Shown here: positions 1-64,000 of the stretch, one piece after another | How the letters are laid out: each line of letters begins with the position of its first letter | How positions within the stretch are numbered: the first letter of the stretch is position 1 | Assembly (NCBI GenBank): GCA_017480245.1 | Contig: JAFVBA010000004.1 | Coordinates: 11-64,010, forward strand | Length of the DNA stretch: 64,000 bases | Reading direction: 5' to 3' | Source: Bacteroidales bacterium | GTDB lineage: Bacteria > Bacteroidota > Bacteroidia > Bacteroidales > P3 | Position numbers and translations under genes: made by a program | The notes under the pieces: model-generated | Database searches by the model: none | What the model was told of the DNA's origin: nothing | The model's input: only the letters and a program-made list of their open reading frames with translations

Positions 1-10
1 AAAGATATTT

Positions 11-120
11 TTGGCAGTTATAGAGCAGGTGTTCACCTCTTACCATTCCGAACAGAGAAGTTAAGCCCTGTATCGCCGATGATACTGCAACAAGTATGTG
101 GAAAAGTAGGTCGCTGCCAA
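11..120 (+). rRNA. rrf: 5S ribosomal RNA, at the 3' end of an rRNA operon that lies upstream of the window
   Basis: Contains the conserved 5S core CCATTCCGAACAGAGAAGTTAAGCC. The 5' TTGGCAG pairs with the 3' CTGCCAA. Length is about 110 nt. Confidence 0.9.
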
Positions 121-129
121 GTAATGTAA

Positions 130-181
130 AGAGATTACGATAAGAAATTTATATGATACTTATTCGTAATCTCTTTTTTTC
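130..181 (+). terminator. Rho-independent terminator of the rRNA operon
   Basis: 15-bp stem AGAGATTACGATAAG / CTTATTCGTAATCTCT followed by a T7 run. Confidence 0.75.
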
Positions 182-764
182 GTGTTAGCATGTTATCTTA
201 GATTGATAAAGAAAACTCAAGAACTTCTAATACTGACCAAATATTTTCAAAGAAAAATGCAAAAAAATTTTTAATTTATTTTATAATATTTTGAAACTCA
301 AGAAGTTTAAATTCTGTCATATTATTTCTTAAAAACTCTCTTAATTCGTTTTTTATACGGTTTTGTTCATCATATTTCTATATTTGTTCTGTATCATCTT
401 CATATAAGTATATTAAATTCCAGTGCTTAGATTTGTTTATATTAAACAATATCTAAACTCTAGCTGCTTCATTAAACTAATCACTGAAAAGTATTGATAA
501 TATATAGGCAGATAGAGGAGTTTCTTTTATAAGAACTTTAATAGTATTTGTATTTTGTTCGTCCATAGTATTAATAAGGATATGTACTGTCTTCATAAAC
601 AACTCTTTGATTCTTTAACTTGAAAATGATACTTATTTAAATGTTTAGTTAAGTGATTTGTTTTAAGTTATGTTATTTTTATTGTAGTTTGCATATTAGT
701 TTTGGCGGTTTGGATTGTTGTGAGGTGAAAATTGGAACGACTGCCATTCCTTTCTTTATTTCTT

Positions 765-1016
765 TTACCAAATAATGTGAGTGTTCGAAAAAAGAAATAC
801 TATATAATTGCTCCAAATTAACCATAACGCAAAACAAACTAAAGCAAATTTACAAATATATTCAGATATTGCATATATAATATTTAAATATTTTCTTTTA
901 CTCGTAAATTTTAATTTAATTTTAAATGCAAAATATATGATAAATACGCCTATAGCACATAAATATAAATTAGAATAATCAAGTTTGTATATTTCTGGTA
1001 ATACAATTAATGTCAT
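765..1016 (-). CDS. Small hydrophobic protein (83 aa, about 3 predicted TM segments), coupled to the upstream HExxH protein; possible immunity or partner protein
   Basis: ATGA start/stop overlap with 1013..2236. Three hydrophobic stretches. AT-rich, and I recognise no homology. Confidence 0.45.
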   Translation of the reverse strand: MTLIVLPEIYKLDYSNLYLCAIGVFIIYFAFKIKLKFTSKRKYLNIIYAISEYICKFALVCFALWLIWSNYIVFLFSNTHIIW

Positions 1017-2236
1017 ATTAAATCAAGTTCTAAAGAATTATTAATGTCTCGTTTGTATGAATCATTATTAGCAAACGTATTCATTATACCAATAAACGTA
1101 TTTTTATCCGTATTTTCAAAAAGTCTATTCCATTTACCTTTATTTTTGTATATGCTTTTATATTTCTTATAATGTTCGTTTGTAAAAGGTTTTGTATCTC
1201 TAGCATCCCATATTCCTAATTTATAAAGATTATAAATATTACTTATATAATCCGCATATATTTCTTTATAATCTCTATCGTGCCTCTCTGGTCCAGGAAA
1301 TATCAAATCTCCAATTAAAGTCTTAGGACCACTAAAAAATTTTTTATTTTCAATATCTTTTTCAGTAAGTCCTAAACGGTCTCTTGTACTCTCATTATTG
1401 AATTTATAATTCAGCAATAAATTTAACACATCTTTAGATGGTGCATATTTTAATCCAAATATATTATTATTCTTTGCACCATACCCCTTTGTTTTTGGAT
1501 TAGGGTCTAAAGAATGCCCCCTTTCGTGTGCGTAAACCGTACTAAAATCTGTATTTAATGCCTTTTCATCATTAGGGTTGTATTGTATTGCCCCATTTGT
1601 TGGAATAAAACCTGTATTGTAGTCAACATCTGTGTATAAAAATGTTAAATCTGCCTTATTATTAGCATTTGTCCCTTGTTCAAGATATTTTTTTGAAGCT
1701 GTTAAATAAGTAGTAGGGTCGTCAAATTTAGCAACCTTTTCTTTGAATCCCTCACTTTGGTAATAATCTTTAAGAAATGCATCTATGTTTTGTCTTTCGT
1801 TAGCATGATATACATCTGTTGTAAAATTTCCACTAGTTACAGGTGTTATTTGGTTATTCCTCATCAGCTTCTGTGCATTCTGTTTATCAATATTTCGTTG
1901 TATTTGCTTAAATTCTTCATCACGTTTTCTGTCTTCTTCAGTATAAACACTTCTACCAAAAGCATCAAAACCTGTTGCTAAAGGTAATCCTAAATTGTAC
2001 GTTGGTGGATTATCTCCATAAGGTCCTCCATCATAATACAAATTTCCACCTTCTGCATGTTTCCAACCAGCAGCATTCTTTGCAAAGTTAGCCCTCTTTA
2101 TTTGAGTAGAAGAATAGTTCTCTTTATTAGCTAGAACATGATTAGCAAATTCTTGTACTCCCATACCTGCTCTGGCTGCAGATTCGGGGAGTTTAATTTT
2201 ATATGTTGTATAAATATGTCTATTTATGCCATTCAT
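1013..2236 (-). CDS. Hypothetical protein with an HExxH zinc-metallopeptidase-like motif (HERGH) and no signal peptide
   Basis: 407-aa ORF with the motif YAHERGHSLD. There is no N-terminal signal or lipobox. A -7 box lies about 100 nt upstream. Confidence 0.65.
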   Translation of the reverse strand: MNGINRHIYTTYKIKLPESAARAGMGVQEFANHVLANKENYSSTQIKRANFAKNAAGWKHAEGGNLYYDGGPYGDNPPTYNLGLPLATGFDAFGRSVYTEEDRKRDEEFKQIQRNIDKQNAQKLMRNNQITPVTSGNFTTDVYHANERQNIDAFLKDYYQSEGFKEKVAKFDDPTTYLTASKKYLEQGTNANNKADLTFLYTDVDYNTGFIPTNGAIQYNPNDEKALNTDFSTVYAHERGHSLDPNPKTKGYGAKNNNIFGLKYAPSKDVLNLLLNYKFNNESTRDRLGLTEKDIENKKFFSGPKTLIGDLIFPGPERHDRDYKEIYADYISNIYNLYKLGIWDARDTKPFTNEHYKKYKSIYKNKGKWNRLFENTDKNTFIGIMNTFANNDSYKRDINNSLELDLI

Positions 2237-2343
2237 ATACTAATTATACTGCTTTTCATATAAGTAAGAATACATATTTATATCTTTATCAATTAATTAT
2301 CGCTTTTAGGGATAAAATTTGTTTCAAATGATACATTTTTGTG

Positions 2344-2351
2344 CAAAGGTA
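2344..2351 (-). promoter_or_regulatory. Bacteroidota -7 promoter box (TAccTTTG on the minus strand) for 1013..2236
   Basis: The plus strand reads CAAAGGTA, matching the TAnnTTTG consensus. Confidence 0.5.
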
Positions 2352-2534
2352 GGCTAAAATTCTAAGAAATATTGCGTGCTATACTGTATTTTGGGTTGAT
2401 TTTTAGCGTATTTTTTGAAAAATATCTGCTGAAAATTGTAATAAAGTCAGCTAAAATAACATTAAAATTGCAGGAAAATATTTATTTATGTAAGTTTTTT
2501 CACATAAAATTTGGTTGATATTCAATAAATTTTG

Positions 2535-2542
2535 TAATTTTG
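2535..2542 (+). promoter_or_regulatory. -7 promoter box TAATTTTG for lipoprotein gene 2654..3100
   Basis: TAnnTTTG match inside a block (about 2466-2545) that is duplicated at about 4312-4381. Confidence 0.5.
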
Positions 2543-2653
2543 CCTGAGGAAAGACTAAAAGATTGACTAATTTGATTAATCTAACTTCTAAAACATAAAA
2601 ATAAAATAAGCAGAATTAAAAACATTAGTACAAATTATAAAAATACGAAGAAA

Positions 2654-3100
2654 ATGAAAAGAACAATTTATGCAATATTAATTATTGCGGGTTTAAGTTC
2701 CTTTAATTCAGTTTGTATTGGATGTAATGATACAAACAAAAAGGAAGTTGTTACAGTGAATGAGTCAAAGACTATTCCGGACGGTGTTTATACGGGGAAT
2801 TTATCCAAACAAGATGGAACTTCGGCAGAATTAAAGCTTACAATTAAGGACGCTGTCATAGTTTCGGCAACATTGGACGGAGCAAATTACCCGTCTATAA
2901 CAACAAAGAAAAGAGAGTATAAAGACAATCTTAAAGATGCTGTCGATTATTCTCAGTTAAAATCAAAGGATTATACTTGTATAAAACTTATCAAGATTGA
3001 AGGGAAAACAGAATCTACAGATAACGCCTCTAACAGTACATACTACATTATTTTCTACGAGAAAGAATTAGAAAATGGTGATTGTTGGTATGAAATGTAA
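2654..3100 (+). CDS. Lipoprotein, paralogue family P (copy 1)
   Basis: Signal peptide with Cys. About 55% identical to 4653..5117, sharing IPDGVYTG, SAELKLTI, VIVSATLDG, YYIIFY and CWY. Confidence 0.8.
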   Translation: MKRTIYAILIIAGLSSFNSVCIGCNDTNKKEVVTVNESKTIPDGVYTGNLSKQDGTSAELKLTIKDAVIVSATLDGANYPSITTKKREYKDNLKDAVDYSQLKSKDYTCIKLIKIEGKTESTDNASNSTYYIIFYEKELENGDCWYEM

Positions 3101-3118
3101 AAGATTGACAATCAAAAT

Positions 3119-3165
3119 GTGCCGTTTCGTTTAATTAGTTTATGAAAACGGCACTTTCTTTTTAT
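3119..3165. terminator. Hairpin terminator between convergent genes, using the same GTGCCGTTT/AAACGGCAC arms as repeat family A
   Basis: GTGCCGTTT...AAACGGCAC stem followed by CTTTCTTTTT. Confidence 0.7.
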
Positions 3166-3194
3166 ATTTATAGTTATTTTCTTCAAGAATTAAT

Positions 3195-3716
3195 TTATTG
3201 CAAATCCTCTTTGTCAATAGTAAATGTGATAGGGTAGTGGAGTTGTACGTTAAGACTTTCGCCTTCTCCTAATTGACGGCTGCCTTTATTCCAATAATTC
3301 TTATTAAAAAAGGATTTATTTTCATTATCGGATTTATTTTTTATGTAAATAATATTTTCTTTCTTTCCTAATGATTGAAAAACAGCCGAATCCTTAGATT
3401 GATAATTATTGTAATACTCTTCAAGAACACTGTTGTACTTTTTGTCGGTATGAATATCCGAACTAAAGGAAGAATAAATTATAACACTGTCATTAGGTAA
3501 GATAACCTTTTCGTTTGGCTGCTCAGTTGTGGAATGAAACAGTAATGTATTGTCTGTATTGTTCTTAACATATAAATCATAATAGCAAGTAACGTAATAA
3601 TCGTCATCTGCATAATCATCGTCAAAGTATTCAACCAAACCTATTGCCGCAAAAATACAAGAATTAAACAAAACACTGCTCACTGTAGCCAATAATATCA
3701 AATAAATTCGTTTCAT
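3195..3716 (-). CDS. Lipoprotein or secreted protein, paralogue family M (copy 2)
   Basis: Signal peptide. Shares LYVKNNTD...PNDS...KEDL with 3718..4191. Confidence 0.75.
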   Translation of the reverse strand: MKRIYLILLATVSSVLFNSCIFAAIGLVEYFDDDYADDDYYVTCYYDLYVKNNTDNTLLFHSTTEQPNEKVILPNDSVIIYSSFSSDIHTDKKYNSVLEEYYNNYQSKDSAVFQSLGKKENIIYIKNKSDNENKSFFNKNYWNKGSRQLGEGESLNVQLHYPITFTIDKEDLQ

Positions 3717-3717
3717 A

Positions 3718-4191
3718 TTATTTCAAATTCAGTAAATCTTCTTTATTTATCTCAAAAACAAATGTATAAGCAGTATCTTTATCCATGAAAAATATCTTTC
3801 CCTCTTTCCAACAAGAGAAACGAAAGAAATTATTAGAGTATTGATTGGAATCGCTGCTTATATAAGTGATTGCGGTCTGCTCTCCGATAGGTTGAATTTG
3901 TATGGTGTCAAAATTCCGTCGGTCGTTGTGAATAATATTCTCCAACGCTTGATATGGATTAGTTATTCTATAGTATTGACCGAACAGTTCGTCTGCAATT
4001 TTTGCGCTGTCATTGGGATAAATTACCTTTACTTTAGTATATTTTTCGCTGTCGGAATAGAAAAACAAGATTTTGTCAGTATTGTTTTTGACATATAACT
4101 GAGCGAATGCTTCCGGCTCATATCCTTCACCGCAAGTCGATGCCATAAAAACAAGACTTAATATACATATACCGAGAATAGTTTTTTTCAT
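3718..4191 (-). CDS. Lipoprotein, paralogue family M (copy 1)
   Basis: Signal peptide with Cys (ASTCG). In tandem with 3195..3716, with a 1-nt gap. Confidence 0.75.
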   Translation of the reverse strand: MKKTILGICILSLVFMASTCGEGYEPEAFAQLYVKNNTDKILFFYSDSEKYTKVKVIYPNDSAKIADELFGQYYRITNPYQALENIIHNDRRNFDTIQIQPIGEQTAITYISSDSNQYSNNFFRFSCWKEGKIFFMDKDTAYTFVFEINKEDLLNLK

Positions 4192-4271
4192 CTGTCTTTA
4201 GTGTTTATTATTCTATTTATTCCAAAACGTAAATAAAGATTATTTATTGCTTTTATAGTCATTTAATAAAT

Positions 4272-4320
4272 AAAAGTGCCGTTTGGGTGAATTGTTTTTT
4301 GAAAAGAGAATAAAATATTT
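4272..4320. repeat. Repeat family A, left arm only (truncated copy)
   Basis: AAAGTGCCGTTTGGGTGAATTGTTTTTTGAAAAGAGAATAAAATATTT matches the left half of 5620-5695. The right arm is replaced by the duplicated promoter block. Confidence 0.6.
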
Positions 4321-4371
4321 ATTTATGTAAGTCTTTTCGCATGAAATTGGGTTGGTATTCAAAAAATTTTA

Positions 4372-4379
4372 TAACTTTG
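4372..4379 (+). promoter_or_regulatory. -7 promoter box TAACTTTG for 4653..5571
   Basis: TAnnTTTG match in the duplicated promoter block. It implies a leader of about 267 nt. Confidence 0.5.
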
Positions 4380-4652
4380 CAGCTGAAAAAAAAACAATAA
4401 AAATGAAAAATTATAATCAAATATCTAATGATAGGAACATTTATGTATATATTTCTATATATATACATATAATTGGTAAAAATAACTTACTGAACTTTGC
4501 CTGTTAAATAGATTCAGCTGTAAATCGGTCGATAACATAATGTTTTTACAAGTTTATTTCTCTATTTAACAGGTTAATCTAATTAATTTTAGATGTAAAG
4601 AAATAAATTAAAAGCGACTAAGTTAAAAATAAAAATTTAAAAAGCAAATAAA

Positions 4653-5117
4653 ATGAAAAAGATTATTAAAGCAATATTAATTATTGCAATGTCAAGTTCC
4701 TTTATTGCCTTTGTTGGTTGCAAAGATGCAAATGAAAAGGAAGCAGTTTCTAAAAGTAGTATATCTGTAACTATTCCGGACGGAGTTTATACGGGATCTT
4801 TATCAAAACAAGACGGTTCTTCAGCCGAATTAAAACTTACGATAGTAAGAAATGTTATAGTGTCGGCGACATTAGATGGTAATGATTATCCGTATATCAC
4901 AAGAGTAAGAGATGAGTATAGAGGTAATCTTAGAGATGCTGTTGATTGCGCTCAATCAAAATCATTAGAATACCCTTGTGTAACAATTCTAAAGGTAGAG
5001 GGAGATGCTGGAACTAATGAAGGAGAGTTAGGTGGTGCATACTATATTATCTTCTATGATAATGAATTAGAGGATGGTGGTTGTTGGTATGACGATATTG
5101 AAAATAGAGGGGAATAA
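4653..5117 (+). CDS. Lipoprotein, paralogue family P (copy 2)
   Basis: Lipobox FVGC. Paralogue of 2654..3100. Confidence 0.8.
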   Translation: MKKIIKAILIIAMSSSFIAFVGCKDANEKEAVSKSSISVTIPDGVYTGSLSKQDGSSAELKLTIVRNVIVSATLDGNDYPYITRVRDEYRGNLRDAVDCAQSKSLEYPCVTILKVEGDAGTNEGELGGAYYIIFYDNELEDGGCWYDDIENRGE

Positions 5118-5121
5118 AGCC

Positions 5122-5571
5122 ATGAAGAAGATTGTTTCAGCATTGTTACTTATATTTGCTTTTACATTTGCAGTACCAAATGTATTTTGCAAAGAAGCAT
5201 CAAATGTAGTAACGACAAAATCTACTGATGTCAGATATACAACAGAGCATGTTATTGTAACTCCCGATAAGATGTACGATACCATACGTAGTTTGGAAAG
5301 ACAAGGATGGATTTTTAGGGAAGGTAGGTATAACAGAGAAACCGGACTTTGGGATTTAACATTTGATAAACCAGTAACTTCTCAGAAATCTGCTGTTGCT
5401 TACAAAAGCAATGAAGATTTTAAACTTCCAGACGGTATATATCATTGGTACGAATCCAGAGGAAAAAATAAGGAATATAGGATACGTGTTGATGCAGTGT
5501 ATAAAGACGGTAAATGTATCAGTAAAAAATCAAAAATCCTGCAAAGTAAAAACGGCGTTTATGAAGAATAA
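5122..5571 (+). CDS. Secreted hypothetical protein
   Basis: I chose the internal ATG at 5122, which gives the signal peptide MKKIVSALLLIFAFTFAVPNVFC. It lies 4 nt after the preceding stop. Confidence 0.7.
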   Translation: MKKIVSALLLIFAFTFAVPNVFCKEASNVVTTKSTDVRYTTEHVIVTPDKMYDTIRSLERQGWIFREGRYNRETGLWDLTFDKPVTSQKSAVAYKSNEDFKLPDGIYHWYESRGKNKEYRIRVDAVYKDGKCISKKSKILQSKNGVYEE

Positions 5572-5619
5572 TTTTTCGCTATCGCAAGATAAAGAAAATA
5601 TTTAAGTAAATAGCCAAAC

Positions 5620-5695
5620 AAAGTGCCGTTTGGGAGATTTGTTTTTTGAAAAGAATAAAATATTTTCAGAAAATAATTTGCTCAAACGGCACTTT
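5620..5695. repeat. Repeat family A, full palindromic copy between convergent genes
   Basis: AAAGTGCCGTTTGGG...CTCAAACGGCACTTT with the internal TTTTGAAAAGAATAAAATATTTTCAGAAAA core. Confidence 0.75.
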
Positions 5696-5721
5696 AGTTA
5701 TATAAGACAAGAATAAAAATC

Positions 5722-6525
5722 TTATTCTTTTGCAGGGGCGGTACCCATACGTTTAGCCATCTCCTCAACAATAAAAGAGGCTACATCGTCTGCGTAGGTA
5801 TTCATTCCGAATCCTGCATCGTAACCAAGTTCTTTTGCCAACTCGTGAGTGATTCTCGCTCCGCCGCAACAAAGAATTACTTTGTCTCGCAAACCTTCGG
5901 CTTCCAACATCTCAACAAGTTCAGTCATATTTTTGATATGCACGTCCTTTTGGGTAACAGTCTGTGATACCAACAAAGCATCGGCATTCAGCTCAATGGC
6001 TTTTGCAATAAACTCCTCGTTAGGCACTTGCGAACCCATATTAAGTGCTTCTATCATTTCGTAACGTTCCAAACCGTAATGCCCTGCGTAACCTTTCATA
6101 TTCATTATTGCATCGATTCCTACCGTATGGGCATCCGTTCCAGTGGAAGCACCGACTATCACGATTTTTCTGCCGATATAGTCCTTGATATATTGGTCTG
6201 TTGTCGGCATATCCATAGTGTGCGACTCAACTTTCGGAACGTAGATAGAGGTATAATCAACCGTATGGATAGTTGAGCCATAGCAATTGAAGAATGTAAA
6301 TCCCTCAGTAAGTTCTTTGTAATACACAACCAAAGGATTCTCAAATCCCATCTTCTTTAGCAATTGCTTTGCAGCCTCTATGCCTTCGTCATTGCAAGGA
6401 ACGGGAAGTGTGAAACTCAATTGCGTTTTCCCGTCATTCATTGTATCACCGTAGGGTTTAACTTTCGTTAAATCCAGATTGGTATCAAAATCTCTTTTCT
6501 CTGTTGAATATAATCCTGCACTCAT
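5722..6525 (-). CDS. kamE: D-lysine 5,6-aminomutase beta subunit (B12-binding)
   Basis: DAHTVG cobalamin-binding motif. Typical length (267 aa). Start/stop overlap with kamD. Confidence 0.85.
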   Translation of the reverse strand: MSAGLYSTEKRDFDTNLDLTKVKPYGDTMNDGKTQLSFTLPVPCNDEGIEAAKQLLKKMGFENPLVVYYKELTEGFTFFNCYGSTIHTVDYTSIYVPKVESHTMDMPTTDQYIKDYIGRKIVIVGASTGTDAHTVGIDAIMNMKGYAGHYGLERYEMIEALNMGSQVPNEEFIAKAIELNADALLVSQTVTQKDVHIKNMTELVEMLEAEGLRDKVILCCGGARITHELAKELGYDAGFGMNTYADDVASFIVEEMAKRMGTAPAKE

Positions 6526-8087
6526 TAGTCTCTTCCTCCTTTTCCTTTCATTAATTCAATAAACGGATTGTAGTAATTGTCCGATTTTTCGAACACACCG
6601 TCCAAACCTTTACCACCATCTCGCGGACGTTTTACGTCTCCGAAAATACCTTTCTCCAACGCAGTGAAAAGACCTTCGGATTGCATCTTCTCCAACAACT
6701 CAACGGCATCGTCCAATACTTTTTTAGCACGTGTTTGCATGATTCCGTCTTTCTTATATTCAATATCATCGCCCAAATGTCTCATATTATTGAATATATA
6801 ACGGGCATTCTCTATGCTGACATAACGGTCGGACATAAAAGGAGTGTGAATTGCTTCGGTCATCATACCTAACAATTGCAAACCTTGATGAGTCATTATA
6901 CCGATTTGGTTAAACAATGCATCCTGTATTTGTCCGCGGAAAATGTTTCCCGTCATAAACTTGGTAGGAGGCATATATTTTATAGGAGCTTTAGGAAATA
7001 TCTCACGGATTAGTTGAGCCTGTGCAAGTTCATACAGAAATCCGTCTTCCAATTGAGGATCCATTTCAAAGGCATGACCCAATCCCATTTGTTCTTCAGG
7101 CATACCTGCAGCAAATGCCAACTGTTCGTTAATGAAATCAGATGCCAATACGGTATGTGCTTGTTCGAATGCATCGGCAGTGGTTAAGTAGTTATCCTCT
7201 CCTGTGTTGATGATAACGCCAGCGAAACCGTTGATAACGCGTGAGAAAAACTGGTCAATCAATGTACGTTTCATATTGATATCACGGAACAAAATTCCGT
7301 ACAATGCGTCATTTAGCATAACGTCCAGTCCTTCCAAAGCACCCATTACGGCAATCTCCGGCATACAAAGCCCTGAGCAATAATTACATAGACGAATGTA
7401 TCTGCCCGCTTCTTCTCCTACTTCATCCAATGCTTTCCTCATTATCCTGAAGTTCTCTTGGGTGGCGAAAGTTCCGCCGAAACCCTCCGTAGTTGCGCCG
7501 TAAGGAACGTAATCCAACAAACTCTGTCCCGTAGTTCTGATAACGGCGATAATATCCGCACCCTGACGGGCTCCTGCTTGCGCTTGGATAACGTCTTCGT
7601 AGATATTACCCGTTGCAACGATGATATAAAGATAAGGTTTAGGCCCTTCACCGATAGTATCTATGTAATGCTCGCGCTTTCTTCTGCGGTCAATGATACG
7701 TTTGATAGAGGCGTCAATGTAAGGTTGCAAACTCTCTCTTGCTTTTTGCTTATCGCCTTGAGGAAGTTTGGTAATATCCAATTTACCCTCGGCAATACTT
7801 TGTGCAATCTCGTTAGGGGATTTGCCTGTCTGCAAAACGGCATTACCCATTATGAACATAATACCGTCATTTATTAATCCCTTTTCCTTAACGTAATCAA
7901 CGACAACGTTAGGCAACGGAACTTCATCTTGATTTACCCCGTCAATACCCAAAAGTCTGCAAATAGTTCTTTCGCATGTAACGGTAGAGTAGGAGGAGGC
8001 GAATTGTTCAACTTCATCTGAGATTTTCTTTGCAAGTTGCTTGCCTTTAAGAACTTTATTGAAGTCTATACCTAATTTACTTTCCAT
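6525..8087 (-). CDS. kamD: D-lysine 5,6-aminomutase alpha subunit
   Basis: Long stretches match the remembered Clostridium KamD sequence (MESKL..DFN, IVATGNIYED, RTTGQSLLDYVPYGATTEGFGGT, CNYCSGLCMPEIA). Confidence 0.9.
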   Translation of the reverse strand: MESKLGIDFNKVLKGKQLAKKISDEVEQFASSYSTVTCERTICRLLGIDGVNQDEVPLPNVVVDYVKEKGLINDGIMFIMGNAVLQTGKSPNEIAQSIAEGKLDITKLPQGDKQKARESLQPYIDASIKRIIDRRRKREHYIDTIGEGPKPYLYIIVATGNIYEDVIQAQAGARQGADIIAVIRTTGQSLLDYVPYGATTEGFGGTFATQENFRIMRKALDEVGEEAGRYIRLCNYCSGLCMPEIAVMGALEGLDVMLNDALYGILFRDINMKRTLIDQFFSRVINGFAGVIINTGEDNYLTTADAFEQAHTVLASDFINEQLAFAAGMPEEQMGLGHAFEMDPQLEDGFLYELAQAQLIREIFPKAPIKYMPPTKFMTGNIFRGQIQDALFNQIGIMTHQGLQLLGMMTEAIHTPFMSDRYVSIENARYIFNNMRHLGDDIEYKKDGIMQTRAKKVLDDAVELLEKMQSEGLFTALEKGIFGDVKRPRDGGKGLDGVFEKSDNYYNPFIELMKGKGGRD

Positions 8088-8139
8088 TTAATTATATGTG
8101 TTTTTTATTTCTGTTATCTGACTTTTTGAAAATAATTTG

Positions 8140-8147
8140 CAAATTTA
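8140..8147 (-). promoter_or_regulatory. -7 box (TAAATTTG on the minus strand) for kamDE
   Basis: The plus strand reads CAAATTTA, about 50 nt upstream of the kamD start. Confidence 0.5.
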
Positions 8148-8626
8148 CGAAAAAAAACGGGATTTGCAAAATTTATATTTTTGAATTAAGAAAAATTAGT
8201 TTAGAATTGTAAATTTAGAATTGTAAATTTATTTAACATTGCAGCGTTTTTTGAGTTGATTTTTGTAAATTGACTAAAAAATTATGCAACCTTATTAAAA
8301 AAGTTACATAATCAAAGTTTCAGTTTTTATATTCTTTAATTTTTTGATATTAATAAATAATAAAACAAATTATTATATAGATTAATTAAAGTAATAGATT
8401 GTTAAAAATTACTGTTTTTTGATTTTAGAAATTTTTAATCAAAAATTATTATTTTAAATTATTAATTAATAAAATTTTAAAAAACTTTATATAAAATGTA
8501 ACTTTAATATTAATTTTGCGTATTTAATATTCGGTGATGTAACCTTGTATTAAGAAAAATATTTTTTTAATTTATTTTAAAAAGTTTAAGAAAAGGTATC
8601 ATTTTTTTTTACAATTGTGAATTTTT

Positions 8627-9250
8627 ATGCAGGACAGAATTATTCAAATAATGAGAAATTACGGTTTAAATGCCGCTCAATTTGCCGAAAAAGTCGGAGT
8701 ACAACCCTCAAGTGTCTCCCATATATTAGCAGGTAGAAATAAACCGTCGTTAGATTTCGTAACAAAGGTATTAACTGCCTTTCCGTCATTGGATTTTCAA
8801 TGGTTGGTTTTGGGAAAAGGCGCAATGTTGAAAGCAAATACAGAATATGTTAATACAATCTTGGGACCTATAGCGAAGACTATGCAAACTGATGAAGAAG
8901 AAATCCGCAAAGAAAAGGAAAACAACCGTTATCCTCATGCAGATGAGATATATAACGGCAAAATTGTAACGGATTTCATCGGTATCTCCGATAGATTTAT
9001 TTACAGAGGGGACGTTATAAAAATGGAAAAAGAAAAAGAACGTCAGGCTGCTATAAAAGAATTTGAACAAGCTCAGAATCGACTTATAGAAGACGCACAA
9101 GAGGTTGATGTTGAGGATAATTCCACTGAGGAAAAGGACAATCCATCACAGGAAACAATAAACACAATTCCTAAACCAACGACTGTGAAAAATAAAAAGA
9201 TAAAACAAATCATTGTGTTGTTTGATGACGGTACATTTGAGATAAGATAA
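8627..9250 (+). CDS. XRE-type helix-turn-helix transcriptional regulator
   Basis: N-terminal HTH (LNAAQFAEKVGVQPSSVSHILAGRNKPS) followed by an acidic, low-complexity C-terminus. Confidence 0.75.
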   Translation: MQDRIIQIMRNYGLNAAQFAEKVGVQPSSVSHILAGRNKPSLDFVTKVLTAFPSLDFQWLVLGKGAMLKANTEYVNTILGPIAKTMQTDEEEIRKEKENNRYPHADEIYNGKIVTDFIGISDRFIYRGDVIKMEKEKERQAAIKEFEQAQNRLIEDAQEVDVEDNSTEEKDNPSQETINTIPKPTTVKNKKIKQIIVLFDDGTFEIR

Positions 9251-9325
9251 TATCTTGTATTTCTGAAAGATATAAATATTACTTAAATTTATTGATAAGC
9301 GATATATCCTTATCAAAATAAATTA

Positions 9326-9518
9326 GTGCGAGCCGCACAGGCAATAAAAACCTATTAAAATAAAGTGGTGCGAGCCGCACGGGCAATAAAAACTTATTAA
9401 TTAAAATAAAGTGCCGAATCACGAAATTATTTTCAGAAAAGAATAAAATGTTTCTTGAAAAGAATTTACTGAAACGGCACTTTATTTTGGTTTATTTTTA
9501 TTGCCTGTTTGGTTCGCA
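9326..9518. repeat. Composite repeat: two direct copies of GTGCGAGCCGCAC(A/G)GGCAATAAAAAC plus an inverted partial copy, enclosing a family-A element
   Basis: Direct copies at 9326-9351 and 9368-9393. The inverted copy is GTTTATTTTTATTGCCTGTTTGGTTCGCAC at 9489-9518. Confidence 0.65.
9406..9485. repeat. Repeat family A copy
   Basis: AAAGTGCCGAATC...GAAACGGCACTTT with the family core. Confidence 0.75.
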
Positions 9519-9614
9519 CAACTTTACTTTAAGGAAATGTATTGCAGGTAAGGAGATTTTGGAGTTAATTAATAATATTTTGACTTTAATGAGTCTGTTT
9601 TGGAATATTTTTAT

Positions 9615-9622
9615 TATCTTTG
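9615..9622 (+). promoter_or_regulatory. -7 box TATCTTTG for the DHH phosphoesterase gene
   Basis: TAnnTTTG match 25 nt upstream of the ATG at 9647. Confidence 0.5.
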
Positions 9623-9646
9623 CACATTATTTTTAAACGGATTTTG

Positions 9647-10669
9647 ATGAAATTTAAGACAAAAGACATATTGCAGTTGCAAAATTATATAATAGAGCAA
9701 CAAAACATAACTATCACTACCCATTATAACCCTGACGGAGACGCTGTTGGCTCGGTTACGGCATTGTATCATTACTTTAAATTGATAATGAAAGATGTTC
9801 AGATAGTGATACCCAACTATGTTCCCCATAGTATTGAATTTCTTTTAGAAAATACGGATTACATTATAGCGGAAGCGGATTTCAAAAAAGCGAAAAAACG
9901 TTTGCAGGTAACGGATTTGTTGATTGTTGCCGATATGAACGACAATTCCCGCGCAGGAGATAATTTGGAGAAAGTTTTAAACGAAATTGATTGCAAAAAG
10001 GTATTGATTGACCATCATGTTTCGCCTTTTCAATACGATATAAACTTCTCTTATCCCGATGCTTCCTCAACTTGTGAGGTTGTTTGGAACGTTTTGTACC
10101 GTTTGAGTAAGAAAAAAGTATTTCCAGCCGACATTTCACGCTCGTTATATGTGGGAATAATGACCGATACCGGCTCTTTGTGTTTCTCTTGTAACTCTCC
10201 GGAATTGTATGTTGTAATATCCAATCTACTGAAGAGCGGAATCAAGGCAAACAAAATTAACCAAAAAGTATTCGATACTTATTCCAAAGACCGTTTGAAC
10301 CTATTGGGCTATGCAATTAGCAAGAAACTGAGAGTGTTTGATAAACAAAGGGCTGCTTTTATTGCTGTTTCACTTGAGGAATTGGAAAGATACCATTATC
10401 AACCCGGGGATTTGGAAGGTGTTGTCAATTATTGTCTGAAATTAGAGGAGGTTGATTTTTGCGTGTTGATAAGTGAGAGAGATAAAAAGATAAGACTGTC
10501 TTTCAGAAGTAAGGACGAAAGTATTGATGTCAATAAATTCGCCCGTAAATATTGGAACGGCGGCGGTCATGTGATGGCTGCTGGCGGCAAGAGCTTTCTT
10601 TCTTTTAACGAAGTGGTGAAAAAAATTACCAAACAGATATATAACAAAGAGTTTATCGTAAAAGATTAG
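9647..10669 (+). CDS. nrnA: DHH/DHHA1 family phosphoesterase (NrnA-like oligoribonuclease / pAp phosphatase)
   Basis: HYNPDGDAVGS (DHH region), DHH and GGGH motifs. The start was moved to the ATG at 9647, downstream of the promoter box. Confidence 0.8.
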   Translation: MKFKTKDILQLQNYIIEQQNITITTHYNPDGDAVGSVTALYHYFKLIMKDVQIVIPNYVPHSIEFLLENTDYIIAEADFKKAKKRLQVTDLLIVADMNDNSRAGDNLEKVLNEIDCKKVLIDHHVSPFQYDINFSYPDASSTCEVVWNVLYRLSKKKVFPADISRSLYVGIMTDTGSLCFSCNSPELYVVISNLLKSGIKANKINQKVFDTYSKDRLNLLGYAISKKLRVFDKQRAAFIAVSLEELERYHYQPGDLEGVVNYCLKLEEVDFCVLISERDKKIRLSFRSKDESIDVNKFARKYWNGGGHVMAAGGKSFLSFNEVVKKITKQIYNKEFIVKD

Positions 10670-10678
10670 GCGTAAGTA

Positions 10679-11233
10679 ATGAAAAATTGTTTTCTTGTCA
10701 TATTAATGGTTTTTATTTTCCTAAGTTGCGGCAATAAATACAACGAAGAATTTGCCGTCGGGCGTAATGAACAGGAGAATGTGGCTGTTCAAAGAGAGAA
10801 ATCAATAGAAAAATCGCTTACAAAGGCTAATGAAATTATAAGTGTGAAAGAAAAACAGAGCATTCTCTCCTATATAGAACGCAGAGGGTGGAATATGGAA
10901 AACAAAAGCGGAATTTACGTTCAGATTACTAAGCAAGGAGAGGGTAAAGTGATAGATGACAGTTGTATTGTGGCAGTTAAATATGATTGTTTTTTGATAA
11001 ACGGGCAGCGTTACGGCAATTCGTCTTCGCAAACCGACACTTTCAATGTCAGAGGCGACACAAAGATTCCGTTCGGTTTGATGTCAGCCGTCAAAGGTAT
11101 GCAAAAAAAGACGCAGGCACGCATAATAATTCCGTCAAATCTGGCTTTCACAATCTCAGATGAGGGAGAAAAAATCTCACAGGACAATACATTAATATAT
11201 ATAGTGGAAATAAAGGACGTAATAGGGAAATGA
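10679..11233 (+). CDS. FKBP-type peptidyl-prolyl isomerase-like lipoprotein
   Basis: Lipobox LSCG and an FKBP-like C-terminal domain. First of three tandem FKBP genes. Confidence 0.7.
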   Translation: MKNCFLVILMVFIFLSCGNKYNEEFAVGRNEQENVAVQREKSIEKSLTKANEIISVKEKQSILSYIERRGWNMENKSGIYVQITKQGEGKVIDDSCIVAVKYDCFLINGQRYGNSSSQTDTFNVRGDTKIPFGLMSAVKGMQKKTQARIIIPSNLAFTISDEGEKISQDNTLIYIVEIKDVIGK

Positions 11234-12117
11234 AACTGACAATCAAACATATTACATTGATAATTATTGCATTGGCGTTTTTTTCTTGCCAAGACAATGG
11301 CGGTTTTACGCAAACGGAGTTAGGCTTTTCATTTAAGCGTTGCACAAAACACGATTCCGCTCCGAAGGCTAAGCAAGGCGATATAATATTCGGGCAAATG
11401 AAGGTGCTGTTAAACAATAAGACTGAGATTTCTTCCAATTACGGCTCACCAGATAGGCTTTTCGTTATCGGAGATGCGACGGTCGGTTCAATAAATGAGT
11501 TCCTTATGACACTGCATTTGGGAGATTCCGCCGTTATGATTGCACCTGCCGACAGTGTTTTGAATTATACGGGCAATATTGAGTGCCGTCCGAATGACAA
11601 AATCTATATTTACCTTACCGTTACGCAGATTATCTCTTCTGCGGAGCTGACAGGACTCGAGAAAGAGGTACAAGAAAATCAGCAAAGGGAAGAAGAAGCC
11701 CTTACGGAGTATGTTCTGGAAAATTATGAGCGTGCTGAGAAAAAGGAAAGCGGATTATTTTTCCTTGAAATCAAAGAAGGACACGGCAAAAAGGCAGAAT
11801 ACGGCAAGCGAATCTTCGTAAATTATGCCGTAACTGACACTTCAGGAAAGTTATATGACACAAACATAGGAGAAGTTGCGGAAAAACACGGAGTAAAACG
11901 CCCGGATAAATTATACAAACCTTTTGATTTTGTATTGGGAGACGATGCCCTTATCGCAGGATGGAGTGAGGGTCTGTCATATATGAAAGAGGGCGGAAGA
12001 AGTACGCTTATCGTTCCGTCAAAGTTGGCATACGGCGAAGTGGGATTCGGAAAAATTCCGCCATATACGCCGTTGGTGTTTGACATTACGTTGATTAAAG
12101 TAGAAAATGAACAATAA
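11230..12117 (+). CDS. FKBP-type peptidyl-prolyl cis-trans isomerase
   Basis: C-terminal FKBP domain (FVLGDDALIAGWSEGLSYMKEGG...LVFDITLI). Confidence 0.8.
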   Translation: MKLTIKHITLIIIALAFFSCQDNGGFTQTELGFSFKRCTKHDSAPKAKQGDIIFGQMKVLLNNKTEISSNYGSPDRLFVIGDATVGSINEFLMTLHLGDSAVMIAPADSVLNYTGNIECRPNDKIYIYLTVTQIISSAELTGLEKEVQENQQREEEALTEYVLENYERAEKKESGLFFLEIKEGHGKKAEYGKRIFVNYAVTDTSGKLYDTNIGEVAEKHGVKRPDKLYKPFDFVLGDDALIAGWSEGLSYMKEGGRSTLIVPSKLAYGEVGFGKIPPYTPLVFDITLIKVENEQ

Positions 12118-12147
12118 AACAAGATAATAACAAAAAACAATACGGCA

Positions 12148-13041
12148 ATGAAAAGAAAAATTTTTTCAGCATTACTTTTGGGTGCAGCCTTAGGCGTTAA
12201 TGCACAGAACAATATTGAAGATTTTGCAACAAGCAGCGACGGTGTTAAGTACAAAATAGAAAAGATTAACCAGGAAGGGCAAAGGGTTAAAGAAGGAGAC
12301 CTTGTTATCGGCAGGTTTTCAATTTACTATGGCGACAGTTTGGTTTATAACGGAATGAACCGCCCGTCTGCGCCTGTTTTTCCTGTTGTTAAGCAAAACC
12401 ATATATTTAACGGTGATTTGATTGACGGATTAAAACTAATGCATGTGGGAGATATAACAACGTTTGCCTTTGAAAAGGACACGATGGTTAAATACAATAC
12501 GGGAGTTCCTAAAGACATCACTGCAAAATATGTATTCTATAAAGTAAGAGTTGATTCTGTTACCTCACTTGCAGAAATGGAAAAAGCGGAAAGAGAACAA
12601 GCCGAACAATACCGTCAAAAAGAAACCTCACTTATTGAAGATTATCTGACAAAAGAGGGGTGGAATAAACAGAAAACTGATGGCATTTACGTAAAGCTCC
12701 TTCAAAAAGGAACGGGTGCAAAAGCCAAGAACGGAGATAAAGTAAAGATTCATTACATCGGGCAATTACTTGACGGAACATACTTTGACACTTCGGTAGA
12801 ATCGGTTGCCAAGGAAAACAATCTTTACAACGCTCAAAGACCATACGAACCTTTGGAGTTTAAAGTTGGAGCTGGACAGATGATTAGAGGCTTTGAGGCT
12901 GCGGCACGTCAATTGAGTAAAGGCGGAAAGGCAATTGTTTTGATACCGAGTGAATTGGCTTACGGCGCAAGGGATATGGGTATAATAAAACCTTATTCTC
13001 CGCTACTATTTACAATAGAACTTGTGGATATTTCAAAATAA
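12148..13041 (+). CDS. FKBP-type peptidyl-prolyl cis-trans isomerase
   Basis: FKVGAGQMIRGFEAA...LLFTIELV. Has a signal peptide. Confidence 0.8.
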   Translation: MKRKIFSALLLGAALGVNAQNNIEDFATSSDGVKYKIEKINQEGQRVKEGDLVIGRFSIYYGDSLVYNGMNRPSAPVFPVVKQNHIFNGDLIDGLKLMHVGDITTFAFEKDTMVKYNTGVPKDITAKYVFYKVRVDSVTSLAEMEKAEREQAEQYRQKETSLIEDYLTKEGWNKQKTDGIYVKLLQKGTGAKAKNGDKVKIHYIGQLLDGTYFDTSVESVAKENNLYNAQRPYEPLEFKVGAGQMIRGFEAAARQLSKGGKAIVLIPSELAYGARDMGIIKPYSPLLFTIELVDISK

Positions 13042-13050
13042 ACTGAAAAG

Positions 13051-13125
13051 AAGTGCCGAAACAGTAAATTCTTTTCTGAAAAGAATAAAATGTTTTTTGA
13101 AAACAATTTGTTGATTCGGCACTTT
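13051..13125. repeat. Repeat family A copy, just after the FKBP stop codon
   Basis: AAGTGCCGAAACAG...TGATTCGGCACTTT. Confidence 0.75.
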
Positions 13126-13257
13126 ATTTTGAAGACTTAGTAAAATAGAGTAATAACTTGAATAATAAGAGTTTGTATCTTGTAATTTACAAATGTAACA
13201 TTCAAGAAAAAATTAAAGAACAGAATATTTGATTAAATAACATAAAGAAATAAGATA

Positions 13258-14067
13258 ATGGAATTAAATTTAAACAAACCAATAGTATTTTTTGACCTTG
13301 AAACTACGGGAGTTACGGTAGGCAAAGACCATATAATTCAAATAGGAATGATTAAGGTAATGCCAAATGGCGAAGAAAGGCTTTACAATCAATTAGTTAA
13401 TCCTGGCGTTCCTATTCCTAAGAACATAACTCAATTGACGGGAATCAGCAATGCAGATGTTGCAACAGCGCCGTCATTTAAAGAAATTGCAGAGGAGTTG
13501 AAAGAATTTATTGGTGACAGTGATTTAGGCGGTTATAACTCCAATAAGTTTGATGTTCCGCTACTTGTGGAAGAATTTTTGCGTTGCGGAGTTGATTTTG
13601 ACTTAAACGGCCGTAATCTTGTGGATGTTCAGAATATTTTTCACAAGATGGAACAGCGTACCTTGGCTGCCGCATACCGTTTCTACTGCCATAAAGAAAT
13701 AGAAAACGCACATACCGCCGATGCCGACATACGCGCAACTTTGGAAGTGTTGAAAGCACAATTGGATATGTACAAAGACGCCGTTTATAAGGACATTGAC
13801 GGCAAGGAATCCAAACCTGTACAAAACGATATGCACGCTTTGAGTATTTTTTCAAGGGCTAACAATTGGGCAGACTTGGTCGGACATATTTATTATGACG
13901 ATAACTTAGTTCCTTGTATCAATTTCGGAAAACATAAAGGCAAACCTGTTGCAGATGTTTTCAAGGCAGAACCGTCTTATTACGATTGGATGATGAAAGC
14001 GGACTTTCCGTTATCCACAAAACGCATAATAAAACAAATTTACGAATTAAACAGATTGAAACATTAG
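13258..14067 (+). CDS. DnaQ-like 3'-5' exonuclease domain protein
   Basis: ExoI motif FFDLETTG, the later HTADAD motif, and an extra C-terminal domain. Confidence 0.8.
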   Translation: MELNLNKPIVFFDLETTGVTVGKDHIIQIGMIKVMPNGEERLYNQLVNPGVPIPKNITQLTGISNADVATAPSFKEIAEELKEFIGDSDLGGYNSNKFDVPLLVEEFLRCGVDFDLNGRNLVDVQNIFHKMEQRTLAAAYRFYCHKEIENAHTADADIRATLEVLKAQLDMYKDAVYKDIDGKESKPVQNDMHALSIFSRANNWADLVGHIYYDDNLVPCINFGKHKGKPVADVFKAEPSYYDWMMKADFPLSTKRIIKQIYELNRLKH

Positions 14068-14107
14068 GATTTACAAACGTAATTTCCGAATTTAAAACCA
14101 TAAAACT

Positions 14108-14722
14108 ATGAAAATTCTGTGTATTGGCAGGAATTATTCCGAGCATATAAGGGAATTGGGGAACGAAGTGCCTGAAGACATTGTTTTTTTCTTAAAACCC
14201 GACACTTCATTGACAAGAGGTAACGAGGATTTCTATTTTCCCGATTTTTCTTCTTCGGTTCATTACGAGTGTGAGGTAGTTGTGAAAATTGATAAGACAG
14301 GTAAATGTATTCCTGTGGAATATGCCAAAAATTATTACTCACAAATCGCTCTCGGAATCGATTATACGCTGCGCGACATCCAAAGTAAATACAAAGAAAA
14401 GGGACTTCCTTGGACGCTTGCGAAAGGTTTTGATTATTCTGCACCTGTCAGTGATTTCGTTATGTTGAAAGATTTGGGTAAAGACATACAAAACATTGAC
14501 TTTACATTGACTAAAAACGGTCAAACCGTGCAACAGGGCAATACTGCCTATATGCTTTACAGCGTTGATGAGATTATAGCGTATATCTCTCAGTTTATAA
14601 CTCTTAAGACTGGAGATTTGATTTTTACGGGGACGCCTAAAGGTGTCGGAGAGATAAAACAAGGCGATGTGTTGGAGGCTTATTTGGAAGGAAAGCCTAT
14701 GCTTAAACAACAAATAAGATAA
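14108..14722 (+). CDS. Fumarylacetoacetate hydrolase (FAH) family protein
   Basis: GRNY..H, ECEVVV and GDLIFTGTPKGVG motifs. Confidence 0.8.
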   Translation: MKILCIGRNYSEHIRELGNEVPEDIVFFLKPDTSLTRGNEDFYFPDFSSSVHYECEVVVKIDKTGKCIPVEYAKNYYSQIALGIDYTLRDIQSKYKEKGLPWTLAKGFDYSAPVSDFVMLKDLGKDIQNIDFTLTKNGQTVQQGNTAYMLYSVDEIIAYISQFITLKTGDLIFTGTPKGVGEIKQGDVLEAYLEGKPMLKQQIR

Positions 14723-14728
14723 ACGTTT

Positions 14729-16390
14729 ATGTTGTTGTCATTAAAAATAGAAAACTATGCACTTATCCGTTCCAGTAAGATAAGTTTTTATGACGGATTC
14801 ACCTCTATTACCGGTGAAACGGGAGCGGGAAAAAGTATTATGCTTGGTGCGTTGGCTTTGGTGCTTGGTGGTCGGGCGGATACGCAGGTTCTGTTGGATA
14901 AGGAGAAGAAATGCGTAGTTGAGGCTGAGTTTTCCATCGGCAAAGAGATGAAAAAACTCTTTGATGACAATGATTTGGATTTTGAACAGCGGAGTATTTT
15001 CCGCAGGGAGATAACTCCTTCGGGCAAATCGCGGGCTTTTATCAACGATACGCCCGTTCAACTCTCCGTTATGAAGTCTTTTGCCGATTATTTAGTGGAT
15101 ATACATTCGCAAAGTTCCACAATAAATCTGAAAAATCACGATTTCCAGCTGCAAATTGTGGATTCTTTGTCGGAAAATCAAGATATATTGGTTTCTTTCC
15201 GCAATTTGTTTTCTCAATATAAGCAATTGGAAAAAACAATAGCCGATTTGCAACAAAGACAATCGGAACTTGTCAAAGAGAAATCCTATAATGAATTCTT
15301 ATTTGAGGAATTGGAGAGCGCCAATCTGCTTGAGGACGAACAGGAAGAGAAAGAAAAACTGTTGGAACTTGCATCCAATGCTGAGACAATAAAAGAAAAT
15401 ATAGTGCAATCGCTCCAGAGTTTTGACAATGAGCAAGACAATAACATCTTGGGACTTTTGAACGAAACGAATTACCGTCTGGGCAAGATTGCATCGCATA
15501 ACAAGACATTGGCTGAGCTTTACAATAGGGTAGAATCGGCAAGTATTGAATTGAAAGATATATACAATGAATTGTCTTCGTTTAATGACGGATTGGATTT
15601 TGATGAAAATCAAATGAATGAACTATCTGACAGATTGAATCTTATTTATAATCTTCAGAAAAAGCACGGCGTCAAGACCATTGCGCAACTTTTGGAAATA
15701 AAAATAGATTTGCAGGAGAAATTACTGCAATCGGACAACATAGATTCGCAGATAGAAGAGAAGATTGCGCAAAAACAACAGATGATTAAGCAATTGGACG
15801 GCTTGGCAACGCAACTTCACAAACAAAGACTGCAATCCGCCGAAACGTTATCAAAAGAAATCAAACCTTTGTTGGCATCTATGGCGATGAAAGAGGCTGT
15901 TTTGCAGATTGAAATCACAAGTGAAGATGATTTTAACGCTAACGGTAAGGATAAGGTGCAGTTTCTTTTCAACGCCAACAAGACAAAAGAAAATCATTTG
16001 CAGGAATTATCCCACGTAATCTCGGGCGGAGAATTGTCAAGGTTGATGTTAGCAATCAAAGCAGTCGTTTCAAGAAAATATAATGTGCAAACACTTGTAT
16101 TTGATGAGATAGACACGGGAATAAGCGGTGATATTGCTTCCAAGGCTGCCGATATTATGAAATTGATTTCAAAGAACCATCAAGTGATTGTTATAACTCA
16201 TTTGGTGCAAATGGCAGCTAAATCCGATAAACAGTACAAAGTTTATAAGCAAGTGGTGGATAACCAAACCGAAAGCAATATTAAAGAATTGGATATGCAA
16301 CAAAGAGTTGAGGAATTGGCAAAAATGCTCAGCGGCAACACCATTACAAAAGAAGCCTTAGCAAATGCTAAGACTCTTTTGAATATTTAG
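14729..16390 (+). CDS. recN: DNA repair protein RecN
   Basis: Walker A GETGAGKS, a long coiled coil, and the C-terminal SGGELSRLMLA / LVFDEIDTGISG motifs. Confidence 0.9.
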   Translation: MLLSLKIENYALIRSSKISFYDGFTSITGETGAGKSIMLGALALVLGGRADTQVLLDKEKKCVVEAEFSIGKEMKKLFDDNDLDFEQRSIFRREITPSGKSRAFINDTPVQLSVMKSFADYLVDIHSQSSTINLKNHDFQLQIVDSLSENQDILVSFRNLFSQYKQLEKTIADLQQRQSELVKEKSYNEFLFEELESANLLEDEQEEKEKLLELASNAETIKENIVQSLQSFDNEQDNNILGLLNETNYRLGKIASHNKTLAELYNRVESASIELKDIYNELSSFNDGLDFDENQMNELSDRLNLIYNLQKKHGVKTIAQLLEIKIDLQEKLLQSDNIDSQIEEKIAQKQQMIKQLDGLATQLHKQRLQSAETLSKEIKPLLASMAMKEAVLQIEITSEDDFNANGKDKVQFLFNANKTKENHLQELSHVISGGELSRLMLAIKAVVSRKYNVQTLVFDEIDTGISGDIASKAADIMKLISKNHQVIVITHLVQMAAKSDKQYKVYKQVVDNQTESNIKELDMQQRVEELAKMLSGNTITKEALANAKTLLNI

Positions 16391-16399
16391 TATTTTAAA

Positions 16400-17446
16400 T
16401 TAATGTTGATTTACCGGCTGGTCTTTAAATTCTCTTGTGCGGTTTGATGTTTTTTCCTCTTCATCGCGGATTACTCTCTTGGAATCATAATCCTTTTGGT
16501 CTTCATAGAAATGCGTTTTACCGAAGTACTCAATGCTTCTGACCTCTGTGTATTTCACTGCCCAGGAATCGTACATTATTCTTTTAGTCCAATTAAAGAA
16601 TTTATCCTTTACGAATTCGTAGGAATAGTCTATTGATTTTACATTTTTAGGGTCAATTGCCACTTCGCTTATTACGTTGAAATGCTCGTCATATTCGTAA
16701 GTGTAGGTAAGCAACAGTTTATTCTTGTTACTGAATATTGATTTATGAACAAGTAATCCCTCATTGTTATATTCGTATGTCTCTCTGCGTGTCATCTTGT
16801 CGTTTCTTGACCAAATCTTTTCCATTGCCAAGTTGTTATATGCACGCTTTACGGTAAGTTTTTCTACATTTGTGTTATGCCCGTAAGTAGTTATGGTTGA
16901 GATAAGCGAATCGGCAGGACCGTAAAAGTATTGTATTGTTTTGTTGCCGTAAGTGTTATCGCTCGTTATGCGTTTCTCTACAAGCAATCCTTTTGTGTTG
17001 TAAGTGTTTTCTTCTTTTCTTTCTACACGGTTGGCTCCTCCGCGGCTGTTAGGGTAAGATATTTCGGTAAGTGTTGCCAAACGGCCTATATTATTATAAG
17101 TGTATGTCTTTTGTGAGGCAATTCTTCCGTCCGCTTCGCTTATTGTCTCGCTTATAAGTTGTCTGCGGTTATTGTATTCGTATTTTGTTACTCTGTCTCT
17201 TTGTCCGTTTATAAAATTCACCCTTTCCGTCAAAAGACGGTTGTCATTGAATGTAAGCAAATAGTCTTCTATGTAAGAAGTTCTTTGCTGTTTTAAACTG
17301 GAATCCGAAACGAATTTCATATATCTTACTGTTTTCGGATAGCCTTGTAAATTAAAATCCGTAGTTCTGTAAGCTACGTCCTGTGCTTTTGAAGACAATG
17401 CAACAAAAAGTGCAATCCCTATAAAAATTAACGATTTCTTTGTCAT
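16400..17446 (-). CDS. Secreted repeat protein (YD/RHS-like short repeats), hypothetical
   Basis: Signal peptide. Recurring (Y)xYNN..G(R)L motifs. Confidence 0.65.
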   Translation of the reverse strand: MTKKSLIFIGIALFVALSSKAQDVAYRTTDFNLQGYPKTVRYMKFVSDSSLKQQRTSYIEDYLLTFNDNRLLTERVNFINGQRDRVTKYEYNNRRQLISETISEADGRIASQKTYTYNNIGRLATLTEISYPNSRGGANRVERKEENTYNTKGLLVEKRITSDNTYGNKTIQYFYGPADSLISTITTYGHNTNVEKLTVKRAYNNLAMEKIWSRNDKMTRRETYEYNNEGLLVHKSIFSNKNKLLLTYTYEYDEHFNVISEVAIDPKNVKSIDYSYEFVKDKFFNWTKRIMYDSWAVKYTEVRSIEYFGKTHFYEDQKDYDSKRVIRDEEEKTSNRTREFKDQPVNQH

Positions 17447-17473
17447 CTTATCTCAATTTTCTGTATCAACGTG

Positions 17474-17481
17474 CAAAGATA
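17474..17481 (-). promoter_or_regulatory. -7 box (TATCTTTG on the minus strand) for 16400..17446
   Basis: The plus strand reads CAAAGATA. Confidence 0.5.
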
Positions 17482-17519
17482 CAATAAAATTTCTTAAATC
17501 CATAGATTTTTATTGAAAT

Positions 17520-18338
17520 TTAAAACATTTGCTCTGCCTTTTCAATAGAAGAAAGTTTGCCTGTATCAATCCATAATCCATTATGAATGTAGGGTTTAAT
17601 GATATTATTTTCCGATAATTTCAAATACATATCGGTAATTGAGAAAACGCCTTTTTGAGTTATTTTCTCAAAAATTTCATTACTTACCAGATGAACTCCA
17701 GAAAAGGCATAAAGATTTTCTTGTTTGCATTTGCGGGTTATAATCTTCTCGTTGGTTTTCAGATTTGTCCATCCGCAAAGTTCGTTCTCCTCATTAAAAA
17801 TCAAATATCGCTGAGTATCCCGTTTTTGTACCGCCAAAAGAGCTAAAGGTGAGGATTCTGCGAACTTTTTTGGCATATCATTAAAGTCAATATCGGAAAG
17901 AATATCAACGTTATGAAGCAATATTAAATTATCATCAAGACTCTCTGAAATAAAGTGCCGTTTCATCAAATTGTTTTCAGAAAACATTTTACTCTTTTCA
18001 GAAAAGAATTTACTGTTTCGGCACTTTATTTCAGTGTTGTTGCACAATAAGTTACGGGCATTAAGAAAACCTCCTCCCGTGTCAAGTAATTCTTGTCTTT
18101 CGTCTGAAATAATTATATTGCAATCATATTTCTTTGCAATTTTTTTTATAAACTCTGTCATCATATCGGGAAAATGATGTATATTTACGACAATTGTTTC
18201 AATGCCGTAACTTACCATCTTCTCTATATTCCTTTCCAAGAGAGTTTTTCCGTTAATCTCTATAAGGGCTTTGGGTTTGGTATCGGTTAAAGGTCTTAAA
18301 CGGGTACCCAATCCCGCTGCGAAAATCATGGCTTGCAT
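17520..18338 (-). CDS. Sugar-phosphate nucleotidyltransferase (NTP_transferase fold, MurU/RmlA-like) carrying a 30-aa repeat-derived insertion
   Basis: N-terminal AAGLGTRLRPLT motif, plus LDTGGG and HNVDILSD. The 272-aa length includes a 30-aa insert. Confidence 0.8.
   Translation of the reverse strand: MQAMIFAAGLGTRLRPLTDTKPKALIEINGKTLLERNIEKMVSYGIETIVVNIHHFPDMMTEFIKKIAKKYDCNIIISDERQELLDTGGGFLNARNLLCNNTEIKCRNSKFFSEKSKMFSENNLMKRHFISESLDDNLILLHNVDILSDIDFNDMPKKFAESSPLALLAVQKRDTQRYLIFNEENELCGWTNLKTNEKIITRKCKQENLYAFSGVHLVSNEIFEKITQKGVFSITDMYLKLSENNIIKPYIHNGLWIDTGKLSSIEKAEQMF
17945..18034. mobile_element. Repeat family A copy inserted in frame (90 bp, 30 codons) in the nucleotidyltransferase CDS
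   Basis: Arms are CTGAAATAAAGTGCCG / CGGCACTTTATTTCAG. The interior is almost identical to the intergenic copy at 21264-21354. Confidence 0.8.
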
Positions 18339-18350
18339 AGTCGTAGATTT

Positions 18351-20441
18351 TTATTGCCTGTTTGTTTGATTGACAGGGTATTCTATTCTTACGTGATAAA
18401 TACTTTGCAGTTTCTTTTTCAATAACTGTTTTATATTTTCCACGTCTGCAAAAGTAATATTGGCATTGGTAAATTGATTGTCTTGAATTTGTGCGTCAAT
18501 TATACCATCTACCAAGTTGGATATAGATTTTTCCGAATGTTCTTTCATACTTCTTGATGCAGCTTCCACACTATCCACTATCATAAGTACGGCTGTCTCT
18601 TTGGAAAACGGTTTCGGTCCGCCGTATGTGTATAAACTTGCATCAATATGTGAATTAGGGTGTTCGTTGCACTCTTTGTTGTAGAAATATTTAGTCTTTG
18701 AAGTACCGTGGTGAGTTCGTATGAAATCAATTATCGGCTCGGGTATCTTGTATCTGTGTGCCAATTTGATACCGTTAGTAACGTGCGAGATGATGACCTG
18801 TGCCGACTCCTCGTTTGTAAGTTCGTTATGAGGGTTTAGACCGGTGTTTTGATTTTCTATGAAATACATCGGCGTCATTAGCTTTCCTATATCGTGATAA
18901 AGGCTGCCTGCACGTACCAAAAGGGCATTGCCGCCTATTTCGTGAATCAAATCTTCGGCAATATTAGCAACCTGTATGCAGTGTTGGAATGTTCCCGGGG
19001 CTTTTACGGATAATTCTCTTAAGATTTTAGAATCCGTGTTGGAATATTCCATCAACGACATCTCACTGACTAAAGAGAATATTTTTTCAAGTACAAATAC
19101 TATCGGGAATGCAAACAATAGCATAATACCGTTAGCAGCAAAATAGATGAATCGGTAAATATCCAACTGCTTTAGGTTATTGTCTTGAATAAGTGTCATA
19201 GCCAAGTAGATAATTGAGTAAGTTGCAAAGACAATTACGGCAGTCTTGAAAAATTCCACGCGTTTTTCCAAATGCTCTACTGACAATATTGCCATCATTC
19301 CTGCAATCAGTTGATAGAATACGAATTCAAAACTATTGGGAACCGAAAAACCTATGATGATTATCGTAACCAAGAATACGTAAAGCGATACCTTGGTGTC
19401 AAAGAACGTTCTTACCAAAATAGGAGTAAGACACAGCGGAACGACATAAAGATATTTTTGATTGATATGCAAAACGCCTACCGTGATTCCGACCATCATC
19501 AAAATGATAAAGAATATCAATAGAATCTTTTTATTATTGAAGAAAATTTCTCTGTCAGTGTTGTAAATAAACAGCACCATTGCGCTCAGAGCTATTATAA
19601 TTAAAAGATACTGTCCTATAAGTGCCAGATTTTTTTCTGTATTGTCTTTATCGGAGTGCATTCCCTCGTATTCGCTTTTTAAAGATGAGAGAATTTGGTA
19701 CTTATCTGCGGTGATAATCTCGCCTTGCGCTATGATTTTTTGGTTCTTTAGTATCAAGCCTTTCGTTTTGGATATGTCATCTATTTGAGATGAGAGAATC
19801 TCATCAGTCTTTGTGCCGTTGAATATAATATTGGGTGAAATGACTTTAATAAGCAAATCCGCAATAGTGTTTCCGTCCTTGTCTGTTAAGGATTGATTTT
19901 TCTCAACGTTGTCATTGACAATTTTTTCTATGTCGGAGATATTGTAAAATTCCGCAATCTCATGCTCACCTGCCACATTATTATTGACAACAATGATACT
20001 GCGGTCGTAATTTTTCATATCGGCATAATCGGATATGATGCCGTGGCGGATAATGTTGTTAAGAATCTTGTCGGCAGTGGAAAGAAGTTTGTTTTTTTCG
20101 TTATCGGAAAGATTATTCTTCTCTGCATAAGAAGCAATCTTCTTGTCAAAATCTTCTTCCATCTTATTGTTGGCAGCATCGGAGTAATCAAAATAAAGAG
20201 TCTTGTTTGCAGTGATTTCATTCTTCTCTTCCGCAATTTCTTTTTCGGTTTTTTGGATAGCGAAATCAAAAGGTGCTTCCAGCGTTTCGTGTTTCCAATA
20301 ATGCCCTTGCTGAAATTCATATTTGAATGAAGATTTTGTCGGCGTGATAAGCACAATTATTGCCGCAGCGACTAAAACCTGCAAAATACGGTTGGCTCTT
20401 AGAAGGTAATATTGTTTAGTGTAATCGGTAAATGGTTTCAT
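18351..20441 (-). CDS. 7TM-HD (HDIG) membrane phosphohydrolase, PgpH-like
   Basis: N-terminal extracellular domain, 7 TM segments, and a C-terminal HD domain (LYHDIGK). Confidence 0.8.
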   Translation of the reverse strand: MKPFTDYTKQYYLLRANRILQVLVAAAIIVLITPTKSSFKYEFQQGHYWKHETLEAPFDFAIQKTEKEIAEEKNEITANKTLYFDYSDAANNKMEEDFDKKIASYAEKNNLSDNEKNKLLSTADKILNNIIRHGIISDYADMKNYDRSIIVVNNNVAGEHEIAEFYNISDIEKIVNDNVEKNQSLTDKDGNTIADLLIKVISPNIIFNGTKTDEILSSQIDDISKTKGLILKNQKIIAQGEIITADKYQILSSLKSEYEGMHSDKDNTEKNLALIGQYLLIIIALSAMVLFIYNTDREIFFNNKKILLIFFIILMMVGITVGVLHINQKYLYVVPLCLTPILVRTFFDTKVSLYVFLVTIIIIGFSVPNSFEFVFYQLIAGMMAILSVEHLEKRVEFFKTAVIVFATYSIIYLAMTLIQDNNLKQLDIYRFIYFAANGIMLLFAFPIVFVLEKIFSLVSEMSLMEYSNTDSKILRELSVKAPGTFQHCIQVANIAEDLIHEIGGNALLVRAGSLYHDIGKLMTPMYFIENQNTGLNPHNELTNEESAQVIISHVTNGIKLAHRYKIPEPIIDFIRTHHGTSKTKYFYNKECNEHPNSHIDASLYTYGGPKPFSKETAVLMIVDSVEAASRSMKEHSEKSISNLVDGIIDAQIQDNQFTNANITFADVENIKQLLKKKLQSIYHVRIEYPVNQTNRQ

Positions 20442-20454
20442 AATAATATTGTTT

Positions 20455-21204
20455 TTATTTTTCTTTAATCTTTTTTGTCAATGCACTACAGAAAATAAAG
20501 TCATTAAGTTCTTTATTGTCCGTTTCCAAGACGTTTTCGTGGTTGCCCTGCCAATGCAATCTGCCTTCGTGAATGTAAATAATGTTTTCGCCGATTTCCA
20601 TTACGGAGTTCATGTCGTGTGTATTGACAATGGTAGTCATATTGAACTCTTTGGTCAAATCCATTATCAATTTGTCAATAAGAATTGAGGTTTGAGGGTC
20701 AAGACCTGAGTTCGGCTCGTCGCAAAATAAGTATTTAGGTTGTGCGGATATGGCTCTTGCTATGGCAACTCTTTTCCTCATTCCGCCCGACAGTTGAGAG
20801 GGGAACATCTGGTTAATACCTTTCAAATTAACTCTTTCTAAACAGTAATTAACTCTGTCAATACGGGCTTTGCGGCGCATATTGGAAAACATACGCAAAG
20901 GAAACATTATGTTTTCTTCTACTGTCATGGAATCAAAAAGCGCTCCCTCTTGAAAGATAAAGCCAATATCTTTTCTTACATCAATTTTCTGTTCTCTGGA
21001 CATAGTTGCCAGTACTCTGTCGTCGTAAGAAATAAAACCTTCTTCGGGAGTATATAAACCGGCTATACTTCTCATCAAAACAGTTTTGCCGCTTCCCGAT
21101 TTACCTATAATAAGATTGCATTTGCCAGGGAGAAACTCCGTGGTTATATCTTTTAAAACCTGTCTGCCTTGAAAATATTTTGAAACATGGGATACTTTTA
21201 TCAT
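20455..21204 (-). CDS. mlaF: ABC transporter ATP-binding protein (MlaF-like)
   Basis: Walker A GKSGSGKT, signature LSGGMRKR, Walker B LFCDEP. Confidence 0.8.
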   Translation of the reverse strand: MIKVSHVSKYFQGRQVLKDITTEFLPGKCNLIIGKSGSGKTVLMRSIAGLYTPEEGFISYDDRVLATMSREQKIDVRKDIGFIFQEGALFDSMTVEENIMFPLRMFSNMRRKARIDRVNYCLERVNLKGINQMFPSQLSGGMRKRVAIARAISAQPKYLFCDEPNSGLDPQTSILIDKLIMDLTKEFNMTTIVNTHDMNSVMEIGENIIYIHEGRLHWQGNHENVLETDNKELNDFIFCSALTKKIKEK

Positions 21205-21263
21205 AATACAATCTTAATTATAAATAATTGATTCATAACTTAATGTACTAACATGGAAATTCC

Positions 21264-21354
21264 TTGAAAAAAGGTGGCGTTTTACGAAATTGTTTTCAGA
21301 AAACATTTTACTCTTTTCAGAAAAGAATTTACTGATTCGGCACTTTATTTCAGT
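21264..21354. repeat. Repeat family A copy lying between mlaE and mlaF
   Basis: The right arm CGGCACTTTATTTCAG is intact. The left arm is degenerate (AAGGTGGCG). Confidence 0.75.
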
Positions 21355-21398
21355 GAAAAAACATCTTACTTTTATATGTTCAAAAAAGGCAGTCATCA

Positions 21399-22148
21399 TT
21401 AGTTGAAAAGTTCGGTTATAAGTATATTGAAAATCATTATCACAATGGAACTCTGCACTACGGCTTTGGTTGATTGTTGTCCTACTTCAACACTTCCTCC
21501 TTTGATGGTATATCCTCTATAGCAGGAGATAGTTGAGATTATCAAAGCGTTGATTATTATTTTTACCATTGCATACCACAAATCCCCTAAGCCGAATTCC
21601 AAACGCAATCCCTCTACATAATCAAACAATGTAAGATTTCCCAACAACAAACCGCCTAAATAACCTCCGATAAGTGAGATAAAAATACTCTGAATTGCCA
21701 ACAAAGGAAAGAAAACTACGCACGCAATGATTTTAGGCATAATAAGATACGAAGCAGTATTGACACCCATAACCTCCAAGGCGTCTATCTGTTCGGTAAT
21801 ACGCTGAGTACCGATTTCAGATGCAATCTTGGAAGCACATTTTCCTGCCAAAATAAGCGAAATAATAGTAGGGGAGAACTCAAGCATCATAGCCTTTCGG
21901 GAAACAAAGCCGTAAATCCATTTAGGATACATAGGATTTTCCAGATTCAATAAAATCTGCATCACAACCGCTGCTCCGACAAAAATACTTATAACGGAAA
22001 CTATCATAATTGAATCCACGCCCAATTCTTTCATCTCAAAGATAATACGCCTTAAGAAGACCTTATGGTTTTGAGGCCTTTTGAAAGCATCTTTCATCAA
22101 CACAAGATACTCTCCGAATGCTTTTATGAAATTTATTAACGTTTTCAA
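21399..22148 (-). CDS. mlaE: MlaE-family ABC transporter permease
   Basis: 249-aa polytopic membrane protein with typical MlaE size, next to an MlaF-like ATPase. Confidence 0.75.
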   Translation of the reverse strand: MKTLINFIKAFGEYLVLMKDAFKRPQNHKVFLRRIIFEMKELGVDSIMIVSVISIFVGAAVVMQILLNLENPMYPKWIYGFVSRKAMMLEFSPTIISLILAGKCASKIASEIGTQRITEQIDALEVMGVNTASYLIMPKIIACVVFFPLLAIQSIFISLIGGYLGGLLLGNLTLFDYVEGLRLEFGLGDLWYAMVKIIINALIISTISCYRGYTIKGGSVEVGQQSTKAVVQSSIVIMIFNILITELFN

Positions 22149-22162
22149 ATTCTCAGTTTCCT

Positions 22163-24721
22163 TTATACTATTTCAAATTTCAATTCCTTTGTCTTGCCTT
22201 GTGATATTTTTATATTGATTTGCTTTTTCTGCGTGCCGTGATTTGCTAACAATAACTCACTAAGCGGGTCTTCTATTGCTTTTTGGATGGAGCGTTTGAT
22301 AGGTCTTGCTCCGAATTGACGGTTATCGTCCATATCCAAAATAAATTGCTTAGCCCCTTTGGTAATATTAATATTGTAGCCCAATTCTTCAACTCTTAAG
22401 CGCAAATAATTCAATTCCAAATCAACGATATTCAATAAGTTGTCGTTGTTGAGTGCATTGAAAAATACAATATCATCAATACGGTTCAGAAATTCAGGAG
22501 CAAATGTTTTCTGAATGTCTTTGTCTATAACGCTTTGCTCCAATTCTTGAGAGTTTTCCTCTCTTATTGAAGTAGAAAAGCCAACGCCTGTTCCGAAATC
22601 CTGCAACGTGCGGCTGCCGACGTTAGATGTCATAATGATTATTGTGTTTTTGAAATCAACGGTACGTCCCATTGAATCGGTAAGCCTTCCTTCGTCAAGG
22701 ATTTGCAACAAGATATTAAAGACGTCTTTATGTGCTTTTTCTATTTCGTCAAACAACACGATGGAATAAGGATGCAATCTCACCTGTTCGGTCAATTGGC
22801 CGCTTTCTTCGTAACCTACATAACCAGGAGCGGAACCTATCAAACGGGAAACGTTGAATTTCTCCATATATTCGCTCATATCTATTCTAATTATGTTGTC
22901 TTTTGAACCGAATAGGAAATCTGCCAAAGTTTTTGCCAAATACGTTTTACCAACTCCCGTAGGTCCTACAAAGATAAACGAACCTATCGGACGGTTAGGG
23001 TCTTTCAATCCCGTTCTTGCTCTTCTTACCGCCTTGCAAATAGTTGTTACGGCATTGTCTTGACCGATAACTTTGCCTTTAATTACTTTATCCATATCCA
23101 AAAGACGTTTGCTTTCATCCTTGTCAGTCTTCTGTACGGTGATTCCTGTCATTGAGGAGATAACATTAGCAATATCGTCCTCAGTTACCACAACAGGATT
23201 TTCTTGTAAGGATTCCTCCCAATGTTTCTTAGCAAGGTAATAAGAATCCTGCAGTGCAGCAATACGGTTCTTGATAACGTTTGCCTGTTCGTACTGTTGG
23301 TTCTTTACATATTTGTTTTTCTCTTTCTGAGCTGCCTCTATATTCTTTTGAATCTCGCTCATATCCTCCGGAAGAGAGATGTTTTTTACATGACTTCTCG
23401 CTCCGGCTTCATCAAGAGCGTCAATGGCTTTGTCAGGTAAGAAACGCTCGTTCATATACCGGTCTGTAAGTTTTACACAAGCCTTAATAGCATCGTCAGA
23501 ATACTTAACCTTGTGATAACTTTCGTAATAACCTTTTATATTGTGGAGAATTTCAATTGTTTGCTCCACCGTAGTAGGTTCAATCTGCACTTTCTGGAAA
23601 CGTCTTTCCAATGCAGAATCGCTTTCAAAGTATTTGCGGTACTCACTTACGGTTGTAGCACCGATACATTGGATTTCACCTCTTGCAAGTGCAGGTTTGA
23701 AAATATTAGATGCGTCCAAACCGCCCTCAGCATTCCCCGCACCAATCATAGTGTGGATTTCGTCAATGAAAAGTATCAAGTCAGGATTTTTTTGCAGCTC
23801 GGTAATCAAGCCTTTCAAACGTTCCTCAAACTGACCTCTGTATTTAGTTCCTGCAACTACCGAAGCCAAATCCAAAGTAAAGATTCTTTTGTTTTGAAGT
23901 GTGTAAGGAACTTTCTTTTTAGCGATATGAATGGCAAGACCTTCCGCGATAGCACTTTTACCTACCCCCGCTTCACCGACAAGTATAGGATTGTTCTTTT
24001 TTCTGCGGGAAAGAATTTGTGCAACTCTCTCAATAATGTCTTCCCTTCCTACAACAGGGTCTAATTCTCCCTTTTCGGCAGCCAAAGACAAATCTTTACC
24101 GAAATTATCCAAGTAACGGGTAGTACTTTCTTCCTCATTATTGTCTTCTTGTCTTTCTCTGACAGCGGAATGCAGAGGACCGATGGCTGCAATACTCATT
24201 CCGGAGAGAGTTTCCAACATATCGGGGTCGTCTCCCTGCATAAAAATCTCAATACTTGTACTTATTTTAGGAGAATCGGAAGATTGGGTGTCAAAATCCC
24301 TTACATTATCTATATTAACAGTGTTTTCAATTAATAAATCCCTTATACTGTTGCCTTGTTCCAGCCTAAGAATACCTGCAAGTATGTTGGCTGTATTTAC
24401 TTTGGACTGATGCTTACTCAGAGATTCCAAAAAAGCTAATTGCAATACCCTTGCGGCATTTGTACTCAACGGAGTAGCACCGCTGTTGGGTACAACATTG
24501 GAAGCAAACTTCTCATTTTTGATTAGATTTTCCACTTTATCCTTAAAAGAAGACAAATCATCGACATATTTACTGATAATTTGATTTGCCCGACAGGATT
24601 TTATTCTGAGCATTCCTAAAATCAAATGCCCCGTATCAACAACAGGACTTTGCAACCGTGATGCCTCGTTAGTAGCATTGGTTATTACTTCTTTGGCATT
24701 ATCCGTGAAATTATTATTCAT
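22163..24721 (-). CDS. clpC: ATP-dependent Clp protease ATP-binding subunit (ClpC/ClpA-type, two AAA+ modules)
   Basis: Clp_N repeats. Two Walker A sites (GEAGVGKS, GPTGVGKT). Confidence 0.85.
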   Translation of the reverse strand: MNNNFTDNAKEVITNATNEASRLQSPVVDTGHLILGMLRIKSCRANQIISKYVDDLSSFKDKVENLIKNEKFASNVVPNSGATPLSTNAARVLQLAFLESLSKHQSKVNTANILAGILRLEQGNSIRDLLIENTVNIDNVRDFDTQSSDSPKISTSIEIFMQGDDPDMLETLSGMSIAAIGPLHSAVRERQEDNNEEESTTRYLDNFGKDLSLAAEKGELDPVVGREDIIERVAQILSRRKKNNPILVGEAGVGKSAIAEGLAIHIAKKKVPYTLQNKRIFTLDLASVVAGTKYRGQFEERLKGLITELQKNPDLILFIDEIHTMIGAGNAEGGLDASNIFKPALARGEIQCIGATTVSEYRKYFESDSALERRFQKVQIEPTTVEQTIEILHNIKGYYESYHKVKYSDDAIKACVKLTDRYMNERFLPDKAIDALDEAGARSHVKNISLPEDMSEIQKNIEAAQKEKNKYVKNQQYEQANVIKNRIAALQDSYYLAKKHWEESLQENPVVVTEDDIANVISSMTGITVQKTDKDESKRLLDMDKVIKGKVIGQDNAVTTICKAVRRARTGLKDPNRPIGSFIFVGPTGVGKTYLAKTLADFLFGSKDNIIRIDMSEYMEKFNVSRLIGSAPGYVGYEESGQLTEQVRLHPYSIVLFDEIEKAHKDVFNILLQILDEGRLTDSMGRTVDFKNTIIIMTSNVGSRTLQDFGTGVGFSTSIREENSQELEQSVIDKDIQKTFAPEFLNRIDDIVFFNALNNDNLLNIVDLELNYLRLRVEELGYNINITKGAKQFILDMDDNRQFGARPIKRSIQKAIEDPLSELLLANHGTQKKQINIKISQGKTKELKFEIV

Positions 24722-24766
24722 AAGTTTTATTTCAGTAATTTTTTAAGTTAAAATTAAATAATCGTG

Positions 24767-24774
24767 CAAAAATA
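24767..24774 (-). promoter_or_regulatory. -7 box (TATTTTTG on the minus strand) for clpC
   Basis: The plus strand reads CAAAAATA, about 45 nt upstream of the start. Confidence 0.5.
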
Positions 24775-24836
24775 CAAAATTACTTAAATATATTATCCTA
24801 ATATTTCATTTTAGTTTTCAACAATCAAATGTGGTA

Positions 24837-25709
24837 TTACTCACACATCACAAACAAATCATCTCTTTGGTTAAGAAAAAGTACAGGTACGGATTCAAGT
24901 TTTTGAAGTACCATTCTTTCCGGCAAACCTGAGAAGAACTCAATATAACTCTTGTTTTTGGTAGTTTGGAATATACATATATCACAATTATTCCTCTCTG
25001 CATAATCCAAAGCCTGCACGTCAAGTTTCGTTTTCCTGTCCAAAGAATGTACGTTTAAGGTTTCAATGGAGAATTTGCGGAACATTTTTCTTAAAAATCC
25101 AATGTTAAGATTCAATTGCCGCTGAAGGTATTCGTCTCTGTAGCGATGGTAATAAATATGAGTAACACTGTGGGCAAATCTTCCGAAATAAGAAGCCCAA
25201 AGTATCTTTTCTTTACATTCTTTCATTGCATTCATCGACAGAACCGTATTTTTAAAACAATTATCTACCTTGTAGTCATTAAAAACGAAGTAAGCAATAC
25301 GCGAAGTATAGAAATCCTTTATTATATTATTATAATGTATAGGATTTGTCTTGTCTGCGCTTTTGTCAGATTTGGTAACAATCATCACACCGTTGAGTAA
25401 ATCTCCCAAAGTGTTGATAATATCCTTGGTTTTTCCGTTCAAAGCAGCGTAAGAATGAATGTAAGGCAAATTTAAAGCGTCATTGATTTGTTTTAATCTC
25501 TCTTGCGCCTGAGCAGTTGTTACCTGAGTGTATTTAGTATCGGAAATATGCAAGAGAATCAACCCTTTATTCAACAGAGTACAGAATTTTTTGCTCCAAT
25601 CTATTACTTCATTACAATCCTCTAAGTTTGTAATGTACGCAATTACGAATTGGTCGCGGTATTCTCCCTTTTTGTACTTGTGCATTATATTTGCGATTTT
25701 TTTCTCCAC
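24837..25709 (-). CDS. Hypothetical protein (possibly a tandem USP-like fold)
   Basis: 290-aa ORF immediately downstream of the rhomboid gene. An alternative ATG at 25685 overlaps the rhomboid stop by 1 nt. Confidence 0.6.
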   Translation of the reverse strand: MEKKIANIMHKYKKGEYRDQFVIAYITNLEDCNEVIDWSKKFCTLLNKGLILLHISDTKYTQVTTAQAQERLKQINDALNLPYIHSYAALNGKTKDIINTLGDLLNGVMIVTKSDKSADKTNPIHYNNIIKDFYTSRIAYFVFNDYKVDNCFKNTVLSMNAMKECKEKILWASYFGRFAHSVTHIYYHRYRDEYLQRQLNLNIGFLRKMFRKFSIETLNVHSLDRKTKLDVQALDYAERNNCDICIFQTTKNKSYIEFFSGLPERMVLQKLESVPVLFLNQRDDLFVMCE

Positions 25710-26386
25710 ATCAACACCAAAAACAATCCTGCCAAAGCTCCGCCTAAATGGGCAAAGTGGGCAACGCCGTCAGAAGTGGTGAATACGCCGTTGAATAACT
25801 CCACTGCGCAATAGCCGATTACGAACCATTTGCACTTAATCGGTACAAGGAAATAAAGATATATGTATTCATTTGGGAACATCATTCCGAAAGCAAGCAA
25901 CAATCCGAAACATATTCCCGAAGCTCCGATAGTGTTAAGAGTATTCAAATATTGATCTACGCTTATAACTCTTTCGTTATTGATATTCACTCCTGTATAA
26001 TTGCCGAAAATCAAATCATAATGCATAAAGAAATAAGTCAATTCCTGCATTAGTGCCGCACCGAGAGCAGTTACCAAACAGTAAATAAGAAACCGCTTAC
26101 TGCCCCATAGATTCTCTATCGTGTATCCGAACATCCACACGGCAAACATATTAAAAAACAGATGAGAGAAACTTCCGTGGAAGAAAGCATAAGTAACAAG
26201 TTGCCAAATATGGAATTTACTTGCTCCGAACCAGTGCAGACCGAATGCATTTGTCAAATCAATGCCGCGCAATTGCAAAACCTCGGTTAAGAAATACAAA
26301 AGAACATTGATAATCAACAAATTCTTGCAAACGGGAGGCAAAATATTGAACCGTTGCGGCGAGTAATTATAATCTTGTCCGTACAT
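25685..26386 (-). CDS. Rhomboid family intramembrane serine protease
   Basis: GASG catalytic Ser motif (GASGICFG) and a downstream AHLGG His motif. Multiple TM segments. Confidence 0.8.
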   Translation of the reverse strand: MYGQDYNYSPQRFNILPPVCKNLLIINVLLYFLTEVLQLRGIDLTNAFGLHWFGASKFHIWQLVTYAFFHGSFSHLFFNMFAVWMFGYTIENLWGSKRFLIYCLVTALGAALMQELTYFFMHYDLIFGNYTGVNINNERVISVDQYLNTLNTIGASGICFGLLLAFGMMFPNEYIYLYFLVPIKCKWFVIGYCAVELFNGVFTTSDGVAHFAHLGGALAGLFLVLMWRKKSQI

Positions 26387-26414
26387 ATAAATATTGTATT
26401 AAAAATTCAGTGTG

Positions 26415-26422
26415 CAAAGATA
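26415..26422 (-). promoter_or_regulatory. -7 box (TATCTTTG on the minus strand) for the rhomboid operon
   Basis: The plus strand reads CAAAGATA. Confidence 0.5.
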
Positions 26423-26512
26423 CGAAAGATTGTACAAAAATCTTGAAAAATTGTGAAAAAGTGTAAATATATTTTTGCTTTACTTTGTAAAAATTCAGCT
26501 TTTCGTCATATT

Positions 26513-26626
26513 CTCTCTGCCTTTTGCGAAAATAATTTGAAAAAAACTCTTTTTTTATCTCAAAAAAACAGTTTTTTTACTACAAAAAAAGAGTTTTTTT
26601 CAAAATGAATTGCGAAAGGGCGGAGA
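26513..26626. repeat. Repeat family B copy (A-tract/T-tract palindrome with GCGAAAGGGCGG-type ends)
   Basis: CTCTGCCTTTTGCGAAAATAATTTGAAAAAAACTCTTTTTTT ... AAAAAAAGAGTTTTTTTCAAAATGAATTGCGAAAGGGCGGAG. Confidence 0.7.
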
Positions 26627-26781
26627 TTAAGTCCATAAAAGCACTATTTAAAAGAAAAAAGGCAGCAATAAAATTAAACATTATTCTAAGTTTTAGTATC
26701 TTTGTTTGTCTAAAAACTGAAATTATTACACTGAAATGAAAAGTTTTTGTTCTGAACAGCATTTAAAACAAAATTTTTTAC

Positions 26782-26789
26782 TACCTTTG
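26782..26789 (+). promoter_or_regulatory. -7 box TACCTTTG for nusB
   Basis: TAnnTTTG match 33 nt upstream of the ATG. Confidence 0.5.
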
Positions 26790-26821
26790 CAACTTGAAAT
26801 AACATAAAAGAAGTTTGATTA

Positions 26822-27847
26822 ATGGTAAACAGACATTTTTTACGTCAGAAAGTATTGCAATCTTTGTATGCATACTATATTGGTGAGGCAGAAAGTATAG
26901 AAAAACAGGAAAAGTTTCTGTATGATAACATCTACAAACTCTATGAACTTGAAATAAATCTTTTAGCTGCCGTTTTGGAGATGCGGGATTTGGAAGAGGC
27001 AAGGATAGAAGAAGCAAAAAATAAGTTTTATCCTACAGAGGAAGAAAGAAATCCTAATCTGCGTTTTGTAAATAACATATACCTGCAAAAACTTGCCGCA
27101 AATGAAGAATTAAAAAAGGCAATGAATAATCTGCATGTTAATTTCTCTTTAATAACTGACGTCCTTAGGTCTTTGATGAGTAAATTCCGTCAAAGCGAAC
27201 ATTATATTGAATACATGAAAAAGGAGGAAGTAACTTATGAAGAGGAAAGAAAAATCATTGTTCGCTTATTTAAGAATTACATTATCAGAAGTGAGAATCT
27301 TTTTGAATTGATTTGTGAAAAGGGATTCACTTGGGAGTGTGATTATGAGTATGTTTGTCAGGTTACATTGCAGTTTTTGAAGATTTGGGCGGAAGATGAA
27401 AGCACTCAAAAACCGCTTCCTTATCCTTTTGACAAATCTGAAGAAGGTGCGGCGGAAAATGACAGAGAATTTACCCGTAATCTGTTCCGCAATACTATCA
27501 ATCACGCAGACGAATACGAAGAATATATCAACAAACGCTCTCAGAATTGGGACAGAGAACGTTTGGCTTATATTGATGTGTTAATTATCAAGATGGCTAT
27601 GAGTGAATTTATCTATTGTCCTACGATTCCTTTGCGTGTTACTTTGAATGAATATATAGAATTGGCAAAAGAATTTTCTACGGACAAGAGCCGTTTGTTT
27701 GTCAATGGAGTTTTAGACCGTATTATTACTGATTTGCGTATTGACAATAAGATATACAAGGACGAAGACGAAGAACTTTTATATTTTGAGACAATAGAAG
27801 GCGGTCAAGAGAGTTATTCACATTTTCATGCTCAGTTAAGACAATGA
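26822..27847 (+). CDS. nusB: Transcription antitermination factor NusB (long Bacteroidota form)
   Basis: N-terminal NRHFLRQKVLQSLY and a C-terminal NusB fold (LFVNGVLD). Sits in the nusB-DUF1573-yajC context. Confidence 0.75.
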   Translation: MVNRHFLRQKVLQSLYAYYIGEAESIEKQEKFLYDNIYKLYELEINLLAAVLEMRDLEEARIEEAKNKFYPTEEERNPNLRFVNNIYLQKLAANEELKKAMNNLHVNFSLITDVLRSLMSKFRQSEHYIEYMKKEEVTYEEERKIIVRLFKNYIIRSENLFELICEKGFTWECDYEYVCQVTLQFLKIWAEDESTQKPLPYPFDKSEEGAAENDREFTRNLFRNTINHADEYEEYINKRSQNWDRERLAYIDVLIIKMAMSEFIYCPTIPLRVTLNEYIELAKEFSTDKSRLFVNGVLDRIITDLRIDNKIYKDEDEELLYFETIEGGQESYSHFHAQLRQ

Positions 27848-28260
27848 AAAAAGCAATAATTATTTCAGCTTTTGCGCTGTTTGGGGTAGTATTTAGCAGT
27901 TGCAATAATAAGAATTCAGAAGATATTAATCTGAATGTTGTAGAAAATCAAGCAGCAATCAAATTTGATAACGACGTTTTGGATTTCCATACCATAAATG
28001 ACGGAGAGAAGGTAACGGGGAGCTTTAAATTCAAAAACACTGGCAAATATGATTTGGTTATTTCCGATGTCAGTGCCAATTGTGGCTGTACTGTTGCCGA
28101 TTATCCTCACGGTGCGGTAAAACCGGGTGAAGAAGGTTTGATATCTGTTACATACGACTCAAAGGGTTCAAGAGGTATGAAAGTACAAAAACTTGTTACT
28201 GTTCTGTCTAATACAAACCCGCCGAGAACTGTACTTAAGATTATGGCAGATGTGAGATAA
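27844..28260 (+). CDS. DUF1573 domain lipoprotein
   Basis: Lipobox FSSC and the NCGCT motif typical of DUF1573. Confidence 0.75.
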   Translation: MKKAIIISAFALFGVVFSSCNNKNSEDINLNVVENQAAIKFDNDVLDFHTINDGEKVTGSFKFKNTGKYDLVISDVSANCGCTVADYPHGAVKPGEEGLISVTYDSKGSRGMKVQKLVTVLSNTNPPRTVLKIMADVR

Positions 28261-28265
28261 AGGTT

Positions 28266-28330
28266 TTAGAGTTTATGGTTTAAAGTTTAGAGTTTATGGT
28301 TTAGTGCTTAGAGTTGAGGGTTTAGTTATT
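28266..28330. repeat. Three tandem ~21-bp repeats (TTAGAGTTTATGGTTTA-like)
   Basis: TTAGAGTTTATGGTTTAAAG / TTTAGAGTTTATGGTTTAGTGC / TTAGAGTTGAGGGTTTAGTT. Confidence 0.7.
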
Positions 28331-28377
28331 TGAGTTTTTGAAAGAGATAAATAATAACAAATAAAAAATTAGTGAAT

Positions 28378-28716
28378 ATGAACTTTTTAAATGTAATGTT
28401 GATGGCCGGCGGAGCAAACGGACAATCCGCAAACGGAGGTGGCTCAGGGCTTGTAATGATTCTGCTAATCATTGTAATCTTTTACTTCTTTATGATTCGT
28501 CCGCAGTCAAAACGTCAGAAGGAAGAGAAGAAATTCCGTGAGCAATTGGAAAAAGGACAACAAGTGATGACCATCGGCGGTTTGCACGGCAAGATTAAAG
28601 AAGTCAAAGATACAACTGTTATGTTGGAAATTGCACATGACGTTGTTATTGAGATGGAAAAATCTTCCATTGCTATGAATGCAATCAACAACACCGCAGC
28701 TCAGGACAAGAAATAG
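28378..28716 (+). CDS. yajC: Preprotein translocase subunit YajC
   Basis: FFMIRPQSKRQKE...GGLHGKI. I prefer the ATG at 28378 over the GTG at 28372. Confidence 0.85.
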   Translation: MNFLNVMLMAGGANGQSANGGGSGLVMILLIIVIFYFFMIRPQSKRQKEEKKFREQLEKGQQVMTIGGLHGKIKEVKDTTVMLEIAHDVVIEMEKSSIAMNAINNTAAQDKK

Positions 28717-29713
28717 TCAAAAGAGAGAAACGGAAATACTTGTGAAGAAATTTTTTAAACAAGTAGTTTCATTTTTTCAAAAACACAGGCAGATAAATTC
28801 ACTTATTATCTGCTTGTGTATTAGTTTCTTTTTATGGTTATTCGTAACCTACGGCAGAGATTACCAACACAGTATATCCTATACGCTGAAATTTACCGAC
28901 AATGAACACAAGGTGGAGTATTTTACTCAAGACAGCGTGATAACGGTAGGAGTGAAGACAAACGGTTTTGAATTTCTTGCAAAGAGTTCAGCCCGTAACA
29001 AAAAGAATATCGTAATTGACGTTGATAAACTTAATATCAATCTTTCAAAAGGTAATGCCGCAGTTCCGTCTTCGCAATTGAAAACGCAGATTATGCAAAA
29101 TCTCGGTTACCGTGGGGTAGATATTACCGTATCGCCTGCAACCATTAATCTGTCGTGGAATAAACTGTATTCAAAACGGGTTAAGGTTATAAACACCTGC
29201 GAATTCAAATTTGAAAGACCTTACGGCAATTACTCCGAACCTGAACTAATGACGCAAGATGTTGTTATTGAGGGTGCGAAAAGTGAAATAAGTAAAGTAA
29301 ATTCCATAAAAACCAAACCGATTGTTTATAACAATATCAACAAAAGCGGAATCTTTTTGGTGCCGTTGGATTTGGATTTGCCAAGTGGGGTAACCTGTAG
29401 AATGAAAAGCGTTCCCATAAGGATATATGCCGAAAAATATACGGAGAATGTGGCAATGCTTCCCGTAAAGGTGCTTCGCTATGAAGACTATCGAAACATT
29501 AAAGTATTGCCTAAGCAAGTCAAGGTACGTTACCGCGTAGCCGTGAAAGATTTTGCGAAAGTTAATGAAAAAGAGTTTAATGCTTTTGTTTTGTGTTCTG
29601 ATGACGCTATGGCAAAATCGGATAAACTGAAAGTAAATCTTAGTAATATTCCCGACTATGTGAAAGTTGTCAGTATATATCCGCAAAAGGTTGAATACAT
29701 TTTATTTAAATAG
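28679..29713 (+). CDS. YbbR-like domain protein
   Basis: Single N-terminal TM segment, position after yajC. The start is uncertain: ATG 28679 overlaps yajC, and GTG 28742 is the alternative. Confidence 0.6.
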   Translation: MQSTTPQLRTRNSQKRETEILVKKFFKQVVSFFQKHRQINSLIICLCISFFLWLFVTYGRDYQHSISYTLKFTDNEHKVEYFTQDSVITVGVKTNGFEFLAKSSARNKKNIVIDVDKLNINLSKGNAAVPSSQLKTQIMQNLGYRGVDITVSPATINLSWNKLYSKRVKVINTCEFKFERPYGNYSEPELMTQDVVIEGAKSEISKVNSIKTKPIVYNNINKSGIFLVPLDLDLPSGVTCRMKSVPIRIYAEKYTENVAMLPVKVLRYEDYRNIKVLPKQVKVRYRVAVKDFAKVNEKEFNAFVLCSDDAMAKSDKLKVNLSNIPDYVKVVSIYPQKVEYILFK

Positions 29714-29768
29714 AAATTCAATTCTCAAATCCAAACTCTAATATCACAAATAAAACGTCCTATATCCA

Positions 29769-30380
29769 ATGGCAAGAATAAAAAATCCAAAATTAATAAT
29801 TGCCCTTACGGGTTCAATAGGCAGTGGTAAAACTTTGATAGCTCAAGTCTTCAAACATTTGGGCGTACCTGTCTATTTGTCGGATGTGGAGGCGAAAAAG
29901 TTGTATGAAAATAAGGAAATGATTTCTCAAATTGAGGATTTGTTCGGATCGGGCGTTATAACAAACGGGCAGATAGACAAAAAGAAACTTGCGGATTTGG
30001 TTTTCAATGATTCTTTTTTACTGAAAAAACTCAACAATTGCGTACATCCGTTGGTAAAACAGGATTTTGAGAAATGGGCATTGCAACAAAGTTTCCCGTA
30101 TGTGATAATGGAGAGTGCAATTATATACGAGACAGGGTGGGAGAGACTGTTTGACAAAATAATATGCGTATCTACTCCGATGGATTTGGTATTGCAAAGA
30201 GTGCAAATGAGAGATAATCAAACTAAAGAGCAGATAATGAAAAGGATTGCCAATCAAATGTCCGCAGATGAGAAAATAAAAAGAAGCGGTTACGTGATTA
30301 ATAACGACAATATTCAATTGGTTATTCCGCAGATAAGAGAAATTCATTCGCAGTTGCTTAATGCGGCGGCAAATTGTTAA
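29769..30380 (+). CDS. coaE: Dephospho-CoA kinase
   Basis: P-loop LTGSIGSGKT. About 200 aa. Confidence 0.85.
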   Translation: MARIKNPKLIIALTGSIGSGKTLIAQVFKHLGVPVYLSDVEAKKLYENKEMISQIEDLFGSGVITNGQIDKKKLADLVFNDSFLLKKLNNCVHPLVKQDFEKWALQQSFPYVIMESAIIYETGWERLFDKIICVSTPMDLVLQRVQMRDNQTKEQIMKRIANQMSADEKIKRSGYVINNDNIQLVIPQIREIHSQLLNAAANC

Positions 30381-30425
30381 GAAAAGACAATAAATTTACA
30401 ATTCATTATACATATATTATATAAT

Positions 30426-32120
30426 ATGAAAAGAAAATTGCTAATAGGCGTAACTTTATCGCTTTTGAGTATAACAACATTCGCTCAAATAAGTACAAAA
30501 CAACAACCGCGTTCATTCAAAATTGATAACGTGAGGATAAATTCCGCAAACGCTATGGTTTTATCTTCACCTGACGTCAATTCATTGTTGATTAAAGAAG
30601 AAAAAGAGGCAAATTTGTTTAAACCGAGGGCATGTGCGGCGTTGATTCCCGTAAATGAGAGTTTTTTTGACAGGGCAGAGAAGATTTCTTTGGCGGATGC
30701 CGACCTGTATATCTTAAAAATCAAAAGCGAAGGGGCATTGGCGTTGAATCTTTATTCAGATGATTTCTATATTCCTGAAAACTGCGAGTTGTATTTGTGG
30801 AATACCGACCGCAGCAAGTGTTTAGGTGCATTTACTAAGGACAATAATTCCCCTGACGGCAGATTTGCAACCGATTATGTCTATAATGACGAAATGATTA
30901 TAGAATATTACCAACCCAAAAGTGTAAAAGAGTCTGCTAAATTGAATATTGAAAAAATCGGTTACTTCTACCGTGATGTTATTAACTTTGAACAAGAAAG
31001 TCTTTTGAGGGAAGAAGACAACGAATCGGAGATTAATCTTCCTTATAAGGGTTATCAAGATGCAGGTTCTTGCAATGTTAATGTCAATTGTTCGGAAGGG
31101 GATAATTTCAGGGACGTTCAACGCTCGGTTGTCAGAATGTTGATTCCTGTAAGTTATTATGAATCCGCTTGGTGCAGCGGAACGTTAATCAATAACACCG
31201 ATAACGACCGCAAACCTTACATTCTTTCCGCCGCACATTGCATTGAGGATATTACTAATTCTTATTACTATTCCCAGATATTGTTTTACTTCAACTATGA
31301 GTATTCAGGTTGCAGCAATGTTTCCAAAGAACCTTCTTATTCCACTCTTACGGGTTGTACTAAGTTGGCTCACGGTAATAAATTCGGAGAAGGTGATTCG
31401 GATTACTTACTTTTGCAACTTACTGACAATATTCCTCAAAGTTTCAATGCTTATTGGGCAGGTTGGACGGTAAGGGACGAATTGTTTTCAGGGTGTGTAG
31501 GAATTCATCACCCGACAGGCGACGTTAAAAAGATATCTACCGTTGATGGAAAGACACGCGATATGGGCTATTCTGAAGGTTATTGGGATTATGATACTCA
31601 TATTATGGTCAAATGGAAGAAAACAACTAACGGTTACGGAATTACAGAAGGCGGTTCTTCGGGAAGTGCTTTGTTTAACTCAAAAGGTCAGATTATAGGT
31701 ACTTTGTCCGGTGGTGAATCTTCTTGTTATGCTTCCAACTCCTACAAAGTGGATTGGTATGGCAGATTTGACGTTTCTTTTACCAAACTTAAACAATGGT
31801 TAGACCCTAAAGGATATAACTATACCGATTTCGGCGGCAGGGAATATACGGTTGGAATTGATGATGTTGCAAAAGAAAATATAGAAATAAGCGTATATCC
31901 TGTTCCTGCAACGGATAAAGTTAGTGTTACGTTTGATAATTTAACCGATAAGGCTGTTCTTTCCGTTTTGGACAAATTAGGCCGCAGCGTTTATTCACTT
32001 GAAATTCCGCAAGGCACCTCTCAGATGGATATTGACATAAAAGGTTTTGCTAAAGGTACTTATTTCGTTAGACTTTATTCAAAAGGAAATTCAGTTGTCA
32101 AAAAAATAATTGTTCAATAA
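30426..32120 (+). CDS. Secreted trypsin-fold serine endopeptidase with a T9SS C-terminal sorting domain
   Basis: SAAHC (His) and GGSSGSALF (Ser) motifs. The C-terminal ~80 aa are CTD-like (VYPVPATDKV...GTYFVRL...KIIVQ). Confidence 0.8.
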   Translation: MKRKLLIGVTLSLLSITTFAQISTKQQPRSFKIDNVRINSANAMVLSSPDVNSLLIKEEKEANLFKPRACAALIPVNESFFDRAEKISLADADLYILKIKSEGALALNLYSDDFYIPENCELYLWNTDRSKCLGAFTKDNNSPDGRFATDYVYNDEMIIEYYQPKSVKESAKLNIEKIGYFYRDVINFEQESLLREEDNESEINLPYKGYQDAGSCNVNVNCSEGDNFRDVQRSVVRMLIPVSYYESAWCSGTLINNTDNDRKPYILSAAHCIEDITNSYYYSQILFYFNYEYSGCSNVSKEPSYSTLTGCTKLAHGNKFGEGDSDYLLLQLTDNIPQSFNAYWAGWTVRDELFSGCVGIHHPTGDVKKISTVDGKTRDMGYSEGYWDYDTHIMVKWKKTTNGYGITEGGSSGSALFNSKGQIIGTLSGGESSCYASNSYKVDWYGRFDVSFTKLKQWLDPKGYNYTDFGGREYTVGIDDVAKENIEISVYPVPATDKVSVTFDNLTDKAVLSVLDKLGRSVYSLEIPQGTSQMDIDIKGFAKGTYFVRLYSKGNSVVKKIIVQ

Positions 32121-32278
32121 TGAAAAAAATATTTAAAAACAAGATTTGGTTGATTTTAGCCTTGATTATATTTTTCGTAGGTTTGACTTCCTGCTCATCG
32201 TGGCGCAAAACCAAATGCGGAGAATGCCCGAGATGGTCGTATAATACCACCTCGGCAGACACTTATCAAAAAGTGTAA
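32120..32278 (+). CDS. Small lipoprotein (52 aa) with a CxxC motif; absent from the ORF track because it is under 60 aa
   Basis: The ATG overlaps the protease stop (TAATG). Sequence is MKKIFKNKIWLILALIIFFVGLTSCSSWRKTKCGECPRWSYNTTSADTYQKV, with lipobox LTSC. Confidence 0.5.
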   Translation: MKKIFKNKIWLILALIIFFVGLTSCSSWRKTKCGECPRWSYNTTSADTYQKV

Positions 32279-32353
32279 CAATCAATTAGGATTTATTTGA
32301 AATGAAATGTACAGTTATCAAATTAGCTGTACATTTTATTTTTGTAATATTGG

Positions 32354-32525
32354 ATAATAATTTTGCAAAATCGGAAAACATTTTTGTAATTTCTCAAAAT
32401 ATTTTTGTTTGGACGGTTCAAAATTATATTTCAGACCGTCTAAAACTATATTTTAAACCGTCCAAAATGCAGTTTTAAACCGTCCTGACAAATTTAATTT
32501 GGGAAATTGCAAAATTATTTTACAG
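32354..32525. repeat. Repeat family C copy (TIR element with internal GGACGGT units), inverted relative to 57071-57219
   Basis: The reverse complement aligns with 57071-57219, including TTTGTCAGGACGGTT and AAAATAATTTTGCAATTTC. Confidence 0.7.
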
Positions 32526-32618
32526 TATTGCAAAAATGTTTTTTGACACATCAAAATTAATTTGAAAAATAAAAGTAAAATTTTCCGCAAATTTTATCTG
32601 CATATTAAAAAAAAGTAA

Positions 32619-32626
32619 TAAATTTG
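32619..32626 (+). promoter_or_regulatory. -7 box TAAATTTG for serC-serA
   Basis: TAnnTTTG match about 80 nt upstream of serC. Confidence 0.5.
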
Positions 32627-32706
32627 CACTCCGTAAGTAAAGGAATCAAAAAGAAGCCTTACTTACACAATAAATTAGTAAAATAACATTTAAAATTAAA
32701 AGAAAA

Positions 32707-33795
32707 ATGGCAAAAGTACATATCTTTAACGCAGGACCTTGCGTTTTACCAAAGGAAGCTACTGAAGCAGCAAGAGAAGCTATCCTTAACTTTGACAATA
32801 CCGGTGTCGGTGTATTGGAAATTTCTCACCGTACTCCTGGTTGGGAGAGAATAATGAGCGAAACCGTTCAATTGTGGAGAGATTTGTTGAATATACCTGA
32901 GAACTATAAAATATTATTCTTAGGCGGCGGTGCTTCAACTCAATTCTTTACTGTTCCTGCTAACCTATTGAACAAGAAAGCTGCTTATTTGCAGACAGGC
33001 GTTTGGGCAAAGAAAGCCGTTAAGGAAGCAAAACTTTTCGGAGAAACTGTAGTTGTTGCATCTTCTGAGGATAAGAACTACTCTTATATTCCAAAGGGAT
33101 ACGAAATTCCGAAAGACGCAGATTATTTCCATATCACTACTAACAACACAATCTATGGTACTGAAATAAAATATGACATGGATTGCCCTGTTAATTTAGT
33201 TGCTGATATGTCTTCAGATATTATGTCCCGTCCTGTTGATGTTACTAAATACGCATTAATATACGGCGGCGCACAGAAGAATGTCGGCCCTGCAGGTGTT
33301 ACTTTCGTTATCGTAAGAGAGGATGTTTTAGGAAAGATTACTGACCGTAAGAACTTGCCTGTACTTCCTACTATGGTAGATTACAGAAACCACATAGACA
33401 AAGAGTCAATGTTTAACACTCCTCCTGTATTCTCTATCTTCGTTATGCACGAAACTTTGAAATGGTTGAAGAATAACGGCGGTGTTGAGTGGATACAGAA
33501 AGTTAATCAACAAAAAGCAGACCTTCTTTACGGAGAAATCGACCGCAACAAGATGTTTGTCGGCACCGTTGAGAAAGAAGACCGTTCTTTGATGAATGTT
33601 TGCTTCGTTATGGCTAAAGGTTACGAAGACAAAGAGAAAGAATTTATGGAGTTTGCTAAGGCTAACGGTATGATTGGCATAAAAGGACACCGCAGCGTTG
33701 GAGGTTTCCGTGCTTCTTTGTACAATGCTTGTACTGTTGAGGACGTTCAGGCTCTTGTTGATTGCATGAAAGAATTTGAAGCAAAGAACGCTTAA
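32707..33795 (+). CDS. serC: Phosphoserine aminotransferase
   Basis: FNAGP..LP N-terminus and [11 protein letters not shown]. 362 aa. Confidence 0.9.
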
Positions 33796-33808
33796 AAAGA
33801 ATAAAGAA

Positions 33809-34729
33809 ATGACAAAGGTATTAGTTGCAACGGAAAAACCTTTTGCAAAAGTTGCCGTTGATGGAATAAGAGAAATAGTAGAGAAAGCAGGTTTTGAACT
33901 TGCATTACTTGAAAAATATACGGACGTTAATGATTTCTACAAAGCAGTTGAAGATGCTGACGCTTTGATAGTTCGTTCTGACAAAGTAACTAAAGAAGTT
34001 ATTGACCACGCAAAGAACTTAAAAATAGTAGTACGCGCAGGCGCCGGTTTCGATAACCTTGACCTTGAAGCATGTACTGCACACAATATCGTGGCTATGA
34101 ATACCCCTGGACAGAATTCAAATGCCGTTGCAGAGTTAGCACTTGGCCTTATGATATATATGGCACGTACTAATTTCACTCCTGTAGCCGGTACAGAATT
34201 ACAAGGAAAGAGAATAGGTATTCACGCGTACGGTAACGTAGGACGCCTTGTTGGTATGAAGGCTAAAGCATTGGGAATGGAAGTTATGGCTTTAGACCCA
34301 TTCGTTCCTGCTGAAAAAATCGAGGCAGACGGAGTTAAGGTTGCTAAAGACGTAAATGATCTGTATTCTTCTTGCGATTACGTTTCCCTTCACATACCTG
34401 CAAACGAGCAAACTAAGAACTCTATCAACTATGAGTTACTTTCTAAGATGCCGAAGGGCGCTTGTTTGGTTAATACTGCAAGAAAAGAAGTTATAAACGA
34501 AGCTGACATGGCTAAATTGTTGGCTGAAAGAGAAGACTTCAAATATGTTACCGACATTGCAGCAACTAATGACGAAGAGTTGAAGAAATTTGCACCTCGT
34601 TACTTCTCTACTCCTAAGAAAATGGGAGCTCAGACTAAGGAAGCTAACGTTAATGCAGGTTTAGCGGCTGCCCGTCAGATTGTTGATTTCATTTGCAACG
34701 GCGTTACTAAATTCCAAGTAAATAAATAG
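33809..34729 (+). CDS. serA: D-3-phosphoglycerate dehydrogenase (short form)
   Basis: 2-hydroxyacid dehydrogenase NAD motif (GIHAYGNVG) directly downstream of serC. The start is the ATG at 33809. Confidence 0.8.
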   Translation: MTKVLVATEKPFAKVAVDGIREIVEKAGFELALLEKYTDVNDFYKAVEDADALIVRSDKVTKEVIDHAKNLKIVVRAGAGFDNLDLEACTAHNIVAMNTPGQNSNAVAELALGLMIYMARTNFTPVAGTELQGKRIGIHAYGNVGRLVGMKAKALGMEVMALDPFVPAEKIEADGVKVAKDVNDLYSSCDYVSLHIPANEQTKNSINYELLSKMPKGACLVNTARKEVINEADMAKLLAEREDFKYVTDIAATNDEELKKFAPRYFSTPKKMGAQTKEANVNAGLAAARQIVDFICNGVTKFQVNK

Positions 34730-35009
34730 TAGATAATTTATTTGCATATATAATAATGTAAGGGCGGAATATGATTTCTGTCCTTGCATTTATTGTTTTA
34801 GTTAAATTAATATCGGGTATTAAGAAAATATTATCGATTATTATAAAATCTATATGTGATATTATTCTTGTAAGGCAATGATTTATCAAGATAAATTGAA
34901 GATTTTTACAAAATTTTTGACTTTTTGACGCAGTATTTTCAGGTTTTTGGGTACTTACTTGTAAAGAAAAATTTTTAAAAAGAGTAATTAACTTAAAAAA
35001 ACAAGAGAA

Positions 35010-35444
35010 ATGAAAACGAATTGGAGAAAAATCATCTTGTTATCTGCTTTAACATTGATGATTACAGGATTTACCGCCTGCGAAGACGATGACGATGGTT
35101 GCAATGAGTGCAATACCAAGATTTTGTACGAAAATCAAGTCTGGAAAAGTGATTTGAGTGGTATGTATGGCTCAGTACATTTTTATTTGGCTGTTATTGA
35201 CGGAAATTATATCATTGTTGCTGAACCCACGGCAGGAATTAATCCAATTGTAGATTATTATTACATCTGCAATCCGCAAAAAGTGAAAAAATTGGTCTCA
35301 CCAAACGAGTGGGTTCAGGTAAATTTGAGATGTAATGTCCGTCAAAAGCACGACGACTTGCCCGATATATATATTCCGCGGACCGACGTTGGCGTTGTAA
35401 TCAGAGGAGAATTGGAAGTTCTGACTATAGAAAAAGCCGAATAG
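35010..35444 (+). CDS. Hypothetical lipoprotein
   Basis: Lipobox FTAC followed by an acidic linker. Confidence 0.65.
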   Translation: MKTNWRKIILLSALTLMITGFTACEDDDDGCNECNTKILYENQVWKSDLSGMYGSVHFYLAVIDGNYIIVAEPTAGINPIVDYYYICNPQKVKKLVSPNEWVQVNLRCNVRQKHDDLPDIYIPRTDVGVVIRGELEVLTIEKAE

Positions 35445-35543
35445 TACTCTCAAAAATAAAAATAAGCCACTTGCTTTTGCAGAAACTGACCTGACAAGAC
35501 CAAGACGGAACTTGATAAAAATAAAATCCCACTTTAATAAAAT

Positions 35544-35577
35544 AAAGTCCCACAATATTTTACTAAAGTGGGACTTT
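35544..35577. terminator. Bidirectional hairpin terminator between convergent genes
   Basis: AAAGTCCCAC...GTGGGACTTT with flanking A/T runs. Confidence 0.7.
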
Positions 35578-35617
35578 AATTTACTAATGTCAAAAAAGAA
35601 TCTTCTCTTTCAATGGC

Positions 35618-36262
35618 TTATTCAACAGAAGACTGCTTTTGCTCAGCCATATTCTGAAGTTGCTCCATCATCATCTCAAGTGTCTGAAATTCTTCTCCGT
35701 CCATATCGTACGAAGCTAAGATTTTAGTAAAATCTTTGTCAATTAGAAACCAAGAATGTCCCATAAGAACATTTCCGGAATTGTTTTTGGCACGGTAAGT
35801 GTGCTTTACTCTGAAACCAATAAACTTCTGCCCCTCTTTTTGTATGGTTTTACCAAGTGTTTCAAACTCTTTGTTCATTTTTTCAGCCTGTTCTTTTATT
35901 TTTTCTTGCTGAGCAAGCAAACTTTCGTACTTTTCCTTTTTCGTATTGTACTCGTTGCTGCTATACGAATCGTAAGGATTTGCATAAATCAACATTGATG
36001 ATTTTGCATGTTTGATTTCCTCGTCCAGTCTTGCAAATTGCTTGTCAAATTGGTACGCTTTAAACAATTTTTCGTGGAATGCTGGGTCATGAATTGGCGA
36101 AAAAGCACTGTCAATAACCGTTTCGGCAGGATCGTACGAGTCTGGAATATACAGAGTTTTCTGCATATGTTCCTTAATTAAGGCATTAGCCTTTTCTTCT
36201 GGTGATTTGCTGCAGGAAACTAACATCACTGCAGCAGCGATCAAGATTAAAACTTTTTTCAT
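35618..36262 (-). CDS. Hypothetical lipoprotein
   Basis: Lipobox LVSC. 214 aa. Confidence 0.65.
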   Translation of the reverse strand: MKKVLILIAAAVMLVSCSKSPEEKANALIKEHMQKTLYIPDSYDPAETVIDSAFSPIHDPAFHEKLFKAYQFDKQFARLDEEIKHAKSSMLIYANPYDSYSSNEYNTKKEKYESLLAQQEKIKEQAEKMNKEFETLGKTIQKEGQKFIGFRVKHTYRAKNNSGNVLMGHSWFLIDKDFTKILASYDMDGEEFQTLEMMMEQLQNMAEQKQSSVE

Positions 36263-36286
36263 TGCCGTATTGTTTTTATGTTATTA

Positions 36287-37003
36287 CTACAAATCTTCTC
36301 CGTTTGCCTTATTAAGTCTGTTATCATAGAACATCGTTATACTATATTTACCGTAATTTTCAGTAATCATAAACCAAACGGATTTATGTGATACCTTATC
36401 TATGATATAATCCAATCCCAAATCAAGAGTTTCGTCATAGATTTTGCGTTGCAGTTCTTCGTCGGCATTTTCTAACTCTTCGGCAGAATATTTTGCAAGG
36501 ATTTCCGTTTGAACATAAGACACCATAGCAGTAGAATCAAAATCTGTTGGACTTACTTGATAATATGCTGCTTGGAATCGTTTATTATGTACCATCATTT
36601 CATACGAAATATTCTCCTCATCAGATAATTCGAAGTTGCCAACTAAATCTGCTGGCATATATTTATCATTCTTTTCGAATTGACGGCACAAACGGTTAAA
36701 ATTTATCTTAATGTTGCTTTCGTCAGTTGGAGTTACGTCATCAACAACAATTCTATAAACTTTATTGTTGTTAGTTACAACAAAAAGATAAACATTTTTG
36801 CCGTTAAATTCACCTTTTAACCTGTCTTTTTGTGCATCGTAGGTAAAGCCTTTTGCTTTCAGTTTTTGAATCATTGATGTTTTGGTGCCGTCAATGGGAA
36901 TCCCTAAAAATTTTGTAACATCTTTTGTGTTACTTTGTGCAATTGCACTTGTGATACTGAATAGTATCAGCGTAAGAAGTGCTAAAATTTTTCTTTTACT
37001 CAT
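36287..37003 (-). CDS. Hypothetical secreted protein
   Basis: Signal peptide ending in AIAQ. 238 aa. Confidence 0.65.
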   Translation of the reverse strand: MSKRKILALLTLILFSITSAIAQSNTKDVTKFLGIPIDGTKTSMIQKLKAKGFTYDAQKDRLKGEFNGKNVYLFVVTNNNKVYRIVVDDVTPTDESNIKINFNRLCRQFEKNDKYMPADLVGNFELSDEENISYEMMVHNKRFQAAYYQVSPTDFDSTAMVSYVQTEILAKYSAEELENADEELQRKIYDETLDLGLDYIIDKVSHKSVWFMITENYGKYSITMFYDNRLNKANGEDL

Positions 37004-37080
37004 TTTTCTGTTTGTTTTATTTTGTTATACTTTAATTTTCTGCTTTTTAATAGATATAAAAAGAATTATCGTGGATTTAT

Positions 37081-37219
37081 CTTTTGTTATCTTCGGTTCT
37101 AGCCTTACCTTTACACTACAAATTTCAATCACACGATAGCAGATACGACATCGTATCGTTGCTAACTCTCAATCTTTTGTAGTGTTTTTGAAATTTGGCT
37201 AGAATTTCGATAACAAAAG
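37081..37219. repeat. 139-bp three-tier imperfect palindrome in the predicted 5' leader of 36287..37003
   Basis: Outer tier CTTTTGTTATC..TTCTAGCC / GGCTAGAA..GATAACAAAAG. Middle tier ACACTACAAA / TTTGTAGTGT. Inner tier GATACG/CGTATC. Confidence 0.7.
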
Positions 37220-37315
37220 TTGCGTCAAACTACGCACAATTATTCTTAATTCAATATATATTTTCTTGCTTACATATTACATTTTTATTTTACCTGTTAT
37301 TGTTATTTAACATTG

Positions 37316-37323
37316 CAAATTTA
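37316..37323 (-). promoter_or_regulatory. -7 box (TAAATTTG on the minus strand), candidate promoter for 36287..37003 with a ~300-nt leader
   Basis: The plus strand reads CAAATTTA. Confidence 0.4.
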
Positions 37324-37462
37324 CAAAAATATTCCCAATAAACAAGTCTTTATATCCTTTTTTTATTCAAATATAACGATTTTTTGTGATTTTATTTTCT
37401 GAAAAAACAGTTGTAAATAATGAAATCGTCCGTATTTCTTTGGTTAGTAAGCAGAAAATATG

Positions 37463-37470
37463 TAATTTTG
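37463..37470 (+). promoter_or_regulatory. -7 box TAATTTTG for the TonB-dependent receptor
   Basis: TAnnTTTG match. It sits so close to the GTG at 37484 that a later start (TTG 37535) is more plausible. Confidence 0.5.
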
Positions 37471-37483
37471 CAGTTACGAAACC

Positions 37484-39508
37484 GTGGTTTTTCAAACCGT
37501 GGCTTTGCAAAAAAATAACAAACAGGTAATTGAATTGAATAAGTCTTTTTTTTATATTAGTTTCTTGCTGTGTGCGTTATGCAGTTGGGCGCAAGACAGT
37601 ATCAAAACCGTAAATCTGGACAGTGTATCGGTAAGTGCAAAACGTATTGAGTTACAACAAAACGCTCCGAGCGGAGATAAGTTAAGCAGAAAGCAACTTG
37701 AAATCATTAACACCCAAAATGCCGGAGATGCCGCTAAGTTTTTAGGCGGTGTTATGGTCAAAGATTACGGCGGATTGGGCGGAGTCAAAACCGTAAGCGT
37801 GAGGGGATTGTCTTCCAATCACACTTCGGTTTCTTATGACGGGATAAACATTTTTGACAATCAAAGCGGACAGATTGATTTAAGCAAATATTCTCTGTCA
37901 AGTGTTAATTCCCTGTCTTTAGCCAATGCAGGATTCAATTCTTTTATCCCCACTGCGTCCTCATTAGCCTCTTCGTCAAGCGTGAATATTGAAACAAAAA
38001 AGCCCGATATGGGGTCAAGGCAATTAAAAGGCGATGCTGCATTGTCTTACGGCTCTTTCAATATGTTTAACGGCAATTTGTTTTTGGCAACCAAGGTTTC
38101 AAACAAAGATATTCTGACATTGCTAACCGATATGACCAACACAAACGGACGTTATTCTTATAAAATATATTACGGTGCCAATCAACAACTTTCAACCCAG
38201 ACAAAGAAAAGAGAAAACAACGATTTGTTCTCTTATCACGGCGAAGCAAATTGGTTTCATTCCTTTTCGGCGAAACAAAATCTGAAAACAAAAGTGTATT
38301 ATTACTATTCCAACCGCGGATTGCCGTCAAACGTTAATCTGTATTATCAAAATTCCAAACAGAGATTGTGGAATAATAACTTTTTTGCGCAAACGGATTT
38401 CTCCTCTTATATAAACGACAGACTGACTTATAAGAATAAATTAAAATTTGATTGGAATTACACCCGTTATAACGACCCTTATTATCTGGGAGCGCCCGAA
38501 GGACAAAACGATGAGTACAAACAAAACCTTGTCTATATGAATAACGCCGTCAGATACTTGATTAGATATAATTTTTCGGCAACTCTGACAAACGATGTTT
38601 CTTTTTCGTCGCTTAATTCCACAATTTTAGATGACAAACCTGCGAGATTGTCTTCCCTTACGGCACTTGTTTTGGATTATAAATTAAAAGATTTTACTTT
38701 TTCTGCAAATGCTGTTCATTCTTTCTTCAATGACAACTACCAAAACGCAAATAAAACCCGTAACTACTTATCTCCGTTCATTAGTATCCGATGGGATAAA
38801 GAGAATTTCTCTTCTACGCTTTTTTATAAGAATATTTTCCGAATGCCTACGTTTAATGAATTGTATTATAGGCGAATGGGGGACAGTAATTTGAAACCTG
38901 AGAAAACCAATCAACTGTCTTGGGCAAATGTTTTGACAATAGAAAATCCGCAATATACAATTCAGCCCGAGATTGACTTATATTATAATAATGTAAAGGA
39001 CAAAATCGTTGCCATACCCAAAACAAATATTTTTCTTTGGACAATGCTTAACTACGGCAGGGCGGATATATACGGTATTGACTTGAAAATCAACTCTGCA
39101 TTCAGAATTGCTTATACACAACTCACGTTAAAACTCAACTATTCCTATCAAAAATCCGTTGATATGGACAAACAATCGCCTACATACAAGCAAGATTTAC
39201 CTTATATGCCTGAAAATATCGGCAGTGCGGTACTTGGTGCGGATTATATGCAATATCATTTCGGTTATACGTGTTTGTATGTCGGCGATAGGTATTCTTT
39301 GCAGGAGAATATCCCTCAAAATCTGTTGAAATCCTATTTTGACCATTCTGCATGGGTAAGTTATGATTTGAATTTCAAAAATAAACGTATTGAAAACCTT
39401 AATTTGATGTTTTCCGTTGCCAATATATTTAACAAACAATACGAAGTAATCCGCGCTTATCCTATGATGGGCAGAAATTTCAACTTTAAAATTCAACTAA
39501 AATTCTAA
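37484..39508 (+). CDS. TonB-dependent outer-membrane receptor (BtuB/CirA size class)
   Basis: Plug region after the signal peptide (SWAQDSIKTVNLDSVSVSAKR) and a C-terminal aromatic residue (...FKIQLKF). The start is uncertain. Confidence 0.8.
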   Translation: MVFQTVALQKNNKQVIELNKSFFYISFLLCALCSWAQDSIKTVNLDSVSVSAKRIELQQNAPSGDKLSRKQLEIINTQNAGDAAKFLGGVMVKDYGGLGGVKTVSVRGLSSNHTSVSYDGINIFDNQSGQIDLSKYSLSSVNSLSLANAGFNSFIPTASSLASSSSVNIETKKPDMGSRQLKGDAALSYGSFNMFNGNLFLATKVSNKDILTLLTDMTNTNGRYSYKIYYGANQQLSTQTKKRENNDLFSYHGEANWFHSFSAKQNLKTKVYYYYSNRGLPSNVNLYYQNSKQRLWNNNFFAQTDFSSYINDRLTYKNKLKFDWNYTRYNDPYYLGAPEGQNDEYKQNLVYMNNAVRYLIRYNFSATLTNDVSFSSLNSTILDDKPARLSSLTALVLDYKLKDFTFSANAVHSFFNDNYQNANKTRNYLSPFISIRWDKENFSSTLFYKNIFRMPTFNELYYRRMGDSNLKPEKTNQLSWANVLTIENPQYTIQPEIDLYYNNVKDKIVAIPKTNIFLWTMLNYGRADIYGIDLKINSAFRIAYTQLTLKLNYSYQKSVDMDKQSPTYKQDLPYMPENIGSAVLGADYMQYHFGYTCLYVGDRYSLQENIPQNLLKSYFDHSAWVSYDLNFKNKRIENLNLMFSVANIFNKQYEVIRAYPMMGRNFNFKIQLKF

Positions 39509-39573
39509 TTACTAATTTTTTATTTGAATTTTTTGCTGCCCTTTGTGAATTTTTTGCTGCCTTTACGCAATAA

Positions 39574-39687
39574 TCCGCCGCCCTTTGCGGAGAAATTTTC
39601 AAAAAAAGAGTTTTTTTAACCCGAAAAAAGAGTTTTTTTGATATAAAAAAATAGTTTTTTTCAAAATAATATGCGAAAGGGCGGCAG
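39574..39687. repeat. Repeat family B copy between the receptor and lipoprotein genes
   Basis: CCGCCCTTTGCGG...AAAAAAAGAGTTTTTTT x3 ... GCGAAAGGGCGG. Confidence 0.75.
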
Positions 39688-39773
39688 AAAATTTCTTTGG
39701 GGCTGCAATAAAAACCGTAAGGGCAACGTTATTACAAAAATAAAAAATAACAAACAATAAAAATAATTTAAAG

Positions 39774-40904
39774 ATGAAGAAAAAAATTCTGACAATCAGT
39801 AGATTGTTGTCATTGGTTTTGATGGCAACGATGTTTTTTGCGTGCGGTGATGACACGAAAAAAAAAGAAGAACCGTTGAATGCCGCAGTTGATGAAACCC
39901 CGAGCGGTAATACCTCTTTAATATCCGCAACTGACAAAGGTCTTTACGTTCTTTGTGAGGGTACTTACGGACATTTCAACTCTGCAGTGGATTTTTACAA
40001 CACTCAGACCCAAACGGCATTGACCGATGCGTTCAACCAAATTAACGGCTTAGGAATGGGAGGCACTGCCAACGATATGTTGGAGGTTGATAACTACATT
40101 TTCGTTGCTGTAACCGATGATGCAATGGTCAGAGTGTTGAACAAAGACAATATGACTGTATATAAACGTTTTAAAATCGTGGATGACAACGGCATAAACA
40201 GACAACCGCGCCATCTTGTCTATAATAACGGCAATGTTTATGTGTCTTGTTTTGACGGAAATGTGGTAAGAATAAACGTAAATCAGATGGCAATAACGGG
40301 AGTTGTGCAAACAAAAGGAAGAAATCCCGAAGGTATTGTGATAAATAACGGAAAGCTTTTCGTAGCAAATTGCGGCGGATTGTCTTTCCCTAACTATGAC
40401 AAAACGGTTTCGGTGATTGATTTGCCGGCATTTAGTGTTGATAAAACGATTGAAGTTGCCAGCAATCCTACTCAACTACAGGTTTTCGGCAATTACGTTT
40501 ATTCGCTTTCAATGGGTGATTATTCTGCTTTGCCTGTGCTTAGCAAAATATCGGCATCGGATTACACGGTGGAAAATACCCAATCCATCGCCGCAACAGA
40601 GATAAAAATCTACGGCAATTATATGTATTATTTCTATAAAGACTATGCTAAGAATACTATTTCGCTAAAAAAGATGAATCTTAACACAATGCAGCAGGAA
40701 GAATTCGCCGTTGCGCCTGAGGATATGAAAACTCCTTACAAGATTACGGTAGCGGACGATATTGTTTTCATAACAGACGCTGTTGATTACGTAACAGGCG
40801 GAAAGGTCTTTGCATTTGATTTGAACGGAGTATTGCTTTACAAATTTAATACCTCAGTCGGACCGAATACGGTTATAATCAAAAAAGGCATATCGGCCGT
40901 TTAA
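39774..40904 (+). CDS. Surface lipoprotein, predicted beta-propeller (YncE/DUF5074-like)
   Basis: Lipobox FFACGDD. Repeated blade-like segments (NYIFVAV, GNVYVSC, GKLFVAN, NYVYSLS, DIVFITD). Confidence 0.6.
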   Translation: MKKKILTISRLLSLVLMATMFFACGDDTKKKEEPLNAAVDETPSGNTSLISATDKGLYVLCEGTYGHFNSAVDFYNTQTQTALTDAFNQINGLGMGGTANDMLEVDNYIFVAVTDDAMVRVLNKDNMTVYKRFKIVDDNGINRQPRHLVYNNGNVYVSCFDGNVVRINVNQMAITGVVQTKGRNPEGIVINNGKLFVANCGGLSFPNYDKTVSVIDLPAFSVDKTIEVASNPTQLQVFGNYVYSLSMGDYSALPVLSKISASDYTVENTQSIAATEIKIYGNYMYYFYKDYAKNTISLKKMNLNTMQQEEFAVAPEDMKTPYKITVADDIVFITDAVDYVTGGKVFAFDLNGVLLYKFNTSVGPNTVIIKKGISAV

Positions 40905-40951
40905 TGAAAAGAAATATTAAGAAATGGTTTTGTAAAATCAAAAAAAATCCG

Positions 40952-40959
40952 TAACTTTG
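40952..40959 (+). promoter_or_regulatory. -7 box TAACTTTG for kdd
   Basis: TAnnTTTG match about 65 nt upstream of the ATG. Confidence 0.5.
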
Positions 40960-41024
40960 CAAATCGTTTCTGACAGAAGAGAAAAAGATAAATTTTTACT
41001 AACAATTAAAATATCAAAATTAAT

Positions 41025-42098
41025 ATGCAGAAAAAAGGAAACAAATACGGAACTCACCGTGTGATTGAACCGAAAGGTGTATTGCCACAACCGGCAAATA
41101 AGATTGACAACAATATGGATGAAATCTATGATAACGAAATCCTTATTGACGTTCAAACCCTTAACATAGACTCTGCGTCTTTTACGGATATACATAACTA
41201 TGCTAAACAGCAGGCAGGTGAAGGTGCAAGCGAAGAAAAAATTGAAGAAGAGATTAAAAAAGAAATGCTTTTGAATGTTGAACTTCAAGGCAAGCACAGA
41301 AACCGCCGTACAGGCTCGGGTGGTATGCTTTTAGGCCGTGTTGAGAAAATCGGAGACGCACTTAAAGGTAAAATAGACTTGAAAGAGGGCGACCGTATCG
41401 CAACTTTGGTTTCTTTGTCATTAACTCCGCTTCGTATTGACGAGATTTTGAAGATTAAAGCCGATGTTGATCAAGTTGATATCAAAGGTAAAGCTATTTT
41501 GTTCGAAAGCGGTATTTATGCAAAGATACCTGACGATATGCCGGAGAAACTTGCATTGTCTGCTTTGGACGTTGCCGGTGCTCCTGCGCAGACTGCAAAA
41601 CTTTGTCAGTACGGTCAGAATGTTGTTATCTTGGGTGCAGGCGGTAAGAGCGGAATGCTTTGCTGTTATGAGGCTAAAAAACGTGTCGGCGTTACAGGTA
41701 AGGTTATCGGATTGACAAACAGTCCTAAATCTACCAACAGATTGAAAGATCTTGAGTTCTGTGATGTTGTTGTTTCCGTAGCAGGCAAAACTCCTGTGGA
41801 GGTTTATGAACTTGTAAGCGAATTAACCAACGGTAAGATGGCAGATGTAACTATCAACTGCGTAAATGTACCAGACCAAGAGATGACTGCAGTTCTTTGT
41901 ACCAAGGATGACGGAGTTGTTTATTTCTTCTCAATGGCTACAAGCTTCACAAAGGCTTCGTTAGGTGCAGAGGGAATCGGCTCAGACGTTAATATGATTA
42001 TGGGTAACGGCTACACGAAAGGACACGCTGAATTTACATTGCAAGAACTTCGCGAAAGTCCGAAACTACGTAAGATTTTCGAAGAACTATACGCATAA
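41025..42098 (+). CDS. kdd: L-erythro-3,5-diaminohexanoate dehydrogenase
   Basis: The N-terminus KYGTHRVIEPKGVLPQ...NEILIDV..LNIDSASF matches the remembered Kdd family. Rossmann motif ILGAGGKSG. Confidence 0.7.
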   Translation: MQKKGNKYGTHRVIEPKGVLPQPANKIDNNMDEIYDNEILIDVQTLNIDSASFTDIHNYAKQQAGEGASEEKIEEEIKKEMLLNVELQGKHRNRRTGSGGMLLGRVEKIGDALKGKIDLKEGDRIATLVSLSLTPLRIDEILKIKADVDQVDIKGKAILFESGIYAKIPDDMPEKLALSALDVAGAPAQTAKLCQYGQNVVILGAGGKSGMLCCYEAKKRVGVTGKVIGLTNSPKSTNRLKDLEFCDVVVSVAGKTPVEVYELVSELTNGKMADVTINCVNVPDQEMTAVLCTKDDGVVYFFSMATSFTKASLGAEGIGSDVNMIMGNGYTKGHAEFTLQELRESPKLRKIFEELYA

Positions 42099-42160
42099 AA
42101 CAAATAAAATTTCTTGACTTATAGGCAGTAAAAACTTATAAGAAAAGAAATAATTTAAAT

Positions 42161-42192
42161 AAGGTATTATCAAACAGTAGAGATAATACCTT
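42161..42192. terminator. Bidirectional hairpin terminator
   Basis: AAGGTATTATC...GATAATACCTT followed by a T-rich tract. Confidence 0.7.
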
Positions 42193-42304
42193 ATTTTCTT
42201 TTAAGATTGTTTGTTTTTCTAACTTAAAACTACATTTTTCTTAAAACAATCTATTTTTTAGACAATTCACTTCGCTTAATTAAAATTTCCGTGAAATAAA
42301 TTGT

Positions 42305-42937
42305 CTATTTCTTATAGCCTATTGTCTGGAAAAGTAAAATTCTTTGGTATTTACCCAAATCAAGTATCTCCGCAACTTCTTTTTCTTGGTGAGCAGCGTA
42401 ACGTGTTACCGTTCCGAGATTTTTTTTCATACCGTCAGCGGCAAGATACATATTCTCACTGACGTAAGCAGCCGACATAGCAGCGAAAGTAAAGGCGCGG
42501 TGATGGTCTTTTTCCACGTCAAATTTCTCCAAATCGGAAACGATGGCAATATTTGTAACTTTGCCTGCAAAACCATTCGGTCTGTCTGTGTCTTTTCTGT
42601 AATCGCCTTTTTTAATCAACTCCAACGTGTTTTCTTTTGCGTTATAAAGATAGATTCCTTTCTCCATAAAGACATAAAGTGTGATGTCCTGACGGTTCAT
42701 TGCCGTAGGGGCGGTACGTTTTTCGCCATGCGAGTAACCGAATCCTGCCCACAGGATAGTAGATAGGTCATTTAAGGAAATATCTCCGTCTTTAAAACTG
42801 CGGTCAGACTGCCTTATTGCAATAGTTTTCAATATGCTTTCGCCGCCTTCTCTTTGCGGTTCGGGTAATTTGATATTCTGCGCCTTAAGGCATAACCCCG
42901 TCATCGCAAGGACTAATAATAATGTTACTTTTTTCAT
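42305..42937 (-). CDS. Nitroreductase-fold (SagB/ThcOx-like) protein with a signal peptide
   Basis: RQSDRSF and ILWAGFG motifs typical of the nitroreductase family. Confidence 0.65.
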   Translation of the reverse strand: MKKVTLLLVLAMTGLCLKAQNIKLPEPQREGGESILKTIAIRQSDRSFKDGDISLNDLSTILWAGFGYSHGEKRTAPTAMNRQDITLYVFMEKGIYLYNAKENTLELIKKGDYRKDTDRPNGFAGKVTNIAIVSDLEKFDVEKDHHRAFTFAAMSAAYVSENMYLAADGMKKNLGTVTRYAAHQEKEVAEILDLGKYQRILLFQTIGYKK

Positions 42938-42987
42938 ATTCTGTATATTTTTATGTTATTAAATTCTATTAAAACTAATTATTGTTA

Positions 42988-43316
42988 TTATTTGTCGTTA
43001 TAATGTCCGTATTCGGAGATAACTATAACGATTACTTCCGTATCACGTATTTCGTAAATCAAACGGTGTTTGTCTGTTATGCATCTTGACCATTGGTTTG
43101 TGCGGTTTCCTTTCAACGGTTCGGGATGTCCCGTCCCCATTTTCGGATGTTCGTAAAGTTCTTTATTAATTTGAGAGCTTTTTTGTAGGCTTGAGGTTCA
43201 TTAACAGCCTTATAATTAAGCAATGAGGCGATTTTATCCAAAAAATTAGTGTCCGTAGTCTTACGGATTGTCTTTATAATATCGTTTCTTCGCCTTTCCA
43301 ATGTCATTGCTGCCAT
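42988..43316 (-). pseudogene. Decayed Txe/YoeB-type toxin-antitoxin module (antitoxin N-terminus fused and frameshifted to a toxin lacking its N-terminus)
   Basis: The toxin-frame reading ...QINKELYEHPKMGTGHPEPLKGNRTNQWSRCITDKHRLIYEIRDTEVIVIVISEYGHYNDK* has no start codon and an in-frame stop upstream. The 67-aa ORF 43113..43316 is in another frame. Confidence 0.6.
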
Positions 43317-43349
43317 ATCAACTCCTTATTTTTATTAAAAACTGTGGTG

Positions 43350-43357
43350 CAAAGATA
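43350..43357 (-). promoter_or_regulatory. -7 box (TATCTTTG on the minus strand) upstream of the TA remnant
   Basis: The plus strand reads CAAAGATA. Confidence 0.45.
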
Positions 43358-43389
43358 AAATAAATTTTTCAATTGCCAAAATCCTGTAC

Positions 43390-44724
43390 TTATTTATGAA
43401 ATTTCCGTCTTAAAGTCTTATGAAACCGTGTGTGATAGAGAATTCCTGCGGTTATTAAGCCGAACATAAATCCTGCGAAGATACTCCACGTTCCTAATTT
43501 CAAAACAAATCCGCACAGGTATGCACTCGGCAATGCCACAAACAGATAAGCAATTACTGCATACAGCATCGGACGGGTTACATCGTTAATTCCTCTAAGC
43601 CCTGCAAGACCCGAAACCTGCGTTCCGTCAATTAGTTGGAACACTCCCGCAACTAAAAACAACGAATACGCTATTTGGATTACTTCGGCGTCATTAGAAA
43701 ACAACATTGCTACATATCTGCCAAAGAAAATGAAGATTAACGCCACCGTTCCCATAATTAACAGAACCATTTTCCACCCTGCATAAAACTGTTTCTTGAT
43801 TTCCTTTTCGTCATTCAGCCCGTAAGCGTGCGAAACCAACACGGTAGTTGCCGAACATATACCGCTGGCGGCGAGAAATGAGGTAGAAATCATTGTATTT
43901 ATAATCTGGTAGGATGCAAGTGCCGCCGTAGAAACCCAACCCATCATAATAGTTATACCGAATAACGAAAAAAACTCTATAAACATCTGTCCTGCAATTG
44001 GAACTCCGATTCTCAAGAGGCATTTGTGCATATAAAACGACAATCTCTGCCATTGGAACTGCTTAATATACATCTTGTAATCCTTACTTACCCGAATATA
44101 AATCAAAAATGCGATAGGGGACAACAGACGTGAGATAAAAGTAGAAAGACCTGCCCCGAAAACTCCCATAGGTGCGAATCCCAACTTACCGAATATAAAA
44201 ACCCAGTTAAGAAATATATTTAACACGTTAGCCGATATAGTTATTATCATCGCCGCTTTCGTATTGTCAATACCTTCAAGGAACTGTTTGAATGTCAAAA
44301 ACCATAACATTGGAATAAATGACAACGCCACGATAACGTAATAAGATTTGCATTCATTAATAACCTCTGTCGGTTGTCCGAAAAGATGTAAAAAGGGGAG
44401 AAGTCCTAACAAAACCGCCACCAGTAGCAATGACAACAAAGTATTAAGCGACAAAGAATTTTCAAAAAGATTTACTAAGATGTCTTTTTTGCCTTTGGCG
44501 TAATTTTGTCCTGTTAAGGGTGTGAGAGCCATTGATATTCCCATACCGATAACTAAAGCGTTATAAGTAAGTGCGAATGCGAATGAAACGGCTGCCAAAG
44601 ATGCCGTCCCCAATGTGCCTACCATCAAAGTATCAACCATTTGTACGAGTTGCTGACCTAATGACGACAACATAATAGGCAACGCCAACTTAAGATTTTG
44701 TGAATACGGATTTTTACTTTGCAT
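43390..44724 (-). CDS. MATE family efflux transporter
   Basis: 444 aa, 12 TM segments, with the N-terminus LALPIMLSSLGQQLVQMVDTLMVG typical of MATE. Confidence 0.85.
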   Translation of the reverse strand: MQSKNPYSQNLKLALPIMLSSLGQQLVQMVDTLMVGTLGTASLAAVSFAFALTYNALVIGMGISMALTPLTGQNYAKGKKDILVNLFENSLSLNTLLSLLLVAVLLGLLPFLHLFGQPTEVINECKSYYVIVALSFIPMLWFLTFKQFLEGIDNTKAAMIITISANVLNIFLNWVFIFGKLGFAPMGVFGAGLSTFISRLLSPIAFLIYIRVSKDYKMYIKQFQWQRLSFYMHKCLLRIGVPIAGQMFIEFFSLFGITIMMGWVSTAALASYQIINTMISTSFLAASGICSATTVLVSHAYGLNDEKEIKKQFYAGWKMVLLIMGTVALIFIFFGRYVAMLFSNDAEVIQIAYSLFLVAGVFQLIDGTQVSGLAGLRGINDVTRPMLYAVIAYLFVALPSAYLCGFVLKLGTWSIFAGFMFGLITAGILYHTRFHKTLRRKFHK

Positions 44725-44807
44725 TATCCTTACGGTATCCCTCGTAATTAATGTTTTAAGTGTTGTTTATAATGTTTTAAAAACTCCATCTATTTTATTC
44801 TGAGGTG

Positions 44808-44815
44808 CAAAGGTA
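44808..44815 (-). promoter_or_regulatory. -7 box (TACCTTTG on the minus strand) for the MATE gene
   Basis: The plus strand reads CAAAGGTA. Confidence 0.5.
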
Positions 44816-44902
44816 CGAATAATTTGTTGAAAATAGGTAATCAAACGGCAAAAAGTTATTGTAATACCGCATTTTGTGAGATTCTTTCTTGAAAACAATC
44901 TT

Positions 44903-44990
44903 AAAAAACCTATGTATTTTTGTCAAAAAACCCAGGTTTTTCGTTTCAAAAACATAGGTTTTTTATTCAGAAAACCATGGTTTTTCAAAA
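44903..44990. repeat. Family-B-like cluster of A5-6/N/T5-6 mini-palindromes
   Basis: AAAAAACCTATGT...AAAAAACCCAGGTTTTT...AAAAACATAGGTTTTTT...AAAACCATGGTTTTT. Confidence 0.6.
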
Positions 44991-45101
44991 TTAAAATCAA
45001 AAAAGAATTCTTTTTAATGAGGTTTTGCAATTTTTTCAAGTGTTGATGCAATAACAAATACCCTTTTGCGTTTAAGGAATATGATTAAAATTTTGACGAA
45101 A

Positions 45102-45509
45102 ATGAAAAAAGTAATTTTCTTTTTAAGTTTTGTTATCTCGTTGGCACTTGCCGACAATGTTAATGCACAAAAAGATAATACGGATTCGTTTGATAACGAA
45201 ATATTTGTAGTTGTTGAACAATCGGCGCAATTCCCGGGCGGATTGGATGCTATGTCGGATTTCATACAAAAGAATCTTAAGTACCCGAAGAAAGCAAAAA
45301 AGCACGGCACTCAAGGTATGGTTTTCGTTTCTTTTGTTATTGAAAAAGACGGACGCCTTTCCAATATCAAAGTTGTGCGTGATATCGGGGACGGTTGTGG
45401 AAAGGCTGCGGTGAAAACGGTTAAGAAGATGCCGAAATGGGAACCTGCCAAACTGAGAGGTAAAGCCGTAAGACAACAATTTAACTTGCCGTTAAATTTT
45501 CAACTATAA
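45102..45509 (+). CDS. TonB C-terminal domain protein (energy transducer TonB-like)
   Basis: Signal/anchor sequence, then a TonB_C-like region: AQFPGG..A...FI..NLKYP..A...G.QG.V.V.F. Confidence 0.75.
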   Translation: MKKVIFFLSFVISLALADNVNAQKDNTDSFDNEIFVVVEQSAQFPGGLDAMSDFIQKNLKYPKKAKKHGTQGMVFVSFVIEKDGRLSNIKVVRDIGDGCGKAAVKTVKKMPKWEPAKLRGKAVRQQFNLPLNFQL

Positions 45510-45532
45510 CCTAACGCAAAAAGCAATAAAGG

Positions 45533-45560
45533 CACCGTAAAATCAAATGACATTACGGTG
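45533..45560. terminator. Hairpin terminator between convergent genes
   Basis: CACCGTAA...TTACGGTG followed by TCTTTG. Confidence 0.6.
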
Positions 45561-45628
45561 TCTTTGCTATATATTACGATTTATTCGCAAGTAATTTCTT
45601 TCTTATCACTATTCCAAACGCTGAAATC

Positions 45629-46573
45629 TTATTTCTCCAACCAAGAAACTATATTGTTTTTAACTATTTCAATTCTTTCGTCAAAACTTTCGCGTGTTGC
45701 AAAGGCGATATGAGGAACGCAGACGCAGTTTTTCGCATTCAACAACGGATGGTCTGAACTTAGCGGCGGCTCTTTCTCATATACATCAATGCCTGCACCA
45801 AGTAATCTGCCCTCATGTAGCATCTGTGCCAAAACGTCCATATCCACCACATTTCCGCGTGCAGTGTTGATAATTATTGCTGAAGACTTGCAAAGCGAAA
45901 GCATCTTTGCGTCAATAAGATGATAAGTTTCCTCCGTCAATGGCACATGCAAAGAGATAATGTCGCTACTTTGCATAAGCGTTGGCAAATCCACGTATTT
46001 TATTCCTTGTCTTGTGTATTGCAGATGCTCTTTGCGTGAATTGGCAAGCACATTGCAACCGAAAGCTTTAAGTAATAATGCAGTACGTCTGCCGATTGCT
46101 CCCATACCAACTATACCTACGGTTTTGCCTTTTAGTTCTGTTCCAAGGAAATTATTTCTTGTTCCGCCCACACGGATATTTGCATTCATCTCACTTAACT
46201 TTCTCATAACGTCAAGCATCAAACCGATAGCCAATTCACTTACCGCTTCGGTAGCATAGCCTGCTGCGTTGATGATTTCAATATTGCGTTCCTTGCAATA
46301 AGCAACGTCAATATGGTCTATGCCTGTGAAAGCAACGGCAAGAAGTTTTATATTCGGACAATGGGATAAAACTTCCTTTTTAAGCGGAATGTTTGAAATG
46401 ATTACTACATCGCTGTCCGCAATACGTGAAATAAGTGTTTCATTATCTTCTTTTCTGTCTTTGTAAAGGGTAAAAGTGCAACTGTATTTTGCAAATAATT
46501 CTTTTAATTCCTGTTCTTTTGCGTCGTTTATGCCGATAGGTTCAACGGCAATTATCTTTAAATTTTCTTTCAT
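45629..46573 (-). CDS. D-isomer-specific 2-hydroxyacid dehydrogenase
   Basis: NAD motif GIVGMGAIGRR, and the catalytic-region HIAFAT motif. Confidence 0.8.
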   Translation of the reverse strand: MKENLKIIAVEPIGINDAKEQELKELFAKYSCTFTLYKDRKEDNETLISRIADSDVVIISNIPLKKEVLSHCPNIKLLAVAFTGIDHIDVAYCKERNIEIINAAGYATEAVSELAIGLMLDVMRKLSEMNANIRVGGTRNNFLGTELKGKTVGIVGMGAIGRRTALLLKAFGCNVLANSRKEHLQYTRQGIKYVDLPTLMQSSDIISLHVPLTEETYHLIDAKMLSLCKSSAIIINTARGNVVDMDVLAQMLHEGRLLGAGIDVYEKEPPLSSDHPLLNAKNCVCVPHIAFATRESFDERIEIVKNNIVSWLEK

Positions 46574-46608
46574 CGCAATTAATTATTTAAAACCTTAAAA
46601 TTTCATTG

Positions 46609-46616
46609 CAAAGTTA
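46609..46616 (-). promoter_or_regulatory. -7 box (TAACTTTG on the minus strand) for the dehydrogenase
   Basis: The plus strand reads CAAAGTTA. Confidence 0.5.
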
Positions 46617-46657
46617 CATAAATTTTTTGTTTTTTTTGTCAATTAAAAAACATTTCG

Positions 46658-46665
46658 TACTTTTG
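46658..46665 (+). promoter_or_regulatory. -7 box TACTTTTG for the WG-repeat remnant
   Basis: TAnnTTTG match about 35 nt upstream of the ATG at 46699. Confidence 0.45.
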
Positions 46666-46698
46666 CAACATCGAAATAATAAAGTATTTAGACAGAAG

Positions 46699-46889
46699 AT
46701 GAATAATATTAAGAGAATCATATCACTTTTACTTATTATTACAGTACTGTTTGCCTGTAATAATAAAGTCCCGCAATTTGATGGGGCAGGAGATTTTTAT
46801 TTTTAGACGGATTGGCAAGAATTAGGATTGGAGATGAGAAAACAGGTAAATGGGGATATATAGACAAAACAGGAAAGATTGTTTTTTAG
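46699..46889 (+). pseudogene. Frameshifted and truncated WG-repeat (KWG) lipoprotein remnant
   Basis: Lipoprotein signal MNNIKRIISLLLIITVLFAC...FDGAGDFYF*, followed in the -1 frame by LDGLARIRIGDEKTGKWGYIDKTGKIVF*. A T5 run at 46794-46798 is the likely slip site. Confidence 0.6.
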
Positions 46890-46951
46890 AATAAAAGAAC
46901 AGTAAGTATTCTTCATGTTTTTAAGAAAACAAAATCTTTCATATTAAAAAG

Positions 46952-46984
46952 AGCGGACTGAAGTTTTTATTTCTTCAGTCCGCT
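46952..46984. terminator. Bidirectional hairpin terminator
   Basis: 12-bp stem AGCGGACTGAAG / CTTCAGTCCGCT flanked by A/T runs. Confidence 0.75.
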
Positions 46985-47052
46985 TTCATTTTTAAGGATT
47001 TCATGTTTTTTTTAAGGGCTTTACAGTCTTTAGTTTTTTATGAATATCAGTT

Positions 47053-49179
47053 TTACTTAACAAAACCTTGTTGTTTCAAAAATGCTTCGTTGGTTGGTTC
47101 GTGTCCGCGGAAAGCTTTGTAGAGTTCCATCGGTTTTTTACTTCCTCCGCGTGAAAGAACGTTCTTTCTGAATGACGAACTTACTGCAGGATTAAAGATT
47201 CCTTGCTCTGTGAATGCTTGATAAGCATCGGCAGCAATAACTTCGCTCCATTTATATCCGTAATAGCCTGCTGCATATCCGCCTCCGAAGATATGGGAGA
47301 ATTGAGTACTCATCATGCAGCCGTCAATCATAGGCATAAGTTCGGCTTTCTTGCTTGCCGTTTGTTCAACAGCCAATACGTTACCGTCAAACGGTTTCTC
47401 AATTGAATGCCATGTCATGTCAAGGATTCCGAAGAACAACTGACGGATTGAAAGCCAGCCTGCGTTGTATTGTTGTGCCTCACGAATACGGTCAATGTAC
47501 TTTTGCGGAATCTTGTCGCCTGTCTTGTAATGAACGGCAAACATATCCAAGAATTCTTTTTCGTATGCGTAGTTTTCCATAAACTGGCTCATGCCTTCAA
47601 CGAAGTCATGGGCAACGCTTGTTCCCGAAAGAGATTGATAAGTGCATTCGGTAACTATGCCGTGCAGACAATGGCCGAATTCATGCAGAAATGTAGTTAC
47701 TTCATCGAAGGTAAGTAGGGAAGGAGTCTTGCTTGTAGGTTTGGAAAAATTGGTTACAAGTTGGATTAACGGGCGTATTTCGTTGTTATTGACCTTGCTC
47801 TCTTCACGGAATGAAGTCATCCACGCACCTTGACGCTTATTATCTCTTGGGAAGAAGTCCATATAAAGCACAGCCATGAACTTATTGCTCGTTTTGTCCC
47901 AAACCTCATATACTTGTACGTCTTTATGATAAACAGGTATGGATTTGTTTTCGCGGAATTCAAGGTTGTAAAGTTTTCCTGCCAATTCAAAGATACCTTT
48001 CTTTACATATTCCAAATTGAAATAAGGTTTCAACAGTTCTGGAGATATATCGTATTTTTCTTTTTGCAATTTTTCTGAATAGAAAGAGAAATCCCAACGG
48101 TTCAGAGTGCCTGAAAAACCATGTGCATTGGCATAATCCTGTACGGCTTTCAAATCCCGCTGTGCGTAAGGCATACTTGTGTTAAGTAAATCGTTAAGAA
48201 AATCATTTACTTTGGCAGGTTTTTCCGCCATCTTATCTTCTAACTCATATTCAGCGTAAGATTGATAACCCAAAAGGTTAGCAATCTTTAAGCGAAGATT
48301 GACAATATCTTTTATTACCTGCTTATTGTCGTTGGTATCGCCGTGATTTCCCATGGAATTGTACGCACGCCAGATTTTTTCCCTTATCTCACGGTTAGGA
48401 CAGTAAGACATAACGGCAACATAGGACGGTTGGTCAAGCGTAAAGGCGTAACCTTTCATGCCTCTTGCCTTTGCCTCTTGCTGTGCAGCCTCCAAAGCGT
48501 ATGCAGGCATACCTTCAACGTCTTTTTTGTTGGTAACATTCAGAACAAATGCGTTTTGGTCGTTTAAAACGTTCTGATTGAATTTCAAAGACAACACGCT
48601 TAACTCTTCATTTGCCTTGCGGAATTCTTCTTTTGCTTCTCCAGTAAGTAATGCTCCGTTTTTAATAAATCCTTTATAGACTTTGTCCAAAAGCATACGG
48701 TCTTCGGTCGTCAGTTTGATAAAATCACGGTTGTCATAGACCATTTTGATTTTGGCAAACAACTGCGGATTCATACTGACATCGTTGCTGTATTTGGTAA
48801 GGATAGGAGTAAGTTCTTGGGCTATCTGTTGCATTTCTTCAGATGTGCAAGCCTCGTTCATATTAAACAATATGGAAGAAACCTTATCCAATATTTTTCC
48901 GCTCTGTTCGTAAGCCACGACAGTGTTTTCAAATGTCGGATCGGCAGTATTGGAAATTATTTTATTGACATCGTCCTTTGCTTTCTCTATTGCGTAAAGC
49001 ATTGCAGGTTTGTAATGTTCCGTCTTGATTAAATCAAAAGGCGGCGTTTTTTGCGGTGTATTCCACTGCATAACAAGCGGATTGGAAGATTTTATTTCGT
49101 CCATTTCCTGTTTTGACATCTGTGCTGATAATAATGTTGTAGCCATAAGCATTGATGTTATTAAAAGTTTTTTCTTCAT
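47053..49179 (-). CDS. dcp: M3 family metallopeptidase (peptidyl-dipeptidase Dcp-like)
   Basis: HEFGH zinc motif. 708 aa with a signal peptide. Confidence 0.85.
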   Translation of the reverse strand: MKKKLLITSMLMATTLLSAQMSKQEMDEIKSSNPLVMQWNTPQKTPPFDLIKTEHYKPAMLYAIEKAKDDVNKIISNTADPTFENTVVAYEQSGKILDKVSSILFNMNEACTSEEMQQIAQELTPILTKYSNDVSMNPQLFAKIKMVYDNRDFIKLTTEDRMLLDKVYKGFIKNGALLTGEAKEEFRKANEELSVLSLKFNQNVLNDQNAFVLNVTNKKDVEGMPAYALEAAQQEAKARGMKGYAFTLDQPSYVAVMSYCPNREIREKIWRAYNSMGNHGDTNDNKQVIKDIVNLRLKIANLLGYQSYAEYELEDKMAEKPAKVNDFLNDLLNTSMPYAQRDLKAVQDYANAHGFSGTLNRWDFSFYSEKLQKEKYDISPELLKPYFNLEYVKKGIFELAGKLYNLEFRENKSIPVYHKDVQVYEVWDKTSNKFMAVLYMDFFPRDNKRQGAWMTSFREESKVNNNEIRPLIQLVTNFSKPTSKTPSLLTFDEVTTFLHEFGHCLHGIVTECTYQSLSGTSVAHDFVEGMSQFMENYAYEKEFLDMFAVHYKTGDKIPQKYIDRIREAQQYNAGWLSIRQLFFGILDMTWHSIEKPFDGNVLAVEQTASKKAELMPMIDGCMMSTQFSHIFGGGYAAGYYGYKWSEVIAADAYQAFTEQGIFNPAVSSSFRKNVLSRGGSKKPMELYKAFRGHEPTNEAFLKQQGFVK

Positions 49180-49228
49180 TTTTTAATTATGTTTATTCAA
49201 TTATAAGTTTGCGTAAAATTAACGTTTG

Positions 49229-49236
49229 CAAAATTA
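49229..49236 (-). promoter_or_regulatory. -7 box (TAATTTTG on the minus strand) for dcp
   Basis: The plus strand reads CAAAATTA. Confidence 0.5.
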
Positions 49237-49289
49237 CAAAAAATTCAAAAATTATATCTATATATCAACGGTATTTCAAAATTTCTTTG

Positions 49290-49297
49290 TACTTTTG
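49290..49297 (+). promoter_or_regulatory. -7 box TACTTTTG driving the structured leader and the TerB-like operon
   Basis: The context TTTCTTTGTACTTTTGCAA is nearly identical to that of the promoter at 52318. Confidence 0.55.
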
Positions 49298-49301
49298 CAA
49301 A

Positions 49302-49590
49302 GTCAATTAAATGATTGACATAGTAAATTGAGCTTGATGCTTATGTTCTCTGATTGCAAAGTCTGGAAAACTTGCTAAGGTATGAGAATAATAAGAATGA
49401 TAGTTCTACGCTTGGGCGTGAATTATTCTATCCTTATTATACCGAGGTATTCCAGACACCAGCAATTAAATTAAGGCTATTTTGAAGATTTACGTCTTCT
49501 TTTTATTCCTTAAACATATGTCTCAATCTCAAAACAGGGAATACCGAAAACTGTTTTTAGAGTAGGTGCGTTTAAAAAAATTAAAAAACA
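49302..49590 (+). ncRNA. Structured ~290-nt leader or candidate ncRNA upstream of the TerB-like gene
   Basis: A +1 hairpin GTCAAT/ATTGAC. A 97-nt multi-tier hairpin (49361-49457; GTCTGGAA/TTCCAGAC, GGTAT/ATACC, AGAATAAT/ATTATTCT, ACGC/GCGT). Two hairpin-plus-T-run elements (49484-49506, 49531-49558). Confidence 0.45.
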
Positions 49591-49968
49591 ATGGAAAATT
49601 TTTCTTTTACAAAACAAGAAATGGCTGCTGTTATAAAAATGGCAGGTATAATGGTAGCAGCGGATGGTATTGTTCATCAGAATGAAAAAGAGATGATGAC
49701 AAAAGAAGTTATGAGATTTAATATCCCCTTAAATGAGGTAGCAATGTTAGTAGAAAAGGCTAAAACAATGGAATCAGATGTTGCCATTGCTACAATAGCG
49801 ATCATGACCGATGCTCAAAAAAGATATGTTACTGCATATTTGGGAGCAATGATAGCGATAGATGGAGATGTTGATGATAAAGAGGTTGCTCTATGGTCAT
49901 TAGTATCACAAATCTGTCATCTTCCAAACATGACAATAGCAGAGGCAATAGATTATTTGGATAATTAA
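49591..49968 (+). CDS. TerB-like (tellurite-resistance TerB fold) small protein
   Basis: Two ADG/IDG....E motifs (MVAADGIVHQNEKE and MIAIDGDVDDKE). 125 aa, all-helical character. Confidence 0.5.
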   Translation: MENFSFTKQEMAAVIKMAGIMVAADGIVHQNEKEMMTKEVMRFNIPLNEVAMLVEKAKTMESDVAIATIAIMTDAQKRYVTAYLGAMIAIDGDVDDKEVALWSLVSQICHLPNMTIAEAIDYLDN

Positions 49969-49984
49969 AAAGAAGCAAAAACTT

Positions 49985-50701
49985 ATGGGACTATTTGATT
50001 TATTCGGAAAGAGTGGTAATGAATCATCTCTGAAAAGAAATAATACAAGCCAAAATTCTTTTTTACAAGATTTATTACATGGCAGTAATAATCCTTGTGC
50101 AGGAGCAATTGAGATAACTTTTGATTATCATCAACGCTATGAAAACGGCAATCCTGTATTAGGAGAACAAAACCACAAAAGAACCCTCAAGATTGAAAAG
50201 AATGTGTCAGGTGATATTGGATATACTGTTTCAATTAATCCTAGTATGTCGCCAAAAAGGATGAAAGTAATATCTTGTAGTAATGATAAGATTAAACTTC
50301 AAGGTTACGGATATGACAATAATGCTGTTATGATGGGCGTTCCAAAAGAAGCGGCATCATTTGAGTGTTATGCCTTGACTCTTAACGTTGCAAGTAGTGG
50401 AGTTTTAGATCGGGCAATTATTAGTTGCGATCTTCATTTGTTGGATAGAAATATAGATTTGAAATACTACCGACACAGTAAAGAAGAAAAGGAAACTATT
50501 AGTACAAACCAAGAAGATGCACAGGCTCAATATAATGCTGGAATTCTATATATGAAACAAAAAGATTATAAAAAAGCCGTGCATTATTTCACGCAATCGG
50601 CAAAACAGGGGTTCGTGCTAGCACAATATAATTTAGGAGTATGCTATCTCAATGGTGAGAAGGAGTTTCACAAGACAAGGAACAAGCTGTATATTGGTTA
50701 A
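49985..50701 (+). CDS. Hypothetical protein with C-terminal Sel1 repeats; the last repeat is frameshifted
   Basis: AQAQYNAGILYMKQKDYKKAVHYFTQSAKQGFVLAQYNLGVCYLNGE is Sel1-like. The canonical continuation GVSQDKEQAVYWLKKATNQGFQPAKEVL is in another frame, running to 50760. Confidence 0.6.
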   Translation: MGLFDLFGKSGNESSLKRNNTSQNSFLQDLLHGSNNPCAGAIEITFDYHQRYENGNPVLGEQNHKRTLKIEKNVSGDIGYTVSINPSMSPKRMKVISCSNDKIKLQGYGYDNNAVMMGVPKEAASFECYALTLNVASSGVLDRAIISCDLHLLDRNIDLKYYRHSKEEKETISTNQEDAQAQYNAGILYMKQKDYKKAVHYFTQSAKQGFVLAQYNLGVCYLNGEKEFHKTRNKLYIG

Positions 50702-50771
50702 AAAAAGCCACTAATCAAGGTTTTCAACCAGCAAAAGAAGTTTTAATGATTGTTGAATAATACAAATAAAG

Positions 50772-50797
50772 GCAGAGATTGTGATTCTCTGCTTTTT
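50772..50797 (+). terminator. Rho-independent terminator after the Sel1 gene
   Basis: GCAGAGA...TCTCTGC followed by TTTTT. Confidence 0.7.
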
Positions 50798-50957
50798 GGT
50801 TTATTATTTCTTTGTAAGGTTCAAACAAAATATTCTTCATTGTTAAGAAATTGACTTGTGTTATAATAATCCTGTCTGAAATTTGTCAGTTTTGTTGAAA
50901 AATTGTTGGTTTAAGGATAACATAGAAACAAGATAAAACTGTCCAATTATAAGTTTT

Positions 50958-51046
50958 CAGAATAAAACGGCGTTTCCAAAAATTGTTTTCTGAAAAGAAT
51001 CTGACGAAGTGGCGTTTTACGGCAACGAAACGTCACTTTATTTTTG
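50958..51046. repeat. Repeat family A, degenerate copy (left boundary of the islet)
   Basis: CAGAATAAAACGGCGTTTCCAAAAATTGTTTTCTGAAAAGAAT...AAACGTCACTTTATT. Confidence 0.6.
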
Positions 51047-51298
51047 GCTTAAAACACAATAATTTACGGAAATTAGACTTGTTCTTACGGAAATATTATA
51101 ATGAGATTATTTTGCTTGGTATTGCAAAGTTACAACAAATTATTGATATACGGAAATTCCACACTGTTGGCAAAAGGTAGAATTTGAAAGTAATTGTTAT
51201 AAAATTTGTACGCTGTTTTTAAGAAACTAAATTTAAAGATTTTCGTAAAATGTTTATATCTTTTTGATTGCAACAATCCGTAAGACGTGAAAAAATTG

Positions 51299-51306
51299 TA
51301 ACTTTG
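51299..51306 (+). promoter_or_regulatory. -7 box TAACTTTG for the Bro-N gene
   Basis: TAnnTTTG match about 48 nt upstream of the ATG. Confidence 0.5.
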
Positions 51307-51353
51307 CAAAAGATTATAATAAGACACAATGAAAACAAGATAATGATAATATT

Positions 51354-52214
51354 ATGTCGCAACAAGAAGCATTAAAACTGTTTGAAACAAAGAAAGTCCG
51401 CACCGTTTGGGATAACGAGAAAGAGAGATGGTATTTTGCCGTCGTGGATGTTGTCGCTGTATTAACCGACAGCGTAAATCCACAGGCCTATTGGAGAAAA
51501 TTAAAACAACGGTTGATAGAAGAAGGCAATCAAACCGTGACAAATTGTCACGGTTTGAAGTTGACGGCTGCGGACGGTAAGAAAAGATTAACCGATATGG
51601 CTGATACTGAGCAGTTATTCCGTATTATCCAGTCTATTCCGTCGCCTAAGGCAGAGCCGTTTAAGATTTGGATGTCGCAGGTTGCAAGTGCAAGATTGGA
51701 ACAGTTGCAAGACCCGGAGAAATCTATTGACCAAGCCGTAAAAGATTATAAACGGTTGGGATATAGCGATAAGTGGATAACGCAACGCATACGTTCAATA
51801 GAAGCAAGAAAGGAATTGACGGATGAATGGCAGAGAGGCGGAGTGAAAACAGGACAGGAGTTTGCAATGCTTACTGATTTGATGCTTCGGACATGGAGCG
51901 GTTTGACGACAAGGGAATACAAGGATTATAAAGGTTTGCACAAAGAAAGTTTGCGGGATAATATGACAAACATAGAGATTGCTTTAAACACTTTGGCTGA
52001 AGTATCTGCAACCGAATTGTCAAAACAAAAGAATCCGAAGAGAATATCCCAACACCGTAATATTGCAATGCGTGGCGGAGAAATAGCAAATACGGCACGC
52101 AAAGAACTTGAAAAAGATTTAGGTAAGAGTGTTATTTCCTCAGCAAAAGCAAGCGATTATCTTATATCTGACAATGATGTAAAGTTATTAGACGAGAAAG
52201 AAAACGAACAATAA
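51354..52214 (+). CDS. Bro-N domain protein (phage antirepressor / DinD-like)
   Basis: Bro-N hallmarks: VRTVWDNEKERWYFAVVDVVAVL and SPKAEPFKIWMSQV. The C-terminal half is DinD-like. Confidence 0.75.
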   Translation: MSQQEALKLFETKKVRTVWDNEKERWYFAVVDVVAVLTDSVNPQAYWRKLKQRLIEEGNQTVTNCHGLKLTAADGKKRLTDMADTEQLFRIIQSIPSPKAEPFKIWMSQVASARLEQLQDPEKSIDQAVKDYKRLGYSDKWITQRIRSIEARKELTDEWQRGGVKTGQEFAMLTDLMLRTWSGLTTREYKDYKGLHKESLRDNMTNIEIALNTLAEVSATELSKQKNPKRISQHRNIAMRGGEIANTARKELEKDLGKSVISSAKASDYLISDNDVKLLDEKENEQ

Positions 52215-52317
52215 AAAGGTAGTACTAATAGCAATAAACATAATAAAACAGCAGGTGAAAACAAATTCTTTGCCGTTTTTATTTTATTGTTTTAATTTTC
52301 AATTCAAATTTTCTTTG

Positions 52318-52325
52318 TATTTTTG
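52318..52325 (+). promoter_or_regulatory. -7 box TATTTTTG driving the structured leader and the MTase-nuclease operon
   Basis: Context is TTTCTTTGTATTTTTGCAG. Confidence 0.55.
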
Positions 52326-52327
52326 CA

Positions 52328-52605
52328 GTTGCAATAGTGCAACATAACAAGCAATAACTATTATTTCACATTCAAAATAAGTCCGACAAACTCATTTTGC
52401 AAAAAAGAAATAAAATAGTTCAGGCAAAGTTCTGTTTGAAATAGGTCTTACAAAACAAAGTTTGCACCTTAGGTGTATAACTTTCTATGTAAGACAAGGT
52501 ATTCAATGTCGGACTTTACCTGAATGTGAGTAGAACAAGTTTACACCTTATTTTATTTGTTTTTATTAAAAAGTGATTGATAGTTTTTGCAAAAATTATC
52601 AATCT
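52328..52605 (+). ncRNA. Structured ~275-nt leader or candidate ncRNA (or MITE) upstream of the methyltransferase
   Basis: A +1 hairpin GTTGCA/TGCAAC. A 162-nt hairpin (52367-52528) closed by CACATTCA..AAGTCCGACA / TGTCGGACTT..TGAATGTG. An inner hairpin GTCTTACA/TGTAAGAC with AAAGTT/AACTTT and CACC/GGTG. The duplicated segment AAGTTT(G/A)CACCTTA gives alternative pairings. Confidence 0.45.
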
Positions 52606-53580
52606 ATGTCTGATAGTAAGAGTTTAAGTAATGCCAGAAAGGCAAAGAAAGATGAATTCTATACTCAATTAGAAGATATTGAGAAAGAATTAAAACATTA
52701 TAAACAACATTTCAAAGGAAAGACTGTTTTGTGTAATTGTGATGACCCACGGGTAAGCAATTTATTTACCTATTTTTCACATCATTTTGAATCGTTAGGG
52801 TTGAAAAAACTTATAACCTCCTGTTATAAGAACCAAGATATTGATTTGTTTTCACAAAATTCATCAGATAAAGCCGTATATTTGGAATATACAGGCGACA
52901 AAAACGGAAACAAAATACCCGACAGGGAAGAAATAGAAGTAAAACCATTGCATGATAACGGAGATTTCCGTTCCGATGAATGCAAAGAACTTCTAATGCA
53001 AGCGGATACAGTAGTTACCAATCCGCCGTTTAGTTTATTCAGAGAGTATTTGCAACAAATCATTGATTTTGATAAAAAGTTTTTAATAATTGGCAATGTC
53101 AATGCAATAACATATAAAGAGTGTTTCAAATTAATTAAAGACAATAAAATGTGGTTAGGTGCAAGTATTCACAGCGGCGACAGAAAATTCGGCGTTCCTG
53201 ATGATTATCCATTGAATGCTGCAACCTGCGGAATAGATGATAAAGGGCAAAGGTTTATAAGAGTTAAGGGCGTTCGTTGGTTTACTAATATGGATTACAA
53301 AGAGCGACACGAGGATTTGCCTTTATATAAAAAGTACAATGAGCAGGAATATCCGAAATACGATAATTATGATGCAATAAATGTAGATAAAACTTCGGAT
53401 ATTCCGTGCGATTATTACGGTATTATGGGCGTACCTATAACTTTTATGTATAAATATAATCCCGACCAATTTGAAATTTTGGGATTAGATAATCATAATT
53501 TGAATAATAGTCTGGGATTAGGTGCAAATTCAATTAAAGGTAAGACTATTTATAGGAGAATAATAATTAAAAGAAAGTAA
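52606..53580 (+). CDS. EcoRI-family N6-adenine DNA methyltransferase
   Basis: N-terminal DEFYT and CNCDDP blocks and the catalytic TNPPF motif typical of the EcoRI_methylase family. I prefer the ATG at 52606 over the GTG at 52573. Confidence 0.8.
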   Translation: MSDSKSLSNARKAKKDEFYTQLEDIEKELKHYKQHFKGKTVLCNCDDPRVSNLFTYFSHHFESLGLKKLITSCYKNQDIDLFSQNSSDKAVYLEYTGDKNGNKIPDREEIEVKPLHDNGDFRSDECKELLMQADTVVTNPPFSLFREYLQQIIDFDKKFLIIGNVNAITYKECFKLIKDNKMWLGASIHSGDRKFGVPDDYPLNAATCGIDDKGQRFIRVKGVRWFTNMDYKERHEDLPLYKKYNEQEYPKYDNYDAINVDKTSDIPCDYYGIMGVPITFMYKYNPDQFEILGLDNHNLNNSLGLGANSIKGKTIYRRIIIKRK

Positions 53581-53584
53581 AATT

Positions 53585-54691
53585 ATGGAAGTAAAATTGC
53601 ATGAAATAACCGTAAGACAATTAGTTGATGGTTATGAAAACAGAGAAGACGAAGGTGTTGTTGGATTCGGCGGAAAATTAGACATACGTCCGCCTTATCA
53701 AAGGGAATTTATCTATTCTGCAGACAAACAAAAAGCCGTTATTGACACAATATTCAAGAATTTTCCGCTGAATATAATGTATTGGGTCAAAAGAGATGAC
53801 GGTACATTTGAAGTTATGGACGGGCAACAGCGAACTATGAGTATTTGTGAGTATTATTGTTGTAATTTTTCAATAGAAAAGGACGGTTATTTGAAAGGTT
53901 ACGACAACCTTACCGATAAAGAACAGGAGGATTTTCTCAATTATAAACTTATGGTTTATTTTTGCGAGGGCGATGATTATGAAAAATTGCAGTGGTTTAA
54001 GACAATAAACATTGCAGGCGAGGATTTGTCCGACCAAGAAATGAGAAACGCAGTATATAACGGCTCATGGGTGAATAATGCAAAGGTTTGGTTCAGCAAA
54101 AAAGTAGCAGGATGTCCCGCATATCAGATAGGAAGCCCGTATATTGCCTCTTCGGTGAAAATAAACCGCCAAGGGCTGTTGGAACTTGCGATAAAATGGA
54201 TAAGCAAGGGCAACATCAATGAATATATGAAGCAGCATCAACACGACAAAGACGCAACGGAACTTTGGAATTATTACAAAAACGTCATTGAGTGGGCTGA
54301 AAATCTGTTCGGAAAGCCGAGAAAAGAAATGAAAGGCTTACCTTGGGGCGAGTATTACAATGAATATAAAGACCAAGAGTTTAATCCCGAGGCTATTCAA
54401 CAAAGAGTTGATTTTCTTATGCAAGACGAGGAGATAGAAAGCAAAAAAGGTATTTATCTTTATGTGCTTGACGGCAAGGAAAAGCATCTTAATTTGCGTC
54501 AATTCCCTGAAAATATCAAGCGAACGGTATATGAAAAACAGGAAGGCAAATGTTTTGTTTGCAAAAAGGAATTTGAGTTTGAAGATATGGAAGGCGATCA
54601 TTGGAAACCGTGGCATGACGGAGGTAAAACGGAAATAGATAATTGCCGAATGTTATGCCGTGATTGTAACAGGGAAAAATCCGGCAAGTAA
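53585..54691 (+). CDS. DUF262 (ParB-like, DGQQR) plus C-terminal HNH nuclease; GmrSD-like restriction component
   Basis: DGQQR motif (VMDGQQRTMSI). C-terminal HNH GDHWKPWHDGGKTEIDNCRMLCRDCNREK. The start is 4 nt after the MTase stop. Confidence 0.8.
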   Translation: MEVKLHEITVRQLVDGYENREDEGVVGFGGKLDIRPPYQREFIYSADKQKAVIDTIFKNFPLNIMYWVKRDDGTFEVMDGQQRTMSICEYYCCNFSIEKDGYLKGYDNLTDKEQEDFLNYKLMVYFCEGDDYEKLQWFKTINIAGEDLSDQEMRNAVYNGSWVNNAKVWFSKKVAGCPAYQIGSPYIASSVKINRQGLLELAIKWISKGNINEYMKQHQHDKDATELWNYYKNVIEWAENLFGKPRKEMKGLPWGEYYNEYKDQEFNPEAIQQRVDFLMQDEEIESKKGIYLYVLDGKEKHLNLRQFPENIKRTVYEKQEGKCFVCKKEFEFEDMEGDHWKPWHDGGKTEIDNCRMLCRDCNREKSGK

Positions 54692-54765
54692 GTTGTAAAT
54701 CATTTTGTTTAGATTTGTTCTAATATAGCGGAAAAACAAATTAAAACATTTAAGATTATATATCA

Positions 54766-54830
54766 CAGAAATAAAGCGGCGTTTCATAAAAATTAAAGTC
54801 GCACATTATTCTGACAAAGTGCGACTTTAT
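54766..54830. repeat. Family-A left arm (direct repeat of 50958-50984) followed by a hairpin terminator AAAGTCGCAC/GTGCGACTTT
   Basis: CAGAAATAAAGCGGCGTTTCATAAAAATT compared with CAGAATAAAACGGCGTTTCCAAAAATT. The hairpin spans 54795-54830. Confidence 0.6.
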
Positions 54831-54908
54831 TGTATTAATTTGCGACTTTAATTTTGACAAGTGTCATTTTGTGTTTTTGAAAAGTAACACTGTTGTATCT
54901 TTTTCATA

Positions 54909-56663
54909 TCAGAAGAAAAATTTGTTTAAAAATGTGTTGTCAAGGCGTAAAAATACACGTTCGTTCATTGGTAAAAATTCCGGGTTATTACATTGAAGCA
55001 ATTGATTAATTAAATTTGTCATTTCGTTTTTCGACAATATTTTACCGTTTCTTATTGCTAAGCGGTCAGCAATTAATAACGGCTTGTCGTCTTCGTTAAT
55101 ATCTTCGCTTATTACTTCATTGATAAGATTCATTGCAGCAAGTGTTGTCATCTCTTTAGGCATAGAGGTGAAATCTACGCTATCGTCTTCATTGACAGTA
55201 AATTCAAAACCAATATTTCTTAACAAATCCTCTCGGGCTTGCAAAGAAATTATCTCCAATTGCGAGAACTTGTGAGTGTATGGCAACAAGAGTTTTTCAC
55301 TTGGCAATATCATAGAAGTTTTACCTTTCAAAAAGTCGTGTATTACTTTCTTTGAAGCGTTAAACTGATTGATTAATAAAATAGAGTTATTATTTTGATA
55401 AACAATGTATTTATTCAAAAATTGGAATGGGCGGATTGTTTCAGTAACTTGTGAGTTATCGTTCTGTGATGAAGATACGTTTTCACCATTGAAGGAGATC
55501 TCGGTTTGAACCTTGACTTTATTGACAGGAGCGGAGAAGTCAAAAGACGGATTGGCGGTTTGCTTGGCAAAAGGATTGAAACTGCTGTTGTAATTCAACT
55601 TCGGTTGAGTTGGAATGTAGTTTTTATCCGGCGAAGGAAACGTAATAGGTTCTTTTTCAAACGAAAGAGTAGAAGCAACAGCAGATTGCCCCAATGCTTT
55701 TCTTACTGTAGCATTTAAAATTGAGTATATAATTTTGTCGTCTAAGAATTTGACTTCCGTTTTTGTCGGATGGATATTTACATCTATGTCTTTAGGATTG
55801 ACTTTCAGGTGAATAAAAAAGCAAGGATAAGTTTTCGGCGGAATAAGTGATGAGTAAGCCCGTTCTACTGCATTGGCAAAATACGGACTTTTCATATAGC
55901 GGTTATTAACAAAGAAATACTCGTAGTTTTTGGACTTTTTAGTTAAATCAATTGTAGAGATAAATCCGACAATCTCCACTAAATCAATTTTTTCTTTAAT
56001 TTCTAAAAGATGTTTACTGAAACCGCTGCCAAAAATATCCACAATACGTTTTCTCAGTGTGGATTTGTCTAATTTATATATAGTCTGCCCGTCTTTAATA
56101 TAGGTAAAAGCAATTTGAGGATTGATAAGAGCAATACGGATAAAGGCTTCGGTGATATGACTACCCTCAACGCTGTCGCTTTTAAGGAAATTACGTCTTG
56201 CAGGTACGTTAAAAAATATGTTTTTTACCTTAATATCAGTACCTTTTGGCGAAGTAGTCTTACTAACCGACTTTATATCGCCGCCTTCTATGATAATCTC
56301 GTTTGCAAGTTCCTCATCTTCCTGTTTTGTACGCAGTTCTACCTGTGCAATTGCGGCGATGGAGGCAAGGGCTTCACCACGGAAACCCATGGTTGTGAGA
56401 TTTCTCAAATCACTTTCAGCTTTTATCTTGCTGGTTGCATGAGGCAGGAAACATTTTTGTGCATCCGCTTCGTCCATACCGCAACCGTTGTCAATAACTT
56501 CCACTAAGGTACGGCCTGCATCTTTTATTATTAAAGTAATGCTTGAACTTCCTGCATCAACAGCATTCTCCATCAATTCTTTAACTGCACTTGCCGGACG
56601 GTTTACTACTTCTCCCGCCGCAATTTGATTTGCTATGTTTTCGGGAAGAATATTTATTGCCAT
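54909..56663 (-). CDS. mutL: DNA mismatch repair protein MutL
   Basis: N-terminal IAAGEVVNRPASAVKELMENAVDAG (GHKL ATPase). Confidence 0.9.
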   Translation of the reverse strand: MAINILPENIANQIAAGEVVNRPASAVKELMENAVDAGSSSITLIIKDAGRTLVEVIDNGCGMDEADAQKCFLPHATSKIKAESDLRNLTTMGFRGEALASIAAIAQVELRTKQEDEELANEIIIEGGDIKSVSKTTSPKGTDIKVKNIFFNVPARRNFLKSDSVEGSHITEAFIRIALINPQIAFTYIKDGQTIYKLDKSTLRKRIVDIFGSGFSKHLLEIKEKIDLVEIVGFISTIDLTKKSKNYEYFFVNNRYMKSPYFANAVERAYSSLIPPKTYPCFFIHLKVNPKDIDVNIHPTKTEVKFLDDKIIYSILNATVRKALGQSAVASTLSFEKEPITFPSPDKNYIPTQPKLNYNSSFNPFAKQTANPSFDFSAPVNKVKVQTEISFNGENVSSSQNDNSQVTETIRPFQFLNKYIVYQNNNSILLINQFNASKKVIHDFLKGKTSMILPSEKLLLPYTHKFSQLEIISLQAREDLLRNIGFEFTVNEDDSVDFTSMPKEMTTLAAMNLINEVISEDINEDDKPLLIADRLAIRNGKILSKNEMTNLINQLLQCNNPEFLPMNERVFLRLDNTFLNKFFF

Positions 56664-56926
56664 TTTTCCACAAAAGAGATTAAGAAATAGATTAAAGCGA
56701 CCACCACACAGGCGAATAATAAAATCTTTGTCATAGGAAAAGGCTTTGAAATCTTCTTTTCCTTTTTGTCTTCCATAGCCTTACGGAAACTAATCTTGCG
56801 GTTATAGGTTTCTCCTATCGGTCCGTACTTGGCTTTCAACTGTTCCAACTCGTCTTTTTGAGGGTCATAAAAACGCGGTTTATAATTAAACTGACGCGGC
56901 TTTCTTACACTGAATACAATTCCCAT
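56654..56926 (-). CDS. Small membrane-anchored hypothetical protein upstream of mutL
   Basis: 90 aa with a C-terminal TM segment. Overlaps the mutL start by 10 nt, with a promoter box upstream. Confidence 0.55.
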   Translation of the reverse strand: MGIVFSVRKPRQFNYKPRFYDPQKDELEQLKAKYGPIGETYNRKISFRKAMEDKKEKKISKPFPMTKILLFACVVVALIYFLISFVEKWQ

Positions 56927-56948
56927 ATCAATCTGTTATTTTAAGGTG

Positions 56949-56956
56949 CAAAGTTA
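56949..56956 (-). promoter_or_regulatory. -7 box (TAACTTTG on the minus strand) for 56926..54909
   Basis: The plus strand reads CAAAGTTA. Confidence 0.5.
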
Positions 56957-57070
56957 GTAAATACATTTTGAATTGCATTAAAAAAGCAAATAATTTTTAC
57001 GCACCCAAAAGACATTTTCTCTATTGCGCAATTTATTTCTGCAATAGGGCATAACAATTTTGCAATCACT

Positions 57071-57219
57071 GAAAATAATTTTGCAATTTCAGAAAAGAAT
57101 TTTGTCAGGACGGTTCAAAATGTACTTTTGGACGGTTTAAAACTATATTTTGGACGGTCTGAAATTCTGTTTTGAACCGTCTGAACAAAATTCTTTTCTG
57201 AAATTGCAAAATTATTTTG
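57071..57219. repeat. Repeat family C copy: ~35-bp terminal inverted repeats enclosing four GGACGGT/ACCGTC units
   Basis: Left TIR GAAAATAATTTTGCAATTTCAGAAAAGAATTTTGT, with its complement at 57185-57219. Internal units are at about 57108, 57130, 57152 (direct) and 57173 (inverted). Confidence 0.75.
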
Positions 57220-57315
57220 CGGTATTACAAAATTCTTATCGCTTATTACAAAAATAATATAAGCATTAACGGGAAAATTTTACAGATTTTTTATTGTCAA
57301 TTGGAAATTTTTGAG

Positions 57316-57323
57316 TATTTTTG
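57316..57323 (+). promoter_or_regulatory. -7 box TATTTTTG for gyrA
   Basis: The TAnnTTTG match lies inside the TTG-started track ORF, so the true start is downstream. Confidence 0.5.
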
Positions 57324-57337
57324 CACATTATTTCAAA

Positions 57338-59890
57338 ATGAATATGGAAGAAAACGAAAGAATACAACGAGTTGATATAGAAACTCAAATGAAACAAGCC
57401 TATATTGACTATGCCATGAGCGTAATTGTTGCACGTGCTTTACCCGATGCAAGAGACGGCATGAAGCCTGTACAACGCAGAATTATGTTTGCAATGGGCG
57501 ATATGGGAATGACTTACAACACTAAACACAAGAAGTCAGCCAGAATAGTAGGAGAGGTATTGGGTAAGTACCATCCGCACGGCGATTCTTCCGTTTATGG
57601 TGCTATGGTGCGTTTGGCTCAAAAATGGGCTTTAAGATATCCGTTGGTTGATGGGCAAGGTAACTTCGGTTCGGTGGATAATGACCCTCCTGCAGCAATG
57701 CGTTATACCGAGGCGAGAATGTCCCGTATTGCATCGGAGTTATTGCAGGATATTGATAAAGATACGGTAGATTTTCAAAACAATTTTGATGACTCTTTGA
57801 AAGAACCCGTAGTCCTTCCGACAAGAATCCCTAACCTTTTGGTCAATGGAACTAACGGTATTGCGGTTGGTATGGCTACCAATATGGCTCCTCACAATTT
57901 GAGCGAGGCTGTTGATGGTATTATCGCATATATAGATAATAATGAAATAAGTATTGACGAGTTGATGGCGTATATAAAAGCCCCGGATTTTCCTACGGGA
58001 GGCGTTATTTACGGATATGACGGCGTCAAAGAAGCATACCATACCGGCAGGGGAAGAGTGGTAATCCGCGCCCACGCATCAATAGAGCATGACGACAAAA
58101 CCGATAAGGAGCAAATAGTTGTTACATCCATTCCTTACGAAGTGTGCAAGAGTGATATGATTCACCATCAGGCCGAATTGGTTAATGATAAGAAAATAGA
58201 AGGTATTGCACAGATTAAAGACGAAAGTAATAAGGACGGAATAAGGATAGTATATAAATTAAAGAAGGATGCAATAAGCAGGGTAGTGCTTAATAAGTTG
58301 TACCAATATTCAGAATTGCAGTCATCTTTTTCAATTAATAATATAGCGTTAGTAGGCGGCAAACCGAAATTACTTAATCTTAAGGATTTAATTGTCAATT
58401 TCGTTGAACACAGAAAAGAAGTTGTTGAGCGCAGGACACGTTATGAGTTGAAGAAAGCCGAAGAAAGAATGCATATTGTAGAAGGTCTTTTGAAGGCTTT
58501 GGATATCATTGACGAGATTATAGACGTTATCCGTTCTTCTCAAACAGTTCAGATAGCGAAAGACACAATGATTGAGCGTTGGGGCTTTACGGATTTACAG
58601 GCTTCGGCAATCGTTGAAATGCGTTTAAGACAACTGACAGGTTTGGAGCGTAACAAGCTGCAGGATGAACACGATAAGTTGGAGGAATTTATCCAGCGTT
58701 GCAAGGAAATACTATCCGATATAAACGTTCTTATGCAGGTTGTCAAGGATGAACTATTGGCTATAAAGGAAAAGTACGGCGATGCACGCAAGAGCGAAAT
58801 AGAATATTCTTCTAAGGACTTTGTAATAGAGGATATGATACCTAATCAAGAGGTTGTAATATCCGTTTCCCATTTAGGCTATATCAAACGTACGTCTTTA
58901 AATGAGTACAAAACGCAAAACAGAGGCGGAATGGGAAGTAAAGGTTCTGTTACAAGGGACGGCGATTTCATCGAACATATTTATATAGCCTCTACGCACG
59001 ATTACCTATTGATGTTTTCCAATAAAGGTAAGGTTCATTGGATGCGCGTATATGAAATACCGGAAGGCAACAAGACTTCAAAAGGCCGTGCAATCCAGAA
59101 TATGTTACAAATAGAGGAAGGGGAGAAGATACATGCCTTTGTCAATACCCGGGACTTAAAAGACGCGGATTACGTAAATAATAATTTTATTATCCTTTGC
59201 ACGAAAAACGGAATAATAAAGAAAACATCCTTAGAGGCATATTCCCGTCCGAGAACAAAAGGTATCATTGCCTTAACAATACGCGAGGGCGACGAATTGC
59301 TTGAGGCTAAACTGACTGACGGTAAAAATGAAATATATATAGGAACTAAAGCCGGCAGGTGCGTACGCTTTAACGAGGAGTTAATACGCCCGATGGGAAG
59401 AGGCGCATCCGGAGTAAAGGCTGTTACATTGGCAGATGATAATGACGAAGTTATCGGAATGGTTTGCCTTGACGATATGACAAAGAACATAATGGTTGTA
59501 TCGGAAAACGGATACGGTAAGCGGAGTGACAGTGAGGAATACCGCAAAACCAACCGCGGAACTAAGGGAGTTAAAACTATTAACATAACTGACAAAACGG
59601 GTGCATTGATTGCAATAAAGGACGTAACGGATGATGACGACCTTATGATAATGAACCGCTCGGGAATAACAATCCGTCTTGCTGTCAATTCCTTACGTGT
59701 AATGGGTAGGGCAACTCAAGGAGTAAGGTTGATAAATTTGAAAAAGAAGGATGTTATTGCTTCAGTTACCAAAGTTCAACACGAAGAAGTTGAAGAAATA
59801 GGAGAGGAGAATGAAAACGGTACGGAAGTTGTTACGGACAATTCGGAAGTAACGGCGGAAAATACTGAAGTTACTCAGGATAATCAATAA
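57338..59890 (+). CDS. gyrA: DNA gyrase subunit A
   Basis: [24 protein letters not shown] and the [12 protein letters not shown] (QRDR) motif. C-terminal beta-pinwheel repeats and an acidic tail. Confidence 0.92.
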
Positions 59891-59925
59891 GAAAATTAAA
59901 TAATAACAAATAAAGAGAAATCATC

Positions 59926-61179
59926 ATGAAAAAAAGCATTGTATTTGCTGCATTGTTTGCAGTTATTTTCAGCGCTTCAGCACAGGAAATGAAAGTTCAG
60001 AGTGCTTATTCTGATATGAAAAACGAGCGTTTGGCGTATGCAAAGAAAAATATCGATGAAGCGCTTGTCCATGAGAAAACAAAAGACGAGGCTAAGACAT
60101 GGGCGTATGCGGGATTGATATATTCCCAAATTGTTCAGGGATTTAACGATGATAAAGCATCGAAAGCCGTTAAAAAACAATTGAAAGAAATCAAAGAACC
60201 GGAAGAAGAGATTTGTCAAAAGGGAATTGAGTACCTTAAAAAAGCGATAGAGTTGGAGAAAAAGGCAGGTACTCATGAGAATATGAAAAATTGCAACGAA
60301 GCATTGAAGTTCCTTTGCGGTGCTGAGGCTTTATATGCAAGTAAAGTCTATAATACGGGAAATGATTATGAGAAAGCAGTCGGTATGTGGGCAAAAGTAG
60401 TTGAGGATGCCGATTATGTAAATTACAAGGAGTTGAGAGACGATGCTATGTACTATCAAGCAGATTGCTATCGTATGCTAAAACAAAAGGATAAGGAATT
60501 TGAACTTTACAGAGCGTTGGCTAAAAACGATACAAAGAAACCTGACGTTTATCTTAAGATATATCAAGATAACAAAGACAAAAGTGATACAACCAAGGCT
60601 ATAAATGCTCTTAAGAAAGGCGTAAAAATGACTGCTAATGACACAACTAACGTCAATACTATTATGAGAACCGAACTTGCTTCGGCATATCTTTGGGCAG
60701 GAAAGGCAGATGATGCCAACAAGATATTGGATGATATGGTTGCTAAGGCAGGTAATGATGTTACTACATTAAACGGCGTTGCTAAAATCTACGCTGAGCA
60801 AGGTAATTTGCCAAAAGCAGAGGAGTATTACAACAAATCTTTGACTGTTGATAAGAATCAAGTTGATGCTTTGAGAGGTTTGGGAAATGCTTACTTTAAT
60901 AAAGCTCTTAAAGAGATGAAAGTAGCCGATGCAATTCCATTTGAGGAAGTTGATGCGTACAATACTAAAATGAAAGAAGTAAATGCTATCTACGAAAAGG
61001 CAATTCCTTATTTTGAAAACACGCTTAAAATCAAACCAAACGACCTTGAATCTTTGATTAAATTGAGAACAGTTTATTCAGTTTTCAATGCAAGAACAGA
61101 TGTTGATGCTGCAACAAAGCAAGGTTACAATGCAAAATATCAAACATACAATGCAGAATTACAAAAACTGACAAAATAA
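59926..61179 (+). CDS. Tetratricopeptide-repeat protein (secreted)
   Basis: Signal peptide, then TPR-like helices (AKIYAEQGNLPKAEEYYNKSL..., ALRGLGNAYFN). Confidence 0.7.
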   Translation: MKKSIVFAALFAVIFSASAQEMKVQSAYSDMKNERLAYAKKNIDEALVHEKTKDEAKTWAYAGLIYSQIVQGFNDDKASKAVKKQLKEIKEPEEEICQKGIEYLKKAIELEKKAGTHENMKNCNEALKFLCGAEALYASKVYNTGNDYEKAVGMWAKVVEDADYVNYKELRDDAMYYQADCYRMLKQKDKEFELYRALAKNDTKKPDVYLKIYQDNKDKSDTTKAINALKKGVKMTANDTTNVNTIMRTELASAYLWAGKADDANKILDDMVAKAGNDVTTLNGVAKIYAEQGNLPKAEEYYNKSLTVDKNQVDALRGLGNAYFNKALKEMKVADAIPFEEVDAYNTKMKEVNAIYEKAIPYFENTLKIKPNDLESLIKLRTVYSVFNARTDVDAATKQGYNAKYQTYNAELQKLTK

Positions 61180-61580
61180 AATTGTCTTGAAAATTTATAG
61201 AATTGTTTTGAATTTTTATAGAAAAGAAATTTTGATTCTATAAAACATTCTTCAAAGAAAATAAATTCATAGGCAAAGAATTTTTAATAAATTCAAGAAT
61301 TATCCGATAGATTTTTAAATAAAGTCTATCGGATTTCCTTTTTATGATGTAGTATTCACAATTCAAAACAATCAAGACCATAATTCCCAACAGGGTATTC
61401 TCAATCCATTTTTCCAATATCAAAAATAAAAGTTAGTTTACATAATTGTAATTATGTTGCCAAAAGAGATAAAATGATTAATTGAGGATTTGGCGGTTGG
61501 TTTCTTGAATTTAATGATTATTGTAGAAGAAATTTAGTTGCTCAATCTTAATTAAATGGCGCTTTTGAGGATTATTGTTA

Positions 61581-61690
61581 CAGCCCTTTGTGAAAAGAAT
61601 TTCAAAAAAAAGAGTTTTTTTGACTGTAAAAAAGAGTTTTTTTAGGTTAAAAAAATAGTTTTTTTCAAAATGTTTTCTGAAAAGGCGGTG
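61581..61690. repeat. Repeat family B copy
   Basis: CAGCCCTTTGTGAAAAGAATTTCAAAAAAAAGAGTTTTTTT...AAAAAAATAGTTTTTTTCAAAATGTTTTCTGAAAAGGCGGTG. Confidence 0.7.
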
Positions 61691-61842
61691 CAATGATTAC
61701 AAAAGTCGGAATTGAAGAATCTTAGGGCAAGGATTTTTTGTAAATATTTTTGGATTAATATTGAATTTTAGTTGAGAATTTAAGAACTATTATTGAAAAT
61801 TTATGAATTATTATTGACGAGTTATGGATTATTACCAACAAT

Positions 61843-63996
61843 TTATAAATTGTTTTTGATGATTTGCAAGATTTCTTCGCCGTAGTTATCAAAGGTTTTC
61901 TTACCAAGACCTTTTAATGCAATAAATTCCTGTTTGGTTAAAGGCTTTTCATTAGCCAGCGAAATCAAACCTTTTTGCGACAAAATAACGTATGCAGGCA
62001 AATTCATCTCTTGGGCTTTTTCTCTTCTCCAACTACGCAAAATTTCAAACAACCGTCTATCCTTCACATCCTCTTCAGCCACTCCCCTTTCGGATTTTGA
62101 TTTTTTGCTCTTAGTTTCTGTTTTCGAGGATTTTTTATTGGATATTGACGTCAGTTCCAGTGAATTACCTTCCGCTAAGATAGTATTACGCAATTTAAGG
62201 TATGATTTGGTTTCGAAGTCTTGTGAAATATAAGTTAGCAGACGGAATTTTATTTCTTTTTCAACTGCAACTGATATTATAAGTTCTTGTAATTCATCGT
62301 TATCATCGCTGTTATCCAACTCAACATCAAGCAAACTTAAAATCAAATCATTTATCGGTTCAATTTTTTCAAGAAAGTAAGTTTTGGCATCGCAACTGCG
62401 TTTGATAATCTTTGCTATTTTCTCGTTTTCATCGGCATTGGCAGCAGCAACGTTGGATATAAATATAAGGAATTTTGATGCCACCTCCCCTATTTCAGAT
62501 TTGTAAGTTTCTATTATTGACAACGTTCTCTCGGCTTTACGCGGAAATACATTCTGAAGTGCATCTTTTGTAAGTTTTTCCAATCTTGAGAGATTCTCAT
62601 TTAGTTGCGAAAAATCAAAAACCTCTTTAATGTTCTCAATAAGAAACTCTTGCTCGGCAATATGCAATGTCGCTTTAGTGGGTGGGTTTAAAGATTTTTC
62701 GTAATTAAACCTTGAGATATTATTATCCAAAATCACGCTGGAAGAATCAAATTTGTCGGTCAGCACTACCCCGTCCAATGTCTTGCAACGCGATAAGGCA
62801 ACATAGACCTGCCCATGCGAAAAGGCTTTATTTGAATTGATTACAACGTTATCAAAAGTCAATCCCTGCGATTTATGAATGGTTACCGCCCATGCCAATC
62901 TCAAAGGAAATTGTTTAAATGTGCCGATAATTTCTTCCGTGATGGCCTTCGTGTCTTTATCAATTATGTAGCGGACATTCTCCCACGTGAATTTTTCTAC
63001 CGTAATGTCCTGCTCATCTCCTTCACTAGTTACGACAATGTAGTCATTCTCAAGTTTTTTAACGCGTCCTATCTTACCGTTATAATATCTCTTTTTGCCG
63101 TTTTCCGCAGGCGAATAATCGTTCTTAAGAAACATCACCTGCGAATCAACTTTCAGTGTCAGTTCTTCGCTGTTGGGGAAAATATTTTCAGGAAAATCGC
63201 TGTCAATTTCAGCAATGTATGTTTTTTCTTTTGTTTTCAGCGCCTCAAGTTTAGAATAATTTATTGTGTCTGCTTGATTGTTATGAGTGCAAAGGACAAT
63301 AAATCCGTCAGGAACATTGTTGGCTATATCGGGTTGAAATCTTGCGTTCAAATCTTCAATAACTGCAGGCGTAATATGATTATCCCTTACGGCGTTAAGT
63401 ATGTTTATAAACTTTTCATCTCTTTGTCGGTAAATATGTTGCAAAGTTATTGTGATGTAATTGGAGTTTTGTAGAGCGTGTGAGCCGAAGAAATAAAAAC
63501 TTTGATAATACGGTGCGAGCGTAACAGATTCCTCTTCGCTTATAATAGGTGGTAATTGACTTAAATCACCAATCATCAACATCTGTACTCCACCGAAAGG
63601 TTTGTTATAAGAATTGTAACGGAAACGGCGCAATAAGTAATCAATTTCGTCAAGAACATCCGCCCTGACCATTGATATTTCGTCAATGATTATCAAATCC
63701 AACGAGCGTATAAGATTAATCTTTGACTTGCGGAAACGCCTTGTCTTAGGGACAGTCCCTGGTATATAAACGTGAAAAGGTAATTGGAAAAAGGAGTGCA
63801 ATGTTACCCCGCCCGCTTGTAATGCTGCCACACCCGTTGGGGCTAAAACGACAAAACGTTTTGATGTTGTTTTGGTTAAGTTACGCAAGAATGTAGTCTT
63901 TCCCGTCCCTGCCTTACCGGTAAGGAATAAGTTTCGATTAGTTTGCTCAATGTATTGCTTGGCAAGTGATAATTCGTAATTGATTTGACTACTCAT
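61843..63996 (-). CDS. Pif1/RecD-like SF1B helicase with a C-terminal HRDC domain
   Basis: Walker A GKAGTGKTT, IIDEISMV, and a C-terminal HRDC-like region LFEILRSWRREKAQEMNLPAYVILSQKGLISLA...LKGLGKKTFDNYGEEIL. Confidence 0.85.
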   Translation of the reverse strand: MSSQINYELSLAKQYIEQTNRNLFLTGKAGTGKTTFLRNLTKTTSKRFVVLAPTGVAALQAGGVTLHSFFQLPFHVYIPGTVPKTRRFRKSKINLIRSLDLIIIDEISMVRADVLDEIDYLLRRFRYNSYNKPFGGVQMLMIGDLSQLPPIISEEESVTLAPYYQSFYFFGSHALQNSNYITITLQHIYRQRDEKFINILNAVRDNHITPAVIEDLNARFQPDIANNVPDGFIVLCTHNNQADTINYSKLEALKTKEKTYIAEIDSDFPENIFPNSEELTLKVDSQVMFLKNDYSPAENGKKRYYNGKIGRVKKLENDYIVVTSEGDEQDITVEKFTWENVRYIIDKDTKAITEEIIGTFKQFPLRLAWAVTIHKSQGLTFDNVVINSNKAFSHGQVYVALSRCKTLDGVVLTDKFDSSSVILDNNISRFNYEKSLNPPTKATLHIAEQEFLIENIKEVFDFSQLNENLSRLEKLTKDALQNVFPRKAERTLSIIETYKSEIGEVASKFLIFISNVAAANADENEKIAKIIKRSCDAKTYFLEKIEPINDLILSLLDVELDNSDDNDELQELIISVAVEKEIKFRLLTYISQDFETKSYLKLRNTILAEGNSLELTSISNKKSSKTETKSKKSKSERGVAEEDVKDRRLFEILRSWRREKAQEMNLPAYVILSQKGLISLANEKPLTKQEFIALKGLGKKTFDNYGEEILQIIKNNL

Positions 63997-64000
63997 TGCT

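Follow-up and report, generated by a model that had tools for sequence, protein, structure and literature searches.

Short palindromic repeats that lie between genes and also in frame within them have been described from several groups of bacteria. RPEs (Ogata et al. 2000, 2002) are palindromic repeats of Rickettsia found in intergenic regions and in frame in housekeeping genes, with 44 integrations of RPE-1 in R. conorii and with 53 of 526 RPEs being genic in R. bellii (PMC10969869, PMC1458961). Several species also have GTAG or CGTC REPs in frame within genes, and recB of two Xanthomonas species carries different REPs at about the same site (PMC3733652). Populations of REPINs are maintained by vertical descent, with their members grouped about a master sequence, and they decay after loss of the RAYT (bioRxiv 10.1101/2021.07.10.451892). 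In Bacteroidetes, the TnpA_REP subclasses 2.4 and 2.6 have atypical hairpins on their flanks, and these hairpins recur elsewhere in the genome (PMC6006769). ERIC/RU elements, too, have in-frame copies within genes (PMC2759123). Of prokaryotic MITEs, some 10% lie inside genes (PMC11602168), and in-frame MITE, ERIC and RU fusions are described as not unusual (PMC2759123, PMC10969869, PMC11602168).

We analyzed a stretch of 64,000 nt, hereafter the window, from a Bacteroidales bacterium (GCA_017480245.1, contig JAFVBA010000004.1). A gene for a MurU-like sugar-1-phosphate nucleotidyltransferase on the minus strand (17520..18338; 272 aa, ORF intact), hereafter murU, contains a 90-nt palindromic element at 17945..18034 (minus strand). 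A sequence-only reading of this DNA had likened the element to RPEs of Rickettsia and knew of no equivalent in Bacteroidota. The novelty is lower than this implied, as in-frame REP and MITE copies are known widely (PMC3733652, PMC2759123, PMC10969869) and REP transposase subclasses occur in Bacteroidetes (PMC6006769). Since REP, MITE and RPE insertions within genes have been described from many bacteria, the locus adds an instance of an established phenomenon and does not amount to a new type of system; our search of the open-access literature returned no description of this family or of an in-frame palindrome in Bacteroidales murU.

The genic element is an imperfect palindrome whose 40-nt arms are 83% complementary and whose outer 16-mers are exact inverted copies of each other, forming terminal inverted repeats. 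The outer arms read AAATAAAGTGCCG and CGGCACTTTATTT, and each arm of ~40 nt carries the small palindrome TTTTCWGAAAA. On the mRNA strand the hairpin had a folding energy of −36.6 kcal/mol (z = −8.3 vs. shuffles). Both the palindrome and its in-frame position, noticed in the sequence-only reading, were borne out: the 90 nt (3 × 30) begin at codon position 2 of codon 102, contain no stop and encode approximately aa 102–132 (TEIKCRNSKFFSEKSKMFSENNLMKRHFIS). That reading had counted exactly 30 codons for aa 102–132; the length of 90 nt stands, whereas the span comprises 31 residues, touched by the DNA of 30 codons. Alignments of the window to orthologous loci break at 17938–18065, across the insert.

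The phase used in murU (xEIKCR...RHFIS) was free of stops in five of five window copies, in both orientations, and the other reading phases of these copies mostly contained stops. Any single given phase was open in ~10% of shuffles. Since the copies share ancestry, the open phase characterises the family as such and is no independent sign of selection, and roughly one in three insertions, in either orientation, would leave a host ORF open. No direct repeat indicating a target-site duplication was seen at the junctions (AACAACA/CTGAAAT and ATTTCAG/AGAGTC) or next to any other copy; given the age of the insertions, such a repeat could have been lost to decay. Removal of the insert in the manner of an intron or intein was rejected, as there are no stops and no such signatures.

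The genic element belongs to a repeat family dispersed through the window. Its arm 16-mer occurred six times with up to two mismatches, compared to 0.07 expected, and a profile built from the copies recovered five full copies with nhmmer (E 1e-22 to 1e-27; 1.9e-27 for the genic copy), with match spans of 17941–18037, 21260–21356, 13040–13135, 9400–9493 and 5613–5702. All window copies lie between ORFs, with the exception of that in murU. The nearly identical intergenic copy that had been pointed out earlier lies between the genes for MlaE and an ABC ATPase (21264..21353, plus strand) and is 91% identical to the genic copy. The related copies previously placed near 13051, 9406 and 5620 were likewise recovered as full nhmmer matches. 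The first of these (13043..13132, minus strand) is 89% identical to the genic copy and begins 1 nt past the stop codon of an FKBP gene (12148..13041); the next (9401..9490, plus strand) is nested in another inverted repeat (9315–9367/9478–9530); and the last (5614..5701, plus strand), an 88-nt copy between convergent genes, departs furthest from the other full copies and forms a nearly perfect hairpin (−37.8 kcal/mol, z −9.2). Partial relatives on the plus strand comprise a degenerate intergenic copy (50956..51046, nhmmer E 2.5e-6), a half copy consisting of the left arm and centre (4269..4319, profile match 4269–4308, E 2.4e-5), and a short, terminator-like hairpin with the arm motif only (3114..3162), a weak match (3114–3159, E 0.03) that lies downstream of the gene at 2654..3100 and reads GTGCCGTTTC...GAAAACGGCAC, followed by TTTCTTTT.

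Window copies were mutually 83–91% identical, and over its central 48 nt the genic copy does not differ from the intergenic consensus. All copies retain the hairpin, with most pairs invariant and four showing double changes, and the core TTTCAGAAAAGAATTT is common to a second, larger repeat family. Three more full copies, all intergenic, were found on L095 and L096, contigs attributed to the same organism (L096 is from the same sample as L002), giving eight full copies in the ~104 kb seen, or about one per 13 kb, with one genic and seven intergenic. Chance similarity of the copies was rejected on the basis of the E-values and shuffles. An assembly artefact was also rejected, as the identical sequence occurs in independent assemblies: the exact gene was present on contigs from at least three independent ENA assemblies. 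These contigs are almost clonal and give no population information, since they are 99.96–100% identical to the window overall. Nothing relevant was found in Rfam, either at the gathering threshold across the whole window, where the only match was a 5S rRNA at 10–122, or in E-value mode across 17800–18200. A DNA pattern scan of JGI metagenome contigs for the arm motif returned four unrelated hairpins, and the family was not present there with exact arms.

We also searched for the encoded peptide in other proteins. A peptide profile run against an index of 5.8 billion proteins returned four small ORFs only, a negative that is unreliable because the search missed the positive control P0001, which scored E 3.5e-11 locally. 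Exhaustive HMMER against 1.84 billion representatives at 50% identity gave seven matches, all short or spurious ORFs. The short ORFs from both searches (P0121–P0127) overlie intergenic copies, and neither of the two peptide-profile searches yielded a second host protein. No transposase, of the Y1/RAYT type or other, was detected by a Pfam scan of 30 window ORFs or in the annotations of L001, L095 and L096 (~104 kb seen in all), and no parent autonomous insertion sequence was found in the window. It is thus the dispersed copies that point to mobility of the element. The likeness to RPEs proposed in the sequence-only reading stood with regard to an in-frame palindrome in a loop that the fold tolerates, whereas no sign of recurrence in many genes was seen among the eight copies in ~104 kb, one of them genic, or in the two peptide searches.

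Assignment of the host protein to the NTP_transferase fold, made earlier from its motifs, was confirmed by Pfam (PF00483, 6e-15). The best NCBIfam matches were two MurU models (2e-35 and 8e-35), both of which aligned in two stretches, the first stopping at aa 102; PDB sequence matches similarly ended at about residue 99–102. Scores for these models (122 and 121 bits) were below both curated equivalog cut-offs (370 and 250), partly because the insert splits the match. The protein carries the G-x-G-T-R-x(n)-P-K and TGGG motifs, and its nearest structure is MurU: the top PDB structural matches to the predicted model were 4Y7U, 4Y7T and 4Y7V (TMt 0.84–0.89). By sequence family and by predicted structure, it shares fold and conserved motifs with MurU, N-acetylmuramate alpha-1-phosphate uridylyltransferase (4Y7T/4Y7U/4Y7V, 8HHD), and close relatives carry the JGI name N-acetyl-alpha-D-muramate 1-phosphate uridylyltransferase. 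No AmgK gene was seen adjacent to murU in the window.

In an AlphaFold2 model built on an alignment (mean pLDDT 87), the core exceeded 90 and residues 103–132 formed the sole segment below 50, in agreement with the surface-loop position that the sequence-only reading had proposed to check by structure prediction. The predicted MurU fold is left intact despite the insert. In nucleotidyltransferase folds this loop lies at the start of a strand whose far end carries the catalytic Asp. Based on that fold rather than on model coordinates, the insert loop should be distal to the active site. Core dN/dS against six orthologues was 0.09–0.21 with dS saturated (>1), indicating that murU is under purifying selection across the clade, and the ORF and all conserved motifs were intact in eight of eight insert-bearing orthologous loci examined. 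The insert-bearing protein probably retains its enzyme activity.

Comparison with homologues showed that the segment is additional. Among ~8,000 homologues, those at ≤56% identity were 231–250 aa long, and in distant homologues about four residues link the post-TGGG helix to the strand LLHNVD. At locus L098, the encoded protein (P0021, 246 aa) has a loop reading ...ELFLLGEPILVHNVD, with four residues, and the gene neighborhood is as in the window (ClpB, MlaE, ABC ATPase, 7TMR-HD, murU, then a 346-aa gene). Given the same neighborhood and the four-residue loop, L098 represents the orthologous empty site, and the 90-nt element is an insertion relative to the ancestral murU-like gene. That the insertion occupies a normally short loop, as had been suspected, is directly visible in L098 and in more distant homologues.

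Among closer relatives the loop was always occupied. The nearest GTDB species representative, L005 (62% aa identity), is a Bacteroidales MAG obtained from the rumen of water deer and was the only close relative found in a GTDB genome scan that did not recover the window's own species, and the syntenic orthologous loci (L004, L005, L085, L087, L088, L090 and L097) were 71–76% identical to the window at the DNA level. All proteins at 55–70% identity had a loop longer by 12 to 58 residues than the four-residue ground state. In a neighbor-joining tree built with loop columns left out and given no support values, insert-bearing proteins were monophyletic, the insert-free proteins P0018, P0020 and P0021 fell outside their clade, and no insert-free member was found inside it. 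The segment that the sequence-only reading expected to be missing from orthologues is thus absent from true outgroup orthologues, whereas members of the clade carry a segment at this position.

The inserts nevertheless differed in content among these loci. The L004 loop holds a decayed version of the window element that is 68% identical to it (nhmmer E 1.5e-7) and shares its left junction. L087 has an insert of exactly 90 nt, starting CCT GAA ATA AAG TGC and ending TCA G, with both junctions at the same codon positions and in the same phase as in the window; inside it, the arm motif is directly repeated four times in 21-nt units, and L004 has a comparable tandem array between genes. The loop of L097 also contains repeats of 21-nt periodicity, and that of L088 has only 12 extra residues, a short remnant. 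L005 carries a different insert sequence, matching its own intergenic repeat (75% over 85 nt, E 3e-11), and the insert of L090 matches an intergenic palindrome of L090 itself as well as the L005 family. The GC core of the left arm fell on codons 16–17 after TGGG in the window, L087, L005 and L090. Aside from the insert of L004 and the termini in L087, inserts of the clade had no significant similarity to that of the window, such that a single origin is argued from position, phase and monophyly, and several matches among the A/T-rich repeats of relatives were short (23–60 nt). We infer that the insertion is ancient, dating to the ancestor of a ruminant-gut Bacteroidales clade, and that the loop has been occupied since. 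A private or recent insertion, by comparison, does not fit occupancy of the whole related rumen clade, the decayed copy in L004 and the junctions shared with L087.

We also compared the likeness of repeats within genomes with that between orthologous positions. Copies in the window and L004 at two shared sites, murU and the MlaE–ABC spacer, were 68–69% identical, and L004's own two copies were 51% identical. The MlaE–ABC spacer, syntenic with the window copy at 21264, is occupied in L004 (7013–7077) and L005 (7008–7051), while the RNase T–FKBP spacer of L005, syntenic with the window copy at 13043, holds a copy of the L005 family (15237–15279); copies of that family are thus present at all three sites in L005, namely murU and both spacers. 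In each genome, the genic insert resembles that genome's intergenic repeats and not the orthologous insert, and two intergenic sites show the same pattern. Mismatches between the genic copy and that at 21264 were clustered (7 in 23 nt vs. 1 in 67 nt; Fisher p = 2e-4), which is compatible with a conversion tract, though no proof of one. Lineage-specific sequences suggest concerted evolution or repeated replacement. We argue from the three shared sites that occupancy is ancestral, and ancestral occupancy in combination with lineage-specific sequences would imply gene conversion, replacement from active copies, or co-evolution with a trans-acting factor.

Compared to the described systems, the Bacteroidales element resembles RPEs in being an interspersed imperfect palindrome that occurs between genes and in frame in a gene, in being stop-free in the phase used, and, in the one case at hand, in apparently sitting where the predicted host fold tolerates an extra segment. 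RPEs measure ~100–150 bp, fall into families specific to Rickettsia and have entered genes repeatedly, whereas this element is 90 bp with one of eight copies genic; it presumably represents an unrelated family of a Bacteroidales host. Features shared with REPs and REPINs are the two inverted arms of ~40 nt forming a long hairpin, with a short palindrome in each (PMC3116915, PMC3733652, PMC6006769), the mostly extragenic location of copies downstream of or between genes, and a homogeneous within-genome population around a master-like consensus, which is decayed in L004. The contrast between the window and L004 in this way resembles REPIN persistence vs. decay. Unlike REPs with a GTAG or CGTC tag at one end (PMC3733652), the element has ends (CTGAAATAAAGTGCCG and CGGCACTTTATTTCAG) with neither tag, no RAYT gene was found in ~104 kb, and REPINs have been characterised mainly in Proteobacteria. 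As with MITEs, it is short and non-autonomous with inverted termini, but it has no recognisable target-site duplication and no parent insertion sequence with the same termini in the window, and it folds back along its whole length, whereas MITEs have terminal inverted repeats around an unrelated core.

These observations are best accounted for if a 90-nt repeat was anciently inserted in the murU loop, was tolerated, and has been kept similar to the repeats of its own genome, a reading to which we assign a probability of roughly 0.65. The element would be a non-autonomous, hairpin-forming interspersed repeat of REPIN/RPE-like architecture that inserted into the DNA for a short MurU surface loop between the post-TGGG helix and the strand LLHNVD. 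As its length is a multiple of three and one phase is stop-free in both orientations, the ORF would have stayed intact and the element would be translated, adding an excursion of ~30 residues, probably disordered, to an otherwise normal fold. The loop sequence may then have been kept near each genome's intergenic repeats through gene conversion or replacement from active copies, and in lineages where the family is seemingly inactive the insert would have decayed, shrunk or become 21-nt tandem repeats. In all likelihood, the copy in murU is a passenger that the gene tolerates and does not serve as an adaptive module. It is conceivable, although we consider it rather doubtful, that the loop has been repeatedly overwritten from a REPIN-like population, in step with the repeats of each genome, throughout the radiation of the clade.

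Differences among lineages in the sequence, length and repeat type of the insert, together with its match to each genome's own intergenic repeats, would also be expected if the loop were hit independently in each lineage by the locally active family, reflecting target preference and tolerance instead of descent. The copy at 9401, nested in another palindrome, suggests a preference for hairpins, and recB in two Xanthomonas species offers a precedent (PMC3733652). We consider such independent insertion less likely than ancestral occupancy, and on the whole unlikely, since the window, L004 and L087 agree exactly in the codon position and phase of their junctions, the left-arm GC core occupies the same codons in the window, L087, L005 and L090, and no insert-free member was found within the clade. 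Co-occupancy in the window, L004 and L005 further extends to two intergenic sites, and three coincident sites would be improbable without strong site specificity.

Ancient insertion followed by tolerance also has to be weighed against loss or gain of function at the locus. A long stable hairpin inside the mRNA (−36.6 kcal/mol) could impair transcription or translation, and the arm motif alone is terminator-like at 3114–3162, such that murU could be an inactivated or decaying pseudogene in which the hairpin acts as a terminator or RNase target; an intact ORF would then be coincidental, given that a length divisible by three with one open phase leaves a chance of about one in three that the ORF survives. 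This is quite improbable in light of the intact ORF and motifs in every insert-bearing orthologue at dS >1 and dN/dS of 0.09–0.21, and the fold is predicted to be intact. Moreover, the U-rich segment of the genic hairpin is paired inside the stem and is followed by AGAGUC rather than a U-tract, and full elements were not called as canonical terminators in a scan for intrinsic terminators. Hardly any weight falls on co-option of the insert, whether as a functional peptide, for instance an interaction or regulatory loop of MurU, or as a cis-element bound by a factor that also binds the intergenic copies; such a role would explain both its persistence and its likeness to the family. Occupancy of the loop throughout the clade, identity of the central 48 nt to the family consensus and the presence of the core in the second, larger family would be in keeping with it, but the peptide lacks sequence conservation among species and varies in length, adding 12 to 58 residues, the insert has pLDDT <50, and that of L088 has shrunk to a short remnant.

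For genome annotation, split or low family scores are to be expected for genes of this kind, as are spurious small ORFs over intergenic copies. Judging from sequence conservation of the host gene, the locus would lengthen the short list of palindromes known from within working genes, with an uncultured Bacteroidales bacterium of the ruminant gut as its source. It also provides a syntenic series of states, comprising an empty site, an intact palindrome, a decayed copy, 21-nt tandem derivatives and a short remnant, which lets the fate of such an insert be traced over time. Of greater interest is the lasting occupation of the loop, with a lineage-specific turnover that follows the intergenic repeats of each genome. 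If homogenisation is real, the locus could help to tell gene conversion from re-insertion in short dispersed repeats. Should the loop indeed have been repeatedly overwritten, this would indicate that Bacteroidota have an active system that maintains such repeats in trans, and the one genic and two intergenic orthologous sites would serve as a natural marker of concerted evolution for dispersed 90-nt repeats.

Copies of the 90-nt palindromic element were found directly against gene 3′ ends: the copy at 13043 starts 1 nt past the stop codon that ends an FKBP-type gene (12148..13041), and on L095, a contig attributed to the same organism, 10 nt separate a copy from the stop codon of a gene for an M50B peptidase, indicating that these elements abut the 3′ ends of genes. 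The 9299-9530 interval is a composite of nested palindromes, where the copy at 9401-9490 is nested in a second inverted repeat (arms at 9315-9367 and 9478-9530) and preceded by a 42-nt tandem duplication with GTGCGAGCCGCAC hairpins. Across intergenic copies, gene callers annotated small ORFs of 46-177 aa (window 21200-21400; locus L001:6940-7125; and P0121-P0127, recovered with a profile of the element-encoded peptide), which are almost certainly spurious.

The arm motif of the element was also observed by itself, in a short hairpin followed by TTTCTTTT at 3114-3162, immediately 3′ of the gene at 2654..3100. This hairpin resembles a conventional terminator and may offer a clue to how the element's arms arose. 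Inverted arrays of tandem ~20-nt units containing ATAAAGTGCCG were present in two unrelated metagenome contigs (L091 and L094), so the arm motif also turns up in other repeat systems. Two further intergenic repeat families were detected in the window. The first, a larger palindromic family of ~200-250 nt (32332-32540 and 57022-57268), is 72-79% conserved in a related species (L087:14956-15163). It carries GGACGGTYTRAAA as a recurring unit and has the core TTTCAGAAAAGAATTT in common with the 90-nt element. The other consists of AAAAAAAGAGTTTTTTT-type units repeated in both direct and inverted orientation (26519-26623, 39580-39684 and 61584-61688).

Among the remaining genes, a 5S rRNA gene at 10-122 (Rfam, 75.5 bits) indicates that the start of the window coincides with the tail of an rRNA operon. 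Two small paralogous genes without assigned function (2475-3100 and 4312-5117; 148 and 154 aa), neither with a Pfam match, have conserved upstream regions, and between them lie two additional unassigned ORFs, bracketed by partial copies of the 90-nt repeat. Genes for a Bro-N domain protein, an EcoRI-like adenine methyltransferase and a GmrSD/HNH nuclease lie side by side at 51354-54691, adjoining a degenerate repeat copy (50956-51046), and this group may represent a small defence or mobile island.

In related species, the MurU loop that holds the 90-nt element in the window was filled by 21-nt (7-aa) tandem repeats, with four INxIKCD units at one syntenic locus (L087:10090-10203) and three TDKLVLN-like units at another (L097:~2470-2600), and the loop of a further MurU homologue, P0007, contains a tandemly duplicated 14-aa unit. 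These tandem repeats indicate that slippage also drives the evolution of the MurU loop.

Follow-up and report, generated by a model that had tools for sequence, protein, structure and literature searches.

Organization and borders of the cassette

At 52306..54695 of the window, the whole 64,000-nt stretch with coordinates counted from its first letter, lies a forward-strand cassette comprised of a non-coding leader of ~270 nt, a gene for an m6A DNA methyltransferase (MTase) of the M.EcoRI family (52606..53580, 324 aa) and a gene for a restriction endonuclease (53585..54691, 368 aa). The MTase is assigned from Pfam PF13651, the PADLOC MTase_II profile and identity to M.EcoRI, and the nuclease from Pfam, the PADLOC REase_II profile, an AlphaFold model and Foldseek. 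In the list of open reading frames, the MTase frame is open from a GTG (52573..53580); the conserved start is ATG 52606, which gives the 324-aa product and is the start used in gene calls for other assemblies of the genome. The MTase stop codon TAA (53578-53580) is followed by AATT and then by the nuclease ATG at 53585, so the intergenic gap is 4 nt, as the earlier note on this DNA had read it.

A second Bacteroidales MAG (L001) carries the same cassette at another chromosomal site, with homology confined to window positions 52306..54695, and its differing chromosomal context indicates that the cassette travels as a unit. The description of the operon as an islet is thereby borne out. The right end of the cassette falls at 54692..54695 on the forward strand, where homology with L001 ceases 4 nt past the nuclease stop codon. 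Its left end, at the onset of L001 homology, coincides with a promoter-like stretch (52306..52335, forward strand) that is kept in the alignment and contains TTTG (52314-52317) followed by TATTTTTG (52318-52325). The Bacteroidetes -7 box has the consensus TAnnTTTG, and the likeness of this stretch to it suggests a putative promoter.

Relationship of the methyltransferase to M.EcoRI

The MTase matches the Pfam EcoRI_methylase family (PF13651) over profile positions 2-345 of 345 (E=5.5e-138) and the PADLOC Type II MTase profile PDLC03297 from end to end (E=3e-126), while a sequence search of the PDB returned no match at all. Its translation contains DEFYT, CNCDDP and TNPPF, with the NPPF motif intact, and the family assignment that the earlier note had made from these motifs holds. 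Authentic M.EcoRI, taken as the MTase adjoining annotated R.EcoRI on E. coli plasmids, is 55.1% identical to the window MTase by tblastn and 56% by alignment over ~290 residues (2-291), spanning everything except the C-terminal tail. MTases adjoining EcoRI-family restriction endonucleases are 53-57% identical to the window MTase, and those paired with DUF262-HNH nucleases have a median identity to it of 58% and a minimum of 37%, with 29% of them less similar to it than M.EcoRI is. By these identities M.EcoRI lies inside the range covered by MTases of DUF262-HNH pairs. The three MTases found with EcoRI-type nucleases share 67-74% identity with one another and are closer among themselves than to the DUF262-HNH-paired enzymes.

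Domain structure and conservation of the nuclease

The nuclease matches PF03235 (GmrSD_N, DUF262) over residues 34-158 (E=1.6e-16; 61.4 bits, cut-off 33.2) and PF01844 (HNH) over residues 323-366 (E=3.9e-13), its C-terminus also matching the HNH family PF14279. The protein is laid out as a DUF262/ParB-Srx-like N-terminal domain (~1-160, containing QREF and DGQQR), a helical middle (~161-300) and a zinc-ribbon HNH domain (~305-368), and its translation contains both DGQQR and DHW..WHDGG..N..LC..CN; the 368-aa protein with an N-terminal DUF262/ParB-like DGQQR domain and a C-terminal HNH finger had been described correctly. Catalytic and putative NTP-site residues are conserved, with D79-G-Q-Q-R83, D338, H339, N353 and N362 all invariant in 30 homologs, and the family shows 75% mean column identity across phyla. 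The AlphaFold model (pLDDT 86.5) returned Foldseek matches to ParB/Noc/Srx folds and to Gme HNH/EndoVII folds, with BrxU (7p9k) and SspE (6jiv, 7drr) among the weak structural matches. Searched against PDB sequences, the nuclease matched solved structures through the isolated HNH motif only. Kinship with IscB or Cas9d was also considered and set aside, the NCBIfam HNH matches being sub-threshold and regarded as domain-level similarity.

GmrSD, BrxU and SspE, to which the earlier note had likened the nuclease, have in common with it an N-terminal DUF262/ParB-Srx-like DGQQR domain, helical segments and a C-terminal His-Me nuclease. The likeness holds for the N-terminal domain only: the C-terminus of those enzymes is DUF1524, whereas that of the window nuclease is a PF01844 zinc-ribbon HNH domain with no match to PF07510 (DUF1524) at E<=0.01, and the solved BrxU (7p9k) and SspE (6jiv) chains have 560-580 residues, ~200 more than the window nuclease. 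Nor do the PADLOC GmrSD-like and BrxU models match it, and PADLOC NsnA and PD-T4-2_A do so through the DUF262 part only. The PADLOC Type II restriction endonuclease profile PDLC03418, by contrast, is matched over residues 2-368 and profile positions 2-372 of 372 (E=4.5e-122). As reviewed by Pingoud et al. (2014, PMC4081073), HNH Type II enzymes such as KpnI, Hpy99I, PacI, SphI and NlaIII have a beta-beta-alpha-metal site, often accompanied by a CxxC...CxxC zinc site, and work with a separate methylase. The window nuclease has the beta-beta-alpha-metal site and separate methylase in common with them, but its ParB/Srx-like domain, a putative NTP binder, sets it apart: the review describes none for the HNH enzymes that it discusses.

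Gene linkage and assignment to Type II

The nuclease belongs to a family of ~8000 or more clusters at 90% identity. Recurrence of the gene pair had been named beforehand as a check, and 154 of the 156 informative loci on metagenome and viral contigs have an EcoRI-family MTase as a same-strand neighbor of the nuclease. The MTase is present at 76 of 80 metagenome loci, the other four being two that lack upstream DNA and two (L034 and L035) with no DNA MTase within 2-4 kb, and at 78 of 80 viral-contig loci, the other two again lacking upstream DNA. Across loci the two genes are separated by gaps of a few nucleotides or have overlapping stop and start codons. The pair also occurs, in either gene order, in isolate genomes and MAGs, and it is plasmid-borne in Macrococcoides, Pediococcus, Moraxella and others; carriers include Ornithobacterium rhinotracheale (CP178594) and the Macrococcoides canis plasmid pMiCAN82a. 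A single-sequence query of genome contigs returned one close locus. Pairing with this nuclease is among the commonest arrangements of EcoRI-family methylases.

The locus combines a separate SAM-dependent MTase, a separate nuclease with an intact active site, gene linkage and matches to curated profiles. The curated Type II profiles and the near-constant MTase linkage therefore point to ordinary Type II logic, in which methylation protects and the nuclease, presumably blocked by that methylation, restricts. As a whole, the locus is best explained as a mobile two-gene Type II restriction-modification (R-M) cassette, most probably directed at GAATTC and with expression controlled by a leader RNA, a reading that we hold with considerable confidence. 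Of the two arrangements that the earlier note had offered, we judge the one with Type II self/non-self logic, a GmrSD-like N-terminus and a dedicated m6A methylase to be right on the strength of profiles and linkage; the other, a protective methylase alongside an independent modification-dependent nuclease, is disfavored because the methylase linkage is near-obligate.

A version of that second arrangement would have the methylase guard against another nuclease or act as a regulator, with the DUF262-HNH protein an independent Type IV enzyme like GmrSD or BrxU that merely travels with it. The N-terminus is indeed a bona fide DUF262 domain with DGQQR, and BrxU and SspE are among the weak structural matches, but linkage to a single MTase family in nearly every informative locus, with tiny gaps or overlaps, is what would be expected of a cognate pair and not of independent modules. 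GmrSD, BrxU and SspE are Type IV and PT-sensing nucleases that normally act without a cognate methyltransferase, whereas the window nuclease is tied to a methylase and catalogued as Type II. The absence of DUF1524, the unmatched GmrSD-like and BrxU models and the restriction of the NsnA and PD-T4-2_A matches to the DUF262 part speak against it as well, and a nuclease that needed the m6A of its own partner would be suicidal. We therefore consider this explanation very improbable.

The suggestion that the pair is an undescribed defense system did not survive comparison with PADLOC-DB, in which the full-length Type II profiles PDLC03418 and PDLC03297 already match both proteins. Since existing profile sets detect the pair as Type II R-M, it should not count as a new system, and as defense-system discovery the result is negative. 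A literature search found no paper on a DUF262-HNH Type II enzyme and no characterized REBASE prototype was named; the source names of the nuclease cluster members are generic only. In general annotation, members of the family carry no more specific name than 'DUF262 domain-containing protein' or 'HNH endonuclease family protein', so that standard genome records leave many R-M systems unrecognized. The ParB/Srx-like DUF262 domain is known from modification-dependent enzymes, and this nuclease family would extend it to an enzyme that is presumably blocked by methylation.

Candidate recognition site

GAATTC is probably the recognition site and is our best guess, because the MTase is 55-56% identical to M.EcoRI and lies within the family of EcoRI-nuclease-paired methylases. 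The EcoRI system is likewise a two-gene mobile cassette, often plasmid-borne, and probably shares its recognition sequence with the window cassette. The nucleases differ in fold, R.EcoRI being a PD-(D/E)XK enzyme and the window nuclease an unrelated DUF262-HNH protein for which tblastn found nothing on the EcoRI plasmid L205, and the gene order differs too, EcoRI-type cassettes running R then M and the window cassette M then R. The nuclease is thus probably an alternative partner of the textbook EcoRI methylase, which would provide a natural pair of unrelated nucleases that can be compared on one site. HNH enzymes often leave different ends (see also Orlowski and Bujnicki 2008, PMC2441816), so the window nuclease may be an EcoRI neoschizomer. 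LraI, an isoschizomer of EcoRI, is described as EcoRI-like (PMC5896346).

Word counts gave no distinctive signal for this site. GAATTC is mildly depleted, its observed/expected ratio of 0.67-0.85 across the window, the host flanks and viral contigs being no lower than that of many other palindromes, and pooling 72 host flanks (367 kb) and 80 viral loci revealed general palindrome avoidance only and no outlier word. Site counts within the cassette are uninformative on the recognition site. The strongest depletions in the window are those of GTNNAC (10 observed against ~145-155 expected) and GATC (15 against 172), yet these are not common to other hosts of the nuclease family; both words were therefore rejected as the recognition site and their depletion is attributed to other systems of the lineage.

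The same Type II logic could be directed at a related site with an AATT core (RAATTY or CAATTG) or at an unrelated one. MTases that are 55% identical can differ in specificity. The identity to M.EcoRI is below the 80% threshold given for confident motif transfer in the Nanomotif preprint, the three EcoRI-nuclease-paired MTases are nearer to each other than to the DUF262-HNH-paired ones, and GAATTC avoidance is not distinctive. Against a different site stand the position of M.EcoRI inside the diversity of the DUF262-HNH-paired MTases, more than a quarter of which are less similar to the window enzyme, the coverage of the M.EcoRI alignment (residues 2-291), and the great uniformity of the nuclease family, which suggests a single specificity. 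On balance we regard a site other than GAATTC as rather unlikely.

A conserved structured leader RNA

The most novel feature of the cassette is its leader, a conserved folded RNA without an entry in the RNA family library. The leader is conserved in nine cassettes, and the ORF list contains no frame of at least 50 aa on the forward strand at 52215-52572. Folding gives it minimum free energy (MFE) z-scores of -6.05 for the window copy and -7.93 for that of L001, and with covariation across eight loci these substantiate the long structured leader that had been proposed upstream of the operon. A structured RNA domain at 52351..52535 (forward strand) consists of outer helices P1 and P2 around a multi-hairpin junction; its covariance model, R1, reaches 143.9 bits on the forward strand against 26.9 bits on the reverse strand. 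Compensatory double changes are found in 21 of 30 base pairs, and pairing cells amount to 90% in the leader model as opposed to 36-40% in slid controls. A search of 49000-57500 against Rfam 15 returned no match in 52215-52605 at E<=1.

Two further hairpins lie between this domain and the MTase. In the MFE fold, a terminator- or attenuator-like hairpin at 52532..52568 (forward strand; AGAACAAGU / AUUUGUUUU) is followed by a U-rich run; its helix shows GC-to-AU exchanges in the eight-locus alignment, and a clearer form, GAAAGG..CCTTTC with a T-run, is seen in L059 and L069. From its sequence, a terminator or attenuator role seems plausible. A near-perfect 30-nt inverted repeat (GATTGATAG-N12-TTATCAATC; 52575..52604, forward strand) then ends 1 nt before the MTase ATG and would be either a hairpin that occludes the start site or an operator. 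The repeat is identical in L001, takes the form GATTGATAG-N12-17-CTATCAATC in L019, L059, L067 and L069, and has variant arms in L081 (GATTGGTAG/CTACCA) and L088 (GAATGATAG/CTGTCATTC). On viral contigs, GATTGATAG-N10-20-CTATCAATC had 28 matches, none beside M or R genes and none with the leader, and these were accordingly dismissed as chance or unrelated hairpins. A conserved CUAUUAUUU located 5' of P1 could alternatively pair with the 5' arm of the start hairpin; this pairing is compatible with 8 of 8 sequences and, showing no compensatory changes, is hypothetical.

The leader offers a concrete candidate, open to experimental test, for control of an R-M operon by RNA. More tentatively, in a reading that we regard as possible if somewhat doubtful, it would represent a cis-regulatory RNA of an undescribed class that gates an R-M operon, a riboswitch-like or protein-responsive attenuator with a multi-helix domain resembling an aptamer, a terminator and a hairpin that sequesters the start codon. 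Such an RNA might respond to SAM/SAH or some other sign of methylation capacity, or bind the methylase or the ParB-like nuclease. The nuclease would then be an NTP-gated Type II iso- or neoschizomer of EcoRI with an unrelated fold. Under this reading the leader would take the place of a controller protein, and the nuclease may partner the EcoRI-type methylase in nature more often than R.EcoRI does.

Alternatively, the element might not regulate the R-M genes and be a separate small RNA, a mobile-element remnant or a DNA-level recombination site. Regulation by the leader is itself a proposal made from sequence, the two arms of the palindrome next to the start codon keep their sequence, as would be expected of a protein operator, and the cassette border lies just upstream of the leader. 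But at nine of nine loci the element immediately precedes the MTase start and lies on the coding strand, and it is found nowhere else in ~1.27 Mb of related loci, its G-U pairs and far weaker reverse-strand score indicate RNA, and the variation in palindrome arm spacing from 12 to ~17 nt is awkward for a dimeric DNA-binding protein. A role unconnected with R-M regulation thus appears quite unlikely.

Proposed mechanism and comparison with controller-protein systems

Under the Type II reading with leader control, the M.EcoRI-family N6-adenine methyltransferase would mark host copies of a short site, most probably GAATTC. The nuclease gene, predicted to be co-transcribed 4 nt downstream of the methylase gene, would supply the cognate restriction endonuclease, cutting unmethylated copies of the site through its C-terminal HNH (beta-beta-alpha-metal, zinc-ribbon) active site. 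The DUF262/ParB-Srx-like domain, in which QR.F and DGQQR are kept, is likely to bind an NTP and to gate or aid cleavage in the manner of GmrSD-type enzymes, and recognition of the DNA sequence probably falls to the helical middle domain. Expression of the operon would pass through the leader RNA with no controller protein, in the order of folded multi-helix domain, terminator-like hairpin and a hairpin burying the nucleotides just before the methylase start codon, and the most likely effect of the leader is to hold down or time the production of the two enzymes.

In C-protein systems the controller lies immediately upstream of the first gene and is presumed to govern how much M and R is made, or when, and the leader has the same place and presumed purpose. 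The controller of those systems is a small helix-turn-helix (HTH) gene, whereas the window cassette has in its place a non-coding structured RNA that is absent from Rfam 15. Some sister cassettes appear, from a reading of the DNA, to carry an HTH C-like ORF at that position: it ends in ...LGISSSELLK directly upstream of the MTase and resembles Type II C proteins.

A catalogued Type II restriction-modification pair with a DUF262-HNH nuclease

The two same-strand ORFs of this region form a genuine, intact and mobile Type II restriction-modification (R-M) system that belongs to a catalogued and very common family. The methylase ORF (+ strand, 324 aa) runs from a conserved ATG at 52606 to a TAA stop at 53578-53580, and a 4-nt spacer, AATT, separates it from the nuclease ORF (+ strand, 53585 to 54691, 368 aa), which likewise begins with ATG. 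An in-frame GTG upstream of the methylase start, at 52573, falls within a conserved palindrome and is not the start that gene callers chose in other assemblies of this genome. In Pfam, EcoRI_methylase spans the entire first protein (E=5.5e-138), while the nuclease carries GmrSD_N/DUF262 at residues 34-158 (E=1.6e-16) and HNH at residues 323-366 (E=3.9e-13). All motifs that an earlier note had read from the sequence are present in the two translations, and its structural reading was good; its proposal of an undescribed defense system, by contrast, finds no support. The nuclease aligns over residues 2 to 368 with the 372-position PADLOC-DB profile PDLC03418, a Type II REase (E=4.5e-122), and the methylase with the 332-position Type II MTase profile PDLC03297 (E=3e-126). 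PADLOC R-M profiles probably descend from REBASE-derived clusters; regardless of profile provenance, standard defense-annotation tools would label the pair RM type II. General annotation sources name the nuclease family only as 'DUF262 domain-containing protein' or 'HNH endonuclease family protein', and within the open literature searched the family appears uncharacterized.

Conservation and predicted fold of the nuclease

Alignment of 30 nuclease homologs gave a mean column identity of 75%, with Q39-R40-E41-F42 and D79-G-Q-Q-R83-T84 invariant in the N-terminal part and C323, C326, D338-H339, N353, C354, C358 and N362 invariant in the C-terminal part. Because both signature motifs of the DUF262 domain are invariant, we infer that this domain may still bind nucleotide. 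The AlphaFold model (pLDDT 86.5, pTM 0.73) is comprised of an N-terminal alpha/beta domain, an all-helical middle (about 161-300), which presumably reads the DNA sequence, and a C-terminal beta-beta-alpha unit. Foldseek returned no full-length relative of the nuclease in the PDB; it matched the N-terminal domain to ParB/Noc CTP-binding domains and sulfiredoxin, with BrxU and SspE lower in the list, and the C-terminus to Gme HNH, T4 endonuclease VII, McrA and the Cas9 HNH domain.

Linkage and mobility of the gene pair

The nuclease family is very large, as all but one of 8000 scored candidate clusters matched at E<=1e-5, and full-length relatives at 55-60% identity occur in Bacteroidota, Spirochaetota, Elusimicrobiota, Patescibacteria, Desulfuromonadota and others. 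In all five relatives looked up, drawn from isolate genomes, MAGs and metagenome assemblies, an EcoRI_methylase gene neighbors the nuclease; it usually lies upstream, separated or overlapping by a few nt, and once downstream. A same-strand adjacent methylase is found at 76 of 80 metagenome loci (two of the remaining four have <230 nt of upstream sequence) and an adjacent methylase at 78 of 80 viral-contig loci, the other two lacking upstream DNA. The pair is also plasmid-borne in many genera, and one Flavobacterium phage encodes a full-length nuclease homolog (37.5% identity). The same cassette stands between unrelated flanks in another Bacteroidales MAG (L001), whose homology to the window is confined to 52306-54695, which comprises leader, methylase and nuclease.

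This linkage and mobility is the behavior of a cognate, mobile R-M cassette. Of the two logics offered in the earlier note, a nuclease blocked by methylation in Type II-like fashion or an independent modification-dependent nuclease, the former is the one supported. The likeness to GmrSD-type enzymes is real for the N-terminal domain, but their defining domain, DUF1524, is absent from the nuclease in Pfam, and the window enzyme is much shorter and has a cognate methylase. That a Type IV enzyme stands beside a methylase by chance is disfavored by the linkage of the two genes and their mobility as a unit.

At the last two metagenome loci, L034 (1756-2859) and L035 (2127-3230), the nuclease homologs are full-length and the flanking 2-4 kb on each side contain no DNA methylase; the neighbors include a RuvB-like ATPase fragment, an NYN domain protein, a T5orf172 protein and YchF. 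These could be solitary enzymes with a methylase elsewhere, or decaying systems. In a Brevinematales lineage (L003/L004/L005, 7126-9477), a gene for a 783-aa AAA_13 ATPase follows the R-M pair and integrase genes adjoin it, which looks like a defense or integrative island context.

Methylase relationships and the recognition site

In PLSDB, the window methylase is 55% identical over residues 2-291 to a methylase adjoining a 'type-2 restriction enzyme EcoRI' on small ColE1-type E. coli plasmids, which is M.EcoRI itself, and 53-54% identical to methylases beside an 'EcoRI family type II restriction endonuclease' on Leuconostoc and Staphylococcus rostri plasmids. Among 139 aligned methylases, M.EcoRI shares 42-64% identity (median 55%) with those paired with DUF262-HNH nucleases, which share 37-100% (median 58%) among themselves; M.EcoRI is closer to the window methylase than 29% of them are. 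Word statistics pointed to no recognition sequence. Going by the methylase sequences, GAATTC is on balance the likely site, in which case the nuclease would be an EcoRI isoschizomer or neoschizomer of unrelated fold. A shifted specificity between the two groups is possible, since methylases paired with EcoRI-type nucleases cluster more tightly (mutual identity 67-74%). The EcoRI methylase probably gains a second, unrelated nuclease partner with a ParB-like, putative NTP-binding domain; the remaining interest lies in this alternative partner, in a seemingly uncharacterized family and in the RNA leader of one cassette clade.

The methylase tail of ~33 residues (292-324, window 53479-53580) is hypervariable across the family, and tblastn alignments from ~160 loci and M.EcoRI all end at residue 291. 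Between the window and L001 the cassette is a mosaic (methylase 82% aa, leader ~74% nt), and the methylase tail is already unlike despite nuclease proteins that are 97% identical.

A structured RNA leader precedes one clade of cassettes

The 390 nt that separate the methylase from the gene before it hold no + strand ORF of 50 aa or more and are conserved between the window and L001 from 52306 onward. The leader folds far better than shuffled sequences (z=-6.05 in the window, z=-7.93 in L001) and is common to six further metagenome cassettes (L019, L059, L067, L069, L081 and L088) whose methylases are only 47-64% identical to that of the window. RNAalifold on the eight sequences gave 46 pairs, 28 with compensatory double changes. 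Within the 5' domain (52351..52535), 21/30 pairs show double changes and 90% of cells pair, versus 36-40% with the 3' partners slid, and 0/500 column shuffles attain the observed values. An extra covarying helix at the inner hairpin (GTCTTACA/TGTAAGAC in the window, TCCATTAT/ATAATGGA in L001), misaligned in the MAFFT alignment, was recognized by eye.

A covariance model gave scores of 135-171 bits at the eight loci used to train it and detected a divergent ninth copy in L027 (32.8 bits), while the reverse strand reached at most 27 bits. All nine copies lie directly upstream of a methylase on the coding strand; the model found nothing convincing in the rest of the window, the other metagenome loci or 80 viral loci, and the leader has no match in Rfam 15. 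The structured RNA that stands ahead of this one clade of cassettes is well supported and absent from RNA family libraries.

Downstream of the 5' domain follow a terminator-like hairpin with a U-run and an inverted repeat, GATTGATAG-N12-17-CTATCAATC (52575..52604). In most loci the repeat stops 1-5 nt short of the ATG; its sequence is conserved, with L081 and L088 carrying variant arms. This order of parts, an aptamer-like domain, then a terminator, then a start-site hairpin, is how a riboswitch or attenuator is laid out, with no ligand or protein partner indicated by the data. A conserved 5' segment could pair with the start hairpin's 5' arm; this pairing is compatible with all sequences, shows no covariation, and might be anti-sequestering.

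In six sister cassettes (L039, L040, L046, L075, L083 and L086), an ORF ending ...LGISSSELLK, read from DNA alone in the ~90 nt ahead of the MTase start, stops a few nt before it. This ORF appears HTH-like and resembles an R-M controller protein. Because these cassettes place a controller-like ORF at the leader's position, regulation in the family seems to draw on at least two modules that can replace each other, protein or RNA, and the leader would be an alternative module that limits or times operon expression.

Genomic neighborhood and word depletion

Directly upstream of the cassette, and outside the part shared with L001, a gene (51354-52214, +) encodes a 286-aa Bro-N domain protein whose full length matches the PADLOC candidate defense family PDC-S13 (E=3.3e-126) and which shows a sub-threshold likeness to DNA-damage-inducible protein D. 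It is preceded by a non-coding low-GC stretch of ~650 nt (50702-51353) and, between the M3 peptidase and Bro-N genes, by genes for a small TerB-like protein (49591-49968, +) and a Sel1/TPR-repeat protein (49985-50701, +); together with the R-M cassette, these three genes form a partly low-GC stretch between housekeeping genes (M3 peptidase, mutL, gyrA). Beyond the cassette homology, the spacer between the convergent nuclease and mutL genes contains a strong hairpin, AAAGTCGCAC...GTGCGACTTT (54797-54830), probably a bidirectional terminator.

Across the whole window (1-64000), GTNNAC is ~14-fold under-represented, with 10 sites (31, 1532, 1622, 26825, 51560, 52539, 53280, 56012, 56601 and 61436) against about 145-155 expected, and GATC ~11-fold (15 observed, 172 expected); CTAG, GGCC, CCGG and TCGA are likewise strongly depleted. 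Because this trend is common to L001 and absent in other hosts of this R-M family, it suggests that the lineage has, or long had, other restriction systems outside the region studied, e.g. Hpy8I/MjaIV-like (GTNNAC) and DpnII/MboI-like (GATC) enzymes.
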